DNA from: Lepidodermella squamata | Taxonomy: Eukaryota; Animalia; Gastrotricha | Assembly (NCBI GenBank): GCA_047495785.1 | Contig: JBLDXI010000021.1 | Coordinates: 558,001-622,000, forward strand | Direction of reading: 5' to 3' | DNA: 64,000 nt | Part shown: piece by piece, positions 1-64,000 of the stretch | Layout of the letters: each line of letters opens with the position of its first letter | Numbering within the stretch: the first letter of the stretch is position 1 | The notes under the pieces: generated by a model | Told to the model about the DNA's origin: nothing | The model's database searches: none | Seen by the model: only the letters and a program-made list of their open reading frames with translations | Position numbers and translations under genes: made by a program

Positions 1-2
1 CC

Positions 3-185
3 GCAAACGGCAACGGAAATGGCAATGGCAATGGCAATGGCAAAGCCAAAAGTCATTCACGGTCTCGTAGCCACTCGCGCAGCCGAAGCGCTAGTCACAG
101 CCCGAGCCGAAGCCGATCACGAAGTGGCAGCCCAAGGGCTAATGGCAACTGGAACGGAAACGGCGACGAGGAAAAGAGCAATTGA
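3..185 (+). CDS. 3' end of an RS-domain (SR-type) protein, 5'-truncated by the window
   Basis: Frame 3 reads ANGNGNGNGNGNGKAKSHSRSRSHSRSRSASHSPSRSRSRSGSPRANGNWNGNGDEEKSN*, with TGA at 183-185. It is absent from the ORF track because there is no start codon. Confidence 0.75.
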   Translation, partial: ANGNGNGNGNGNGKAKSHSRSRSHSRSRSASHSPSRSRSRSGSPRANGNWNGNGDEEKSN

Positions 186-414
186 AGGCCAAAGGCTGTC
201 AAAATTGAACTGAAGTGTTGTACCTAGTGGGCTAATTTTTTGTTCTAGGTGTTCTGGTGTATACTGTTTTTACATAGTTAAATGTAAAAATGTTAGTTGC
301 TTTAAGAAGTTCGATTCAATATTACACATAATGTTACAGGACATATAAAAACGTTGTTTCATGAACAAGTTGGTTCTTTTTGTGTTTTAGGCAATAAAAT
401 TTTCTGTATTGAGA

Positions 415-2415
415 ATGATGCTTTCGGCACAAAATCTTTTGCCTCGCTTGCCTGTTCCGAAATTGGCGGAAAGTCTGACCCGATTTCTTCGAGCTGTGAA
501 GCCGCTGTTGTCCGAGCCCGAGTACTCCGAAACAGAATCAGCTGTATCAGAATTTGTCAACTCGGGCATTGGACCGAAATTGCAAGCTCATTTGGAACAG
601 CGAGCAGCCAACCCTGATACGGATAATTGGCTCTCTGACTGGTGGTTGAAAGCTGCCTACCTCGAATATCGATACCCGCTGCTATTTTTCTCAAATCCAT
701 CCTATTTCCTACCTCCACAGCAGTTCAGGTATAATCAAATAAAATCATGAATAATTTCGGTTTTGATGGTGAGGTGATGAAAAAATTCCCGTAATTTCTG
801 TGAATTTTATTTCGCATCGTAAAGCCACTTGGTTCTAATTCGAATTTTTACTTATTAACACAGTTCACCTGAGGATCAATTCCGTTTGGCATCTGGAGTT
901 ATATCGGCAGCTTTGGATTACCGCACCCGGATTGCGAGGCATGAGCTTGCTCCCGAGGTTGTCGGAAAAGATCGCCGGCTATGCATGTCCCAATACACCA
1001 AGCTATTTGACAGCTGTCGAGTGCCTGCCCCGGAGGTTGATAAATTGATTTCCGGTGATTATTCAAAGCCTGTAACTGGAAAACCAAAAAGTGTCGACGT
1101 TGTTTTGATGTATCGCAATCGGTTCTTCAACTTAACAGTTGACAGTGCTACGGCTGATCCTCAGTCGATTTTTGACTCTATCATCAGTCTGAAGCAGCAT
1201 TCAAAAGCTACTCCGGACACCCCGATCGGAATTTTAACCTCATGGCACCGTGACAAGTGGGCTGTTGCTCATGAAAAACTAGAAAAAGCCCACCAGTTGA
1301 ACGCAGTTAGTTTGGAGGCTGTTCGGCGCTGCGCTTTTGTAGTTTGCCTGGATTCACAGCCACTAAAGCCCGAAAATGGCAATTATTCGCGATTTACTCG
1401 CAGCTTTGACCTCGTATTACATGGCGGCGGTTCTTCGGCCAATACAGGCAATCGGTGGTTTGATAAAACCGTTCAATTTATCATCAGCCAAGATGGCATG
1501 TGGGGCGTTTGCCAGGAGCACGCGCCTTGTGAAGCGCTCCCAGTTGTAGCTTTGGCTGATTATGTGGGTTCTGCATTATTGAAACAACCCCACGTCTGGC
1601 GTAATTTAGCATCGGGTCGAGATGCTCGCATGAAAATGAAACAACTGCAATTCAAGCTCACGCCTGAACTTGAGGAGGCGATTTCCGCCGCGGCCCGAGA
1701 TGCTGATACGTTGATTTCAGACCTCGAGACGTATGTCAATGTATTCGATGGTTGGGGTCGCGATGGCGCAAAAGCTTTATCAATATCCGCAGATGGTTTA
1801 GTCCAAATGGCTATGCAGCTTGCTTTCTATCGTTTGCACGGAACTCCAGCGTCGTGTTATGAAACCGGGTCCACCCGCCGATTCCGGCTCGGTCGAACTG
1901 ACACGATTCGCCCGTGTTCGAATGAATCACTCGCTCTATGTCAAGAATTGTCTAGCAAACATAACGTCAAAACTGACGTTGCTAAACAGCTCTTGACCAA
2001 AGCATTGGCCGCACACAACGAATATTCGAATGCTGTGTTGACCGGGCAAGCTTTTGATCGTCACTTTCTGGGATTGAGGCGGACTGCTGCTGAATTAGGC
2101 ATTCCTCAACCGGCCCTTTTCGCCGATAAGGGCTATCAAAAGGCAGTTAATTATTTGATTTCATCGAGCCAAGTTTCGTCGAATTTCGACGATGCGGCTA
2201 TGGGTTATGGTCCTCTTTCACCGGAAGGCTACGGCTGCTGCTACAGCATTCGGGCGAATCGGGTCGTTTTTTCGATTTCGTCATGGCGCTCGTGCTCGAC
2301 CACCGATTCGCGGCGTTATGCTACTGCATTGAATGACGCACTCACCCAGCTGTTCCAAATCGCAAGCTCGGGCAGCAAATCGAAGAAAAGTGCTACGCGC
2401 CCAGCCAGTCTATAA
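415..2415 (+). CDS. CRAT: Carnitine O-acetyltransferase-like (choline/carnitine acyltransferase family), 2 exons
   Basis: Motifs LPRLPVP, NWLSDWW..AYL, NRWFDK, catalytic EHAPCE, GRTDTIR, DRHFLGL and GYGCCY. GT-AG intron 729-863 joins the two ORFs in frame. C-terminus is -ASL. Confidence 0.85.
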
Positions 2416-2678
2416 TCAAAAGCTTCCTCATCAACTGTTAATTTATTCTTTTGTTCTCTTTGTATACCGGTCCAATCGACTGCGACACAATGTCATGCAA
2501 GTGGCAAATCCTCAATTATAGAGCCTCGTGATTATAGAAATACAATCGCTGACGGTGCTAGTTTATTTTCGAACCAAAGATATAATGATTAAAAGATTGA
2601 ACCTGTTTGAAAAATTGCGTTTTCTGCCATAGATTTTACATTAAAGACACTATAAGGCCCACCATCAGCCCATGAACC

Positions 2679-5591
2679 ATGTCCGAGCTGCGCGAATCGC
2701 CTCCTAGAAAAGATGCAACTATCCAAAGTATATCATCAACAACAACTTTTGTACGTTGAAATCCTCCTTAATTTTCCGCTTTTTTTAAATGAAATTATTT
2801 CTATTCAGCTGAGTGAAGACACAGAGTCGACTTTTGTACGAACCCCGAGTAATTCAATTAGCCGAACAGTTTCAACGCCACGCTTAGATCAACAAGATAA
2901 CAGTATTGCCGATGATCTCACGCTGTCAGCGCCAACACCATCACAGCACGTGGACTCTCCTAAGCGCGAACTGCCTTGCGTGGTCGAAGATGAAAAACGT
3001 CGGCTAAGAAAAGGGCGATTGTTTTTCGCAGCCCTTTGCACTATTTTTCTCTTTCAATTCGCCTTCGTATCTGGCTATACCCCGAGTATTCTATCCGCTC
3101 TTGAAGTTCGCTATGGACTCAGTTCTACCCAAGTCGCTATTATTCTGAGTGCTTACGATGCCGGAGGTCTAATTGCTGCTATCCCAATTAGCTATGTAGG
3201 AGGCTCCACGGTCGCCCATCGCCCTATTTGGATCGGTGTTTCAGGGTTGATTATGGGCGTTGCTTCGCTAATTTGGGCGATCCCTGATTTTTACGGCGGC
3301 CTCTACTCGCCGGAAGATGCTTCCTATGGACCTGGAAGCAACAGTTCCTCGTCGCCGATCTCTGCCTACTGCTCAGCCAACGCGTCTCTTTTTGATTGCG
3401 CGAAAGACGCTAACTCAACGTCAATTAGCGAGGATACCGCAGCAGTTTCTCTGGCAATATTTGTTATTGGCCATGCAATTTCAGGGGCTAGTGCGATGAC
3501 CCCACTAGCCCTGGGCCCTCCTTTCATGCAAGACGCTCTTCCAGCCAAATCTTTCGCACTTTACCTTGGCGTGTTATACTCGACTACCGCAATTGGCCCG
3601 GTTCTAGGTTTCGGCTTAGGCGCTGCTTGTCAGTCGATTTACGTAGATTTCGTTTACTACCTAACAAACACATCCGTCGCCAGTCCAAATTTGACAACTT
3701 CCAGCCCTGCCTGGGTCGGTGCTTGGTGGCTCGGCTACTTGATTTTGTCGTTATGCCTCTTTCTATCATCGATTCCCTTCTTCTTTTTCCCACGCTCCCT
3801 TGCCAGCAAGGCAATGTCGACGAAAAACAGTGACAACAACTTTCCTTCGTCACCCTCAAATACATCGAATTTTTCACCAAATCGAACTCAAAATTCTATC
3901 ACCTCTTTGGTGGACAGTCCGAAGAAAAATGAATACGGCGAGAATGAAGAGGAAGACGAAAACGATATGGTTTTGCCTTCACTGAATGAAGCACCCCGAG
4001 AATTGTTTAAAGACGCTTGGTCGCTATTGAAAAACCCGGTCTGGATTCTTAATAACGTAATTTTTGTGGCAGTCTCGTCACCTGTCAGCGGCTTCATTGC
4101 TTACCTGAAAAAATACATGGAATCGATGTTTGGTTATTCGGCTCCGACTGCTTCTCTGCTGATGGGTGGTATTTTGGTACCAGCAGCCGCACTCGGCGTC
4201 GCTGGTGGCGGATACGTGAATAAGAAGTTTGGCGGCCATTTCGCCAAAATTTCAGCTCGCCATATCCTTTATTCACTGGTTGCTTGTAGCTGCCTGGTTG
4301 TCATGATGCTTGTTCGATGCCCGAACAACGCTGTCGTCGGCATTCATGTGCCGTATTTCACCAAACCTCAGGGAGATATTGGTCCGTTCGCTCCTATCGG
4401 TGGTAGCACATCGCATGGGAAGGTTTTCCCGGTTGGGCTCGACAATGATTGCAATTCGAAATGCTCTTGCAATCCATATCACTACGACCCAATCTGTGGC
4501 TCGGATGGTTTCACTTATTTCTCGGGCTGTTATGCTGGTTGCCAATCACCGCCTCAGTTGTCTAAAAGTGGAGGTTTGTCTAATTGATCATTAAAAAACA
4601 TTTTCGACGTAATTTATTTAAAAAAAACAGCTGGTCTGCTGATTTATGAGGTTACTAAATTGACAACTTTCAGCTTTGCTTTCTAGCGCCATGCTTTTAT
4701 TGGGATCTCGAGTGTTACTTGGTTCCCACGCCGCCTTTGGCATGAAAATTATTAGCTTCTGAAGTTTCTTGTTTTTTTATTTATTTGGAAATATTATTTT
4801 TGGCGATAGTCTTGATCAAATTTTGAAATTTGAAATGAATATTCTTTCCTTTTTCAGACTTCTCTACGTGTAAATGCATCGCCAACTTGAAGAACTCAAC
4901 TTCTGTGCCAAATCAATCTACACCAGCGAGTTTGATTTCTTCGTTTGGAATCGCTACAACTGGCGCTTGTACTGCGTGTTTGACATCAGCCGCCATTTTC
5001 TTAGCTGTCACATTTGTTGCTACACTAGCGATGAGCTTTGGCCATAACGGCACTATGCTAATGCTCTTGCGGTCAATTCCTCGCAGCAAACGAGCTTTGT
5101 CTCTCGGACTTCATAACGTGTTGTTCAAACTATTTGCTGCCATTCCAGCTCCACTGCTTTTCGGCCGGGCTGTGGATTCAGCGTGTATTTTCACCTCCTC
5201 GAGTCGTTGCAAAGGCCAAGGTGGTAGTTCTGATTTGGCTGCTACTGGTAAGTTAAGGTGGATTTTCTTAGATTTTTCCTATAATTTTGCGAATTTAGGA
5301 ACTTATTGTCTGCTTTACGAGGCTGATCGACTTGCTACCGCTGTTTTCGGACTTGCGTTCGGTTATTGCGGTGTTGCTGTGCTATTCCTTATCCTATTAT
5401 TTACCTATCTGATGCGGAACCGCTGGAGTTCTGTTGCGAAGAAGTATATGACAGGGCCGGACAGTTTGTGCCGTCGATTCGCCAGATCGAAAAAAGCTCA
5501 GTCTGCGAGCTGCCGCCGTCGTCCATCCGATGTCGGTTCATCTGGCGATCCGCTGGCAGAAGCTGCGAATACGCCCTCGAATCAGCAATGA
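2679..5591 (+). CDS. Organic anion transporting polypeptide (SLCO/OATP family)
   Basis: Multiple TM segments, OATP signature WVGAWWLGY and a Kazal-like CN..CSC...YDPICGSDGFTYFSGCYAGC loop. Introns inferred near 2751-2808, 4574-4857 and 5248-5298. Start codon is inferred. Confidence 0.9.
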
Positions 5592-6207
5592 TGGAAACAT
5601 CGCTGCAGTGTTTTATGACTCGACTTCAATAGTCGACGATTTCGCCTGTAATAGGCATATTTAACTGACATTTTCTGCATTTTCCAGCGGATCCACTATC
5701 GCAGGTGTATTACAAATATTTGTTGCTCATCAATATATGACTGACTTGCTATATTCGAGCTTCCGTAACTCATTACAAATTTATATCAAAAACAGAGAAC
5801 GAAAATTTTTTAGCTATGATTTTGTGCGAATCTTCCAACTTTTCGCGCCCTGTGATGTTATTTTGCTGCAAATTATTGCCGTCTATTATGAAAGTTAATT
5901 TTTTTTTAATTTTTTCTCTGTCTCTGACAAACGCCGGTTTACAAGATATTTTTATATTATTGACATTACGAATCTGCTAACTTCATTCCGAATCTTATCC
6001 TCATGTGTCATGAGGGCCGGATCTCTTGTGACAGTGGAATTTACTATACTCGCGCGGGTTTTAACTATGCACGACATCTTGCCAACAATTAATTTGAAAT
6101 TATTACCAAAGTTTCGTTTTTAATTTTTTGACACAGTGTTTATACAAAAAGAAACGAGATAACAGCTACGTAATTAGTTTTTTATTTTGTTTTAGGCCAG
6201 TATTAAC

Positions 6208-7196
6208 ATGTCTAGATCATTCTATTTCTTATCGAGTTTTACTCAAAATTTGGTCGATGGTGCTCCTACCGCAAATTCGTCAGGTTCTTCGCTTCAAATT
6301 TTGTCAAATTCAGTCTCGGTTTATCAGCCAATATCAGAGTCGCAATTAGTCCTACCCGATGCGGCGAGATGTATAGCTGTTAGAGCGTTTTTACGACTTG
6401 TCGGTATCTCTTTCAGCGTCGCTGAAATCACAAATAGTCATGACGCATCGCCCTCGGGTACCGTGCCATTCATCGTCGCAGAAAACGGCTCGCTAGCCGT
6501 GGCCGAATGGAAACCAATAATCAAATGGGCGCAAATGAATGGCCGGAGGGTGCAATCCGGGGATCAATATGCTGCGGACGTTGCAATATGGTCGCAGGCG
6601 GTCGACCAACCGCTTCATTTAGCTGAACTTCAGGTCATTTATGAATGGGAGGAGAATTTTGTGAAATATACAGCCCCACGTATCGGCTCGGCAAATGCTT
6701 GGCCTCTATCCTGGGCCATCCCCAAACGGCGTAGGAATGAAGCTTTAGGTAAATTGATGGATATATATTCGGTTTTATGGGACAATTTTTATTTTTTTTA
6801 GATGAGTTGAAGGCGACTGGCCAGCTGTTTGGTTCTTCATCTTCGCCTTTTGAAGGTGCTGAGCGGCTTTTAACAGCAATATCCCTACGGCTTAAGGACA
6901 AAGACGGGTGGTTGGCGTCGGGTAATGAAGTCGGTCCTAGCGAGGCTGATTGTCTCTTGTATGGTCATCTCCGAGCAATTCTCGACTCGCCGTTGCCCCG
7001 CGATGACCTTCGAGAGCTAGTCACTAGCAAACCAGCTCTCGTTAAATTTTGCTCTCGATTCTCGGAAGCCCTCGAAGTTCGGTCCAACGGGTCAGTTTCG
7101 GACACGACCGAGCGACCTCCAAGCGAACAACTCATTATTCCAAGCAGCCGCCTGCGTACGATTTCTCGAGATACAGATGCCAGCAGCGAGAAATAG
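6208..7196 (+). CDS. MTX2: Metaxin (metaxin-2-like mitochondrial outer-membrane GST-fold protein)
   Basis: Motifs VYQP....QLVLPDAARCIAVRAFL, SPSGTVPFI, WPLSW and PSEADCLLYGHL. Intron 6749-6801 joins the two ORFs. Confidence 0.75.
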
Positions 7197-7357
7197 GTCT
7201 TTCATGCGAAAAATTATATATGATTTACTCTTCTACGCTTCTATCTCCCAAAATTATCCGTGTGCTGTTGTGCTGACATACTGACTCTAGTAAAACTTTT
7301 ATTTGAGTGCTAAAATGACACGATTTTTGTTGATTCTAGGTTCATTTTTGGTTTATT

Positions 7358-10300
7358 ATGATTGCCGCTGAAAATGGCGATGGTGAGCAAGATGGTGCGT
7401 ACGGAGATGGCGGTGCTTCGGCCTTGTTGCCGTGGAACAACGGCGGTGGGGACGCGTTTTCGGCCCCACCCCCGGCCCCGAACGCGGTCGTGAGTGGCTA
7501 CGTCAGTTTTGCTCAATTACTTGAATCTGCGGTGCATGGCATGTTTCAACATCTCCAAATTCTCGGCGACATCCTACCTCGAAAAACCGATAGCGAACGC
7601 AAAGTTGCAGTTGCCCAATTCGCGTTGAGAACTCGAATGTTATGCATTCGGCTGCTAGCCGTTCTCGACTGGGTCAGTTCAAACGGCCCGCGCGTCGACC
7701 GTTGTGCTCACATTGTGAACCTGCTGAGTAAACAAGGCGTTCAGCTGATTGACTGTGCCGATAAATTGGCCGAATTATCTCGCAATACACTGCCCTCAGT
7801 GTGCCTGCCTCCATTTTCCGTCTACCAAGCTGTTAGCGTTCTGGTCAATCCTATCGAAGGACTGCGGTTACCAACCTGCATCCGAGAACGTTTCACGTCG
7901 AAAAATCCGTTGACTGATGATGAGAAACTGTTTGTTGTAAGGCAGTTGAATCAACTGATCGAAACGAGACTGGTTTCGTGTGAAATACCTCCTAGACTCC
8001 TGAAGAATCTACGAGTTTCGGACGGTTGCTTACAACTGAAAGTTGACAGCGAATTCGAAGCTCGACTTACTTTGATGTCATTCGACCAAAACTGCCCGTG
8101 GCGTTTGTTAGATCTAGCAATTATCGTCAACGACCCAGGTGCAGCGGGTAGCGATGTAGCCCTGGTTCATCGCCGCCAGCTTGATCTCCTGTGCCAACTT
8201 GTTCAAAACCGACTGCTATCGGTAGAAGAAAGCGACCATTCGCAGCCGCTGGTTGTGTTGTATAACATGTTACATTCCTTCTGTCTTTCACTTCAACTCG
8301 AACTTCTCATCGATCATTCGAACCAGCTGGTTCGATCACGCTATTCGGAATCGATCGCAGTTTCGCGTCAATCGCAACGGACTTTGACGTTGACCTACTG
8401 GTCGGTTCCTATTCAAACCTCATCTTCAGCAGTTGGCTCGGCCCAGGCCACCCAAATCTTCACTCTAAGCGTTGTAGCCAGTGATGCTCGGCCTTATTTG
8501 TTGGTCGAACATGTCCCTGCTCTGCCAAACGCCCCGAAAGTGGTGAAGCCGTCTAAATTGAACATGTACTGGCTTCTTACGCAAACATTGCACTGCCGAG
8601 CGCAAAATATGCTCGACCGATTGATGGTATCAATCACTGCTGTAACGACCCCCGAAAGTCTTATCGGTGGCGGTGGGGCAGTTTCACTTGAACATTCGAT
8701 AACTAATGGAAATACATTGCGACCAATTCTTCGCCTGGATCTCGTCTCACCCAATGGTCCGACAGATCAAATTGTTGAGGTAGGTGCAGCTTAATTCATA
8801 TTTCTGACAAAAATTAAGTTGGGGTTTTTATTCTAGGTATCGCTGGACGCGAGGCGAGGGACATTGCGTTGCACAAACCCGATAATTCCACGACAAATCT
8901 TGTCTGACTTCGACTCAGCAATTCGACATTTCACGTTCCCGCAACCGCCATCCACTTCGGTGTCAACCCCGAGCATATTGCCGCAAATTTTCTCCACGAG
9001 TTTGTTCCAAGCGCGAACTGTGGTTATGTTGAGCCGGCTGCTATCCTCGGCTCGCCGGTTAGGACTATCAGCTCGCATAGCTAACCACCATTCTTTGACC
9101 CCAGCGATTTCGGATTCGGAGGAAAATACTGCGGAATCATCGACTCAACAGGCTCTATGGGTTCCTATTAGCATTCCATCAGTGCGGTTGTCATCCGCCT
9201 TTACTTGCTCACTCGAGTCTTCGAAGAGCGGGTTGGCCGATGTCTGCCTTCACCAGCTCGATACGCCGGGCGAAGGTGCTCAAGAGGCGAAGAATTCTGA
9301 CTGGTTTACGATAAACGATCGGCGGACGCCCACCGCTTCCGGCTACATGTGTTCGCGGTTGAATCTCGACGCAGTTTTAGCCACGACTTATGCCACGCTC
9401 GCCAACCCACCCTCGACTCATCAACACGGCTCGACTGATTTGATCCTCGCCCATCGTCAGTTGGTTGTTACGATGTCGTTCTGCCAACAACGGACAGCTC
9501 TTGCGAGTTTGGAGTTGTCGCTGAGAAAAATCGGGTTTCAAACAGCCGGAGTGTCAGTTGACTGGTCAACGGGTCAGCAGTCGCTCCTACTCACTGGGGT
9601 GGTCTCATCACCGTCTACCATGCTATCACGCGCTCTTGAAACGCGGCTCCTTCACTGTAAAGTCACCTGGGAGTTGCCTAGAAGTGAACGTTGGTTCATC
9701 AGTGCGATTTTGATCAGCACAATCCCCGTCCCGCCAGCTTCTTTGGCATCGCCTTCTAACTCGAACCAGACCTCAAAATCATCGATTTATTTCCCACTGT
9801 CGTTCCACCTCGACCCGGTAACTGGTGGGCAATTGTCGCCATCGGCTGTTTTCGATCGAACAGCCACCCTAATTTCGTATACTTTGGACTCGGCGGCTCA
9901 GTTATTGTCACTATTGGTGCCTCTTGACAACCCTGCTAAGCCTTCGCCGATTCAGTCTCTCGAAATACAATCGCAAAGAGCGAACGTAGCTTTGCGTTAC
10001 GGGCAAAATTACACCGTAACTGTCAGTGTCTCTCGGACCCCGGTTCCGATGGGATCAGGCTCATCAGCCGGTGCTGTCGTAGCGTGGCATTATTCCGTGA
10101 TATTCGGGCCCGGAAGTCCTCATGCTGCGCTTCGACAAATTTTTCACTCTTGGTTCTCCCGTACTCTTGATTTAGCTGGTCTTTTGCTCATCCTCGAAGA
10201 AACTGCATCAACGATGAGCTGTCTTCGTACGATCCTTTCTAACTCGACTCTTGTGCAATTGCCTCTTACGATGGATTCACGCCGTTTAGCGTCGTTTCTA

Positions 10301-11611
10301 GGCGGCAATAGTAACCAGCAATCCGGGGGTAATACTGCTGGAGGCATGTTAGTCCCGTCTGTTGCAATAATTCCTATGTCGCCCGTTCTTGTTCGACTGG
10401 TTTATCATGGCTGTCTTGCGTTCTCGATTCGACTTATGCCGAATAAATACGTTGAGTTGCAGCATTGCCCGAACGGCGTTCCAGCCTTCACGTTACCATC
10501 ACCCTCTCAGGACCCGAACCAAGCACCTCTGGACCCGTCTTTGACACCTAAAGCGCTCGCCCTACCCTCAGCGTATGTCACCAAAATTTTATCTGCCCTA
10601 TCTGCCGACTCATCTGCATGTACCATCTCACCGCATCGCCAAGCTGAGGAAGCGGCGAAAAGCGCGCAACTGGCGTCCAAGAATCCACTAGCGACTGTTC
10701 TCGCATCTGAGCGGTTCGAATGGGTGGTTTCAAGCGGTCGATTGGAGAGCATGCTAACCAACGCAATGGCTTTCTACTCGCTGGAAACGGCTCTTCACGA
10801 GCCGAATGCGCCGTCTACAATCGCTATGGGCACGCTGCCGTTCACTTCTAGAACAGCTGTAAATAGGGACGCTTCTAACTTGACAGAAACGCCGCCGTTG
10901 ATCCTCGTAAATCCAGTTGTGCAAGTAACGGTATCGCTCCATCTTAAAAACGCTGCTCATGATAAATCTGTGTTCAAAATCGCCTCATCTACCCCCGAAC
11001 CTGATTCGCTTGTCCCGCAAAGCCCTAGCGGCGGTTTGCCACCCCTGTACCCGTGCGATTGTCAGATTTTGGACGATTATTTGGCGCGAGATTGCGAAAT
11101 GTCGGTCGATTCTTCGTCAGCCGCATCGACAACTCGGCTGGTTTCTTTACTTCGAATTTTATCTCAGCCATTACCGATTATCCGCGACTTTTTGTCTCTG
11201 ATGGCACTGGCTTTGCAACCCGAGGCGAGTGCGTCTTGCCGCTTATGGTTCCCGCTAACGTTTGGCGCCGGCCGTTCGTCTGGCCAGTCCGCCAAAGCGC
11301 CGGTATCATGCCCTACCAGGACTCGGATAAATTTTACTGTGGAGCTATCGAGAAACCCCACGAATCAATCGAATCAGGCCACGCAAGCTCAACAAAATGG
11401 CCCGATCCGGTTGCAGGCGGTTTACGATCATTCGTCTTACGCGTTTACGGTCCATCTCAGCTCTGAGCAACAGCAGCCGCTGATTAATACGCCGGTCCTG
11501 GCCGACCAGCTTAACAGTCTGCTTCAACGCACGATGCAGCAAGCTTCGGTGAACCAGCAAACGCCGCTGTACCCTGTTTTAAGTGAAATCGCCGCTGATA
11601 TGAGACTGTAA
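7358..11611 (+). CDS. MED14: Mediator subunit 14
   Basis: N-terminal Med14 domain: LPRKTDSERK...FALRTRMLCIRLLAVLDW, ADKL, RLPTCIRE, EFEARLTLM...PWRLL, LHSFCLSLQLE. Intron 8780-8836 joins the two ORFs in frame. Confidence 0.9.
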
Positions 11612-11846
11612 TTAGATGACCCGATGATAATAATTTTGACACGACATGATTATGTCTTCTATTTAAACGTTATTCCGCGGTCGAAAACTTTCTCTTGTCA
11701 TTCCCATGTACACTTATTTGAGCGTTTTCGATGCTTTTATGTATAAGAAAACTACAACGGTTGTTTATAAAAATTGGAAGGAAATTAAACTTGATAACAA
11801 TTCAATTTTTATGTCGTTCCATAGGCAGCTTAGACACTAGTTGAAG

Positions 11847-13939
11847 ATGTCCTCGAGGCAGCGGCCGAGCAGCGCGTCGGCTCGAGGCGGTGAAGTGGTG
11901 CCTCAAATCGAGAATGAACAACAACCCACAGTAAACACGTTGAATCTCGAAAACGGCGATCCAGATGAGGTTAGCAACTACCAGAACAGCGCGAATCTTC
12001 TCGGCGATTTCGGTTTCGTCGACGCCGATGGAATTTACGCAGCTGTGCGATGCGGTCTATGCGTCAATGAAATTATAAATCCGATAACAGGCGACACCTT
12101 ACTTCACGCCGCCGCTAAGCAAGACGCGCCCGAGTTGGCGATAGCGCTTTTACAATGTGGAGCGGACACTCGATTGAGAAATCGGCTGGGTCGAAGTGCA
12201 GCTGACGATTCCGGTCCGTCAGTTTCCGCGATTTTGCAAATTTTTCGACCCTGTCTGCCCGAAGCGTTGGATACCGCGAGTCCAGCTGTTCTGAGACACC
12301 TTTGCCAATCTCTCTGGGTGAATATTCACGCGATAATTCGAAATGGAGAGAATTCGATGCAAATTATTGCTGCCTCAAGACTACCGACTGCACCGAAATG
12401 CTACCGGGTTTTAACCGAATTTGCAGCGTTATCAGCTGTCATGCATTCCCTTATGGCTGGGGATGTGGGTGGGCTCGAAGGTTCCTTGCGAGACGGCGGT
12501 TTCTTGCCTCCTCGGGACGCTGATCACTTACACCGGATACATCAATGCCCGCCCGGTCCTGATGGTCGCACTTTATTGGCTGTCGCCCTTGACCGAGGTG
12601 ATCTTGCTTCCGCTAAGTTGTTATTAGACGCCGGCGCTTCTTCCCGTGGCAGGCAAATGGCATATACAGCCCAGCGGATACCCGACTCACCCTCTACAGC
12701 GTCGACTCAGTCGAAACCATTAGCGTGGAGTGCATTGCGTGGGCTGGATTTGAATGCTTCAGCTCGAGCTACGGACAGGACTGATGAAGCCGCTGCGTCG
12801 TCGAGTTTTCAGAACTCAGACCTCGTCCCTTCAATCGACTCGAGCGAGGCACCGATGGATTTGATCCTGGAATACGACCCTGTTGCCCTACTCACACAAA
12901 GGGACAGTTCATCTAATACAGTGAGTTTATTTGAGCCCTTCGAAATTCTGATTTAATTATTTTTCCTCGTAAAGACTCTGCACGCAGCCTTGGCCAGCAA
13001 CTGTGATTTGGCCAAGTTGACATGGTTGATTGAAAGAAGACCAGCCTTGTTGGCAGAACGAAATGCGCAAGCTCAGTGTGTAAGGGAGCTAGCGGCGATT
13101 TTGTATCGCCAAGACGCTTTGCATCTGTTTGAAAGCGTTGTCAGAGACTCGATAGGGACCGGCCGTAATAGCCTCATTTCTATGCTGGCTTGTCGGGGTC
13201 ATGGCGAGTGTTGCTTGAAAGAGACACGAATTCTCGCCGACGATGCTCGTTCTCAAACTGGGGAGCTGGCCGCAATCGCCGCTCAGTGCGGTAGCGATCT
13301 TGAACGGTCTATATTATGTACCGAGGGTGGTTTAAGTCGTATCGAATCGATTGGTCGCGATCACTTGCGCATGTGTGCCGACGGGAATCTCAAACTTGTT
13401 CAGAAAACGAATTTCGCAGCCTTTCAGGAAGCTTCCACTGGCTGCACTGGTTTAATCGCTGCTATAGCTGGCGAGCATGTTGACGTTGTTTCTTATTTGC
13501 TGGCTACAAGAGGGCCAGAACTGACTAGGATGCCTGATAACAATGGTAGCTTATATTATTCCAAATATTTTTATGAATACATGTTGCTATTCTTTCAGGA
13601 CGGTACCCTTTACATTATGTTTACGCGTTGATGCACCAAGAGGGCAACGCCAACGAAGAAAATGTGACTAATGAACCTGTAGAATCACCAAGAGATGAAG
13701 TCAATTATTCAAAACCGCACATGGCAATGGCGAGGCTAATTTCGAAGTGTGATCCTACTTGCTGGTCATTAGAGGACAGTCTTGGTCGCAAGCCGATCGA
13801 TATGACCAAAATCAGCCAATCGCCCGAGGCGAAAAATATGTAAGCTCGCTTTCTTGGCTGTTTATTTTGATAGTGTTGGTTAACTTTTTCCAGGCTCTGG
13901 GCAGGTTGGATGGCTGGTAGAAGCACCAGTGCTGCTTAA
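11847..13939 (+). CDS. Ankyrin-repeat protein, 4 exons
   Basis: Ankyrin motifs GDTLLHAAA...LLQCGAD, GRTLLAVA...LLLDAGA, GCTGLIAAI and GRYPLHY. Three ~55-nt GT-AG introns give a continuous frame ending ...STSAA* (TAA 13937-13939). Confidence 0.75.
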
Positions 13940-14839
13940 CCAAATTGATCTCGTTATCCAACAGATGATTTTGCGTTCCTTGTGATTTGATGACTCGTTT
14001 TTGGACGTGTTTTAGTGAATGATCTTCCGTTTACCGCAATTCATGACGCGATTGCGAGTTGTGAGCCATGATGACAACTTTTTTATGAAATAGTTATGTG
14101 AAAAATTTTAATTTAGAATTTATTTCTGCGGTCTGTGATAAATATTTAATACGCGACTGTGTTCTAATTTTGATATTACCCTGTTTTATGCACTTGTCGA
14201 TAATGAGCGCCAATAAATAATGAATGGTGAACAACTTTACTCACTTTGGAACATATCTTTTGGCTGACATCAGGGAAACACGATTAAATTGTAACACAAC
14301 GCCAATTCACTTAGGAAAGCCGATACCCTTTGCAGGTCGGACTTGGCAAATGGGAAGCCAATCCCATCCTACATCGCTTACACATTAGCATAACGTGAAA
14401 AGAAGCACTGGACATTGGATAAAAGTCTGCTGGTTTTTAACTTCACGAACGTGTTTTCAAATCGTGGAAAAAAGCTGATCAGAAAGTCGTATAATGGATA
14501 ACTTTATACGCGATTAATCATCTCAGCTTAAGCTACCTATTTGTGATCGCTTTATACTTTGTACCGAAGGGCCATAATAACGCCGTGACCGACCTGCACG
14601 AGCGCGAAGGAGATCATCCATTGCATGAAAACCTCATCGGTGTTGAAAACAAACGAATTCAAATTACGGAATTCGTATTTGACAGAGCTAATTAGTGTCC
14701 ACTTGAAAAATTCGCATTATCGGAAGTCGAGATAATAAAGCGATGTGCATCACAATATCATCTATTAAAAATGAATCACGCGCAACGTCAAAAAAACGCG
14801 TTCATGCGATGTGGCTTTCCGGATCAGCCCGTTAACATT

Positions 14840-15099
14840 CAATAATTATTCCACGTTTCCCCGCTTTCCCGCGGGAGAGTTGGGCTGTATTGCTGAATGC
14901 TTTTGGGCGCCCGCCTTTCCCGGATTTTTGTATTGCTATTTTCCCGCGATTCCCAGAAAATCCGAGCTCGTCCGCAAAAAAACACGGGCGAATAAAAAAA
15001 TGTGCTCATTGCCCGCCCAGCCCGGATTTTTTTTATTATTTTCCCGGGAATTCCGGCGGGCTGCCCCGGGCGAGGCGGGGAATAAAAAATAACACCCAA
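14840..15099. repeat. GC-rich degenerate repeat, probable decayed non-autonomous element
   Basis: Imperfect ~45-bp direct repeat (GCCCGCC...CCCGGATTTTT...ATTTTCCCG) at about 14909-14953 and 15011-15054. Weak inverted ends TTATTCC.../...GGAATAA. Confidence 0.35.
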
Positions 15100-15568
15100 T
15101 GAGTTTTCTCTGGTTTTCTTTGGTGAATTTTTCAGTTAATTCGCGGACTGCTCCGTCCGGAAAATGCATCTAAAAACAAAAACGCTCGTTCGCGCATCAA
15201 ATGATTGTGATCTAAAATCGAATTGCGTTTATTGCAGCGGCCGATAACCCCACAGAAGCTGCAAAATTCAGCTGGCTGAGTCTTGAATTAGTGGGTGAGG
15301 AGCTCAGAACCTCCTGCCAACTTTTTCCAACACAGGAACTCCTAGAAAGAAAGCTAAAAGCCGCACTGACGCTGGCTGGCAGAAAAAGCTCCGCGAAGTT
15401 CATGGGCTAAAAAAGCTGCAGCAAAATTGTTGTGATATACACAAAATATAATATGTAAAACGTTTTTTATTTTATTTTCATTATCAAATTTGTAAAAAAT
15501 ATTAAGTACTAATTTTTTGGCGCGAACGTCTTTTTGAATTGTCTCGTGCATTAGATTTCCCGCGTTGA

Positions 15569-15797
15569 TGTTGGGGCCCGAGCGCGAAACGTGCCCGAAC
15601 GCGTTCGGGTATACCCGAGCCCGACCGGGTAATAGCGTTTTGCCCGTCCGCACTCGGGCCATTTCAAAAGCAGCCGGTATGCAGCGTTTACGTTAAATAG
15701 ATGAAAATGAAGCAAATCCCGCATGAGTGGACACGGGTAGGAGCAGGTGTCAGCCCGAGTACGGCTGAGAGAACAATAGAACGAACGGCGCATTGTT
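15569..15797 (+). repeat. Left terminal inverted repeat of the Ginger element
   Basis: Reverse complement of 20937-21165, with one mismatch by manual comparison (228/229). Confidence 0.95.
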
Positions 15798-16354
15798 CTG
15801 CGCGCGATCATACTGTTATACTTCTCCGGGCTTGGGCACCGTTGATGCCTGAGTCCGACTATCGACTACCATAATAGCAGGGCGCGCCATGCTTATAAAA
15901 ATGTTTAAAGAAAAGGCAGCATTTTTAGTGAACCAAGGCGGCAAAGAAACGGTCGCATTATTTTTATTTCCTATTTAAAAAACCAGTCAAATCTCGCAAA
16001 TTCCACCGATGCTACAACAGGACAAACGATTGTCAAAGACTAGTAATATGAGATAAATACTAACATTTAAAATTATATTTTTTGTGATTTTTCCAGGGTT
16101 TCTCAGAAATGATGTTATATATCAAGTAAAATGTACAACAATATTTTCCGATTTTCATATTTGTTCATATAACATGATTATTACAACAAGCACAACAAGC
16201 ACAATACATATAAATTTTTCCAGAGAGTCACATGATTTATGGTAATTTTTAGCTGTAGAATTTTTTAACTTGAATTTGTAGAAATATTACATGGGAGAGC
16301 GATATTTATATACATTTAATTTACAAGAAAAATTAGTTCACAGAAAAATATAAT

Positions 16355-19064
16355 CTAATGAGCACTTTTGTTACAACACGAAGCGGCCTTGTGGCATCGT
16401 GATTGGCACAGCCGGTTATTGCCGCGACAGACGCAATGCCCATTTTTGCAACCCGTTTTGCAATTGCACGGCTTCTGCTGCTTAATGCCGGCCAATTCAC
16501 CCGTCTTCAATGCCGATGAACGCAGGGTGACAGCAGTTTGAGGCACATCTTCGACGCGCAAGCTAGTTGACGTTATAGGCTCCAGCTGGTGCCGCAAGAC
16601 GCTGCGAGTCAAAATTCCATTTGCCGTTCCGATGACGTAGTCACCGTGGTCGTTCTGTTTCATGACGACGCCGAGCTCGCGCCTGGGGTCGGTGTGATGG
16701 CGATCTTCTTTAGGCACTGCAACAGCAACTTGAGTGCCAACAGGCAGTGGCGGGTGCTTCTTAGCCGTCGATTTCAACATTCGATCGGCCTGTTTGCTCA
16801 AGTTAGAAGCCGCTAATTCTCGGGCAATTTCTTGTTTCTGTTTGTGCTGACACAGGTCGCAAATTTGCCGGTGTGTTTCGCGGCTGTTGCAGCTGATACA
16901 AAGTTTCAGGCTGCTGGTTGAACTTGACGCCGAAACGAGTTGTACATAGTCAGCCGGGCCAGTGGTTTCTTCAATCACTGCGTGATCGCTGACTGGCAGT
17001 GCAGTAGGCGCGCTGTAAGCCAGGTCGTCGCCGACAAACATGTCGCCGTAGTCATGCGAGACGGGTTGCGATTCAGAAGATGATTGAGCCGGCTCGTTCT
17101 GAAGGTCAATGTTCGGTGCCGATGATGCCTGCAGTGGTGGGCGGCCGGTGTTAGCAGAGGTGGCTGTTACAGAGACGCTGGGACCAGCGACTTGAACAAG
17201 AGCTGTTTGATCGGCATTTCCATCAGCCGCCCATGATTGAAACACGCCGGCTAAATTCGATTGAACCAAGGGCAAGAACTTTGGCGCAGACTTGGCCGGC
17301 GTGGCATCCAAGTGCAACACTTCTTCCTCGTCGAAATCTTCAGAGTCCAAATCTGATTGGTCATCATCTGAAAAAAAAATTATCGAGTAATTAGTAATAA
17401 TAATGATGAAGATTGAAAAATTCGATGGAATTTACGAATTTTTGAAAATTTTGGAAAATTTTTGAAAATTTTTGAAAATTTACGAAAATTTAAGAAAATT
17501 TTCAAAAATTCGAATTCGAATTTGAATCTTAAAAAATTTGTCAACAAAATAATAGCGAAACCTAGATTGAGATTGAACATACCTAGATTGAGCACGCGCT
17601 TCAGGTCTTTTTCGTTCTCGATGGTGGGAACAACGTCGAAAGGCAGTCCGGGAACAGAGTAGGCACCTAGGCGAGGCGGAATGCCGAAGAGCGCCTGATA
17701 AGGTGTGCAACCGAGGCCCACATGCCACGTGGTGTTGATCGCGTGCTGGATGAGCGGCAGCTTAGCGGCCCAAGACCAGGTGCCAGTGTCGAGCTGAATA
17801 GCCAACACGGCATCATCGATCTTCTGGTTGCACCGTTCAACGCTGCAAAAAAATTACCCTGAATGAAAAAAATTTAAAAAAAATTACACCCAACTAACCA
17901 TCCTTGAGATTGACTATGGCGCGGTCGGCCATGAATGACCCGGCCGCTCGGGTGCAATTCGTTGACGCGCTTAAGCAGACGCGAGTTGGAAAATTCTGTT
18001 CCGTTGTCAACCTAGAGCCGAAAATGGAAAAATTAAAAATTAAAATTAAAATTACAATTTTGTCCTAATTTGGAAAGGGTAAAGTGAAAACAATCACTCA
18101 CGTGTAAAAGGGTGGGACATCCTATGTTGCAAAAAATGTCCACCAACGCGTTCGCAACTTCATCCATCGACTTGGATGTTAACGGGCGCAAACAGCAATA
18201 CTTAGTGAGCAAATCGATGAAGCAAAGAATATGGCAGTAGGGCGTATCCGGGTTTGGATGCGAGTTGTCTTCCTTTAACTGCATATCTGAGACATTCAAA
18301 AGTACAGATGAAAAATTAATTCGGAAAATTCAGGAAAATTACAGATGAAAAATTATTTGGAAAATTTAGGAAATCTGCCGAAAAAAATTAGTTAGGAAAT
18401 ACGACAAAACTGAAGAAAAATTAATTAGGAAATATTTAGAATAACTAACCGATCAAGTCAGCCTGGCATCGCTCGAGGAAATGCTTAGGCCTCGATGGCC
18501 TCACCACGGTTTTGGTTGTCTTCGGTTTCTTGCGACGATCGCATTGTTCGCAACATTTCACGAAGATGTCGCAAACCTGCCGAGTGATGTTTGCGCAGTT
18601 TGCCTTGAGAGCCTCGTAGGTACGGCGGGCACCGCGGTGGTTTTGGCTGTGAGCCGCTTGAATAATCTGGACAAAAGCGAAAAAATAACATAGCATTAAT
18701 TCAGAAGACAAGTATACCCAAGCCGGAAAAATAGTTGCAAAAAATGGAATAACGGCGAAAATGAGAAAACAGCGCAACTTACGTCATAAAATGATTCGAT
18801 CGAGTAATAGAAGGCAATCGAACCGTCTTTATCGTACATTTTACGATCGATGAGACGATCGACGCCCTCAACGGTGTAGAGGCGGTACCGGTTTTCACGC
18901 CGCCGCTCAAGGGAATTTAACTTCTTGGCGGCTCGCGTCTCCTCGATCCTTTTGTCGAGTTCGGCCCTGTCAAACAGGGAGTGATTGTCGCCAGCGTTTT
19001 GCCGCAGCTTGCGAACTTCGACCATAAAACGGTCGCGCCGATCATCGACAGCATCAGCGGCCAT
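16355..19064 (-). CDS. Ginger integrase/transposase (KRBA2/SCAND3-like), 6 exons, 689 aa
   Basis: Exons 19064-18783, 18666-18450, 18286-18102, 18011-17899, 17842-17583 and 17367-16355; all introns GT-AG; 2070 nt open. Contains an HHCC finger (H..NH...CEQC), a DDE triad (ADLIDMQ, VDNGTEF, SQGCVER), TPY..LFG and a C-terminal CxC cluster (CNCKTGC...CQSRCH...C.NK). Confidence 0.9.
17425..17540. repeat. AT-rich ~10-bp tandem repeat (TTTGAAAATT-like) in transposase intron 5
   Basis: Directly visible repeat units. A similar GAAAAATT array occupies intron 2 (18287-18449). Confidence 0.7.
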
Positions 19065-19258
19065 CAACAAAAATTCGAAGTAAAAAAGTCCTAAGAAAAG
19101 AAAGACAGCAATTTTTTCATACAGTTCATTAAAAAAGGCAACAACACAACAAAGGGCAAGTAAAAGTCACAAGATATATAATAGTTTCTGGCCATCAGCC
19201 ACACATGTTGTACCTACGTGGAAAATATTAATTAAAAAAACAGAAAAAAATCTCGATA

Positions 19259-19654
19259 TCATAGGGTAGGCTGGTCGAGTTCGGGCATCTCCGGCAGTTC
19301 GATTTCCGGCAATTCCGGCAATTCGTTTTCCGGATTGCGCTGTTCCTCGGCGAGGCGGGCTTGACGGGCAATTTTGGCAGCGCGCTCTTGTTCGGCTCGA
19401 CGGGCTTGACGGGCAACTTGTCGAACGCGCTCTTGTTCGGCAAGGTGAGCAAGCTCGGCCTCCTCCTCCGGGTCGACGCGGTCGGGTGCAGGGAAAATCA
19501 CCCTGATGTTCTGGCCAATCACCCAGTACACCCCTGGGATGCTAGGGTCAGCCACGGCCGGCATCCAGGAAACGCCGTCAAGCAGTTGCACCTCGACCTC
19601 GACGATGGACTGGTCGAGCAGCTCCGCATCGGCGATAGACTGGTTCAATGACAT
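19259..19654 (-). CDS. Second (accessory) ORF of the Ginger element, 131 aa, unknown function
   Basis: ATG-started GC-rich ORF within AT-rich flanks, on the same strand as the transposase. Contains 15-aa repeats (AEQER...ARQAR) and an acidic ELPE-repeat tail. Confidence 0.6.
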   Translation of the reverse strand: MSLNQSIADAELLDQSIVEVEVQLLDGVSWMPAVADPSIPGVYWVIGQNIRVIFPAPDRVDPEEEAELAHLAEQERVRQVARQARRAEQERAAKIARQARLAEEQRNPENELPELPEIELPEMPELDQPTL

Positions 19655-20936
19655 TATAGAATTAGATTAGAAATATTCGAAAAAATCTAAATAAAAACCG
19701 TGAATAAATCAAATTAATTAATTAAGGATTAAGGATTTGATTAATCAAGGAAAGATAAGGAAAAAATGTTGAATATAAAAATCGACTAAGTTTTGAGGGT
19801 TCAGGTTTTAGCGACATTTAAGGCTTACACTTGAAACCGAGGATAGAAAAATTACGAAAAACAATTTTAAGTGAATACGGATGAAAATACTAGTAAAATT
19901 AATTAGCGAATAACACTAAGGAAAAATGAAAGGCAGGCATATAAAAGGTACCCTCGAGAAAATCTATCGTGTAAATCGCGTTGTTCATTCGAAAAAATAA
20001 TGATAATAACAATAGGGCAAGGTTGGAAACTAAAAGTTCGGTTATAAATTGGGGCTATATTTTAACCTATAATTAACTTCAAACCTGGCATAGTGAGAGC
20101 AAAAAAAGTAAAGTTTTTCATGGAGGACTGAAGTGAATGAATTGCTAAGATAATTCAAAATTTAGGAGTTCTAAGAAAGCCCCTTTTCTAAAACCGGCCT
20201 AATTAAGGAGGCTTGAGCTGTGCGAGTATAATAAATAAACAATAAGAAATAAATGAACATATTAACCAAGCGTCCTGCAACGGGTAAATAGTTGCCAGAG
20301 TAAATGGAAAAAAAATTCTGCAGGTATTACTTAGGATGATGGGGTCAACATACGACTTGGTTATTTCTGAAATAACGGGACTAGAATGAACGATGTTAAG
20401 CTAAACTGCGTTCCAAATTAAGAACGTTTTTTCCGCATTAAATCGGAATACTGAATACGAAATACTTCGAAATATTGGACTACCTCGAGTTGCGTGAGAG
20501 TAGTTGAGATCCGTGTCCTTTCACGCGCCGTCAAGGACCCTGGAAGGCGCGCGGACGGGCTCGCCTATGTTGAGCGGCGGAATGCGTGATCAACCAAAGA
20601 CGCGCCACGCCGCTGCCTATAATCTAATTTATCACGAATGACATCAGATGCGTCCGATTAACGGCAATTTCAAACAGCTTACTGCAACTAAGTGTCTCAT
20701 CAGCACGCAAAAACGGCTACTACCTGAGTCAATCAGAAAAATTGACCAAAGAATAAACAAAAATTCCAGTCATTTCATTCTTTTATTTTAACAAAAAAGA
20801 CATGGAAAAATTATGATAAAAATGACGATATAATAAAGACGAGCTGAAGTAAATAATTAAGTGTGGCGCGCCCTATTTTTACATGTCGGACTTGGGTAAA
20901 TTGCTATCCCGAGTGCGGAATCGTCTCCAGAGTGAA

Positions 20937-21165
20937 AACAATGCGCCGTTCGTTCTATTGTTCTCTCAGCCGTACTCGGGCTGACACCTGCTCCTACCCG
21001 TGTCCACTCATGCGGGATTTGCTTCATTTTCATCTATTTAACGTAAACGCTGCATACCGGCTGCTTTTGAAATGGCCCGAGTGCGGACGGGCAAAACGCT
21101 ATTACCCGGTCGGGCTCGGGTATACCCGAGCGCGTTCGGGCACGTTTCGCGCTCGGGCCCCAACA
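20937..21165 (-). repeat. Right terminal inverted repeat of the Ginger element
   Basis: Reverse complement of 15569-15797. Ends ...CCCCAACA, followed by the TSD TTGA. Confidence 0.95.
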
Positions 21166-21967
21166 TTGACATTTTGAGGTACTTTTCGTCTGCGGTACGT
21201 CTCGCGTCTCACGTCTCACGTCCGCCTTACCTGAGTTGTTCCAGGCGTTAACCTGAGGCGGAGAACTCTTGTTTCTTTATTGACGATTAGGGATAAGTCA
21301 AAAGTTCTCCGAGACTACAGTACCGGAAAAAGTTTTGCATGTGTCCTTTTTTAAGTCTAAATAGAAAAATCTACCTCTGACTTCTGAGAACTGAGGCAAT
21401 GAAAATTGACGATACTAGCTACTAGCATCGCCTTGTTTTCACACTTACTACTTACCCCCGCGTTTTCTCTATATCAGTGTCCTCTAATAAGAAATAAAAA
21501 ATTACGCTTGCCTCCTTTTTTCCCTGAACTTCCGACGATAACTCTTTATTCTTTATTCATTATTGGATGGGAGAAGGAACTTATGCCATTTCCCTTCTGC
21601 CTCGTTTCATGGCTCTAGCTCTGCATACATATGTTTTTGGTTTCAAGTTATAGCTTTTAACCTTTTTATTATCCTGTTGATCTAGATTCCTATAAGCTGC
21701 AGTTAACCTCTTTTCCCCCACATCCTCTCTTTGTTCAACGTGAGATTAAATTGACCTCGTTACATGGTGGGCTCTCGGGGCCCCTGTTCTAGTTGAACGG
21801 TTAACATTTCATTCACCAGTTTGAGCTATCATCCTTATCTAGTGCATTTGGAGCCTTAGACTGCCTTCAACTTTGCAGCATGCAAATATTTATATATTGT
21901 TTATTTTGAATGTTACAAGATCAATAACTTTCTTTCGTAGACCTGCTTTGAATTTACGATCATTACA

Positions 21968-22966
21968 ATGGCCGAAATCGAGACTGACTCTGCACCTGCG
22001 AAACGTGGCCGGGGAAGGCCCCCGAAGGGCGCCGCAACTCCCAAGAAATTGGCTGATGCCGCTGCCACTAGCGACTCACCAGCCGACGAAAAGACTGAAA
22101 ATACCTCACCGAAGAAAGGCGGCGAGGGAGAAGCTAAGCGTGGCCGCGGTCGCCCGCCGAAGGCAAAGGCGGTTGCAGAGGAGAACGGTGCTGCTAATAA
22201 CGCGAATCATGAAGACAATGGACACGAAGTCGCTGCCAAGAAGGAAGAGAGCTCTGGCCCACGCAAACGTGGTCGTCCGTCAATGAAGGCGAAAGCCGCA
22301 AAAGAGGATAGCGGCAACGAAGACGAGTCAAGCACGAGCTCTGAAGACAGCGAAAAGGAAGCTCCGTTGCCTAAGAAGCGCGGAAGGCCATCGATGAAAG
22401 CCAAAGCGCAGGAGAATGGCAATGATGATGGGAATGATGACACCGGAGAAGCTCCCGCTCCCAAGAAGAGAGGACGGCCATCTCTAAAAGGTAAGGCCCC
22501 GGCGGCAGCCAAACCCGCTGCTTCCAGCGAATCGATTGATTCAGCTGCCCCTAAGCGGGGTCGGGGTCGCCCACCGAAGAAGGCTGGCCTCGATGCTGTT
22601 GATGCTGCTCAAGAAGATGATTCTCCTGTTGCCGACGATTCTCACGCTGATAAACCGGTTGCTGTTGAACCTGCTGAATCAGCTATTGAAAAACCAGCAG
22701 AAGATACAGTAGCTAAAGAGCCCGAACCTGTTTCCAATCCGAGCGCTGAAGCTATGGCTGTCGACGCGCCTGTCGAAGAGAAAAAATCTGAAGAAGCGCC
22801 AGTCAACCAAACAATTGAACCCAGCAAAACCGAAGAAACGACCGGCTCGGGTAACGAGACCGATGCGACAGCGCCGGCTGGAAATGAGTCGGACAGCTCG
22901 ACATCTACCAACTCGACTAACAGCGAAGTCGCAGCGCAGATTAGCGCCCCCGCTCCCTCCGACTAA
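21968..22966 (+). CDS. Multi-AT-hook chromatin protein (HMGA/D1-like)
   Basis: Six AT-hooks (3x KRGRGRPPK, 3x KRGRPS[ML]K) and an acidic low-complexity C-terminal third. Intronless. Confidence 0.85.
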   Translation: MAEIETDSAPAKRGRGRPPKGAATPKKLADAAATSDSPADEKTENTSPKKGGEGEAKRGRGRPPKAKAVAEENGAANNANHEDNGHEVAAKKEESSGPRKRGRPSMKAKAAKEDSGNEDESSTSSEDSEKEAPLPKKRGRPSMKAKAQENGNDDGNDDTGEAPAPKKRGRPSLKGKAPAAAKPAASSESIDSAAPKRGRGRPPKKAGLDAVDAAQEDDSPVADDSHADKPVAVEPAESAIEKPAEDTVAKEPEPVSNPSAEAMAVDAPVEEKKSEEAPVNQTIEPSKTEETTGSGNETDATAPAGNESDSSTSTNSTNSEVAAQISAPAPSD

Positions 22967-23213
22967 CACTCAGTATATCTTGTCAAATTAAATTGTTCAT
23001 TCGCCATTTGATTCGAATGTACCTAATCTTTTGATTACCTATGAATATTAGTGTAGAATATGCTTTGTGCTCCGGTTTTGTTACACATGCTTCTAACGTT
23101 TTGAAGAAGCCTCGAAGTCGTCGAGTTGTTTTGTTTCTCTTTTGTTTCATTTTAGTAAATTTGGACGACTTGAGTGTAAATGCTTGTTTTCGTTTATAGT
23201 GATTTTTGTTGAA

Positions 23214-25044
23214 ATGTTTTATCCGGACTTGGTGCTGAGCAAGCGCGGCCCACTTGCCAAAATCTGGCTGGCTGCTCACTGGGAAAGGAAACTAACAAAG
23301 GCTCAGATCTATGAAACGAACATTCCTGAGAGCGTGAGCGCTATCCTACGGCCTAAGGTGAGTAGAAAGGAGAGGTAACTGACGATATGATAATAATTTG
23401 TAACGCTTTTGTAGGTAAAACTGGCTTTGCGCACATCTGGCCATTTGTTGCTTGGAGTCGCTCGCATCTACCAGCGAAAAGCTACCTACCTTCTTTTCGA
23501 CTGCAACGAGTTCTTGTCTAAGACGCATCGCACCGCAATGAAAGCTATGGCAGAAGCAGTAGCTGAGCTTGCAGGCACCCATGTCCCCGCGATTGACATA
23601 GCCGGCCCCGAAGTTGCTGTCGCGCCTTCTGCTATCGAACTTCGTGCACCGTCGGGACTTGCTAAACAGCTAGCCGACTCATTCTTGCCCATCAATCTAC
23701 CAGATATGCTCTTCCCAATGGAGTGAGTTCGAATTTTTGAAGTTTTAAGGAGGATTTTGTAATTTCTTGTTTTGTTTTGCTAGAATGGGAATACCGCAAT
23801 TTGAAGAGGATCTTGATTACCTGACGATGGCTATTCCTATCGAGGAGCCCCGGCTTTCACGAGTTGACGTCGAATTGTCTCAGCGCATTGAAGACGACGG
23901 GTTTGGAGTGATTCCCGAAGAAGAAATGGCCGCACCGCCGCTTTTCGGTGACACTACTATGGGTGATACGACATTGCGGCCTTCGATTTTCGCCCCGGAC
24001 GAGTCGGTTACCGAACGGACGGACGATGGCATGACAACTATGGTTACGGACGATCGAAGTGCTTTCGTCGTGCCCATCGCTGCTTTCGATTCAACTATGG
24101 TAACTACCACCACTGCTGTATCGCGACCTCAAGCCGCCTCGACTACGACAGCTGAGCCCTCGAAGGCGAAGCGGCGTGACATTGCGACCAGGCGTAAACC
24201 GATTGTTGTCGATAAGGAAACCGTTATTCCTGGAGATCAGCTGAAAAATCAGTTGGTGACCACCCGAGATACGATGATCCCATTCACTCTCGCACCCGCG
24301 ACTCGTTTCGCTATGAACATCGAGCGCCATAACCCCCTCCTCCAGCCGAAATACGGTGGTTTGGGTCGATCTATCGACATCTCTCACAAGCTGTATGATT
24401 CGGTATTGGGTCAGCGGAAAATGGTATCGCCCGCACCTCAAATCGTTCCGGAAGTACCCCCGACCCCGTCTTCGGCCGAAATGGAGCAGCCGTCGATGGA
24501 ATTGGGCCGGCCTAGTATGGCTGAGTCGATCCCGCTCCCTTCACCCTCGCCTTTCGACCTAGTCCCACAAGTCATGCCCGAATCTCCGGTGCCGAGTAAA
24601 CGCCGCCGTGAATCACCTGCCGAAGAGATGATGCCTGACATCGACTTCCCGACCCTCATGCCCGAGTCTTTCGTCGCTGATATCGAAATGGCACCGCCGT
24701 CATCTCCCTCTCGCGCTAGCCCAACATCCCCACCACCTCTTGTCATCGAGCCAGCGCGGCCCCCGGCTGAACCCCTCGGCTTGATCGCTAGTACGGTCGA
24801 TCGTCTTTCCGGATATCTGAGTCAACGAATGCCGCTAGTCGCCCCTCTCGATTTCGACGCAGTTCACACTGCAGTTGTTGCTTCGATGGATTCGCAGATT
24901 TCACGCAAATCCGCCGCAGCGTTTTTCTACGCCACCCTACTGGTCGCCAAAAAGAATGCCATTAGTTTGAAACAGGACGAGCCGTATGGTCCGATCTCTC
25001 TTGATAACCCCCTCGAACTCTCTGGTCCGCAGGAGGTTATGTAA
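23214..25044 (+). CDS. RAD21: Cohesin alpha-kleisin (Rad21/Rec8 family), 3 exons
   Basis: N-terminus [23 protein letters not shown]...[17 protein letters not shown]; C-terminal winged helix [13 protein letters not shown]...QDEPYGPI. Introns 23358-23414 and 23723-23783. ExxR separase-like sites (EEPR, ELGR). Confidence 0.85.
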
Positions 25045-25622
25045 AATTAGTCTTAACATCTTCAATTATGCACGACGATAACATTCTTGGCCATGAATGA
25101 AAAATTAACATTTCCGGAGAAATCACAATTAATTTCCCGATTTCGATCAGTCAATTACGGCTTCAATTTATGGCTATCCTTGCTTGTATTTTGCCACAAC
25201 CAAAAATGATTCTCGGTTTTGTATTTTGCCTTCCGATCTTCTATCATGCCATCTTCAGTTGTCTCCATCTGATTTTTATACATTCGCATGCTCAATCTTA
25301 CATCCGCTTCAATTTTGTATTTTGCCTCGTGTTATTAAGATTTTGCTCATGTAGCCGAACGATCTTGTTATAACTGCCTGGAATTTTGATGCATCAATGA
25401 AGAATAAAATGACGTTGTTGTTTTTTCACCCGTGAGTTTTATACAATGTGATTCATTGGAGTAAAAGCGTGTTCATGAAGCAGTTGTTCGGGTGTACAGA
25501 GATGCGCATAAAGGATCTACGTAGAAGCATGTATCACGACTCCTACGTGAACACGTAAATTAAGATGGAAAGAGAAGAACAGTGGAGGCATTGCTTATTC
25601 CTCAAAAATTTTGACACCAGCC

Positions 25623-27401
25623 ATGTTTGTAAAACTGTTCAAAGTTTTAATCGGATCCGCATTGATTTTGGGCTCGGCGAAGGCTCAGTTATCCCGCTCG
25701 GAATCGTTGCAGATTTATGACACTTGCAGCAAACGAATTCAAAGTCCGAACTATCCGAATGGATACAATTCAGACTCATCCTATAGATGGGATATCAGCT
25801 CAGATTCAGACAAAGTATTTACTCGGGATTTCCCAATTTTCATGAATTTTAACACCACCATTTTCAGCTAATCATGGTGACATTTTCTGACATCAATTTG
25901 GATGACACCGGTTGTGACACCTACGTCAGTTTCGTCGACGATACTGATACGGAACTGGTAAGATACTGCGGCACGCAAGCAGATTTACCCGAATCTGTCA
26001 TGGCCAACAGCAATGTTGTCAGTATTATTTTCAACGTCGGGCCATTCCCAGAGCCCGGTAAAAGAGGATTCCGCGCTGACGTCCGCGTTTTCAAGCCTCT
26101 CGAGAAAGTAATGAGGCCAATATCTGTAGCTACGACTACGACAACAGCTAGAGCGGCAACAACAACAACGACCACCACCACAACTACACGGCCAACTACG
26201 ACCACGTATTAGATTTTCTAAACGTTTTAGATTGATTTTACGGGTTTAATTGCTTCGTTAGAACGACCACCACAACTACAACTACCCGAGCAGCTGCTCC
26301 GATTAATGCCGGGGGAAGCTATAGTACTGATCCAAACTGGCGATGTGGTATGCCAAACAACCAGTTGCGTCAGCAAGCGTCGAAAATTATTGGTGGACAG
26401 GCTGCTGCAGTTGGCGAATTTCCATGGTAAATGCGAAAGATGCGCGATAAAATTGAAGTTTAAATTGGCTGATTTAATAGGATGCTTCAGCTGCGCTTTA
26501 ATGATTTCGCTATCTGCGGTGCCTCGTTGATCAACGCCCGATTCGCTATTGGTGCTCTACATTGTTTCGCAGGACAGGAAGCTGCCAACAAGAACAGCTG
26601 GAGGTATGGCGAAGATTTTTATAAAGTTTCTCTATGTTATTTTAAACCATATGCGTTTCTCAGGAACCCGAGCGAAAACTGGTCAGTGACTGCCGGCGCT
26701 CATTTCCGTGGAAGCAATCTCAACTTCAATGCTTCAACGCGTATGATCAAGAAAGTTAATGTGCACCCCGATATTATGACGCAGTGGTCAACTCGAATGT
26801 AAGAGAAACAATACATGATAAGAAATTATAAATAATAATTGGCATTATTATTAGGGATTCATGGTCACCTGAGAGTGGCGCGCATGATATCGTTGTTCTC
26901 GAGCTTGATGCCCCGTTGTATCCAAGCCCTAATATCAGTTACATCTGCATGCCCAGGGACACCGACTACGGCACCCTTGGCGTGGATAGTGCCAATAACG
27001 CCCAAATATTTTGCACAGCCAGTGGTTGGGGAGTAACAACTACCGGCGTCACTCCCACTAATTCGCTGGCCTTGCAAAAGGTCCAGGTCAATTTGGTCGA
27101 CCGGTCAAATTGCCTAGATTTCTATGCAGGCTACAATATTGCCGACGACATGTTCTGCGCCAACAATCTGACTCGCTCAGGCGACAGTTGCCAGGGTGAC
27201 TCTGGCGGTCCGTTGCAATGCCGCAAATTTGTGACCAATTATGGATTCGAGTCTTATGAATTGGCCGGTGTAGTCAGCTGGGGAGTGGGCTGTGGTTTGG
27301 TGACGAAGCCTGGTATCTACACTAACGTTCTGAAATATATGCCATGGATTAAGCAAGTTGTTGGGAGTGAACCTATTTTCTACAAAGGCAGCCTATTTTA
27401 A
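25623..27401 (+). CDS. Secreted CUB-Thr-rich-trypsin serine protease, catalytically intact
   Basis: Signal peptide, CUB (IQSPNYPNGY, YCG, RGF), poly-Thr linker, activation site K-IIGG, His in ALHC, Asp in HDIVVL, Ser in GDSCQGDSGGP. Multi-exon. Confidence 0.9.
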
Positions 27402-28481
27402 CTCCAAGACTTTCATATACTAAAAGTTGCTGATATTATTATTATTGAATCGAGGCGGAAGAAATAAAATGCTAAGCAATAATTGGCGGCACTTACTTCA
27501 GGGTAATGATTGCAACAAGATAGCATTACGTATTATAAATATTATTGGCAATATTATTTTTTATTGAGCTAGCTGTGCGCGAAAAGAGAATATCCTAATT
27601 GAATTCAAATTTGCGCACGAGCTTTTTACGTGTAAATGGCAACATTAAGGCAAGCGGAATAAGAGCAAGATGGCTGAAGAGTAACTGCGCATATTTCTTC
27701 ATCTTATTTCCACGCAGTTTTTGTCTCCGCGCAGTGCGCTGTGTCTCGTAGCAGCATCGTTGCAGCTTGTTGTAGCACGATGTGAAATAACAACGACATG
27801 CATTATTAACTTTGGGTAGTCAACATTTAGATCAAATCCATCGGAGGAACGAGGAACACAATAGAGCCGGGGTAAATTGTAACAAATACAGTTCAAGTAC
27901 AGTACCGTGCCTCTCTACTGCAATTGACAAAACTTTTTATTTCAACTGTATCGTCGCTGACTGCCAGATTACCAATGTGGAGTATGGCGGAGGAAATAGT
28001 TCACGAGCTTGAAACTCACTAAAATCACAATTAGACCTCAAAATTGAAATTCAAGTTGTCGCTGTTCGCCAAAATTTACCTACTAATCAATCAATCAACA
28101 GTGAAAAATGCGTCACTTGAATAAGAAAACTGTTTAATCATGCATTGCTCTGATCGGAGAATTCTCCCGCACTTGTTCAGTGAAACCAAGCTTCAAGCTT
28201 CAATAATACACCGAAGTTTATATTTTTGCATTAATTCCGACAGGTGATACGCAAGCGACAGGTGCGCGACGATTCGGATTAATTTGCGCGACGGTTTTGG
28301 CTTCCCTCATTCTGATTGGTCATTTATTGCGAATTCAGTTCAGATCAGCTCAGCCAAAGAAACATTACTGACTCTGAAACGCCGCTGAAACGGAAAACAG
28401 CCCATGTCGTACGGCATCAGACAAAGGGCCTAAACGATCCCCCCGTCGATCGCCCTTATTGCAAGGTACTTTATAGGGGCG

Positions 28482-28503
28482 TTTCGCGCGCTTTCGCGCG
28501 AAA
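28482..28503. promoter_or_regulatory. Tandem/palindromic E2F-consensus sites upstream of PIN1
   Basis: TTTCGCGC at 28482-28489 and a perfect palindrome TTTCGCGCGAAA at 28492-28503. Confidence 0.35.
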
Positions 28504-28893
28504 ATTCAAATTTATAAAAACGAAATTGTGCATTATTAAAATTAATTTAATTTAAGGCCCAAAAAATGTTTTTTCAGAATTATATGTGAAAAGCGACTCG
28601 TCACCGGGTCCAAAATAGCTTTTTGAAATGATAATACCAAAACGGCCTTCGAAAATAACTCCAGAAAAGCGAAGACAAATCTTTTGCGCGTAAAACATAA
28701 AGTACTAGTTAGCTGTAGAGCTTTCCCTTATTGAATAGTGCCATCAGATATCTGAGATCACTAGCTGGTTGATTGTGCACTTTTTTGCTGAAATATTTCT
28801 GCTAGTCAGTTCTTGAACCCCCCGCAACCCGCAGCAATCATATCATTCCGCTCTCGTTTCTCTTGCTAGAATTATCTTCATTATCAATTGATA

Positions 28894-29232
28894 ATGTCTC
28901 AAGTCCGATGCAGCCATTTGCTTGTTAAGCATCGCGAATCTCGCCGCCCTTCATCATGGCGCGAACAAAACATTACAAGAAGCAAGGAGGAAGCTTTGGC
29001 TATCATTCAGCAGTACAGAGAAGAGATAGTCAGTGGCAAGGCTACTCTGGGGCAGCTGGCAAAACAATTCAGTGACTGCAGTTCCGCTCAACGTGATGGT
29101 GATCTGGGTGCATTTGGTCGGGGTCAAATGCAGAAACCGTTTGAAGATGCATCGTTTTCGCTCAAGGTCGGAGAACTGAGCCAACCAATTTTTACTGATA
29201 GCGGCGTTCATCTCATACTGCGCACTGCTTGA
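28894..29232 (+). CDS. PIN1: Pin1-type parvulin peptidyl-prolyl isomerase (PPIase domain only visible)
   Basis: Motifs [52 protein letters not shown] and TDSGVH.ILRT. Confidence 0.92.
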
Positions 29233-29450
29233 AAAATACCTGAAGAGCCAGTTTGATTTATGTGACTTCATATGAACCTTTATCTCAGTGTCGTCAGCGT
29301 AAGACATACTTACCCGTGATTAATTGGAGCTCAACACTGTTGTCATTGCTAAATTTTTGATTCTAGTCCAGCGATATTGTCAAGATGCACAGCATTTAAC
29401 GGACACTGCATTTTTCTCTGCATATTAGGTTTTTATAAGAGATGACATAG

Positions 29451-32450
29451 ATGGCTAGTGCCAGGTTAAATTTAAACAATGGGACACACGGTGCTCACGG
29501 CACCACTAATCTAAACGAAGTTGAGGAGTACAAGCCGAGGAAGTACGATGATTTCGAAACAATATCTTGGCATCGAGACATTGCGCAAAGTCGTGTGCGT
29601 TCTCGACGGCTCAAGCGCGAAAGTAAATCATCATGGATTGGTCGCATCAAAGCATCTTTCGACTCATGGTCTGGGTGGCTGTGCGTTCTTGTTGTCGGGT
29701 GTGTTACGGGTCTTGTAATTGCGTCGATTGATATCGCCACATCGTGGGCCAGCGACTTGAAAAACGGCGTGTGTTCCTACACCTTTTGGTTCAACAAAGA
29801 ACAGTGCTGCTGGACAGATAATACTACATATTTGGAAGGTCTGGACACTTCAAATGGTTGTCAAGGGGTGAGTAAATCCTTTCAAGAATTGTTAGCGTAA
29901 TATTGATCATTTTAATTACAGTGGTCAAACTGGCCGGCGATTTTCGGTGCAACAGGGGAAACCTCAACATTCGTAGCTGGCTATTTTGCGTTCGCTGGTT
30001 GGGCACTATTATTCGCGACGATAGCTACGATGTTTCCTCGAGTATTTGCTCCTTATGCTTCCGGCTCTGGTGTACCCGAGGTTAAAACTATTCTCAGTGG
30101 TTTCATCATGCACGGATTCTTAGGCATGTGGACGTTGCTAATCAAATCCGTCGCCCTGGTTCTCGCTGTCGCGTCGGGCTTAGCCCTCGGCAAGGAAGGT
30201 CCCATGGTTCATATTGGTAGTTGTGTCGGTAATATCGTTGCTCGTCTGTTTCCTAAATACGCGAAAAACGAGGCGAAACGCCGTGAAATTCTTTCTGCTG
30301 CATGTGCTGCCGGTGTCTCGTGCGCTTTCGGTGCCCCGCTTGGCGGGGTCCTTTTCAGTCTTGAAGAGGTGTCCTATTACTTCCCGCTGAAAACTTTGTG
30401 GCGTTCTTTCTTCTGCTCTCTGGTCGCCTTTGTGACTGTCATTATGGTCAATCCTTATGGCACTGATCGTGCTACAATCCTCCAGACGGAATACACTCAT
30501 CCGTATGATTGGCTTGAGTTCATTCCCTTCGCATTACTCGGTATTTTCGGCGGCTTATGGGGATCAATGTTTACTCGGTTAAATATAATGTGGTGTCGGT
30601 ATCGAAAAACATCGGTTTTGGGTCAATATCCCATCTCGGAAGTGATAATGATGACGCTAATTACTGCTCTGGCTACTTTCCCGCTGGTCTACACGCGTTA
30701 CGATACGTCATTCGTAATTCATGCTCTAGTTTCTCAATGTGGAATGGAAGACAAGTCAGATTTGTGCGATTACAAGTATGTGGATGCTCCAGATCGAGGC
30801 AAAGCGATATCGATTATTCCCCACGTCGAACCTGGCCCTCGACTTGCTACGGCTTGTTGGCAACTCGCGCTTGCCTTAGTCATCAAAACTTGTCTAACAA
30901 CATTAACCATTGGAATGAAGGTAATATTTGAAAAAAAAATCAAATTTCTTGGCATGCATTGTTTCAATTTCAGGTACCCGCTGGAATTTACATTCCTTCA
31001 ATGGCCGCCGGGGCTATAACCGGTCGTTTAATTGGTATTATGATGCAATACATCCTTCCGTCGATAAAAGGCTCGCTCATGGAAGACCTGCTTTGCAAGT
31101 CGAAGGGTAACGGTGGCTGCATAAATCCCGGTCTTTACGCTATGGTCGGCGCCGCCGGATTTCTCGGCGGTACGACTCGAATGACAGTCGCTTTGGTCAC
31201 TATTATGATGGAGCTAACAGGCAGTGTTCGTTACATAGTCCCAGTTATGGCCGCAGTAATGATGAGCAAATGGGTTGGCGATGCGTTGGAGCCTCGCGGT
31301 TTCAACGAAGCTCACATCCGCCTTAACGGATATCCTTTCCTCGACAATAAGGAAGAGTTTGTCTACTCAACCCTGGCTGCTGATGCGATGCGGCCGCGGA
31401 AGGGCGATCCTCCACTCGAGGTTCTAACCCAAGATTCTATGACAGTTGATGAAATTGAGGAGATGCTCAGGGTTTCTACGCACAACGGTTTTCCTATCAT
31501 AGTCAGTCGAGATACCCCGTATCTTGTTGGATTCGTTACACGGCGCGAGCTTCGTGAAGCATTAGGTCTGTTATCATTATTAATTACAAAATGGATTAGA
31601 TTTGAATTCAACCTCAAAATTTAGACAAAATGTTAATATTTTTCATGCCCCAAGGCAATTTTTTACTCTTTTGCGTGCGTTTTGACGTTACCGTTTCTCG
31701 CGTGAGCGTGAGCAAAAAGAAGCATAAAGAAATAGTAGAACAAAAACGTATTTTTGAAGGCTGCTTTACTGAAAAATTCGGAAAGTAACAGCGAAATTTT
31801 TGAATTCTCGGCGAATGAAAAAATTGAAAATGTCTAATATTATCGAACTCTTTTTGCAATTTCTAACGTGTTTGGCCAACCTTATGATTTGACATTTTTT
31901 GATCGCTCATTTGCTGATTCGAAATGTGAAGAAAATTGAGAACAAATGGCAGATTTACGCAATTCGAAAATTAATTGAAAATTAAATCATAAATCCAAAT
32001 GATTTATTTTATATTAATGTGATCCTTATTTCAGATTATGCCTTGGCGAATGAAGAAGGCGTTGTTGGCGAATCGAAGGTATTATTCACCGATACTACGC
32101 TCACCTCATCTCAGAGCTATCAAATCGGTGGCAGTGATATTCGCGGCGTTTTGCCGACATCCGCTTCTTTCAGCAACGACGTTGGCGATATTTCAAACAA
32201 CGGCTCAGCAGCGAACGGTGCGCTGGGCGGCCCTGCGCTCGTCCGGCTACGGCGAATCGTCGATTTCTGCCCGATGACGGTCACGGATCAAACGCCGATG
32301 GAAACAGTCACGGACATGTTCCGAAAATTGGGCCTGCGTCAAATGCTCGTAACTCACCACTCGCGTTTGTTAGGAATCATAACGAAAAAAGACGTGTTAC
32401 AACACATTCTTGAGCGGGAAGAAGCTGATGTTCCAATCATATTTAGATGA
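29451..32450 (+). CDS. ClC-3/4/5-like endosomal chloride transporter with two CBS domains, 4 exons
   Basis: Motifs [50 protein letters not shown] and LLGIITKKD. Introns near 29869-29920, 30921-30973 and 31566-32034. Confidence 0.93.
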
Positions 32451-33773
32451 TGAGATGATAATGAAAATCGTGTTTTTCAAGACTTATATAAATTATTTTA
32501 TCGCGAGAAAGTAAATATTATCGTGAATCAATCGATATTTCAGTACGTCTGATCGACAACCGTCTCTTGTGTTTTCTTTCGAATTGCATGTTGATCGAAA
32601 GATGGACGACGAGCGTGTCTACTCCTATACCTGTTCTACACTTCGTATTATTCGACGCTTTCGCAATCGTCATTGTATAATTGATAGCGTTCCAAGTTTT
32701 TCTACGAAAACATATTGAGAGATGGGGCAATAAAATGAAGATTTATTTATAAACTCCGTTTTTATCCTGAACTTCTTTTTTTCTTATCTTTTGGCGGTGA
32801 TAAGACAACTGCCTGCAGGGTTATCGTTCGTTGGGTTCAGGGTCCAGCGGGGGTGCTTTTTGTGTGGCGAGATGGCCACTGATTAGGACCCCGAAAGATT
32901 CATTTTGCAGCTCATATGAATAGCCGCGATCATTTTATGGTAGCTCTATTTGCAAGCAGGTAAAAGAAACAAAAAAGTAGCTTACAGCTTTGCACGTGAT
33001 ATTCCCAAAAAAAGTAAATCATGCTACATAATGAAGTCTCTTTAGCATCAGTTAATTAGGAGCCGACGATCTGCTTCGAATCAACCTCGTGTCGCCCTAA
33101 ATTGACTTTCCCGCGACATATTTCATCTGTACTCCCTAACTGACGATCTGCTTAGCATAGGTATAACAAATTTCTGGCTTAGACGGGGCTTCCTTATGCC
33201 ATCTTCTGGAATTTCTTCGGGAAATATTGAATAACACCACGGCAATTTCAATTTCGCTTTGACTCGCCACGATGCTGGCGGAAATGACTTACAGCAGAAA
33301 TATGTTTTTGGCGGAAAAGCTTCAGCGGAAATGCAAAAGCGGAAAGTAGAGAACACGCCACGATGATTTGGCGAGAACGAGGTTACGCGATAAGCGAACG
33401 CTCTAAATTTTTGCTGTGACTTTTATCTCCCACACGATTGTAGGAAGTACCAAAATGCGACTTGATATCATTTCAAGAAAAAGCGCCATTCCGACATCGG
33501 AATTTTTTAAAGTAGGCATCGTATAGCGAATGCCACCGGTGTGTTCTCGGCTAAAAAGATAAAGATAATATCCCTATTTTTGGCTGAAATTTCTTAGGAA
33601 AAAATCGACAGTCTTCCAAATTGACGTTGCTACGAGCTTTGAACCTTCTTGTAACTTGTAACACCTCTTTTTTCGTGAAACCATATTCGGATGTTGGCTT
33701 ACAGACTCAAGACTTCGCTGGTAGTTTTCATTTTCAAAAAAATTATCATGATGTTGCAAATTCACAACTGGCT

Positions 33774-35142
33774 TCAAAATATAAGTATGACAGAAACTGC
33801 TCCGATAATCAAGGTTAAAAGACTGAAACAGCTTTTAAGCTGTAGGCCGAATGAGATGTCCAGAAATTCAATGTCGTAATCCTGTAGGACTTTAGATAAA
33901 CGATGTATCGATTCACCCATGTAATCGTCGTGATAATCGTATTCTTCTTCCGGTGTCGTAGCCGCGGATGCTTTTGTTGTCCTGGGCGAAGGTTTCGGCG
34001 TGACTGGAGCTCTGCTGATAATATTAGGCGCTGGTGTATCGGGCACTCCGCCATCCCCACCATCTCCGAATGGTTCAGCAGTCGTTTTCGGGCCAGCAGT
34101 GGTTCTTCCACCTCCTGAAGGCGCGGGACCGGGGCCAGGGGCAGGGCCAGGAGCAGGCCCACCAGCGGGTGCGCACGTCGCGGGTGTGCCCGGTATAACA
34201 TCTGCGGGCTTTTTCGATGGCTTTGCCAAATAGCTAGACACTTCTTTCGGCAATTCATCATCACCACAAATAAGTTTCTCCTTCGCGTTCAACATTCGCA
34301 GCCTAATAAAGTTTCCGATCAATTTGAATGCAGCAGTTGCCGCTCTTTCCTGACACTGCGAGTTGATAGAATAAACAACCTGGAAAACAATAGAATTTCT
34401 TAGCATTTCAGCGAATGTAGGAAAGGAAAGATAATCTCACCACATTGGCGTAGACTTTAGCAGAGGCACAGTCAAAAGCAGAGCAATTTCGCAAGACTTT
34501 ATCATCGACTTCCTCCAGCTGTTTCTTGTAGTCACTTAGAGCCGAACTTGTAATAGCCTTCCTCATGCAAGCCTGATTCGCATCGAAATCCGCCGCAGTT
34601 TCATCGTCGCAAATGTCGGTGATTGCTTCGAAATTGGCTCGCAGTTCCGTTGGATCTTTTGGAAATGCTGGCGCATCGCCCCCGGCTGGCTGAGGAACCT
34701 GATCGAGAAGATTGGTGATGCCATCGTCCGTTAAACAATTCCACCACCTTCTCCCGCCATTTTTCTGAGTGCAATCTGTATAGTTATTTTGAATATGAAT
34801 CCAAAATAAGGGAATTAGTGCATAAATTCTGACCTAAAACTTTATTGTAAGGTTCGCAATTTCTTTTTAGCCGACTCAGCCAGTTGGTTCGAACATCGTC
34901 CGGCCATTGCAAAACTTGCGAAGGCATAGACACCTGGCTGGCAAGGCTCGAGAACCCTGCGAAGTTAACGTTGTTGAATTGCTGCAAGCAGATCAAACCG
35001 AATGGCCCTAGTTGACAGCTTTGCGAGGTCGCCTATGGTTCATAATAACAAATTGACATTTTTCGGCCGATGGGAAACCTAATAGTACCTCTTTCGCCAA
35101 CCCCAAGACTATTGCAACTACAGCATGAAGTAAATTCGCCAT
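33774..35142 (-). CDS. Cys-rich surface protein, family copy A (signal peptide, Pro/Thr stalk, GPI-like tail), 4 exons
   Basis: MANLLHAVVAIVLGLAKE|ATSQSCQLGPFGLIC...DCTQKNGGRRWWNC...CMRKA...CSAFDC...NSQC, then a hydrophobic C-terminus. Three GT-AG introns. Confidence 0.8.
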
Positions 35143-36079
35143 CAAATCTGGTCAATATTCCCAGCTATCGAGCCAGAGAACTTTAGTTGAGCGTGGAATC
35201 TTGCTATACCAAATGTATACTATAGCGTATCACAGTATTTGACTAAGGCGTCAAAAAAGTGTTTATTCTTTTAAATGTGAGACGAAACTGCGGTGCTATA
35301 AAGGTACCTACAGTGCAGTTGTTTTAGCTATGGGATTTAGCCCACGTTGTTACACCATTGTATCCAAGCTGAGTAACAACACGCGCAAGTGTAAAAAGTT
35401 CTCCAGCCCTATTTTATTCAACACTCTAAACATGTAGTCTCAAGTCCATTCATATGTTTGATTATTTCGCCGGGCGAAAGGAATAGAGATGAAATATTCC
35501 GGAACATTTTAATGGTTGAAACAGAGACGTTTCGGTGACTTGCGTCGTAGTGCACACATCAATTGATCGAAATTGACAATTTTCAATTGCAATCATTTGC
35601 TATAACATCCTCGAACCTTTTATCACGCTTGATGAGCTAGTTTGAAACATCCCTTGGAAATTCTTCCTCGAAATTAAAATTCGACATCGCTCCATCCGCA
35701 ATTCGAAGCCGCAAAAGAAGCCAGTGATGTTAATACCTTATATACAGGCACTAAAGATCACTTGTGTTGAACGGCTAACCACAGAGTTTTATCACATTGG
35801 AGGTTGCGTGGTTGCGTGTTTCCAATGTTATTATTGGAGAGATGTGATGAACTTCAGGAGCTGTTAAAGGCTCTATAACCAGAATGGACTAAAAATAGGC
35901 ATGGTTCTGATCAGATCCTGGAGGAAAAATTCTCAGATGTCGGATTCCACATGCGTCTCCTATAAACTTTTCATGTTTGGGAGACAATTATTTTTTGTTC
36001 TCATTTATTATATTCCGAAATGATGTTTCGATTCAAGATGACAACATTATATTCAAATGATTAAGGTGAGTCTGCTCTT

Positions 36080-37053
36080 TTATCCATGCACCATGCATCG
36101 ATCCTCAAATGCCTCAATTGGTTTCTTTGTTGGAGTTTGCATGTAGCTGCTAATATCCTTCGGCAACTCTTCGACCGTGCAATCTATCTTTTCCGTACCA
36201 TTGAACATCCGAAGCTTGATAAAATTCGTTAAAAGGTTGAAGGTAACAGCAGCAGCTCTCTCTTGACAGGATGAATTCACAGCGTATACCACCTGCGAAT
36301 ATCAGACGCCAAAATCAATATGAGCAAGAAAAATCGTTCAAGATATAATTTACCACATTGATGTAGGCATTTGCTGAGGCACAGTCGAAGATGGAGCAGT
36401 TTCGATGTATCAAATCGTCGACATCCTCCAACTGTTGTCTGTAGTCGCTTAATTCCGCATCATCTATCGCCTTTCTCATACATGGATGATGCTGATTGAA
36501 ATCGTAAGCAGTTTTCTCGTCGCAAATATCCGCAATGCTCTCGTACGCATCTCTGAACTCGAACGCATCCTTCGGGTAAGGAACCTTGGTGCCGGGAGCT
36601 GCTGGAGATTGATTTATCACAAAGTTCAGATCCTCGTCCGTAACGCAGTTCCACCATCGCCGGCCTCCGTTTTTCTCAGTGCAATCTGCGAAAAAACGGC
36701 AATATTTCGCTGATACCAAAAATTATGTTCATCTTACCTAAAACCTTGTTGTATGGCTCGCATATTTTATGCAATTTTTCCAGCCATGCAATTCTGACAG
36801 CATCTGGCCATTTGAAAACTTGGGCGAAGGGCAGGAACTGAGTAGCCAAGCTCTTGAAGCCGATAAAATTTGCATTTTTATACTGCTGCAAACATGCGGG
36901 AGCAAACGGTCCGAGCTGGCAGACTTCAGTTTCAGCCTATTCCGCCTAAATTTAAAATTTGTTTTAAAATGGAAAAATTCGAGCTTTTACCATAATGATC
37001 GATTGCAAAATAAGCTCGGCCGTCAAGAATATTGTGGTTATAAGGCGTATCAT
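36080..37053 (-). CDS. Cys-rich secreted protein, family copy B (no stalk or anchor), 4 exons
   Basis: Same three intron positions as copy A; DCTEKNGGRRWWNC. Stops after KKPIEAFEDRCMVHG, with AATAAA about 70 nt downstream (36004-36009). Confidence 0.75.
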
Positions 37054-38160
37054 CTCGAATATTATAACGTTATCTGTATCTTCAAGGGTGAAATGAGTAT
37101 TTATTTAAAGGGTCGTTTCCTTCGGCTATAGCAACTGCTAATTAACACCTTGTAGAGAATTGGTAGCAATCTGTTAATGACACTGACCCTCGACTCGAAA
37201 TCGCTGCTCGGTCACGAGTTCCGCTGCGTAAAATTACAAGAAAACCGCGCTATTCGCAACGTAATCGCCCTCGTGGTGGTCATCCGCCGCCGTCTGAGTT
37301 GAATTGAAAAACGCAGATGAAAATTCTCATAGATTTATTCTTCATTTTCCGACAATAGAACTCATAATAAATGAAGAAAGAACAAGTAATTATAATAAGA
37401 TTTTTAGACGTATATATCATTATTATAGCCATCGTTATTTTTGTCGAGATAATATAAATTATAAGTCAAGTCCAAATTTCGTAATCGTAATCAAAAGCCA
37501 AAAACTTCCAGTCGTTCTCACTCAATCGTGCCTTTCAGAAATTCAGACGAGTCAAATTTAATGGGGATTTCGTAAATGAAGCAAACAATGGATAGGAACG
37601 ATCAAGTCGTGGTGGCTCCTTACCAGTTTATTTTCAACACTCAAAGGGAAACTGACTACATTGATTTCTGGGGAAAATCAACTAAAAAACAACCGGTTAG
37701 GCCGAAAGGCAGAGACTCTATCGTAAATCAATAAGGAGGCGCGATTTCTATTTACATGACCCAAGACTTTGTTTATTGTTTTGTTATTTCTTAGAAATGA
37801 TTCAAATTCACCATCACTACAACACCACATTTTGTAACTGAATTGAATGCAGCGAAATCACACACATCACATGCACCCATCAATAAATGACTAAAGATCA
37901 CAAGTTATGATATAAAAAATCCTGGTGCAGCTTTTTGGCTTGAAACCATGCGTATTATTTGAGAGGAGAGCGCGAAATATATTGCCACGAGAAAAAAAGA
38001 AAAGATACCAAACGGGTCATCCGAATAAGTAGGGAAAGGGTATAGAATTTGTTCGCAGAAAGAAAAATCACGTTGATTTAATCATCACCTGAACTACGAA
38101 ATAAACACTAATGACTCACAACACGGCCGCGCAATATCTCTCATTACGTTTATTTGATTT

Positions 38161-40128
38161 TCACACATCGGCGCCTGATTCTGTTTCGCCCATATTGTTA
38201 TTACTGCTCGATTGTGTGTGGTGGTGATGGTGGTGGTCGGATGTGGTTTTAATGGGCGCGAGGACTCCCGGCTGGCCGTCGATTTCGAGCGATAATTCCG
38301 CTCTCACCCGCCGGCAGCAGTCAGCCAGAAAATGGGCATAGGGTGTGAAAATTGCGACAGAACGCTCAACTGGGCGGGCAGTTTTCGCAGACTGGTCACT
38401 CGAGGCTGGTTGAACAATGACCGTCACGGTCGCCGCTGCTCCAGACGGAGCAACCGCCACCCGTAAAACGCGGTCCCACGTGAACTCGACACGTTTTCTT
38501 TTCTGGCTTCGAACTTCGGAATTTTCCTCCTCGCTGCTTTCGCTGTAATCACTGCTGTCGTCATTTCCGTTATCGCTATCACCATTTTCGCTCGGCGACG
38601 ACCGAGATGAGGCGTCGATTAAAACCAGGGCCTTTTCTGAAACCTCAACGACCACAGTCGGCGCTCGCCGGCTATCGCAGCCGCACGGGGGGAATCGGAC
38701 GATAACAGCAGGCCGGTGGGGTTCTTCGCCCAACAACTGCGCGACTTCTTCAGCAGGGGATGCCGCTTTCGACCCGGTTTGAAGCGGCGACTGGCCCGGG
38801 GCTACCGCTCGAGCCGAAGACGACCGCATTTTTCGATGAGCCCGACTACTCCGTCTTTGTTGCCGTTGTTTCGCGTTTTCCTTCAACTGAGTCGCAATAA
38901 GAGCCGCAGCAACTTTATCCCGCTTCGCCAGGGCTAACAAAACACGTCGCGTGAAACAGCAACACCGTAGCGCAATGCATGTCTGCAGCGGCAGGGTGTA
39001 GTTGGACGCGTAAACCGCATGGACTGGTTCGTTGGGCTCGAGGCGGCGCGAGAAATACGGCTCAACAAGTTCGTACAAAAAGAAGTGAGTTCGCGCCTCT
39101 TGCGGGTTCGAATGGTCAGGCCCTCCTAGTAGACCGATCTCTAAGGCTAGCCTTGCGTATAGCGACGCAGCTGATTCTGAATGGCGAGCGTTCATTGTTA
39201 CGACAGTCGCGCCGGGTAGTAGGACTTTCAGTTCGAGATCGTCGACAAACGCATCGCTAGATGACGAGTCATTTGAATCAAGAGATCCGGCGCTGGGGCA
39301 AAGAAAGCGCTGCACATAAGACGATTCTGAAACGGCTCTGAAGGAGCAAACGCGTTCGAGATAAACCTCCAGACCACGCCGTCTGCTGTCGAGTTGTTGG
39401 TCTGATAGCGAGAACGGCCACTTTGATGGCAAGGGTGGTAGAATGAGCTCAGGAAATGTTGAGCGCAGCAGGCTGTGTAGGGATGAGAACTCCGAGTAGC
39501 GGCGAGAAACCAGGTGACGGCCAGCCATGAAAACTTTATAGACAACAAATTTTTCCGAGCCAACGTTGACCCTTTGCCAATCTGGAATGGTCAGCGGGAG
39601 AGATCTTCGCTCGCTTAAATCTGGGCTACTGCCTCCACAGCGGTCAGGATCGGGCAAGCTTCGGTGACCAGAGAAAACTGGGCTACCGTTATCCCTAAAA
39701 AAGTTACCGATTAGGATTGCGACTAATTAAGTAGTCGAAAATTCGACTTACGTTGATCCGTTTCCATTTTGGTAACTCGAAGCGGAATTCGTGTAAGCAG
39801 ATGTTTGAGGTGAGACCACAGTTAGAACGAGACAATCGCCACCGGCTCGAATGAGTTCGACAACAGTACGGTGAGTTGCCCCTTCGACATTTTGACCATT
39901 TACTTCCAGAATAAAATCGCCGACTCGTAGACCGGCTTCTGTGGCCGGTCCTTCCTCAAGAACGGCTGAGATGTATTGCATAGGGGCGTATAACTCGCCA
40001 CCTATGCTTTTTAACGTCCCACCTTCCTGAACTTGGCCACGCACATTAAATCCGAATCCAAGGTGGCTCTTCTGAATTCGAACAATACGCGGTCCAGAGG
40101 AAGGCGCACGTTCTTCGATATCATCCAT
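38161..40128 (-). CDS. SNX27: Sorting nexin 27 (PDZ-PX-RA/FERM-like), 2 exons
   Basis: [36 protein letters not shown]; PX SRRYSEF...[23 protein letters not shown]. Intron 39695-39751. Confidence 0.92.
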
Positions 40129-40373
40129 TCTTCAAATTCCTAAAATAATAAGAGCAAAATTAAGAGTCAGTATTTTTAATCAATTTGAGCAACAGAAAAT
40201 AAAGAGAGATAACCGGTTAATTCCGAAACCAAGTGCTTTAATACAACCATAACAATTAGAGAATGAGAGGAATGCGTGATTGTGCCAAAAGCAACGTTAT
40301 GATTACAAATCGTAAAATAAAATAGGCCGATGCAAACATCGCACTTCAAGTGCTGTAAAAATTGAGCGAAGTA

Positions 40374-41489
40374 TTAAAAATAAAGACCGATTGCTGTGAG
40401 CGATATGAGTAATAAATACGCGTTTGGCATCGTTCGCCAAGATTTATCAGAAATATCTAAAAACTCGAGGTGATACTCTTGAAAGAATGATCGACGCTGA
40501 GTACTTTCATCCATCAATTCAGCTGATTCAAGCTCGTTTGAGTCAAAAGAAGGAGGAGGTGGAGGTGGCGGTCTAGTAGTCGGCTTTGTCGTTAAAACGA
40601 CGCGGCGAGTTGCAGGAGGAGCGGGGCGGTTAATGGGAGCAGGAGATCTGGTAGGGGCAACAACAGCCGGTTGCGATCGCCGCGAACATTCTTTCCTATC
40701 TAATGTTTCCGCAGGTTTCTTGACAGGTTTCAACAAATATGGATCCATTTCACGAGGATAGCTGGCCGCATCACAGTAAGTTTTTTCACTCATCATTTGC
40801 AGTCTAATGGAAGACCCCATAAGCTTGAAGGCTGTATCAGCAGCATCAATCCCGCAGTGACTATTTACCCAGTATACAAATATGTTAGTGTACGTGAATG
40901 CTCCGCCACAGCCAAAAGCCATGCAGCCTGTTCTTAGACCTTCGTCAGCTTCTTGAATTTGCTTGCGGAATAAGACAGAATCAGCACTTTGATCATTGAA
41001 TGCAGTGCGCATGCAAGGATGGTACATTTTAAATTCACGTGTTAACTTCGAATCACAAATTTCCGTTAAAGCGTCAAAATTATCCCGCAGCTGACTTGGC
41101 TCACGTGGAAAGTTTGTTTGAGACGATATAGCATCCGCATTTCCGCCAAATTGTTCAAGGAGTTGTTTCATTTGTATATCGTCCATACAATTCCACCAAC
41201 GACGCCCGCCTTGCTTTTGAGTACAATCAGAAACATGGTTGAAAGGAGAGCACAGGGACGTAAGCTGGCTAAACCACTGATCAAGTCGGTCATCAGACCA
41301 ATTTATCATAGCCGACGGAGATTCGACACTCATAGCCATTTGCTTGAATCCTTTCCAGTCAACTTTTGTGTAGGATTGTAGACAGAATAATCCTAACGGT
41401 CCTAAGCTGCAACTAGGATCGGAGCGAACAAAACTGAGAAGCCCCAGCTGAGCCAAAATAAGCGCTGCATTAGAATATCGAGATAACAT
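40374..41489 (-). CDS. Cys-rich surface protein, family copy C, intronless, GPI-like tail
   Basis: MLSRYSNAALILAQLGLL signal peptide, CSLGPLGLFC, DCTQKQGGRRWWNC, Pro-rich stalk, EFLDIS motif and a hydrophobic C-terminus. Confidence 0.8.
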   Translation of the reverse strand: MLSRYSNAALILAQLGLLSFVRSDPSCSLGPLGLFCLQSYTKVDWKGFKQMAMSVESPSAMINWSDDRLDQWFSQLTSLCSPFNHVSDCTQKQGGRRWWNCMDDIQMKQLLEQFGGNADAISSQTNFPREPSQLRDNFDALTEICDSKLTREFKMYHPCMRTAFNDQSADSVLFRKQIQEADEGLRTGCMAFGCGGAFTYTNIFVYWVNSHCGIDAADTAFKLMGSSIRLQMMSEKTYCDAASYPREMDPYLLKPVKKPAETLDRKECSRRSQPAVVAPTRSPAPINRPAPPATRRVVLTTKPTTRPPPPPPPSFDSNELESAELMDESTQRRSFFQEYHLEFLDISDKSWRTMPNAYLLLISLTAIGLYF

Positions 41490-43122
41490 TGGTCTAAACA
41501 TTACAAAAAGGATTACTAAAGTATTGACTGCGAGTAAAGCGCATGAATTCATGCATGAATAATGATAAGTAAGTAGCAAGTATTCGTTCGACTACACTCC
41601 GTGTTTTTCTTCAAGCTTCAAGATGAAAAAGTTTGACGAATGAGGGAAGTCTCGAATGAAAAATTCAAGCCTGGACAACACATCCAAGGCCAAGTGGCAG
41701 CGATATAGCGACATCGGGCATCGGGCACTTTTCATGTAATCGCTACCGGCTACCGGTCGGTCTCCGATCCCAAAAAATTCACGGTCAACTCTGAAAGACG
41801 CTGGACATTCGATGCAGGAGCGATCATTTTAATTAATTAATAAAGGTGAATATCATATTTTGTAACAAAATTCGCACTTATTCGGTTCCAAAGCCATGTG
41901 AAACCACCTTTTATTTTCTGATAATAATTATTTCGAAAAATAGTCGCATGCAAAATGGCGCTAAATTTTCAAAAAATGAAGTTTCCAGTGCGAGCAACGA
42001 GCACTGCGTTGGCTTGCGCTTGACCTGGTGCTTGTTTGACTGACAACCTACTTTTTCAAATAGGCTAACTTGACAGTAAGTTTCAAGGTCAAGGTATGAC
42101 ATTAAGCGATCGAAAAGCTAGTAGGTACAACTTGCTCAGGTTGGGCGCAAAATTTCGATATCCATAAAAAGTTCTCGTAAAATGGAACGCAAGCCCCGGT
42201 TCCATTGTCAACAGAAGGCTGGCTGGATTATGATCGGATTGTAATATTTGATCCCCGCCATTCTAGAATGGTACCTTTACAGTAAGCAGGTCGTCGCTTG
42301 AGCGAATTCGCCATCATGGCAACAAAGCGCGGTCTAAGAAGCATGCCCGCATTTCATTAGCAACATATTTCATTAGACTCGAGGAACACACAGTAGTCTG
42401 TTTAAGAGTGCCAGCAGTGCAGCATTCAACCTCGTCTCAATGAAATGTGGGACAGCATCGTACTGTTCTCCACATTCGACGAAGCCGTTTCCACTTAAGG
42501 CCCGAAGTTGAATACGTTGCGCGAATTACATCCCCGATAGAATTAAGGTTGGATGAAGTTCGACTGAAGTTCGACGACCGTTCACAGACTTTGGTGTCAA
42601 GACGCGTCCACTGATTTGCGCGGTAACGTTTTTCGCAAATTATTCATAATTCACACGGAACATCGCGCCGAACAATACAGTTTCTAGTTTCTGGCCTCAT
42701 TCCCTAATTTTCTTCCTTTATTTTGTTATCATATGCTATCAATTATGCTGTTAAGGTGCGACTGATTACTGCTTACTGCTCACTCCAAAGAGTCGTTTCC
42801 TGCTCACACAATAAGTAGCAATTAATTGAAGTATCCCAAGAATATTGAATACCAATCAGCCAGCCGAAATTCTGGCTAAAATGAGGAGGTCAAGTATGCA
42901 CATTCGTGCCTTGGTATGCATCACTCTAAGCGTGACGTAACGCATCGTGCGAACGTGGTGTGTAGTTGAAAAATATGGTAGATGATAAAAAGCATGCGTC
43001 AAAATTTAACGTTGAAGTTAAACCATCTTCCACTATGCTCGACAATGAATGAATAATATAAATACACCTCCACTAGAAAGCTAAGCAAAGTTTTATTCTA
43101 TTTCATTTTCCTTACGCATAAG

Positions 43123-45123
43123 ATGAAGACTCGAACTGGGGCAGTTGCGACATTATTGGCATTTTGTGTGATAGCAACGAGCAGTGGATTCTCCGGTTTG
43201 GATACCGATGCATATTCTTTACTATTGTTTTATCATCATTAAATCTGGTCAGATGAGGCTGAAAGTATTCGAGTTCGCCGACAAAGTAGCGGAAATGTGC
43301 AGACTTACCAAATGACCGCTACTGAGTGTGGTCAAACCATTGACAGCAGAAACTACAATTTTCAAGTTGGAACACATTACGCTTGGAAAGTCACGACAAG
43401 TTCTCCTTCGCAGGTGACTTTGAAACTCGAAAGACTTAAAAATCCACTTACCTAATGTACAATTTACAGCGGGTAGTTTTGGCCCTTGAATATTACGGCG
43501 ATACATGGATATACAGATCCATGTTACCGGGAGACGGGCCGATCGAAAAAGTTGTTAACAAGGCATCGCCAAACAAACCGACGGGATCACTTCCCCTCAC
43601 CGGGTCATCTTCGCGTACAATGATGCAGTATAACTGCACGAAGCAGATTTTCTCGGTTTTCAGCGGTGGAGACATGAAGAATGACTACATGCAAAATGAA
43701 AAATTGCTCGTTAAGGCATGTGATCGGCAGAGAATCATGCGTAAGTTGATGCGATGCAGTTTTTCAGATATTTATATCTTCGTGTTATAATTTAAGCTGG
43801 CTATTTGGTAATGTCGGCGGGTACCGATAGCTCCCTAATTATCGACTTCGCAATTCTCGCTCAATACGCATCGACGGATGAAATTCCCCGGTTCATCCTA
43901 ACAGCATGGCCTATGGATCCAAAGCCTTCCGAGTAAGACACTGATTAAAAAGCATAGATCCTTATTACTATTACCCCTTAATCAAGTGCCCCAATAACAA
44001 CAACGACAACAACCACTACGACGACAACGACAACCAGACCGTAAGAGCTCTCGTTGTTACTAAGAAATATCTGAAAGATTCATCTTCTCCACTTCATAGA
44101 ACTACCACTACTACAAGAGCAGCAGCTACAACTACCACCAGACCCACAACAACAACAACTGCGAAATTGCCCACCTGTGGAGCTGTCGTTAGTACGCAAG
44201 CTAGCCGCGTGCTGGGCGGCGTTGTGACTTCTGTCAAGCAGTTTCCTTGGCTCGTACAGCTCCGTTATCGTGCCAACGCGCGGGCTGACTTCCAGTATCA
44301 ATGTGCTGGTGCCATTATCCACCAGAATTGGATTCTTACTACGCTTCACTGCTTCCTACCCGGCAAAGGCGCGTTGGGAAATTGGATAGTTGTTGCTGGT
44401 GCTGAAAATTCGAATTCACCAATCGATGGCACAACCGTCATTCAGCAGCGAATTTCCAGCCTGAAATGGAACGATGATATTCTTGGTGATCTCGACGACT
44501 TGAAAAACTATAACCCAATAACGGATGGATCTGACATTGTGTTGGCTAGGCTGGTTCAATCTTTTCCTTCGAGTTTTAGCCCGGTTTGCTTACCGAGAAG
44601 CAACTGGCAGCTCTCGGAGCAATCTAAATGCAAAATTGCGGCCTGGGGAACGACTGGGGAAGATCAAGCTTCAGTTCCTCTAAATGCTGCAGACATTAAC
44701 TTGATTCGATATGCAACTTGTAATTCAAGAGATTACTACAACGGCCGAGTTTTGCCTGATTTTGTAAGCGTTCATCATTCATCGTGAAGCATTCTATTGT
44801 AAACTTCTCTTTTTCAGCTATGTGCTGGGCGTCAGGGCGTTGACTCTTGCAAAGGGGACGGTGGAGCTCCGTTAATCTGCTTGAATTCTCAAAATGTTTA
44901 TGAAGTCGTTGGACTTGCTGCTTGGGGTCGACTACCCTGCGGACGTAAGTCATAAGAAACGAGTTAACATCTAGAATTCTATGGCAATTTTCTTTCATCT
45001 ACAGAGGCTAAGAAACCAGGAGTCTATACTCAAGTAGCTAATTATGTTGATTGGCTACAGCAAAATCTCAACACAGCGTTGAGAGGTGTGGTTAACAATC
45101 CAAGAGGCAATGATTATGGCTAA
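43123..45123 (+). CDS. Secreted divergent-CUB/Thr-rich serine protease homolog (catalytic Ser->Gly)
   Basis: Signal peptide, poly-Thr linker, R-VLGG, TTLHC, SDIVLA, DSCKGDGGAP (Gly at the Ser195 position) and KPGVYT. Multi-exon. Confidence 0.85.
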
Positions 45124-45481
45124 CAGTGGACAACTTATTTCCAGACATCCTATCGTAGGTTGGATACTACTGTAACAAGATTTATTATAATTATAACGGA
45201 AGTGATATTCAGAAATAAAATCGAAGAGAATTCAGAAAGTGCGTAGGGGGATAGATTCTGATTCATAGGGCACCCTGAAGCTGAACACGAGACACGCGGT
45301 CGTGCTACCATTGATAAACATTCGTGACGTGCATACGTGGTTAGGAAGATTCTAAAAAGTTTACTGGAAACAACGAAAGCATAGCTGCCCTGAAGATAGA
45401 ACGCAAGAAATAGCCAGATTATTCGATAACGAAACTTCCACACGAAGCAGCTCCAACTTTAGTAGGCGGCGGTTTCCCACA

Positions 45482-47506
45482 ATGATTATTGAGATTGCAG
45501 TCATACTCTTGACCGCTTTCGATAGTAGCATATCGCAAATTGTCAGCAGCAATTTGGTCGCCGCCCCATGCAGCGCTTCCTTTGTTAATGATCCAACTCA
45601 GATTCGTCCACGGACGACTTACACATGGCTGATAAGACCTTTGAACAACAATCAGGTAACAATGACAACTCTTATTAATATACATCGGTGAATTTCACGT
45701 TATTCGACTACTACTTGCAAGAGAATTTTGGTCGCTCCTGAGTACTATGGAAACTTTTCTGTCAACTCTGTGAAATCTAGTAGGGCGATCAAAGTTTCTG
45801 GATCAAGCCGTGGTTTAAGCGCCTCATTCAGAACAGGTTCTTGCTATACCAGGAATTTTAAGCCAACTGCTGAAAAACCTGTTACTTACAGATGGAACTG
45901 GTCAGATTATATTTGATTGTGCCTCTCAATCTTTCGGAGTCTTTAGTGCCGCAAATATCAACGTTCCAAACTATCGTGTCCCCGGCAAATTACTAGCATA
46001 TGCTTGCGATGGCAATGCCTTGACTGGTACATACTAAAAATTAAGAAAATTATCGAAATATTACTGGTGTGATTAAGCTGGCGGACTGCTGGCGATGACG
46101 CAAGGTTCAGATCAGGCAATCATTGTGGAGTATGTCTTGAAAAATGCGGTCGCCAGCCCAAATCAGATTGCTCGCTTTGGTGTTACTGCTTGGTCTCTTG
46201 ACAATACGCCGATTCCAACGGTATACTTAAAATTTCATTCCGGAGTTGAAAAACTTGGCTCATTTCCAGACAACGACTAGAAGGGCTGCGACAACACAAA
46301 CAACAACGACAACCAGAACAACAACAACGACAAGGCCTTTGAATGTGGCAACACAGGCGCCAAGTTTGAAAAAATCTAGAATTTGGCCTTTGCATCCGAT
46401 TTTTCGTTTCCAAAAGATGATGGATGCATGGAAATTCAGACATCAGCTAGCGGGAGGGGACTATTCCGGAGGCGACAAACAAACGTTTTTAGACAGCGCA
46501 ATTCGCTCAACACGCAAGAGTACCCTTTCATAGTGCAGTTGCGGTACACATCACAGTCCGTACAAGGAGTTTGGCGACCGCGTGGCGGAAGGGACAGGAG
46601 GCAGATTGGACGGCGACCTTTCGGCCGCGATAGAGAACAACTAAGGAGATATGACTATCAATGTACTGGAGTTCTAGTCGATCCTTTCTGGGTAGTCACT
46701 GCCAAGCACTGTGTATTCCCGGGGAAAAAGTATTAAGCATAAACTATCAATTTTCGGCTGTTACTTGCGGTTTTTTATGTGTTGCAGTCGACCTAGCAAC
46801 TGGGTTGTAGTCACGGGGGCGACGTCAACAAATGACAATGCCGATGTGACCAATACTGACGTTGTAAGATTTAAATTGCCGCCTGCCTCCAGGTAAGATA
46901 AATTATTCCATATCTTTGAATGATTCACGTTTACCATATGAAATCTAAGGCGGAGAGATAACAATAACGCAGAGGCCGATATAGTGATGGTTCGCCTGGA
47001 AACGCCTCTAACCGACGTCCCCTACGTATGCTTGCCACCGTCTAACTGGCTGCCAGCTAACGGCAGCGATTGCTCAACTGCGGCATGGGAACAAGGCCTT
47101 AGCGGAAATGACGTGGAATTTGTTTCACGACAGCAGTGTTCGCAACGTGATTGGCTGAGAAATGTTGAAAATGACATGTTCTGCGCTTCTCAACCTCCAA
47201 ATACTTCATGCTTGGTAAAAATTGAATCGCTGTGTAATTTCAACTTTTTCCAATTTTAAACAGGATACAATGGCAGAAGCTATGTTTTGCCCTGCTGACG
47301 ATAAGCTTCGATTGACAGGGATAGCGTCGCGAGCCCAGAGACCATGTGGCCGTGAGTTGAACATATTATCACTTATAATTTTCCTGAAATGAACTTTATC
47401 TGCTGTAGGTCCGAGAAATCCTACCGTTTTCGTCAACATCCCATTTTACAGTTCGTGGATTGACAGCGTAACAAATACTGCAGAAGGCGACCGCGACGAT
47501 GATTAA
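45482..47506 (+). CDS. Secreted serine protease homolog, tandem paralog of 43123-45123, Ser motif lost
   Basis: Shares N-terminal motifs (EYYG, ACD, RF..TAW) and intron positions with the upstream gene. TAKHC and ADIVMV are kept; SCL|DTMAEAMFC replaces GDSGGP. Confidence 0.75.
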
Positions 47507-47940
47507 AAGTCGTCACGAAATGCCACATGAATTTCATACATTATATGCATCATCCGCGCCTTTCAAGTTAACAAGATAATTCACACTATGATTTTGCAAT
47601 ACATTGGACCTTGGATTTACTATTTTTGTTCCTGAAAAATTGAATAAACAATACTTGATAACATGGGCGATTAAATTGCGCACACAGTCATATGCAACAT
47701 AATCAATGTCGAATGCAAAAACGCGCGCTACGCCCTTTATGAATCATGATTCATCTTAAAAAAGAGAAGATGAATCATACGAATTTTCGGCTCACTGTAC
47801 ATAAATTAACTTGGGCTGTATGCGTGAGTAATTTTACGTCGTGCCAATTCCTTTTTTATATTTTGAATCAGCCAGCAAGTGAAATACCTGCTAAAAATAC
47901 AAGTCGATACTACAACAAAGAATTTAGTGGCTCATTTTTA

Positions 47941-48630
47941 ATGGCAACCGATGCGCAGTCAAAGAAACTATTGGATTTAAGGCATTACCTGAATTTGACG
48001 CTTCATGCGGCTAGTTGTCCCGGTGGGGATACCTGCAAGGTACCGTATTGTGGCCGCAGTCGACGAATCCAATACCATATATCTTCATCATCCTGTTCCG
48101 ATGACAACTGCAAAGGTGAGTTACCTAGGGCACTTCGGGTATTTCAATTTTAGATGAACATTGTTTTTGTAGTGAGCGGCTGCCTTCCAACGCGTCAAAT
48201 ACTACAACATTGGTGCCAGTGCCAGAAATCTGACTGTGAGCTGTGCTCGAGTGCCACATCATATCGGGAAAATGCTGAACTCAGAAATCAAATCTGCACC
48301 CCTATGTTGAATTCGCAACGCTGTCCTACAAATGGCAGGAATAATGGGAAAGACAGTGCCATCATGCAAAACGACAGGGGTTGTAAAGCAGTAATCATTG
48401 CTAAGCAGAGTGACGCTTTTGATACGTTTTCTATGCTATTACTTGATGTAAAAGCTGTAATACTAGCCGTATCACTTCTATCGGTATTGGCATTGCTATT
48501 GGTTCTATTGGGATGTTGTTTCTTATGTAACGGGAGCAACTGTCAAGTTCATTTCTTATATATGTGCGCTTTATGTGTGCTTCATAATTACAACGAATGC
48601 GCTCATCGAGTCGTGTCAAAGTTAATCTAA
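47941..48630 (+). CDS. Stand-alone TAZ zinc-finger protein with predicted TM segment, 210 aa, 2 exons
   Basis: Intron 48116-48172 joins LHAASC...CKVPYC...YHISSSSC...CK|VSGC..TRQIL.HWCQC...DCELC, giving three HCCC Zn sites. Hydrophobic AVILAVSLLSVLALLLVLLG at about 48454-48513. Confidence 0.75.
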
Positions 48631-49218
48631 TTTTTTTTACCTGGCTCTTGATGTAAATATATACAGAAGCATAGTAAGCGATAAATTCGACATATTAATC
48701 TGGGCTGAGGTCAAGCGTCATCTAAGTACTATCCAAGTTATTTCTTTGGAGAGGCTGTTACGCTAGATGGTTGAAGGACCTTCGACACTTACGGAAACAT
48801 ACATAATACAATGGAAAATGATTGAGGAACTAGCGATGCCTTTTTGGTATATTCGAAACTTGCGTAATACACCTCAATCAATCAAATTCCCGAATCAATC
48901 GATCTCAAATTTGTGGGAATTAATCGCACTACGCTGAATGCGACAACTTGATCGAACAATCGAGTGATTGTAGACATGATGGAGAGAATGAAAATAATAA
49001 AATTCAACTACTTGGCAGTGTTTCGTTTTATCTTCAGTCATTCTGCAGTTACCAAAAATATATGGTCTATAGCGTGCCCAAATCAGTCACGACTTCTCTC
49101 AGTCGAGATCAATTATTAAAGGGATGAGCGCTGAGTTAAAGTATAACGCGCTTTAGAGCCCGTGAATCACAATCATATTCCTGGGAACCGAAAAGTATTT
49201 AAACTAAGGTTCTATTTA

Positions 49219-49597
49219 CCGTACTGCCCCGAACAAAAACCGTGACATTTATTTTTTTCAAACGTTGATGAAACCCTGACATTTAAAAGGGACTGACATT
49301 TACTTCGGGCCTGACGTTTATTTATCCGAACCAACAAGTAACTGTCTAGGTAACCAAAATGGCATACATTTCCCTTAGATTCTATGTATTTTGACCCAAA
49401 AAAATTGGTCCCTGACCTTTCTAAGTACCAAGACTAGAAATTATATCCAATCAGAATGACTAAAATTACCTTATTAGTGATCTTCAGTATTATCCCCGCC
49501 ACTGACCTGACATTTATTTTTTCGAACGACCTCTAACCTCTGACATTTATTTGAGGCTGCCATTTATTCGAGGCTGACATTTTTTCGGGCAGTACGG
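49219..49597. mobile_element. MITE, Tc1/mariner-pogo-type non-autonomous element, 379 bp
   Basis: TIRs CCGTACTGCCC(C)GAA / TTCGGGCAGTACGG, flanked by TA on both sides. About 9 internal direct copies of a CTGACATTTA-like motif. Confidence 0.85.
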
Positions 49598-50036
49598 TAA
49601 TTTTCGCGATCGTAAACAATTGCACCACTTTTCATTAAATATTATATTCGGCATTTATACGTTTATATTTGAATAAAATGAACTTTATTTGAAACGAATT
49701 CGAATAAATTCGAAGTTCTGAAACCGCGTCTGGTTCGATAGAACATTTTCATAAAAATAAAATAAAAGATCCACGTCGATGAATGTTGCAAGGCGGCGAA
49801 AACATTGTTATTATTTAAGTAAAAAATAACCAGCCGCGTAGGAATTCTTTTTGCTTTGCTTCAACAAAATTGCGAAGCCGCGGGACAAAACACGAACTCA
49901 CATTTTACTCCCTTGTCCACTTATTTATTGATAAAGCAAATCAAAGTAGAAGACTGGTATGAATCTCACTTGTATTCAAGAAGAAAATAAGATAATGAAA
50001 TTAGCAAAAAATATCACAATTGGAATCAAAATAATC

Positions 50037-53000
50037 TCACAGTCGATATTCACTTGGTAGCCCAATCGAGGTTTTCGGGCGAGTTTTCCTGCCCGAGCTT
50101 TGCGATCGGTTGAAAGCTGTGCTAGGCCGGTTGACGTATGTCTGAGTAGTAGCCGGACGATTTCGGCTACCGCTCGGGTCAATATTAATAGCGGTGGCCG
50201 AAATTTGACGTGAATGTAACCGAGAGTGTAACCGCGAAGAAAACGGCCGAGTTTGCGAGAATCCGTTATCCTCGGCATTTTGCTGCCGCTGAAGCTGGCT
50301 GAACCAAACCGGCGGCATAGCTAACAACGTGTCTTTCATCAAAGACCGCAGCCATTTAACTGAATAATCTTCCTGGCCGCTTTCGAGCAGCGCTAAATCT
50401 GCTGCTTTTTGCAACAGATCAGCGGCTTCGCGTTTCGAGGCTGAGGTAGGGAGGTAGGAGAGATATCGCCCTAAACTCGCGCAGGCAAATGACAGACGCT
50501 CCGTGTCACCTCCAGCCGACAAACGGCGTTCTTCAAGGATTCCAATTGCCTCGCGGAAACATTGCTCAACCTCCTCGGAAATGAATAGCGTGTCGAAAAC
50601 TTGCTGAAGGCCTTCAGCAGCCGTCGACGGCCGACTCGAGCGGATCGAGTAAGCCGAACGGGCTCGCTCTGGTTTCGGGGTGGTGGCTCGAGAGGCTAAA
50701 ATGCAACCCAGGGCCAGGAGGGTGTCCGCTACAGCTGGGTGCTTACGACCGTACCATTTGGTCGAGGCATCGGCTGCAGCCCTCAAAAACCTCTCGCATT
50801 GCTCAGCATTTGTAGAGGATTGCCTGAAAGGTTGGTCCAGTGTAAAAATCAAAACGGAATAGATTCCTAAAACCTACGAGAAGAGGCTTAGGCAAAACAA
50901 GTGGCGAAAAACGATGGGTGGCCAGGAGGCGTTGCCATTCATTTGTAGGAAAGGATCGACAGATTCGATGGCTTGACGAGCTGCCTCGTAATCATTGACT
51001 TTGAAACACATCTCGCACGATTCAAGCTGAGCGACAACTAAAACGAAACATCCAAATTTTTCTAAGGCCAGCTTAATTCTGATGGACTTACTGTAGGAAT
51101 ATCTCACTTGTTTGTGAAATTTTTCGACGGGATGCGAATCAACTTTCTCCATCAAATTGCTCAGCTCATTGATAGTTTCCGCAGTTTTTGCGATTTCTTC
51201 GATATTTGCCCGGGCGCGGTTGCTCAAATTTTGCTCGACATCGAGGAAAATTTTCGCCGCGTATTGCATGGTTTCCAGGGCCAGTTTTATGTTGTTGAAG
51301 CGAGGAGCGGAAAAGCGAGCAGAACACCGCATTAGGAACCCGCCTAGCCTCGCATGAGCTTCACAATCAAACGGCACCTCGGCTAATATCTATATTATAG
51401 AAAATTGAAACAAGCCATGAAAAAGGGAGAAAACTGAATTTTACATTTTCGCAAAATCTTGCAACAATTGGAATCAAGTTGACGAATAGACTGACGTTGA
51501 CCTGATAATCTGAATCTGTTGGTGAAATCTTGGTTATCGCGAAAAGCCAATCGCAGATCAGCCACGAAAAATCACTGCGGTTGACTTGTCCGTCAGGTAG
51601 GCTGACTGAGTCATCCTCTCCCTCTTCTGTAATAGTGGTTTGTTCGCTTCGAGCGCGAGACGACGCCCTTTCGCTTCTTGACGGCGTTCGATCGCTGCGT
51701 CGAGACGAAACAATCTCACTACGATCTGTTGAATCCCCGAGGACATTTTCGCTCAGAACGCCTAGTTTGTTCAGCCAACGAGCGACCAAATACCGGAACA
51801 GGCCATTTGAGTTGCTCTCTATTCGCAGTAAAATTGACAAAGCTAGAACTTGGCTGTTCGCCCCATTTGCAAGCCTTGTAAACGATCTAAAAAATGAACC
51901 AATAAACTCTGTGGAATCCGAATTAAATAAATAATTCTCACTCTCCATTGCTGAGTAGTTTGACCAAGCCAGGCCAGTCGTCACATTGATCAGCTTGCAT
52001 GATTTGTTCATCGATAACAACCGAATCCCGAGAAGAGTTTGGTAAACTCTGCAAGAACCTAACGTATCGCCTCCTCCACACAGAAAACGAGTTTGCGTTA
52101 GAATCTAAATGAGCAAAAAATTGTTGGTTAGCTAAATTTAAGGAGCTGAATTTTTACCGAATAAAACTGTTGCTAAGCCGCGTCTGACACTTTCCGAAAC
52201 GAGCTTCAACGTGTTTCTGGAGCCGGCTCGGAATAGATAGCTGGCAGATTGCCAGAAACTGCACCATCGTTCGACAACCTTTTGATTTTGGCTCGGTTTT
52301 TTTATTGCCATCACTAAACGAAGCATTGGCATGATCGAGCGAGTCGGCAGGCCATAGCGCGACAAAACCATGAAACGAAGAAAAACAGGAATCCAAGACA
52401 CATTGCGATCTGGCTCCTCGGTTGTAGTCGATGTGGCGGCTGGAACTAGATGATTCGAGTGCCCCGTCCATTTTCGCAACTCATGCGAGAGCAAATCTCG
52501 CAGGCGAGTGAGTTCTAAAACGCATTCGACTTGATACTCGAGCCTGTGTAACATGTCTTGGTTAGCGAGGATTCGACCAATAGCCGCCAGGTGAATCGCA
52601 CTACCCGCAGCTGGTGACGCGAGAATGGTCGATACGAGATGGCGCGGGAATTTAGAAAAAGCCACCGTTTCTTTTCGAAGGAATGTTTCTTTGAAAACGT
52701 GATCCTGCGCCAGGCTAGCAACGTCCATGACTTCCACGTCGTTTCTTTTGAGCAAAACTTTCAATGTCATGTCATTAGCAGTAGTTGTAACAATTATGCG
52801 ACACTGCGGCGGCAGCTTTTCGGGTAACCAATGCAGCTGCTTCACTTTAACCTCGGCTCCAGATCCGAAATAGCGACCACATGAAACAAAATCAAGGCCC
52901 ATGATGACCAGTAAACACGGTCCCAACGCTAAGGAAGCGCCGAATTCTTGCTCAATTTGATGCAACTGTCGAGCTTCAAGCGCCTCTAGAATTCGGCCCT

Positions 53001-54154
53001 CCTTCAACGTCCGATCTGCAGTTCAATAAAATCGTAGAAAAAATTGAATCTGAAATATCACATACCATATTCCTTGTGAAATGACCGAAACTTTTTGGTA
53101 GCATTGTCCATCAAAAACACAACACTGTTCATTTCGAAACTGGGAGCATCAGAATCGGCATGGAATACGCTGACTGGAATTCCCGGATTCGACTCGGAAA
53201 ACTGTGCCAGCCAATAGTAAAGTAACTGATGCTTTCCTGATCTAGCGTCAGAAACCAGTGCGATAATTTTCCCATCTTCACTCGACTCTTCATCCTCCGT
53301 AATATTATTGTTGGTTGGTTTTTCGGTATTCGCAAAGTCTACCCGCCTCGACAACTCTTCCGAAAGTTGATCCAATGTCGGCGTGTGAATTAAGCTGGAT
53401 GCCTGAAGTAGGCCTGATTTGTTGACGCAACGATTTATATCGCCTAGAATTTGGTTGATCATCTGCTTCGAATTATCGAAAAAACGCATTCTCAAGTCGT
53501 TTCCGAGAATTTCCCGCTTCAAATTATCGAACCGAGTAGCGTCGGCAAGTACAGTCGGCGCTCTCTGATGAGCGAATCGGCCATTTTCGCTCAATAGAAA
53601 TATCGATCGTTCGTAAGTTGGTCGTCGAATGTAGATGAAGGGCGAGGGTTTGCCGTCATCGTCAATCTCAAGTTCAGCTTTTTTGCCACCGGCCGAGCTT
53701 TTCAAGGTCGCATATTGGATAAGAATATGCAGCAAACTGGCGTGTTTTATTTTCGGGTCTAACAACCATGTATGGCCCAGGCTGACCGATGTATGAATAT
53801 TTTTCTCGCCCTTACCATGGCGAGATTCGGAATAGGAAGCTCCATATGAGTCCCCGAGGACAAAGAAAACTATACAGTAAATAAGGGTTGAATTTTTATT
53901 CCAACAGTGATTTCTATCATACCAAAAGGGTAGCAGCCATCGATTGAGTTTAGCAACGTTTGCAGATGGTAACCATCGTTAAAAAGTCGACTATCTGAGT
54001 GAACATGGGCAGTTGTAATCGAGGTTAGTACCGCTAGATCATTGCCGAGGGGATTTAATTGTCCCAAGAAAGAGGCGTTCCACTCCTCCAGATCTGCGAA
54101 TTCCGAGTTCAGATCGCCGTCTACGTTGCCAAATATAAACGGCTGAACCAACAT
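50037..54154 (-). CDS. TTC41/NPHP3-like protein (DUF4062-like N-terminus, degenerate P-loop, C-terminal TPR-like repeats), multi-exon
   Basis: HLQTLLNSIDGCYPF|VFFVLGDSYG, degenerate Walker A DARSGKHQLL, LLVIMGLD, WLPEKLPPQCRIIVTT and YGRKHPAVADTL. The ORF pieces are separated by ~50-nt introns. Confidence 0.65.
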
Positions 54155-54275
54155 TTCCGTTTAACATGGACCTATATATGCAAAATTAAATTGTTTATTT
54201 GGCTTGTTTCAAGTATCGCAAATTTGGAAAGAAAGGATTCGTTCAAAAGAACTCAAGGTAAAAAATATATTCCAG

Positions 54276-57200
54276 TTATTTCTCATGTGCGCTCTTAACA
54301 ACTCGATCGACAAGAGCATCTAGGAAAGCAGGATTGAAAGTCGCATTGCCAGTAGATGATGTTGAGGTTGTCAAGGCTGCAAGTGCGCGACCTGCCTCTC
54401 GAGCCACTACGCCTTGGGTCCTAGAGCGTAGGAAAAATCGAATTAATTAATTAGGTGAGCCAGGTTTTTCTAACTCACTTCTCATATCTTTCACGAAGAG
54501 CAGCAAGAGCTCGCCTATCGGTAGTTCCGACACTTGCTAGTGCTCTGCACGCAGAAATACGTACACCCTCGTGTGGATCGAGTTCAAGCAGGTCAACGAG
54601 AGCACGAGTTATCCTGCTTCCTCTCATCCTTAGGCCAACAGCGCAACGAATCGCTTGCATTTTCGTTTCAAATTCTGCCTTATTATCCAGATTAGCCATT
54701 ATTTCTTCGCTGATTTTCTCGTAAAGACCGAGCTTATAGAAGGTTCTGGCACATTCCGTGCAAACTTGCTTATCAGAGTCAAAAGTTAGCCGCTTCAATA
54801 AAATTTCCTGGAATTCATGTAATCGGAATTCGTAACCAGGGGTTGATGCTTCCCGTAGCTTTACGAATCCATCGGCTAAAAGTCGAACTAATGCAGCTCG
54901 CACGCCAGCAACAGGCGAATTTTGGAGCAGATCTAGCGCTATTTTGAATACCTCTTCGTCTGTAACTCCAATGCCACCAATCAGTTCCTGAAGGGCATCT
55001 GCAACAATCGGTGTCGCCGATCGAGCGATTTGCCGGAAAGTCAGTTCGGTGAGCTGACTTATCTCTTCAGCTTGGTCTTCGATTTTGGCTATTAAACTTT
55101 CATATTCCTGGAGTTTTTCTGTGTACTCAGCATTCGCTTGCACCACTGAGCTGTCTTCTGGTGCAGCAACCATTGTGCTGTCTTCCTGAGAGAGTGTTGG
55201 GGGTGCCAAAGGGGGAGGTGGTGGCATTACTCGGACTTTTCGAAGACACGCTGCGGCGTAAAAGCTTAGCTCAGGTGAAGGGCATTGGCAAAGTTGAACG
55301 AGCCGATGGACGATCAAACAATCAGTCGGTGAAATGTAGAGTAAATTTAACATCTTCCCCTGCAAGTCAGGAGCATTTTTTGTTTCAGTTGACATTTCAC
55401 TTTTGCCAAATGGTCGGGACATTCGAGGCGAAGCAAGGGCTTTCTTCAGCCATCGCAGAAGATCGCATAGAATTTGGTGATTCGACGAAGAAATGAAAAC
55501 AAGAAGCTCTTTCATTATATTATCATCAGTGAAGCCGAGCATCAACAGGAGCTTGAGAATTTCATATCGCAAATCCATGGAAGGGCTACGTTGAGTTGAG
55601 CTTGAAATCATAGAAACAAGATCGGCGATAATTTCGTTGTTAGTCACTCCAAGAGCGGCAATCTGCCTTGCTGATGATATTTTTTGCTCCAAGGAAACAT
55701 TTTCGGACTTGATTACGTTTATCAAATCTTTCACGCGCTCTAGGCGCTTGGCAATGTATTGCATAGGCGAGGGCATTTTCCTCGTGTGATACCAGCCACT
55801 TTTTGTCATAAAAACGCGCTCGTTCTGGCCGCTGGGTAGTTGCAGACTTCTTGACGTATCGCCTACAGGTGGGAGCTGTCGAGGAGCGTCCTTGATGTAC
55901 AATGATTTCCGACCCTTGGATTTTGCTTTGGTTGTAACAGTGCCGTTCGCGGGAGATTTAGGTCGGTGGCTGTCATCCAGATGAGGTCCACGCATGATTG
56001 AAGCGCTTGGTGCTAGTGAAATTTCATTGCGACCGTTTGAACGACCCATCAACTCACTCGCTTTTCGGACGTCAACTTTTGACTGGACTTTCTCAGCGTC
56101 AAACATGAGCTCGTACAACGTAAGATGCGTTTTCTTCAACAGGTCATGTTGATTAATGAATCTTGGGGGCATATTTTTGGCGCGCTCCCGGAGTAAATCA
56201 GTGTCGGTGGCAGGAATTGGTGGGTATACTTCATCAGACAATTTTGCGAGCAACAGTTTCGCTGGAATCGGTTCCGGTGGTGGGTTATAGATTAGCTTAT
56301 CTTTTGTATGGATTGAATTCCGGAACTTCTTCTCCAGCCATTTTTGACCCTTCATGCGGGCCAAAATGCTGTTGGGTCTCCTGAAATCTACCTTTGCATG
56401 AACTGCCTGTTGAGCTTTTTTTAGCGCCCGATATTCGGCTGGTTCTAGGGGAATCGACTGCAGAGCAGCATCGTACGCTCTGCCCATCATTTCTTGGACC
56501 GTAACCGACAGCCTCTCTAACGCTTTCTCTTCTGAATTAGGATCAATATATTCTTTATCGGCGTTGCTCCACGGCAACGCTGCTCTGCTAATATCGCCCT
56601 TGTCTTTTACATATGAGTTGGATCTGTGTATATCCAAGGAGTGATAAGTCAAGCCGAAGCCAGTTAAAGGGCTATGTTCGATTTGATGATGTTCGCTCAA
56701 CCAATAACTATCGGCAGCATCAAGAGGTTCTTTAGGGCCAGATCTCCCGTCCCGAGAGTGAAACATTGATTCACGGCCAGAGCGTGGTTTTATACTGCCC
56801 TCGTCCTCTTCCTCTTCACCGGAAGACAGGGACTCGCCTTCGCCAGCTGATGGTGCAGACACAATAAATGTAGGTGAGCTAGCCAGCCCTCCAGACTGAT
56901 TACCGAATGAAGGGCTACGAGCCTGCGCGTAATACTGCATGACTGTTTCTTGAGACATCAAAGGTTCTTTGGTTAAGGATTCCAGTTTGACTTCTAGCCA
57001 ACGAAGACGACGTCTTAACCTGACCGCATTGTCGACGGAATCATTGCCTTTTAGTGCTGCTCGCAGCTCGACAGCTAACCGGCCCATTTCCGCAACCAAC
57101 TTGATTATAATGTGTTGCTTGATTTTATGAGGAGTCAAAATAGTTTCCTCCGGTTGATCTATTAGTTTCAAATGCTTCTGCTCCAAGTCTTCAAGAACCA

Positions 57201-57411
57201 ATACAGTATGCATGAAGTACCGGATATTCTTTTCAAGTGTTTTGTACCATGCGAAAGCATCCTTGTGAAGCTTAACCCGATTAGTGTCGAGATACTCAAG
57301 TCCTATACCACAACTCTTCGCGGTGTAGTCAGCTTCATGCCAATGTCTGCGATCATTTACGATTCGGAAGAGCACGGCTTGAACCTTGCGATAATCTTGA
57401 TTTGCAAACAT
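54276..57411 (-). CDS. HEAT-repeat protein (C-terminus resembles HEATR9)
   Basis: 978-aa ORF with C-terminal helical repeats (LRYEILKLL, VRAALVRLL, LVDLLELDPHEGVRISACRAL). A final exon after a short intron ends ...KSAHEK* (TAA 54278-54276). The 5' end is uncertain. Confidence 0.6.
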
Positions 57412-58792
57412 GGCACTAAGAGTAAAGAGTCGGCAAATCTAGCAATCAATCAATCATCAATCAATGAATTATCACCAATATATCAGAGTTAGGGAAAGGT
57501 AAAATATGGCTGGTTTCAATTCCGTTGGTAGAACCGCCCTCTCCGTCTAAAATCCGTCTTAGGGCCTACCTATCAAAGGAGTGGCAACTTTATGTCGCTT
57601 CTTCTGGCGCTCTTGGATGGACACTTCAGAGCTTGCTCCTCAATCGGCTATGAATAACAGACGGCAATCAATTGGTACCATTCAATTTTTTATTTGATTT
57701 GCCATGGTTAGGGTAAAGGTTAGGAGCAGATAATAGATACTTCTAAGAGGGAACACTCTGAGAGTGATCCCTATGACAGGTTCTCGAATAATGACTTTCA
57801 TCTTAGAGGACGGTTCAACGAGGTCGGACGAGACGAAAAATGAGCGTTAGATTAGTGTTAGATAGTGATAGGTTTCTAGGGTTTAAATCTTTCAACATAT
57901 CCGTTTCCGAAAACGTTCAGCATTTTTGTCCACTAACAGCACGTTTGACAGTATTTAGGGTTAATTAATGCCTAAGCAAGTCAATTACACAGGAGAAGGC
58001 GTGGGCAAGGACGCCAATGTTATGGAAAATATAAAATTTATAGAACAATATTAAATTATAATATACAAAATAATGAGGGATTTTATGTATTTATTGTCAA
58101 AATGGCATAGTTGGACATTTTTGCAAGTCCGCAACTTTTTGGAATGAAGCTGAGAAGAACCCTTTTTGAGCGTCCATCGAAAGTCGAAACCGAACTCCGA
58201 ACTCCGAACTCTTCGCCTTAAGCAACAAGCGACAGGCGACATTTGTTAGGTAGGCCGTAGTCTTATGTTTAACATTCAACAGTTATGATGCAGAGGTTTT
58301 TCAATGTGATAATCTCTTTTATACACTTCACTCGTCTTTGACAATAATTTTCTATGATGTCGATGCAAGAGCTTTTGACGTCTGACACTATCTTGCATGA
58401 ATTGGCGACCAGTTTCTCATTTTGTTGGCCTGTTAGGGTAAATTATTGAGGATCCGAATGACAGGTCGAAGGCGGAAGCAAACGTTAGCTGCTCATAGTC
58501 GTTATAGTCGTTATAGTCGTTAGGTGCTCCGTGCTCTCTCGGTGTACTACCTTTTCTGTTTTCTCCTCTTTCTCATTGAGCAGCGTATCGCATTTAAATC
58601 TTTTCGGTCCTTGACACATGCGACCGTCGTTACTGCATTCGATTATAAAAAGTTCGCTAATAGCTAACCACCCACACCTGAATCCCAACTCATAGCAAGC
58701 CGTCAAGACTTTGATACTACAAAAAGTTCTAATTTGCGTTTGTCTAGTGTTTTAACTTTTAACGATTCTCATTTGAAAGTTGCAGCAAATAA

Positions 58793-60700
<1,908 letters not shown>

Positions 60701-60872
60701 ATTTAGGAAAGCGCTTCAAAAATATTCAACGATTTACGTGTTGTGATGTAACTGCAATAGAAAACTATTCGCTTCTGTGTTATCATGTAAAAGGTCTGAC
60801 ATTATTTGCATGCTTCATAAACATAATTTATGTTTAGCACGTTTCTTCACACATGTTAGGTCTCTTTAAAAT

Positions 60873-61691
60873 ATGAATGATGATGATTTTGGCGATATCA
60901 ACTTGGATGACGATGAGCCATTAGACGAGTTTCGTAAAGCAACTAATTTCGTTCGAACATGTGCCGGGACATTCTCCGAGTCGGATTTGCTGTATTTCTA
61001 CGCCAGATATAAGCAGGTGATTCTTTTCCGATTTCTCAGGCTGGTTGGTTAATGATTTGTTCATTAGGCTTCTGATGGTCCGTGCAATGTCTCTAAACCA
61101 GGATTTTTCGATTTTGCCGGCAAGAAAAAGTGGGACGCCTGGAACGCACTAGGAAAATTATCGAAGGATGTTGCAAAGCAACAATATATCGATAAACTAA
61201 CTGCTCTGAAACCGAATTGGATGCCGAAAGATGGCGAGAGTTCGTCTAAGATCTCAGGCAGTGGAGGCATGCAAGTGAAGGTCAGCAAAATGGCGGTTGA
61301 TGAATCGGAATCGTTGTCGAATCGACCTAAAGCAGCTTTTGAGTTCGCCAAATCCGGAGATATTAATAGTCTACGCGAATATTTAACGAAAAATCCCTCG
61401 GAAGTTAACTCGCCAGACCCAGGTGATGAAAATAAGCTCACGCCTTTACATTGGGCATGCGATCGAGGAAATTCGGAGATAGTGTCTTTATTGCTGTCGA
61501 TCCCAGGCGTCGAAATTAACGCTAAAGACGCGGCTGGGCAAACTGCTTTGCATTACGCTGCTAGTTGTGATCATCTGAACATTGTAGAATTGCTTCTGAA
61601 ATCTCCTGGGATAGATCGGACTATCAAGGACGAAGACGGACTAACAGCATTTGATGTTGCGTCGAGTGATATTGTCAAATCAGCTTTCTAG
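60873..61691 (+). CDS. ACBD6: Acyl-CoA-binding domain plus ankyrin repeat protein, 2 exons
   Basis: ACB domain LLYFYARYKQ|A..GPCN..KPGFFDF.GKKKW.AW, with intron 61017-61067. Ankyrins TPLHWACDRG and GQTALHYA. Confidence 0.92.
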
Positions 61692-61805
61692 TCTCTCATT
61701 GTTCTCTGTTTTTGCTCAATTTTTTCTGTTATTTTTTCGCTATTGAAAAATATTCTCATTTGGATTTGTCTATTTTAGAGATTTATGATGTGAGCGATAA
61801 CTGGA

Positions 61806-62645
61806 ATGCCCGCCCAGCAAAATCAAACGGTGCTCCTGGTTATTAAATTAACGCCGTTTTTGTTAATCGGAACTGCGATTTTGTTTCTTTTACTTCCATT
61901 TTCGACTCCAAGCTATCGATCGGAGAGAACGATTTTCGCAATGATATCAGATGTGATATGGGCATCCTGGTCCTGTGTTGTGTTTTGCGCGAACTCCGCC
62001 CTGGTCATGTTCAACTATTGGGTCGCCTTCATGTCCGCGCTATTCCAAGCCGTGATATACGTTATTGGGGTTGTTTTCTCTGCAGTTACGCTGGTTTTAT
62101 CCGTTGCGGGTGAAGGTCATTCCCAAATCAGTAATGCGATTTATGAAACGTGCAAATTGACCCGGTCTTCTATGTGTCTCCCAATCGCCGCGACTTTATA
62201 CCTCGGATCTGTTGCGTTATTCTGCTTATTTTGCGCAAATATGGCTGTCAGGTTTCTGTATCATTTCCACGAAAAATACCGACAGTTCTCCGGCCAACCC
62301 GCCCCTCATGTTCCAATAAGTTTCGCCGCCTTGAATAACGACGGGCCTGTTTTAGGCCGAATCTGGTCAAGTACTGACGATTTACGGCAACGAAAAATCG
62401 TATCAGAAGCGTTGAAGAAGGGCGAAAGCTCGTCGAGTCTCAAAAGTCATGACGAGAGTTTCGACTCGAAGAATGCCTGCGTAGTTTGCCTAACCAATCG
62501 AAAACACGTTGTATTACTGCCGTGTCGGCATTTATGCGTCTGTTCCGAGTGTGCAAACGCCCTTCGAGGGCAATCAGATGTGCTCAGGCGGCAGTGTCCA
62601 TTATGCCGAACCCATATATCACAAACAATAGACTGTTACCTGTAG
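61806..62645 (+). CDS. RNF26: Membrane RING E3 ligase, RNF26-like
   Basis: Hydrophobic N-terminal segments followed by a C-terminal RING CVVC...LLPCRHLCVC.EC...CPLCR..I. Confidence 0.65.
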   Translation: MPAQQNQTVLLVIKLTPFLLIGTAILFLLLPFSTPSYRSERTIFAMISDVIWASWSCVVFCANSALVMFNYWVAFMSALFQAVIYVIGVVFSAVTLVLSVAGEGHSQISNAIYETCKLTRSSMCLPIAATLYLGSVALFCLFCANMAVRFLYHFHEKYRQFSGQPAPHVPISFAALNNDGPVLGRIWSSTDDLRQRKIVSEALKKGESSSSLKSHDESFDSKNACVVCLTNRKHVVLLPCRHLCVCSECANALRGQSDVLRRQCPLCRTHISQTIDCYL

Positions 62646-63168
62646 CGATATTTCATACTGTGCTCAAAGCGCGTGAAAAATTATATATGCCTTGTTTGAT
62701 CATCTCAGTTTTTATACTCGGCGTCATTGACTTGTCATTTGAATTACTGACGACTGAAATATTATTAGCCTTTCTTTGATAATAAATTGAGCTGAAAAAG
62801 CTTCGAATTATTACGCAGGCATTCCCTCTCACTTTTCTTGTCCTTGAAACTCGCATTATAGAAATTACGTTGAAGGTCTTTGTCTTTCTTGATTTTGTTG
62901 CACTACGGAAGTAACCGACTTGTTTAGATTTCGATATCAATCAGCTTACTCTTCTTTTTTCGCATTTCTTGAAAATTATTCCTCTTGAGTTATGATTTCT
63001 GATTTTATGAAGGTGCTCTATTGCTTGGAATAGAATGATCACTGCAACTTGATTGATTCGAATCAAATTATTCTGTTTCATGCGCATGCTAAATTTTCTA
63101 CAAAAAACGGGGAAAGATTTACGATTTTGAAAATTTGTTTGATATTTTTTAGGGATACTTGTTTTATT

Positions 63169-63757
63169 ATGAGTAATCGAGTCGGGATGCCGGCTGTTCC
63201 GCAACAGGGCGTCAAAAAGTCTCCATCCATGCCTTCAAACGCGCTGATCCGTCAGTTGTTAACTAATGGCTCGCGGAGCGACGCTGCGGCCCTCGCCGCT
63301 GCTCAGGCGGCCGCCGAACGCAGCGATCCAGAGTCTGACATAGAACCCTCAGATGAAGACGACGATGACAAGTCGATTGGCGGTGGCAAAGGCGTGGGTG
63401 GTTTAGGCGGCAATCCTCGCGTCCAGCTACCCCGTTCCGCTCTCAGATCCCTCGTCCGCGGCGTGTTGGGCAACGTCCGAACCTCGCCCGATGCCATCAA
63501 TTGCCTCAACAGTTCTGGCGCTCGTTTCGTCCTAGCCGTGTCGAGACGGGCGAGTCGCATGTGTGAAGAAAGCGGGCGGTCGCTGATAACCGGTGATGAT
63601 CTTCTACGGGCGATTGCCGCTGTTGGTTGCACAACTCTTTCCAATCAATTAAGGCAACAGTTCTCAGCGCCTGCTCCATCTGGCTCGTCCGGCGACCACG
63701 ACAGCGATCCTTCGATGGGTAAGCCGAAGGGACGCCGGCCCTCAGAACCCGTTTTAG
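63169..63757 (+). CDS. Histone-fold protein, divergent Dr1/NC2-beta (NF-YB family); first exon, 3' end unresolved
   Basis: LPRSALRSLVRGVLGNVR....A...F...VS..A..MCE..GR..ITGDDLL.AI..VG histone fold. Probable donor G|GTAAAT at 63758. Confidence 0.6.
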
Positions 63758-64000
63758 GTAAATTGGCATTCCTACTTAGTTTTTTAGGATTTAATTGGCT
63801 ACCACTAGCGAGCAGGGTTGCATAATTATAAAGACCTGAGGTACCAAAATTTTGAACAAATTGCGATCAGGGACATTAGAATGATTCGAACGTCATTTCA
63901 AAAGTATGGAAATTAGGGGAAAATAAATTCTACAAAGTAAAAGCATTTAAAGTATCTTAAAACTGGAATCGAAATATGCTGGAAAAATGCAAATGATATG

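What the first reader, a model, noticed from the sequence alone, without database searches (positions are those of the whole stretch)
47941..48630. Stand-alone CBP/p300 TAZ1-like finger fused to a predicted transmembrane anchor
Seen: a 210-aa protein with all three HCCC zinc sites and TAZ1-like context (L.LHA..C, P.C, RQI..HW..C...DC..C), a linker, a 20-residue hydrophobic helix and then GCCFLC. There is no signal peptide and no HAT, bromo or KIX domain. Established: in animals TAZ domains occur essentially within nuclear CBP/p300, and TAZ1 binds the activation domains of HIF-1alpha, CITED2, RelA and STAT2. Inference: a membrane-tethered cytosolic decoy or proteolytically released competitor for CBP-dependent transcription factors. 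This is the best candidate here for an undescribed regulatory system.
Basis: partly seen in the sequence, partly recalled or inferred. Interest (0 to 1): 0.75.

Follow-up and report, generated by a model that had tools for sequence, protein, structure and literature searches.

The report
Membrane-anchored stand-alone TAZ zinc-finger protein
An unidentified small invertebrate expresses a two-exon gene for a 210-residue protein that joins a complete copy of the CBP/p300 transcription-factor docking domain (TAZ) to a single C-terminal membrane helix; I found this layout described nowhere, and its function is untested.

Summary
RNA contigs from two studies define a monocistronic mRNA. Its cDNA 5' end is at 47909 and the first ATG at 47941. 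A 57-nt GT..AG intron spans 48116-48172, the stop is at 48628-48630, AATAAA lies at 48996-49001, and the poly(A) tail starts at about 49016.

The 210-aa product has all twelve TAZ zinc ligands. Both exon halves hit TAZ independently, and the third site matches only solved TAZ1 structures. The first loop is short, however, so the domain is a compact TAZ rather than a textbook TAZ1. Residues 153-176 form a very hydrophobic helix, followed by a 34-residue Cys/His-rich tail. There is no signal peptide and no HAT, bromo, KIX or RING domain.

A second, diverged expressed copy keeps every ligand in exon 1 (dN/dS about 0.3). No orthologue was found in any search. The syntenic spot in the nearest available relative lacks the gene. 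This organism's proteome is not in the libraries, so absence elsewhere is weak evidence.

Best reading: a lineage-restricted, tail-anchor-like membrane protein with a cytosolic TAZ domain that docks activation domains at a membrane. That function is inference only. Earlier notes of this scan report TAZ1-KIX-RING genes elsewhere in the same genome.

The parts
47909..47940 (+). 5' UTR. The cDNA 5' end is at 47909 and there is no upstream ATG in the mRNA.
   Evidence: table 7: a cDNA adaptor-like loose end lies directly before 47909 in X1. Records 2, 3 and 19 start at 47908/47909. Sequence read.
47941..48115 (+). Coding exon 1 (58 codons plus 1 base): helix 1, zinc site 1 and most of zinc site 2 of the TAZ domain.
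48116..48172 (+). Intron: 57 nt, GT..AG, phase 1, with an in-frame TAG at 48151-48153.
   Evidence: table 5: a joint skipping 57 nt is seen in 2 contigs of X1 and 1 of X3. The DNA run X2 reads straight through.
48173..48630 (+). Coding exon 2, ending with stop TAA at 48628-48630.
   Evidence: Colinear RNA contigs cover 48188-48872 (X3) and 48373-49015 (X1).
47962..48255 (+). TAZ zinc-finger domain, about residues 8-86, interrupted by the intron. It has three HCCC sites.
48256..48453 (+). Linker, residues 87-152. No family match; it diverges quickly in the second copy.
   Evidence: (the second copy stops aligning after 48297).
48454..48525 (+). Predicted transmembrane helix, residues 153-176.
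   Evidence: Kyte-Doolittle 19-residue mean of 3.12.
48526..48627 (+). C-terminal tail of 34 residues, rich in Cys and His, beginning inside the GCCFLC motif. It does not have RING spacing.
48631..49016 (+). 3' UTR, with AATAAA at 48996-49001 and the poly(A) tail added at about 49015-49016.
   Evidence: table 7 (poly(A) loose ends in X1 and X3).

Best explanation
This is a real, expressed, lineage-restricted two-exon gene. It encodes a single-pass membrane protein of the tail-anchor type. A complete, compact TAZ zinc-bundle domain (about residues 8-86) forms the N-terminus and most likely faces the cytosol. A linker of about 65 residues with no family match follows. One very hydrophobic helix (residues 153-176) then anchors the protein in a membrane of the secretory pathway, leaving a 34-residue Cys/His-rich tail on the far side. 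TAZ domains in CBP/p300 are docking sites for disordered activation domains, and this protein has no catalytic or DNA-binding part. The most likely mechanism is therefore capture of activation-domain-bearing partners at a membrane: sequestration away from the nuclear coactivator, or presentation to membrane-side machinery. Shown here: the gene model, expression, TAZ domain identity, the hydrophobic helix in frame, and the lack of other domains. Inferred: topology, zinc binding, the partners and the regulatory outcome.
For: It shows GT..AG joints in X1 and X3, a cDNA 5' end at 47909, poly(A) tails at about 49016, colinear exon 2 contigs, and two RNA studies. TAZ identity rests; all 12 ligands align end to end with a Pfam-positive TAZ domain of P0001. 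No other domain or hidden frame was found. A second expressed copy differs at 9 of 58 residues in exon 1 but keeps every ligand, with dN/dS about 0.32. That argues the domain is under constraint. The helix ends 34 residues from the C-terminus. From general knowledge of tail-anchored proteins, such a helix leaves the ribosome only around termination, which favours an N-terminus-in-cytosol topology. Zinc-thiolate folds of this kind are cytosolic or nuclear. Earlier notes of this scan report other redeployments of TAZ and KIX in this genome (not checked here).
Against: No binding, localisation or topology data exist. The flanking charges do not favour N-in: the N flank is about -1 net and the C flank about 0. 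A CCxxC motif right after a TM helix is typical of cytosolic palmitoylation sites, which would fit the opposite orientation. No orthologue was found. The gene is absent from the syntenic position in the only relative available, so long-term conservation of the TM fusion is unproven. I could not see whether the second copy keeps the TM helix. The spliced protein could not be folded or submitted to Pfam because it has no reference.
Confidence: 0.45

Rival explanations
1. This is a young, evolutionarily transient duplicate of a TAZ-coding exon pair. Its source would be the organism's CBP gene or its TAZ1-KIX-RING family. The 3' part would be new sequence that happens to encode a hydrophobic stretch. 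The gene would then be transcribed but have no selected membrane-tethering function.
For: No relatives were found in 1.84 billion representatives beyond two distant double-TAZ proteins, nor in the word searches or the JGI metagenome scans. The gene is absent next to the conserved TPR/HEAT/AGPS block of the relative. The linker diverges fast between the two copies. The gene region has the lowest GC in the window (0.384), and T-rich sequence readily encodes hydrophobic residues.
Against: Both copies are expressed and keep all exon 1 ligands, with dN/dS about 0.32. The transcript is defined and polyadenylated, with its own AATAAA. The ORF is intact. The helix is long and exceptionally hydrophobic rather than marginal.
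Confidence: 0.25
2. The topology is reversed (type III, N-terminus outside). The Cys/His-rich N-terminal domain would be luminal or extracellular and disulfide-bonded. The CCxxC cluster would be a cytosolic palmitoylation site, so the protein would have nothing to do with transcription factors.
For: One search shows no positive-inside bias on the N flank, a long Leu-rich helix, and a juxtamembrane CCxxC directly after the helix. From my own knowledge, that motif resembles the palmitoylated clusters of synaptotagmin-type proteins.
Against: There is no signal peptide. A foldable N-terminal domain of 152 residues is hard to translocate. The helix lies too close to the C-terminus for co-translational signal-anchor insertion. 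The ligand pattern is exactly that of an intracellular zinc domain.
Confidence: 0.1
3. The protein is a membrane-bound substrate receptor. It would work with the TAZ1-KIX-RING-H2 ligases of this genome, or with other ligases, to degrade activators at the ER, rather than acting as a passive decoy.
For: Earlier notes report a family of TAZ1-KIX-RING-H2 genes and a TAZ insert in BIRC6 in the same genome (not verified here). From general knowledge, plant BTB-TAZ proteins link a TAZ domain to CUL3 ligases.
Against: This gene has no RING, BTB or other ligase-recruiting element. I had no sequence to compare with the RING family.
Confidence: 0.15

Closest known systems
TAZ1 (CH1) domain of CBP/p300
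   Same: Both have three HCCC zinc sites. The third site has the TAZ1-specific spacing (H-x3-C-x4-C-x2-C) and the RQIxxHW context. The only PDB hits for that segment are TAZ1 structures: 1l8c, 1r8u, 1u2n, 7qgs, 1l3e and 5hou.
   Different: The first loop is 5 residues, against 12 in TAZ1 (the TAZ1 figure is from my own knowledge). Site 2 has H-x5-C. The domain stands alone, without HAT, bromo, KIX or ZZ, and is fused to a membrane helix.
Small stand-alone TAZ proteins: P0001 (marine eukaryote metatranscriptome) and P0002 (Logan contig), plus Atlas clusters of 66-106 aa TAZ-only proteins
   Same: P0001's second TAZ domain has nearly the same compact ligand spacing (site 2 has H-x3-C, against H-x5-C here) and aligns end to end with residues 10-98. 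These proteins are small and lack a HAT domain.
   Different: P0001 and P0002 carry two TAZ domains and no hydrophobic helix. Identity to them is only 36-41%.
TAZ1-KIX-RING-H2 gene family noted elsewhere in this genome by this scan
   Same: The same organism redeploys a CBP-type TAZ domain outside CBP.
   Different: This gene has no KIX and no RING in any frame; it has a TM helix instead. No sequence comparison was possible.
Plant BTB-TAZ (BT) proteins
   Same: A TAZ domain is used outside a histone acetyltransferase as a protein-docking module (general knowledge; the papers listed).
   Different: This gene has no BTB domain and no calmodulin-binding part. It comes from a different kingdom, and the plant proteins are soluble.
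Tail-anchored membrane proteins
   Same: There is no signal peptide, a single very hydrophobic helix near the C-terminus, and a large N-terminal domain.
   Different: The tail beyond the helix is 34 residues, at the upper limit of the usual definition. No known tail-anchored protein that I am aware of carries a TAZ domain.

Membership tests
TAZ zinc finger (Pfam PF02135) | Three consecutive HCCC zinc sites | tested here: met
   H22/C26/C32/C37, H46/C52/C57/C62 and H71/C75/C80/C83. All align with the ligands of a Pfam-positive TAZ domain of P0001.
TAZ zinc finger (Pfam PF02135) | Profile match above the curated threshold | tested here: inconclusive
   Exon 1 alone scores 24.2 bits against a cutoff of 25. 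The spliced protein has no reference, so it could not be sent to Pfam. A local HMM of four Pfam-positive TAZ domains gives 41.6 bits, against 14.8 for the best of 2000 shuffles.
TAZ zinc finger (Pfam PF02135) | Four-helix bundle fold that binds three zinc ions | not testable with these tools
TAZ1 subtype of CBP/p300 | Site 3 spacing H-x3-C-x4-C-x2-C with the RQIxxHW context | tested here: met
   only TAZ1 chains are hit, with 12 of 23 residues identical.
TAZ1 subtype of CBP/p300 | Long first loop (H-x3-C-x12-C-x4-C) | tested here: not met
   The loop here is 5 residues. Exon 1 aligns best in register with TAZ2 site 1. The TAZ1 spacing is from my own knowledge.
CBP/p300 (KAT3) coactivators | HAT/KAT11 domain with bromodomain, KIX and ZZ | tested here: not met
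   Pfam finds nothing in exon 2, no other frame carries such domains, and the mRNA is only about 1.05 kb.
Tail-anchored membrane proteins | No signal peptide and a single TM helix close to the C-terminus | tested here: met
   helix at residues 153-176 of 210, with no N-terminal hydrophobic stretch.
Tail-anchored membrane proteins | Post-translational insertion with the N-terminus in the cytosol | not testable with these tools
   This needs a topology and insertion assay. The 34-residue tail is borderline for the class.
TAZ1-KIX-RING-H2 family of this genome | KIX domain and C-terminal RING-H2 | tested here: not met
   The tail Cys/His spacing does not fit a RING.
Plant BTB-TAZ proteins | N-terminal BTB/POZ domain | tested here: not met
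   no BTB domain.

The most novel reading that the evidence does not exclude
This animal lineage has taken the activator-docking domains of CBP/p300 out of the nucleus and attached them to different effectors: RING ligases, BIRC6 and, here, a membrane anchor. The TAZ-TM protein would then be a membrane-bound trap that controls how much of a stress or immune transcription factor can reach the nuclear coactivator. That would be a regulatory principle not described for TAZ domains.
Probability: 0.3. Interest if true: 0.7.

Novelty: new variant of a known kind. Interest (0 to 1): 0.55.

Why it matters
TAZ domains are the main landing pads for activation domains on CBP/p300. Natural proteins that carry one on a membrane anchor would show that coactivator docking modules can be reused as cytoplasmic traps or receptors. 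Such a protein would also be a ready-made, minimal tool for tethering activation domains to membranes. Taken with the TAZ1-KIX-RING genes noted elsewhere in this genome, it would point to a lineage-wide redeployment of CBP modules that could be tested with simple binding and localisation experiments.

Tried and rejected
1. Word-index searches found nothing, with exon 2 or with exon 1 inside a longer ORF.
2. The Atlas feature search gave no usable hit with exon 2. With exon 1 it returned only TAZ clusters.
3. Exhaustive phmmer with exon 1 gave two distant double-TAZ proteins and one spurious cytochrome b5 repeat protein. There was no self-hit, so this organism is not in the library.
4. Two JGI metagenome scans found nothing.
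5. Exact look-ups of the exon 2 ORF and of the neighbouring AGPS gene found nothing on record.
6. The AGPS homologue P0004 (77% identity) led to syntenic metagenome contigs of a relative, L001-L006. tblastn with the spliced protein found only a chance-level 24-residue match (E 4.4), and reading the region showed no TAZ motif.
7. I looked for a decayed KIX or RING in the other frames of the 3' part and found none.
8. I tested whether a transposon carries the gene. The only element is a MITE downstream of the poly(A) site, and it does not enclose the gene.
9. Rfam found nothing in the window, and the organism could not be named.
10. Literature searches for TAZ with a transmembrane segment gave no relevant paper.
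11. Structure prediction and a Pfam scan of the whole spliced protein were left out. The spliced sequence has no reference, and the intron contains a stop.

Full report
**What is in the sequence**

The region 47941-48630 on the + strand holds two open reading frames in the same frame, separated by a stop. The sequence shows a GT at 48116 and an AG ending at 48172. Joining 47941-48115 to 48173-48630 gives a 633-nt coding sequence and a 210-residue protein. The intron is 57 nt, phase 1, and carries an in-frame TAG. The product therefore cannot be read through by reference. All analyses of the whole spliced protein were done only in scripts, from the window file.

**Is the gene model real?**

Contigs of three public runs were laid on 46000-51500.

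- X2 behaves as DNA: it reads straight through all introns.
- X1 and X3 behave as RNA, although their records do not say so. They show GT..AG joints in the upstream protease gene, CT..AC joints in the downstream minus-strand gene, and poly(A) loose ends.
- For this gene, the 57-nt joint is present in two contigs of X1 and one of X3.
- Contigs begin at 47908/47909. In X1 the loose letters before that place look like the end of a template-switch cDNA adaptor (recognised from my own knowledge), so 47909 is probably the true mRNA 5' end.
- No ATG lies between 47909 and 47941.
- Exon 2 is colinear with the genome from 48188 to 48872 (X3) and from 48373 to 49015 (X1), with no further joint.
- Poly(A) starts at about 49016, 15-20 nt after AATAAA at 48996-49001.
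- The upstream protease gene has its own stop and AATAAA before 47655.

This is therefore an independent transcript of about 1.05 kb. No spliced-leader sequence was seen on it.

**Is it a TAZ domain?**

- Ligands: H22/C26/C32/C37, H46/C52/C57/C62 and H71/C75/C80/C83.
- Exon 1 alone gives Pfam zf-TAZ at 24.2 bits, just under the 25-bit cutoff. It gives weak hits to both TAZ2 and TAZ1 structures.
- The first 32 residues of exon 2 were searched separately. They hit only TAZ1 structures of CBP/p300 (E 0.0025-0.017), with 12 of 23 residues identical across the third zinc site.
- Two halves that each point to the same family, joined by a confirmed intron, are strong evidence.
- An exhaustive phmmer search with exon 1 returned two small proteins (P0001, P0002). 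Pfam calls each a double TAZ, at 87 and 55 bits.
- Residues 10-98 of the spliced protein align end to end with the second TAZ domain of P0001, ligand for ligand.
- An HMM built from those four domains scores the spliced N-terminus at 41.6 bits. The best of 2000 shuffles scored 14.8.
- The Atlas feature search also puts exon 1 among TAZ clusters.

On subtype: site 3 has TAZ1 spacing, but the first loop is short. 'Compact TAZ with a TAZ1-type third site' is more accurate than 'TAZ1'.

**The rest of the protein**

- Residues 87-152 have no family match.
- Residues 153-176 form a very hydrophobic Leu-rich helix, with a Kyte-Doolittle mean of 3.12 over 19 residues.
- The last 34 residues hold six Cys and three His. 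Their spacing does not fit a RING.
- The other frames of the 3' part hold nothing.
- The N-terminus has no hydrophobic stretch, so there is no signal peptide.

**Relatives**

- A second, diverged copy is expressed. One X1 contig covers 47908-48113 with 23 differences. One X3 contig covers 48188-48297 with 10 differences and then stops aligning; its loose letters still translate to a related but diverged linker.
- With the 19 coding differences that the table lists, exon 1 of that copy changes 9 of 58 residues and keeps every ligand. dN/dS is about 0.32. Three differences were not listed, so this is approximate.
- Whether it is a paralogue or a very divergent haplotype cannot be told. Whether it keeps the helix is also unknown.
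- Outside this organism, nothing closer than P0001/P0002 was found.
- The query did not find itself in the big library, so this organism is not represented there. Absence of relatives is therefore weak evidence.
- The neighbouring AGPS gene led to metagenome contigs of a relative (77% protein identity). These contigs share the TPR/HEAT/AGPS gene order.
- Next to the TPR gene that relative carries tandem small secreted proline- and cysteine-rich genes. It has no TAZ gene there.
- The gene is therefore either young, or mobile within the genome, or lost in that relative.

**How it most likely works**

Shown: an expressed protein made of a TAZ docking domain, a linker, one membrane helix and a short Cys-rich tail.

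Inferred: the helix ends 34 residues before the C-terminus and no signal peptide exists. Insertion should therefore be post-translational, with the TAZ domain left in the cytosol, which is also where zinc-thiolate folds of this kind function. In CBP/p300 the domain binds disordered activation domains. A membrane-held copy would capture such partners away from the nucleus, or hand them to membrane-side machinery.

Rivals:
- a transient duplicate with a fortuitous hydrophobic extension;
- the opposite topology, with a palmitoylated CCxxC on the cytosolic side;
- a receptor role for a ubiquitin ligase.

**Comparison with known systems and novelty**

This is a member of the TAZ domain family. It is not a CBP/p300, not a plant BTB-TAZ protein, and not one of this genome's TAZ1-KIX-RING genes. 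I found no description of a TAZ domain joined to a transmembrane helix. Stand-alone TAZ proteins do exist, so the new element is the membrane anchor and the animal context. Earlier notes of this scan report several other redeployments of CBP modules in the same genome. I did not verify them, but they make a lineage-wide pattern plausible.

**Verdict**

This is a new variant of a known kind, of moderate interest.

Noticed in passing
window 49216-49600: A MITE-like element of about 385 nt with 21-nt terminal inverted repeats and internal TGACATTTA repeats. Its contig depth in the DNA run X2 is 20-50 times that of the flanks, so it is a high-copy repeat. It lies just downstream of the TAZ-TM poly(A) site and does not enclose the gene.
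   Followed up: partly
window 47908-48297 (second copy seen only in runs X1 and X3): A diverged, expressed second copy of the TAZ-TM gene, about 89-91% identical in the TAZ part, with a linker that diverges further. It was not seen in the DNA run X2 at 90% likeness. X2 depth over 47434-49302 is about 72-82, against 105-145 in the flanks, which may mean a haplotype-specific region.
   Followed up: partly
L001 47-328, 808-1062, 1472-1717, 2202-2516: The relative's contig carries a tandem family of small proteins (81-104 aa) with a signal-peptide-like start, a run of 8-9 prolines and conserved cysteines. They sit where this window has the TAZ-TM gene.
   Followed up: no
window 46000-47505 (+): A trypsin-like serine protease gene with at least five introns of 49-58 nt, all confirmed by RNA joints, ending about 400 nt upstream of the TAZ-TM transcription start.
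   Followed up: partly
P0001, P0002, L007: Small stand-alone proteins with two TAZ domains and nothing else. One comes from a marine eukaryote metatranscriptome and one from a Logan contig. Organism and function are unknown.
   Followed up: partly
window 46818-46832, 49982-50031, 50523-50583: Clusters of half-depth variants in the DNA run X2, which point to a highly heterozygous genome.
   Followed up: no
window 7358-11611 (+): MED14 is split over two long ORFs (Med14 N-terminal domain, then Med14_C). This is probably one gene with a short intron.
   Followed up: no
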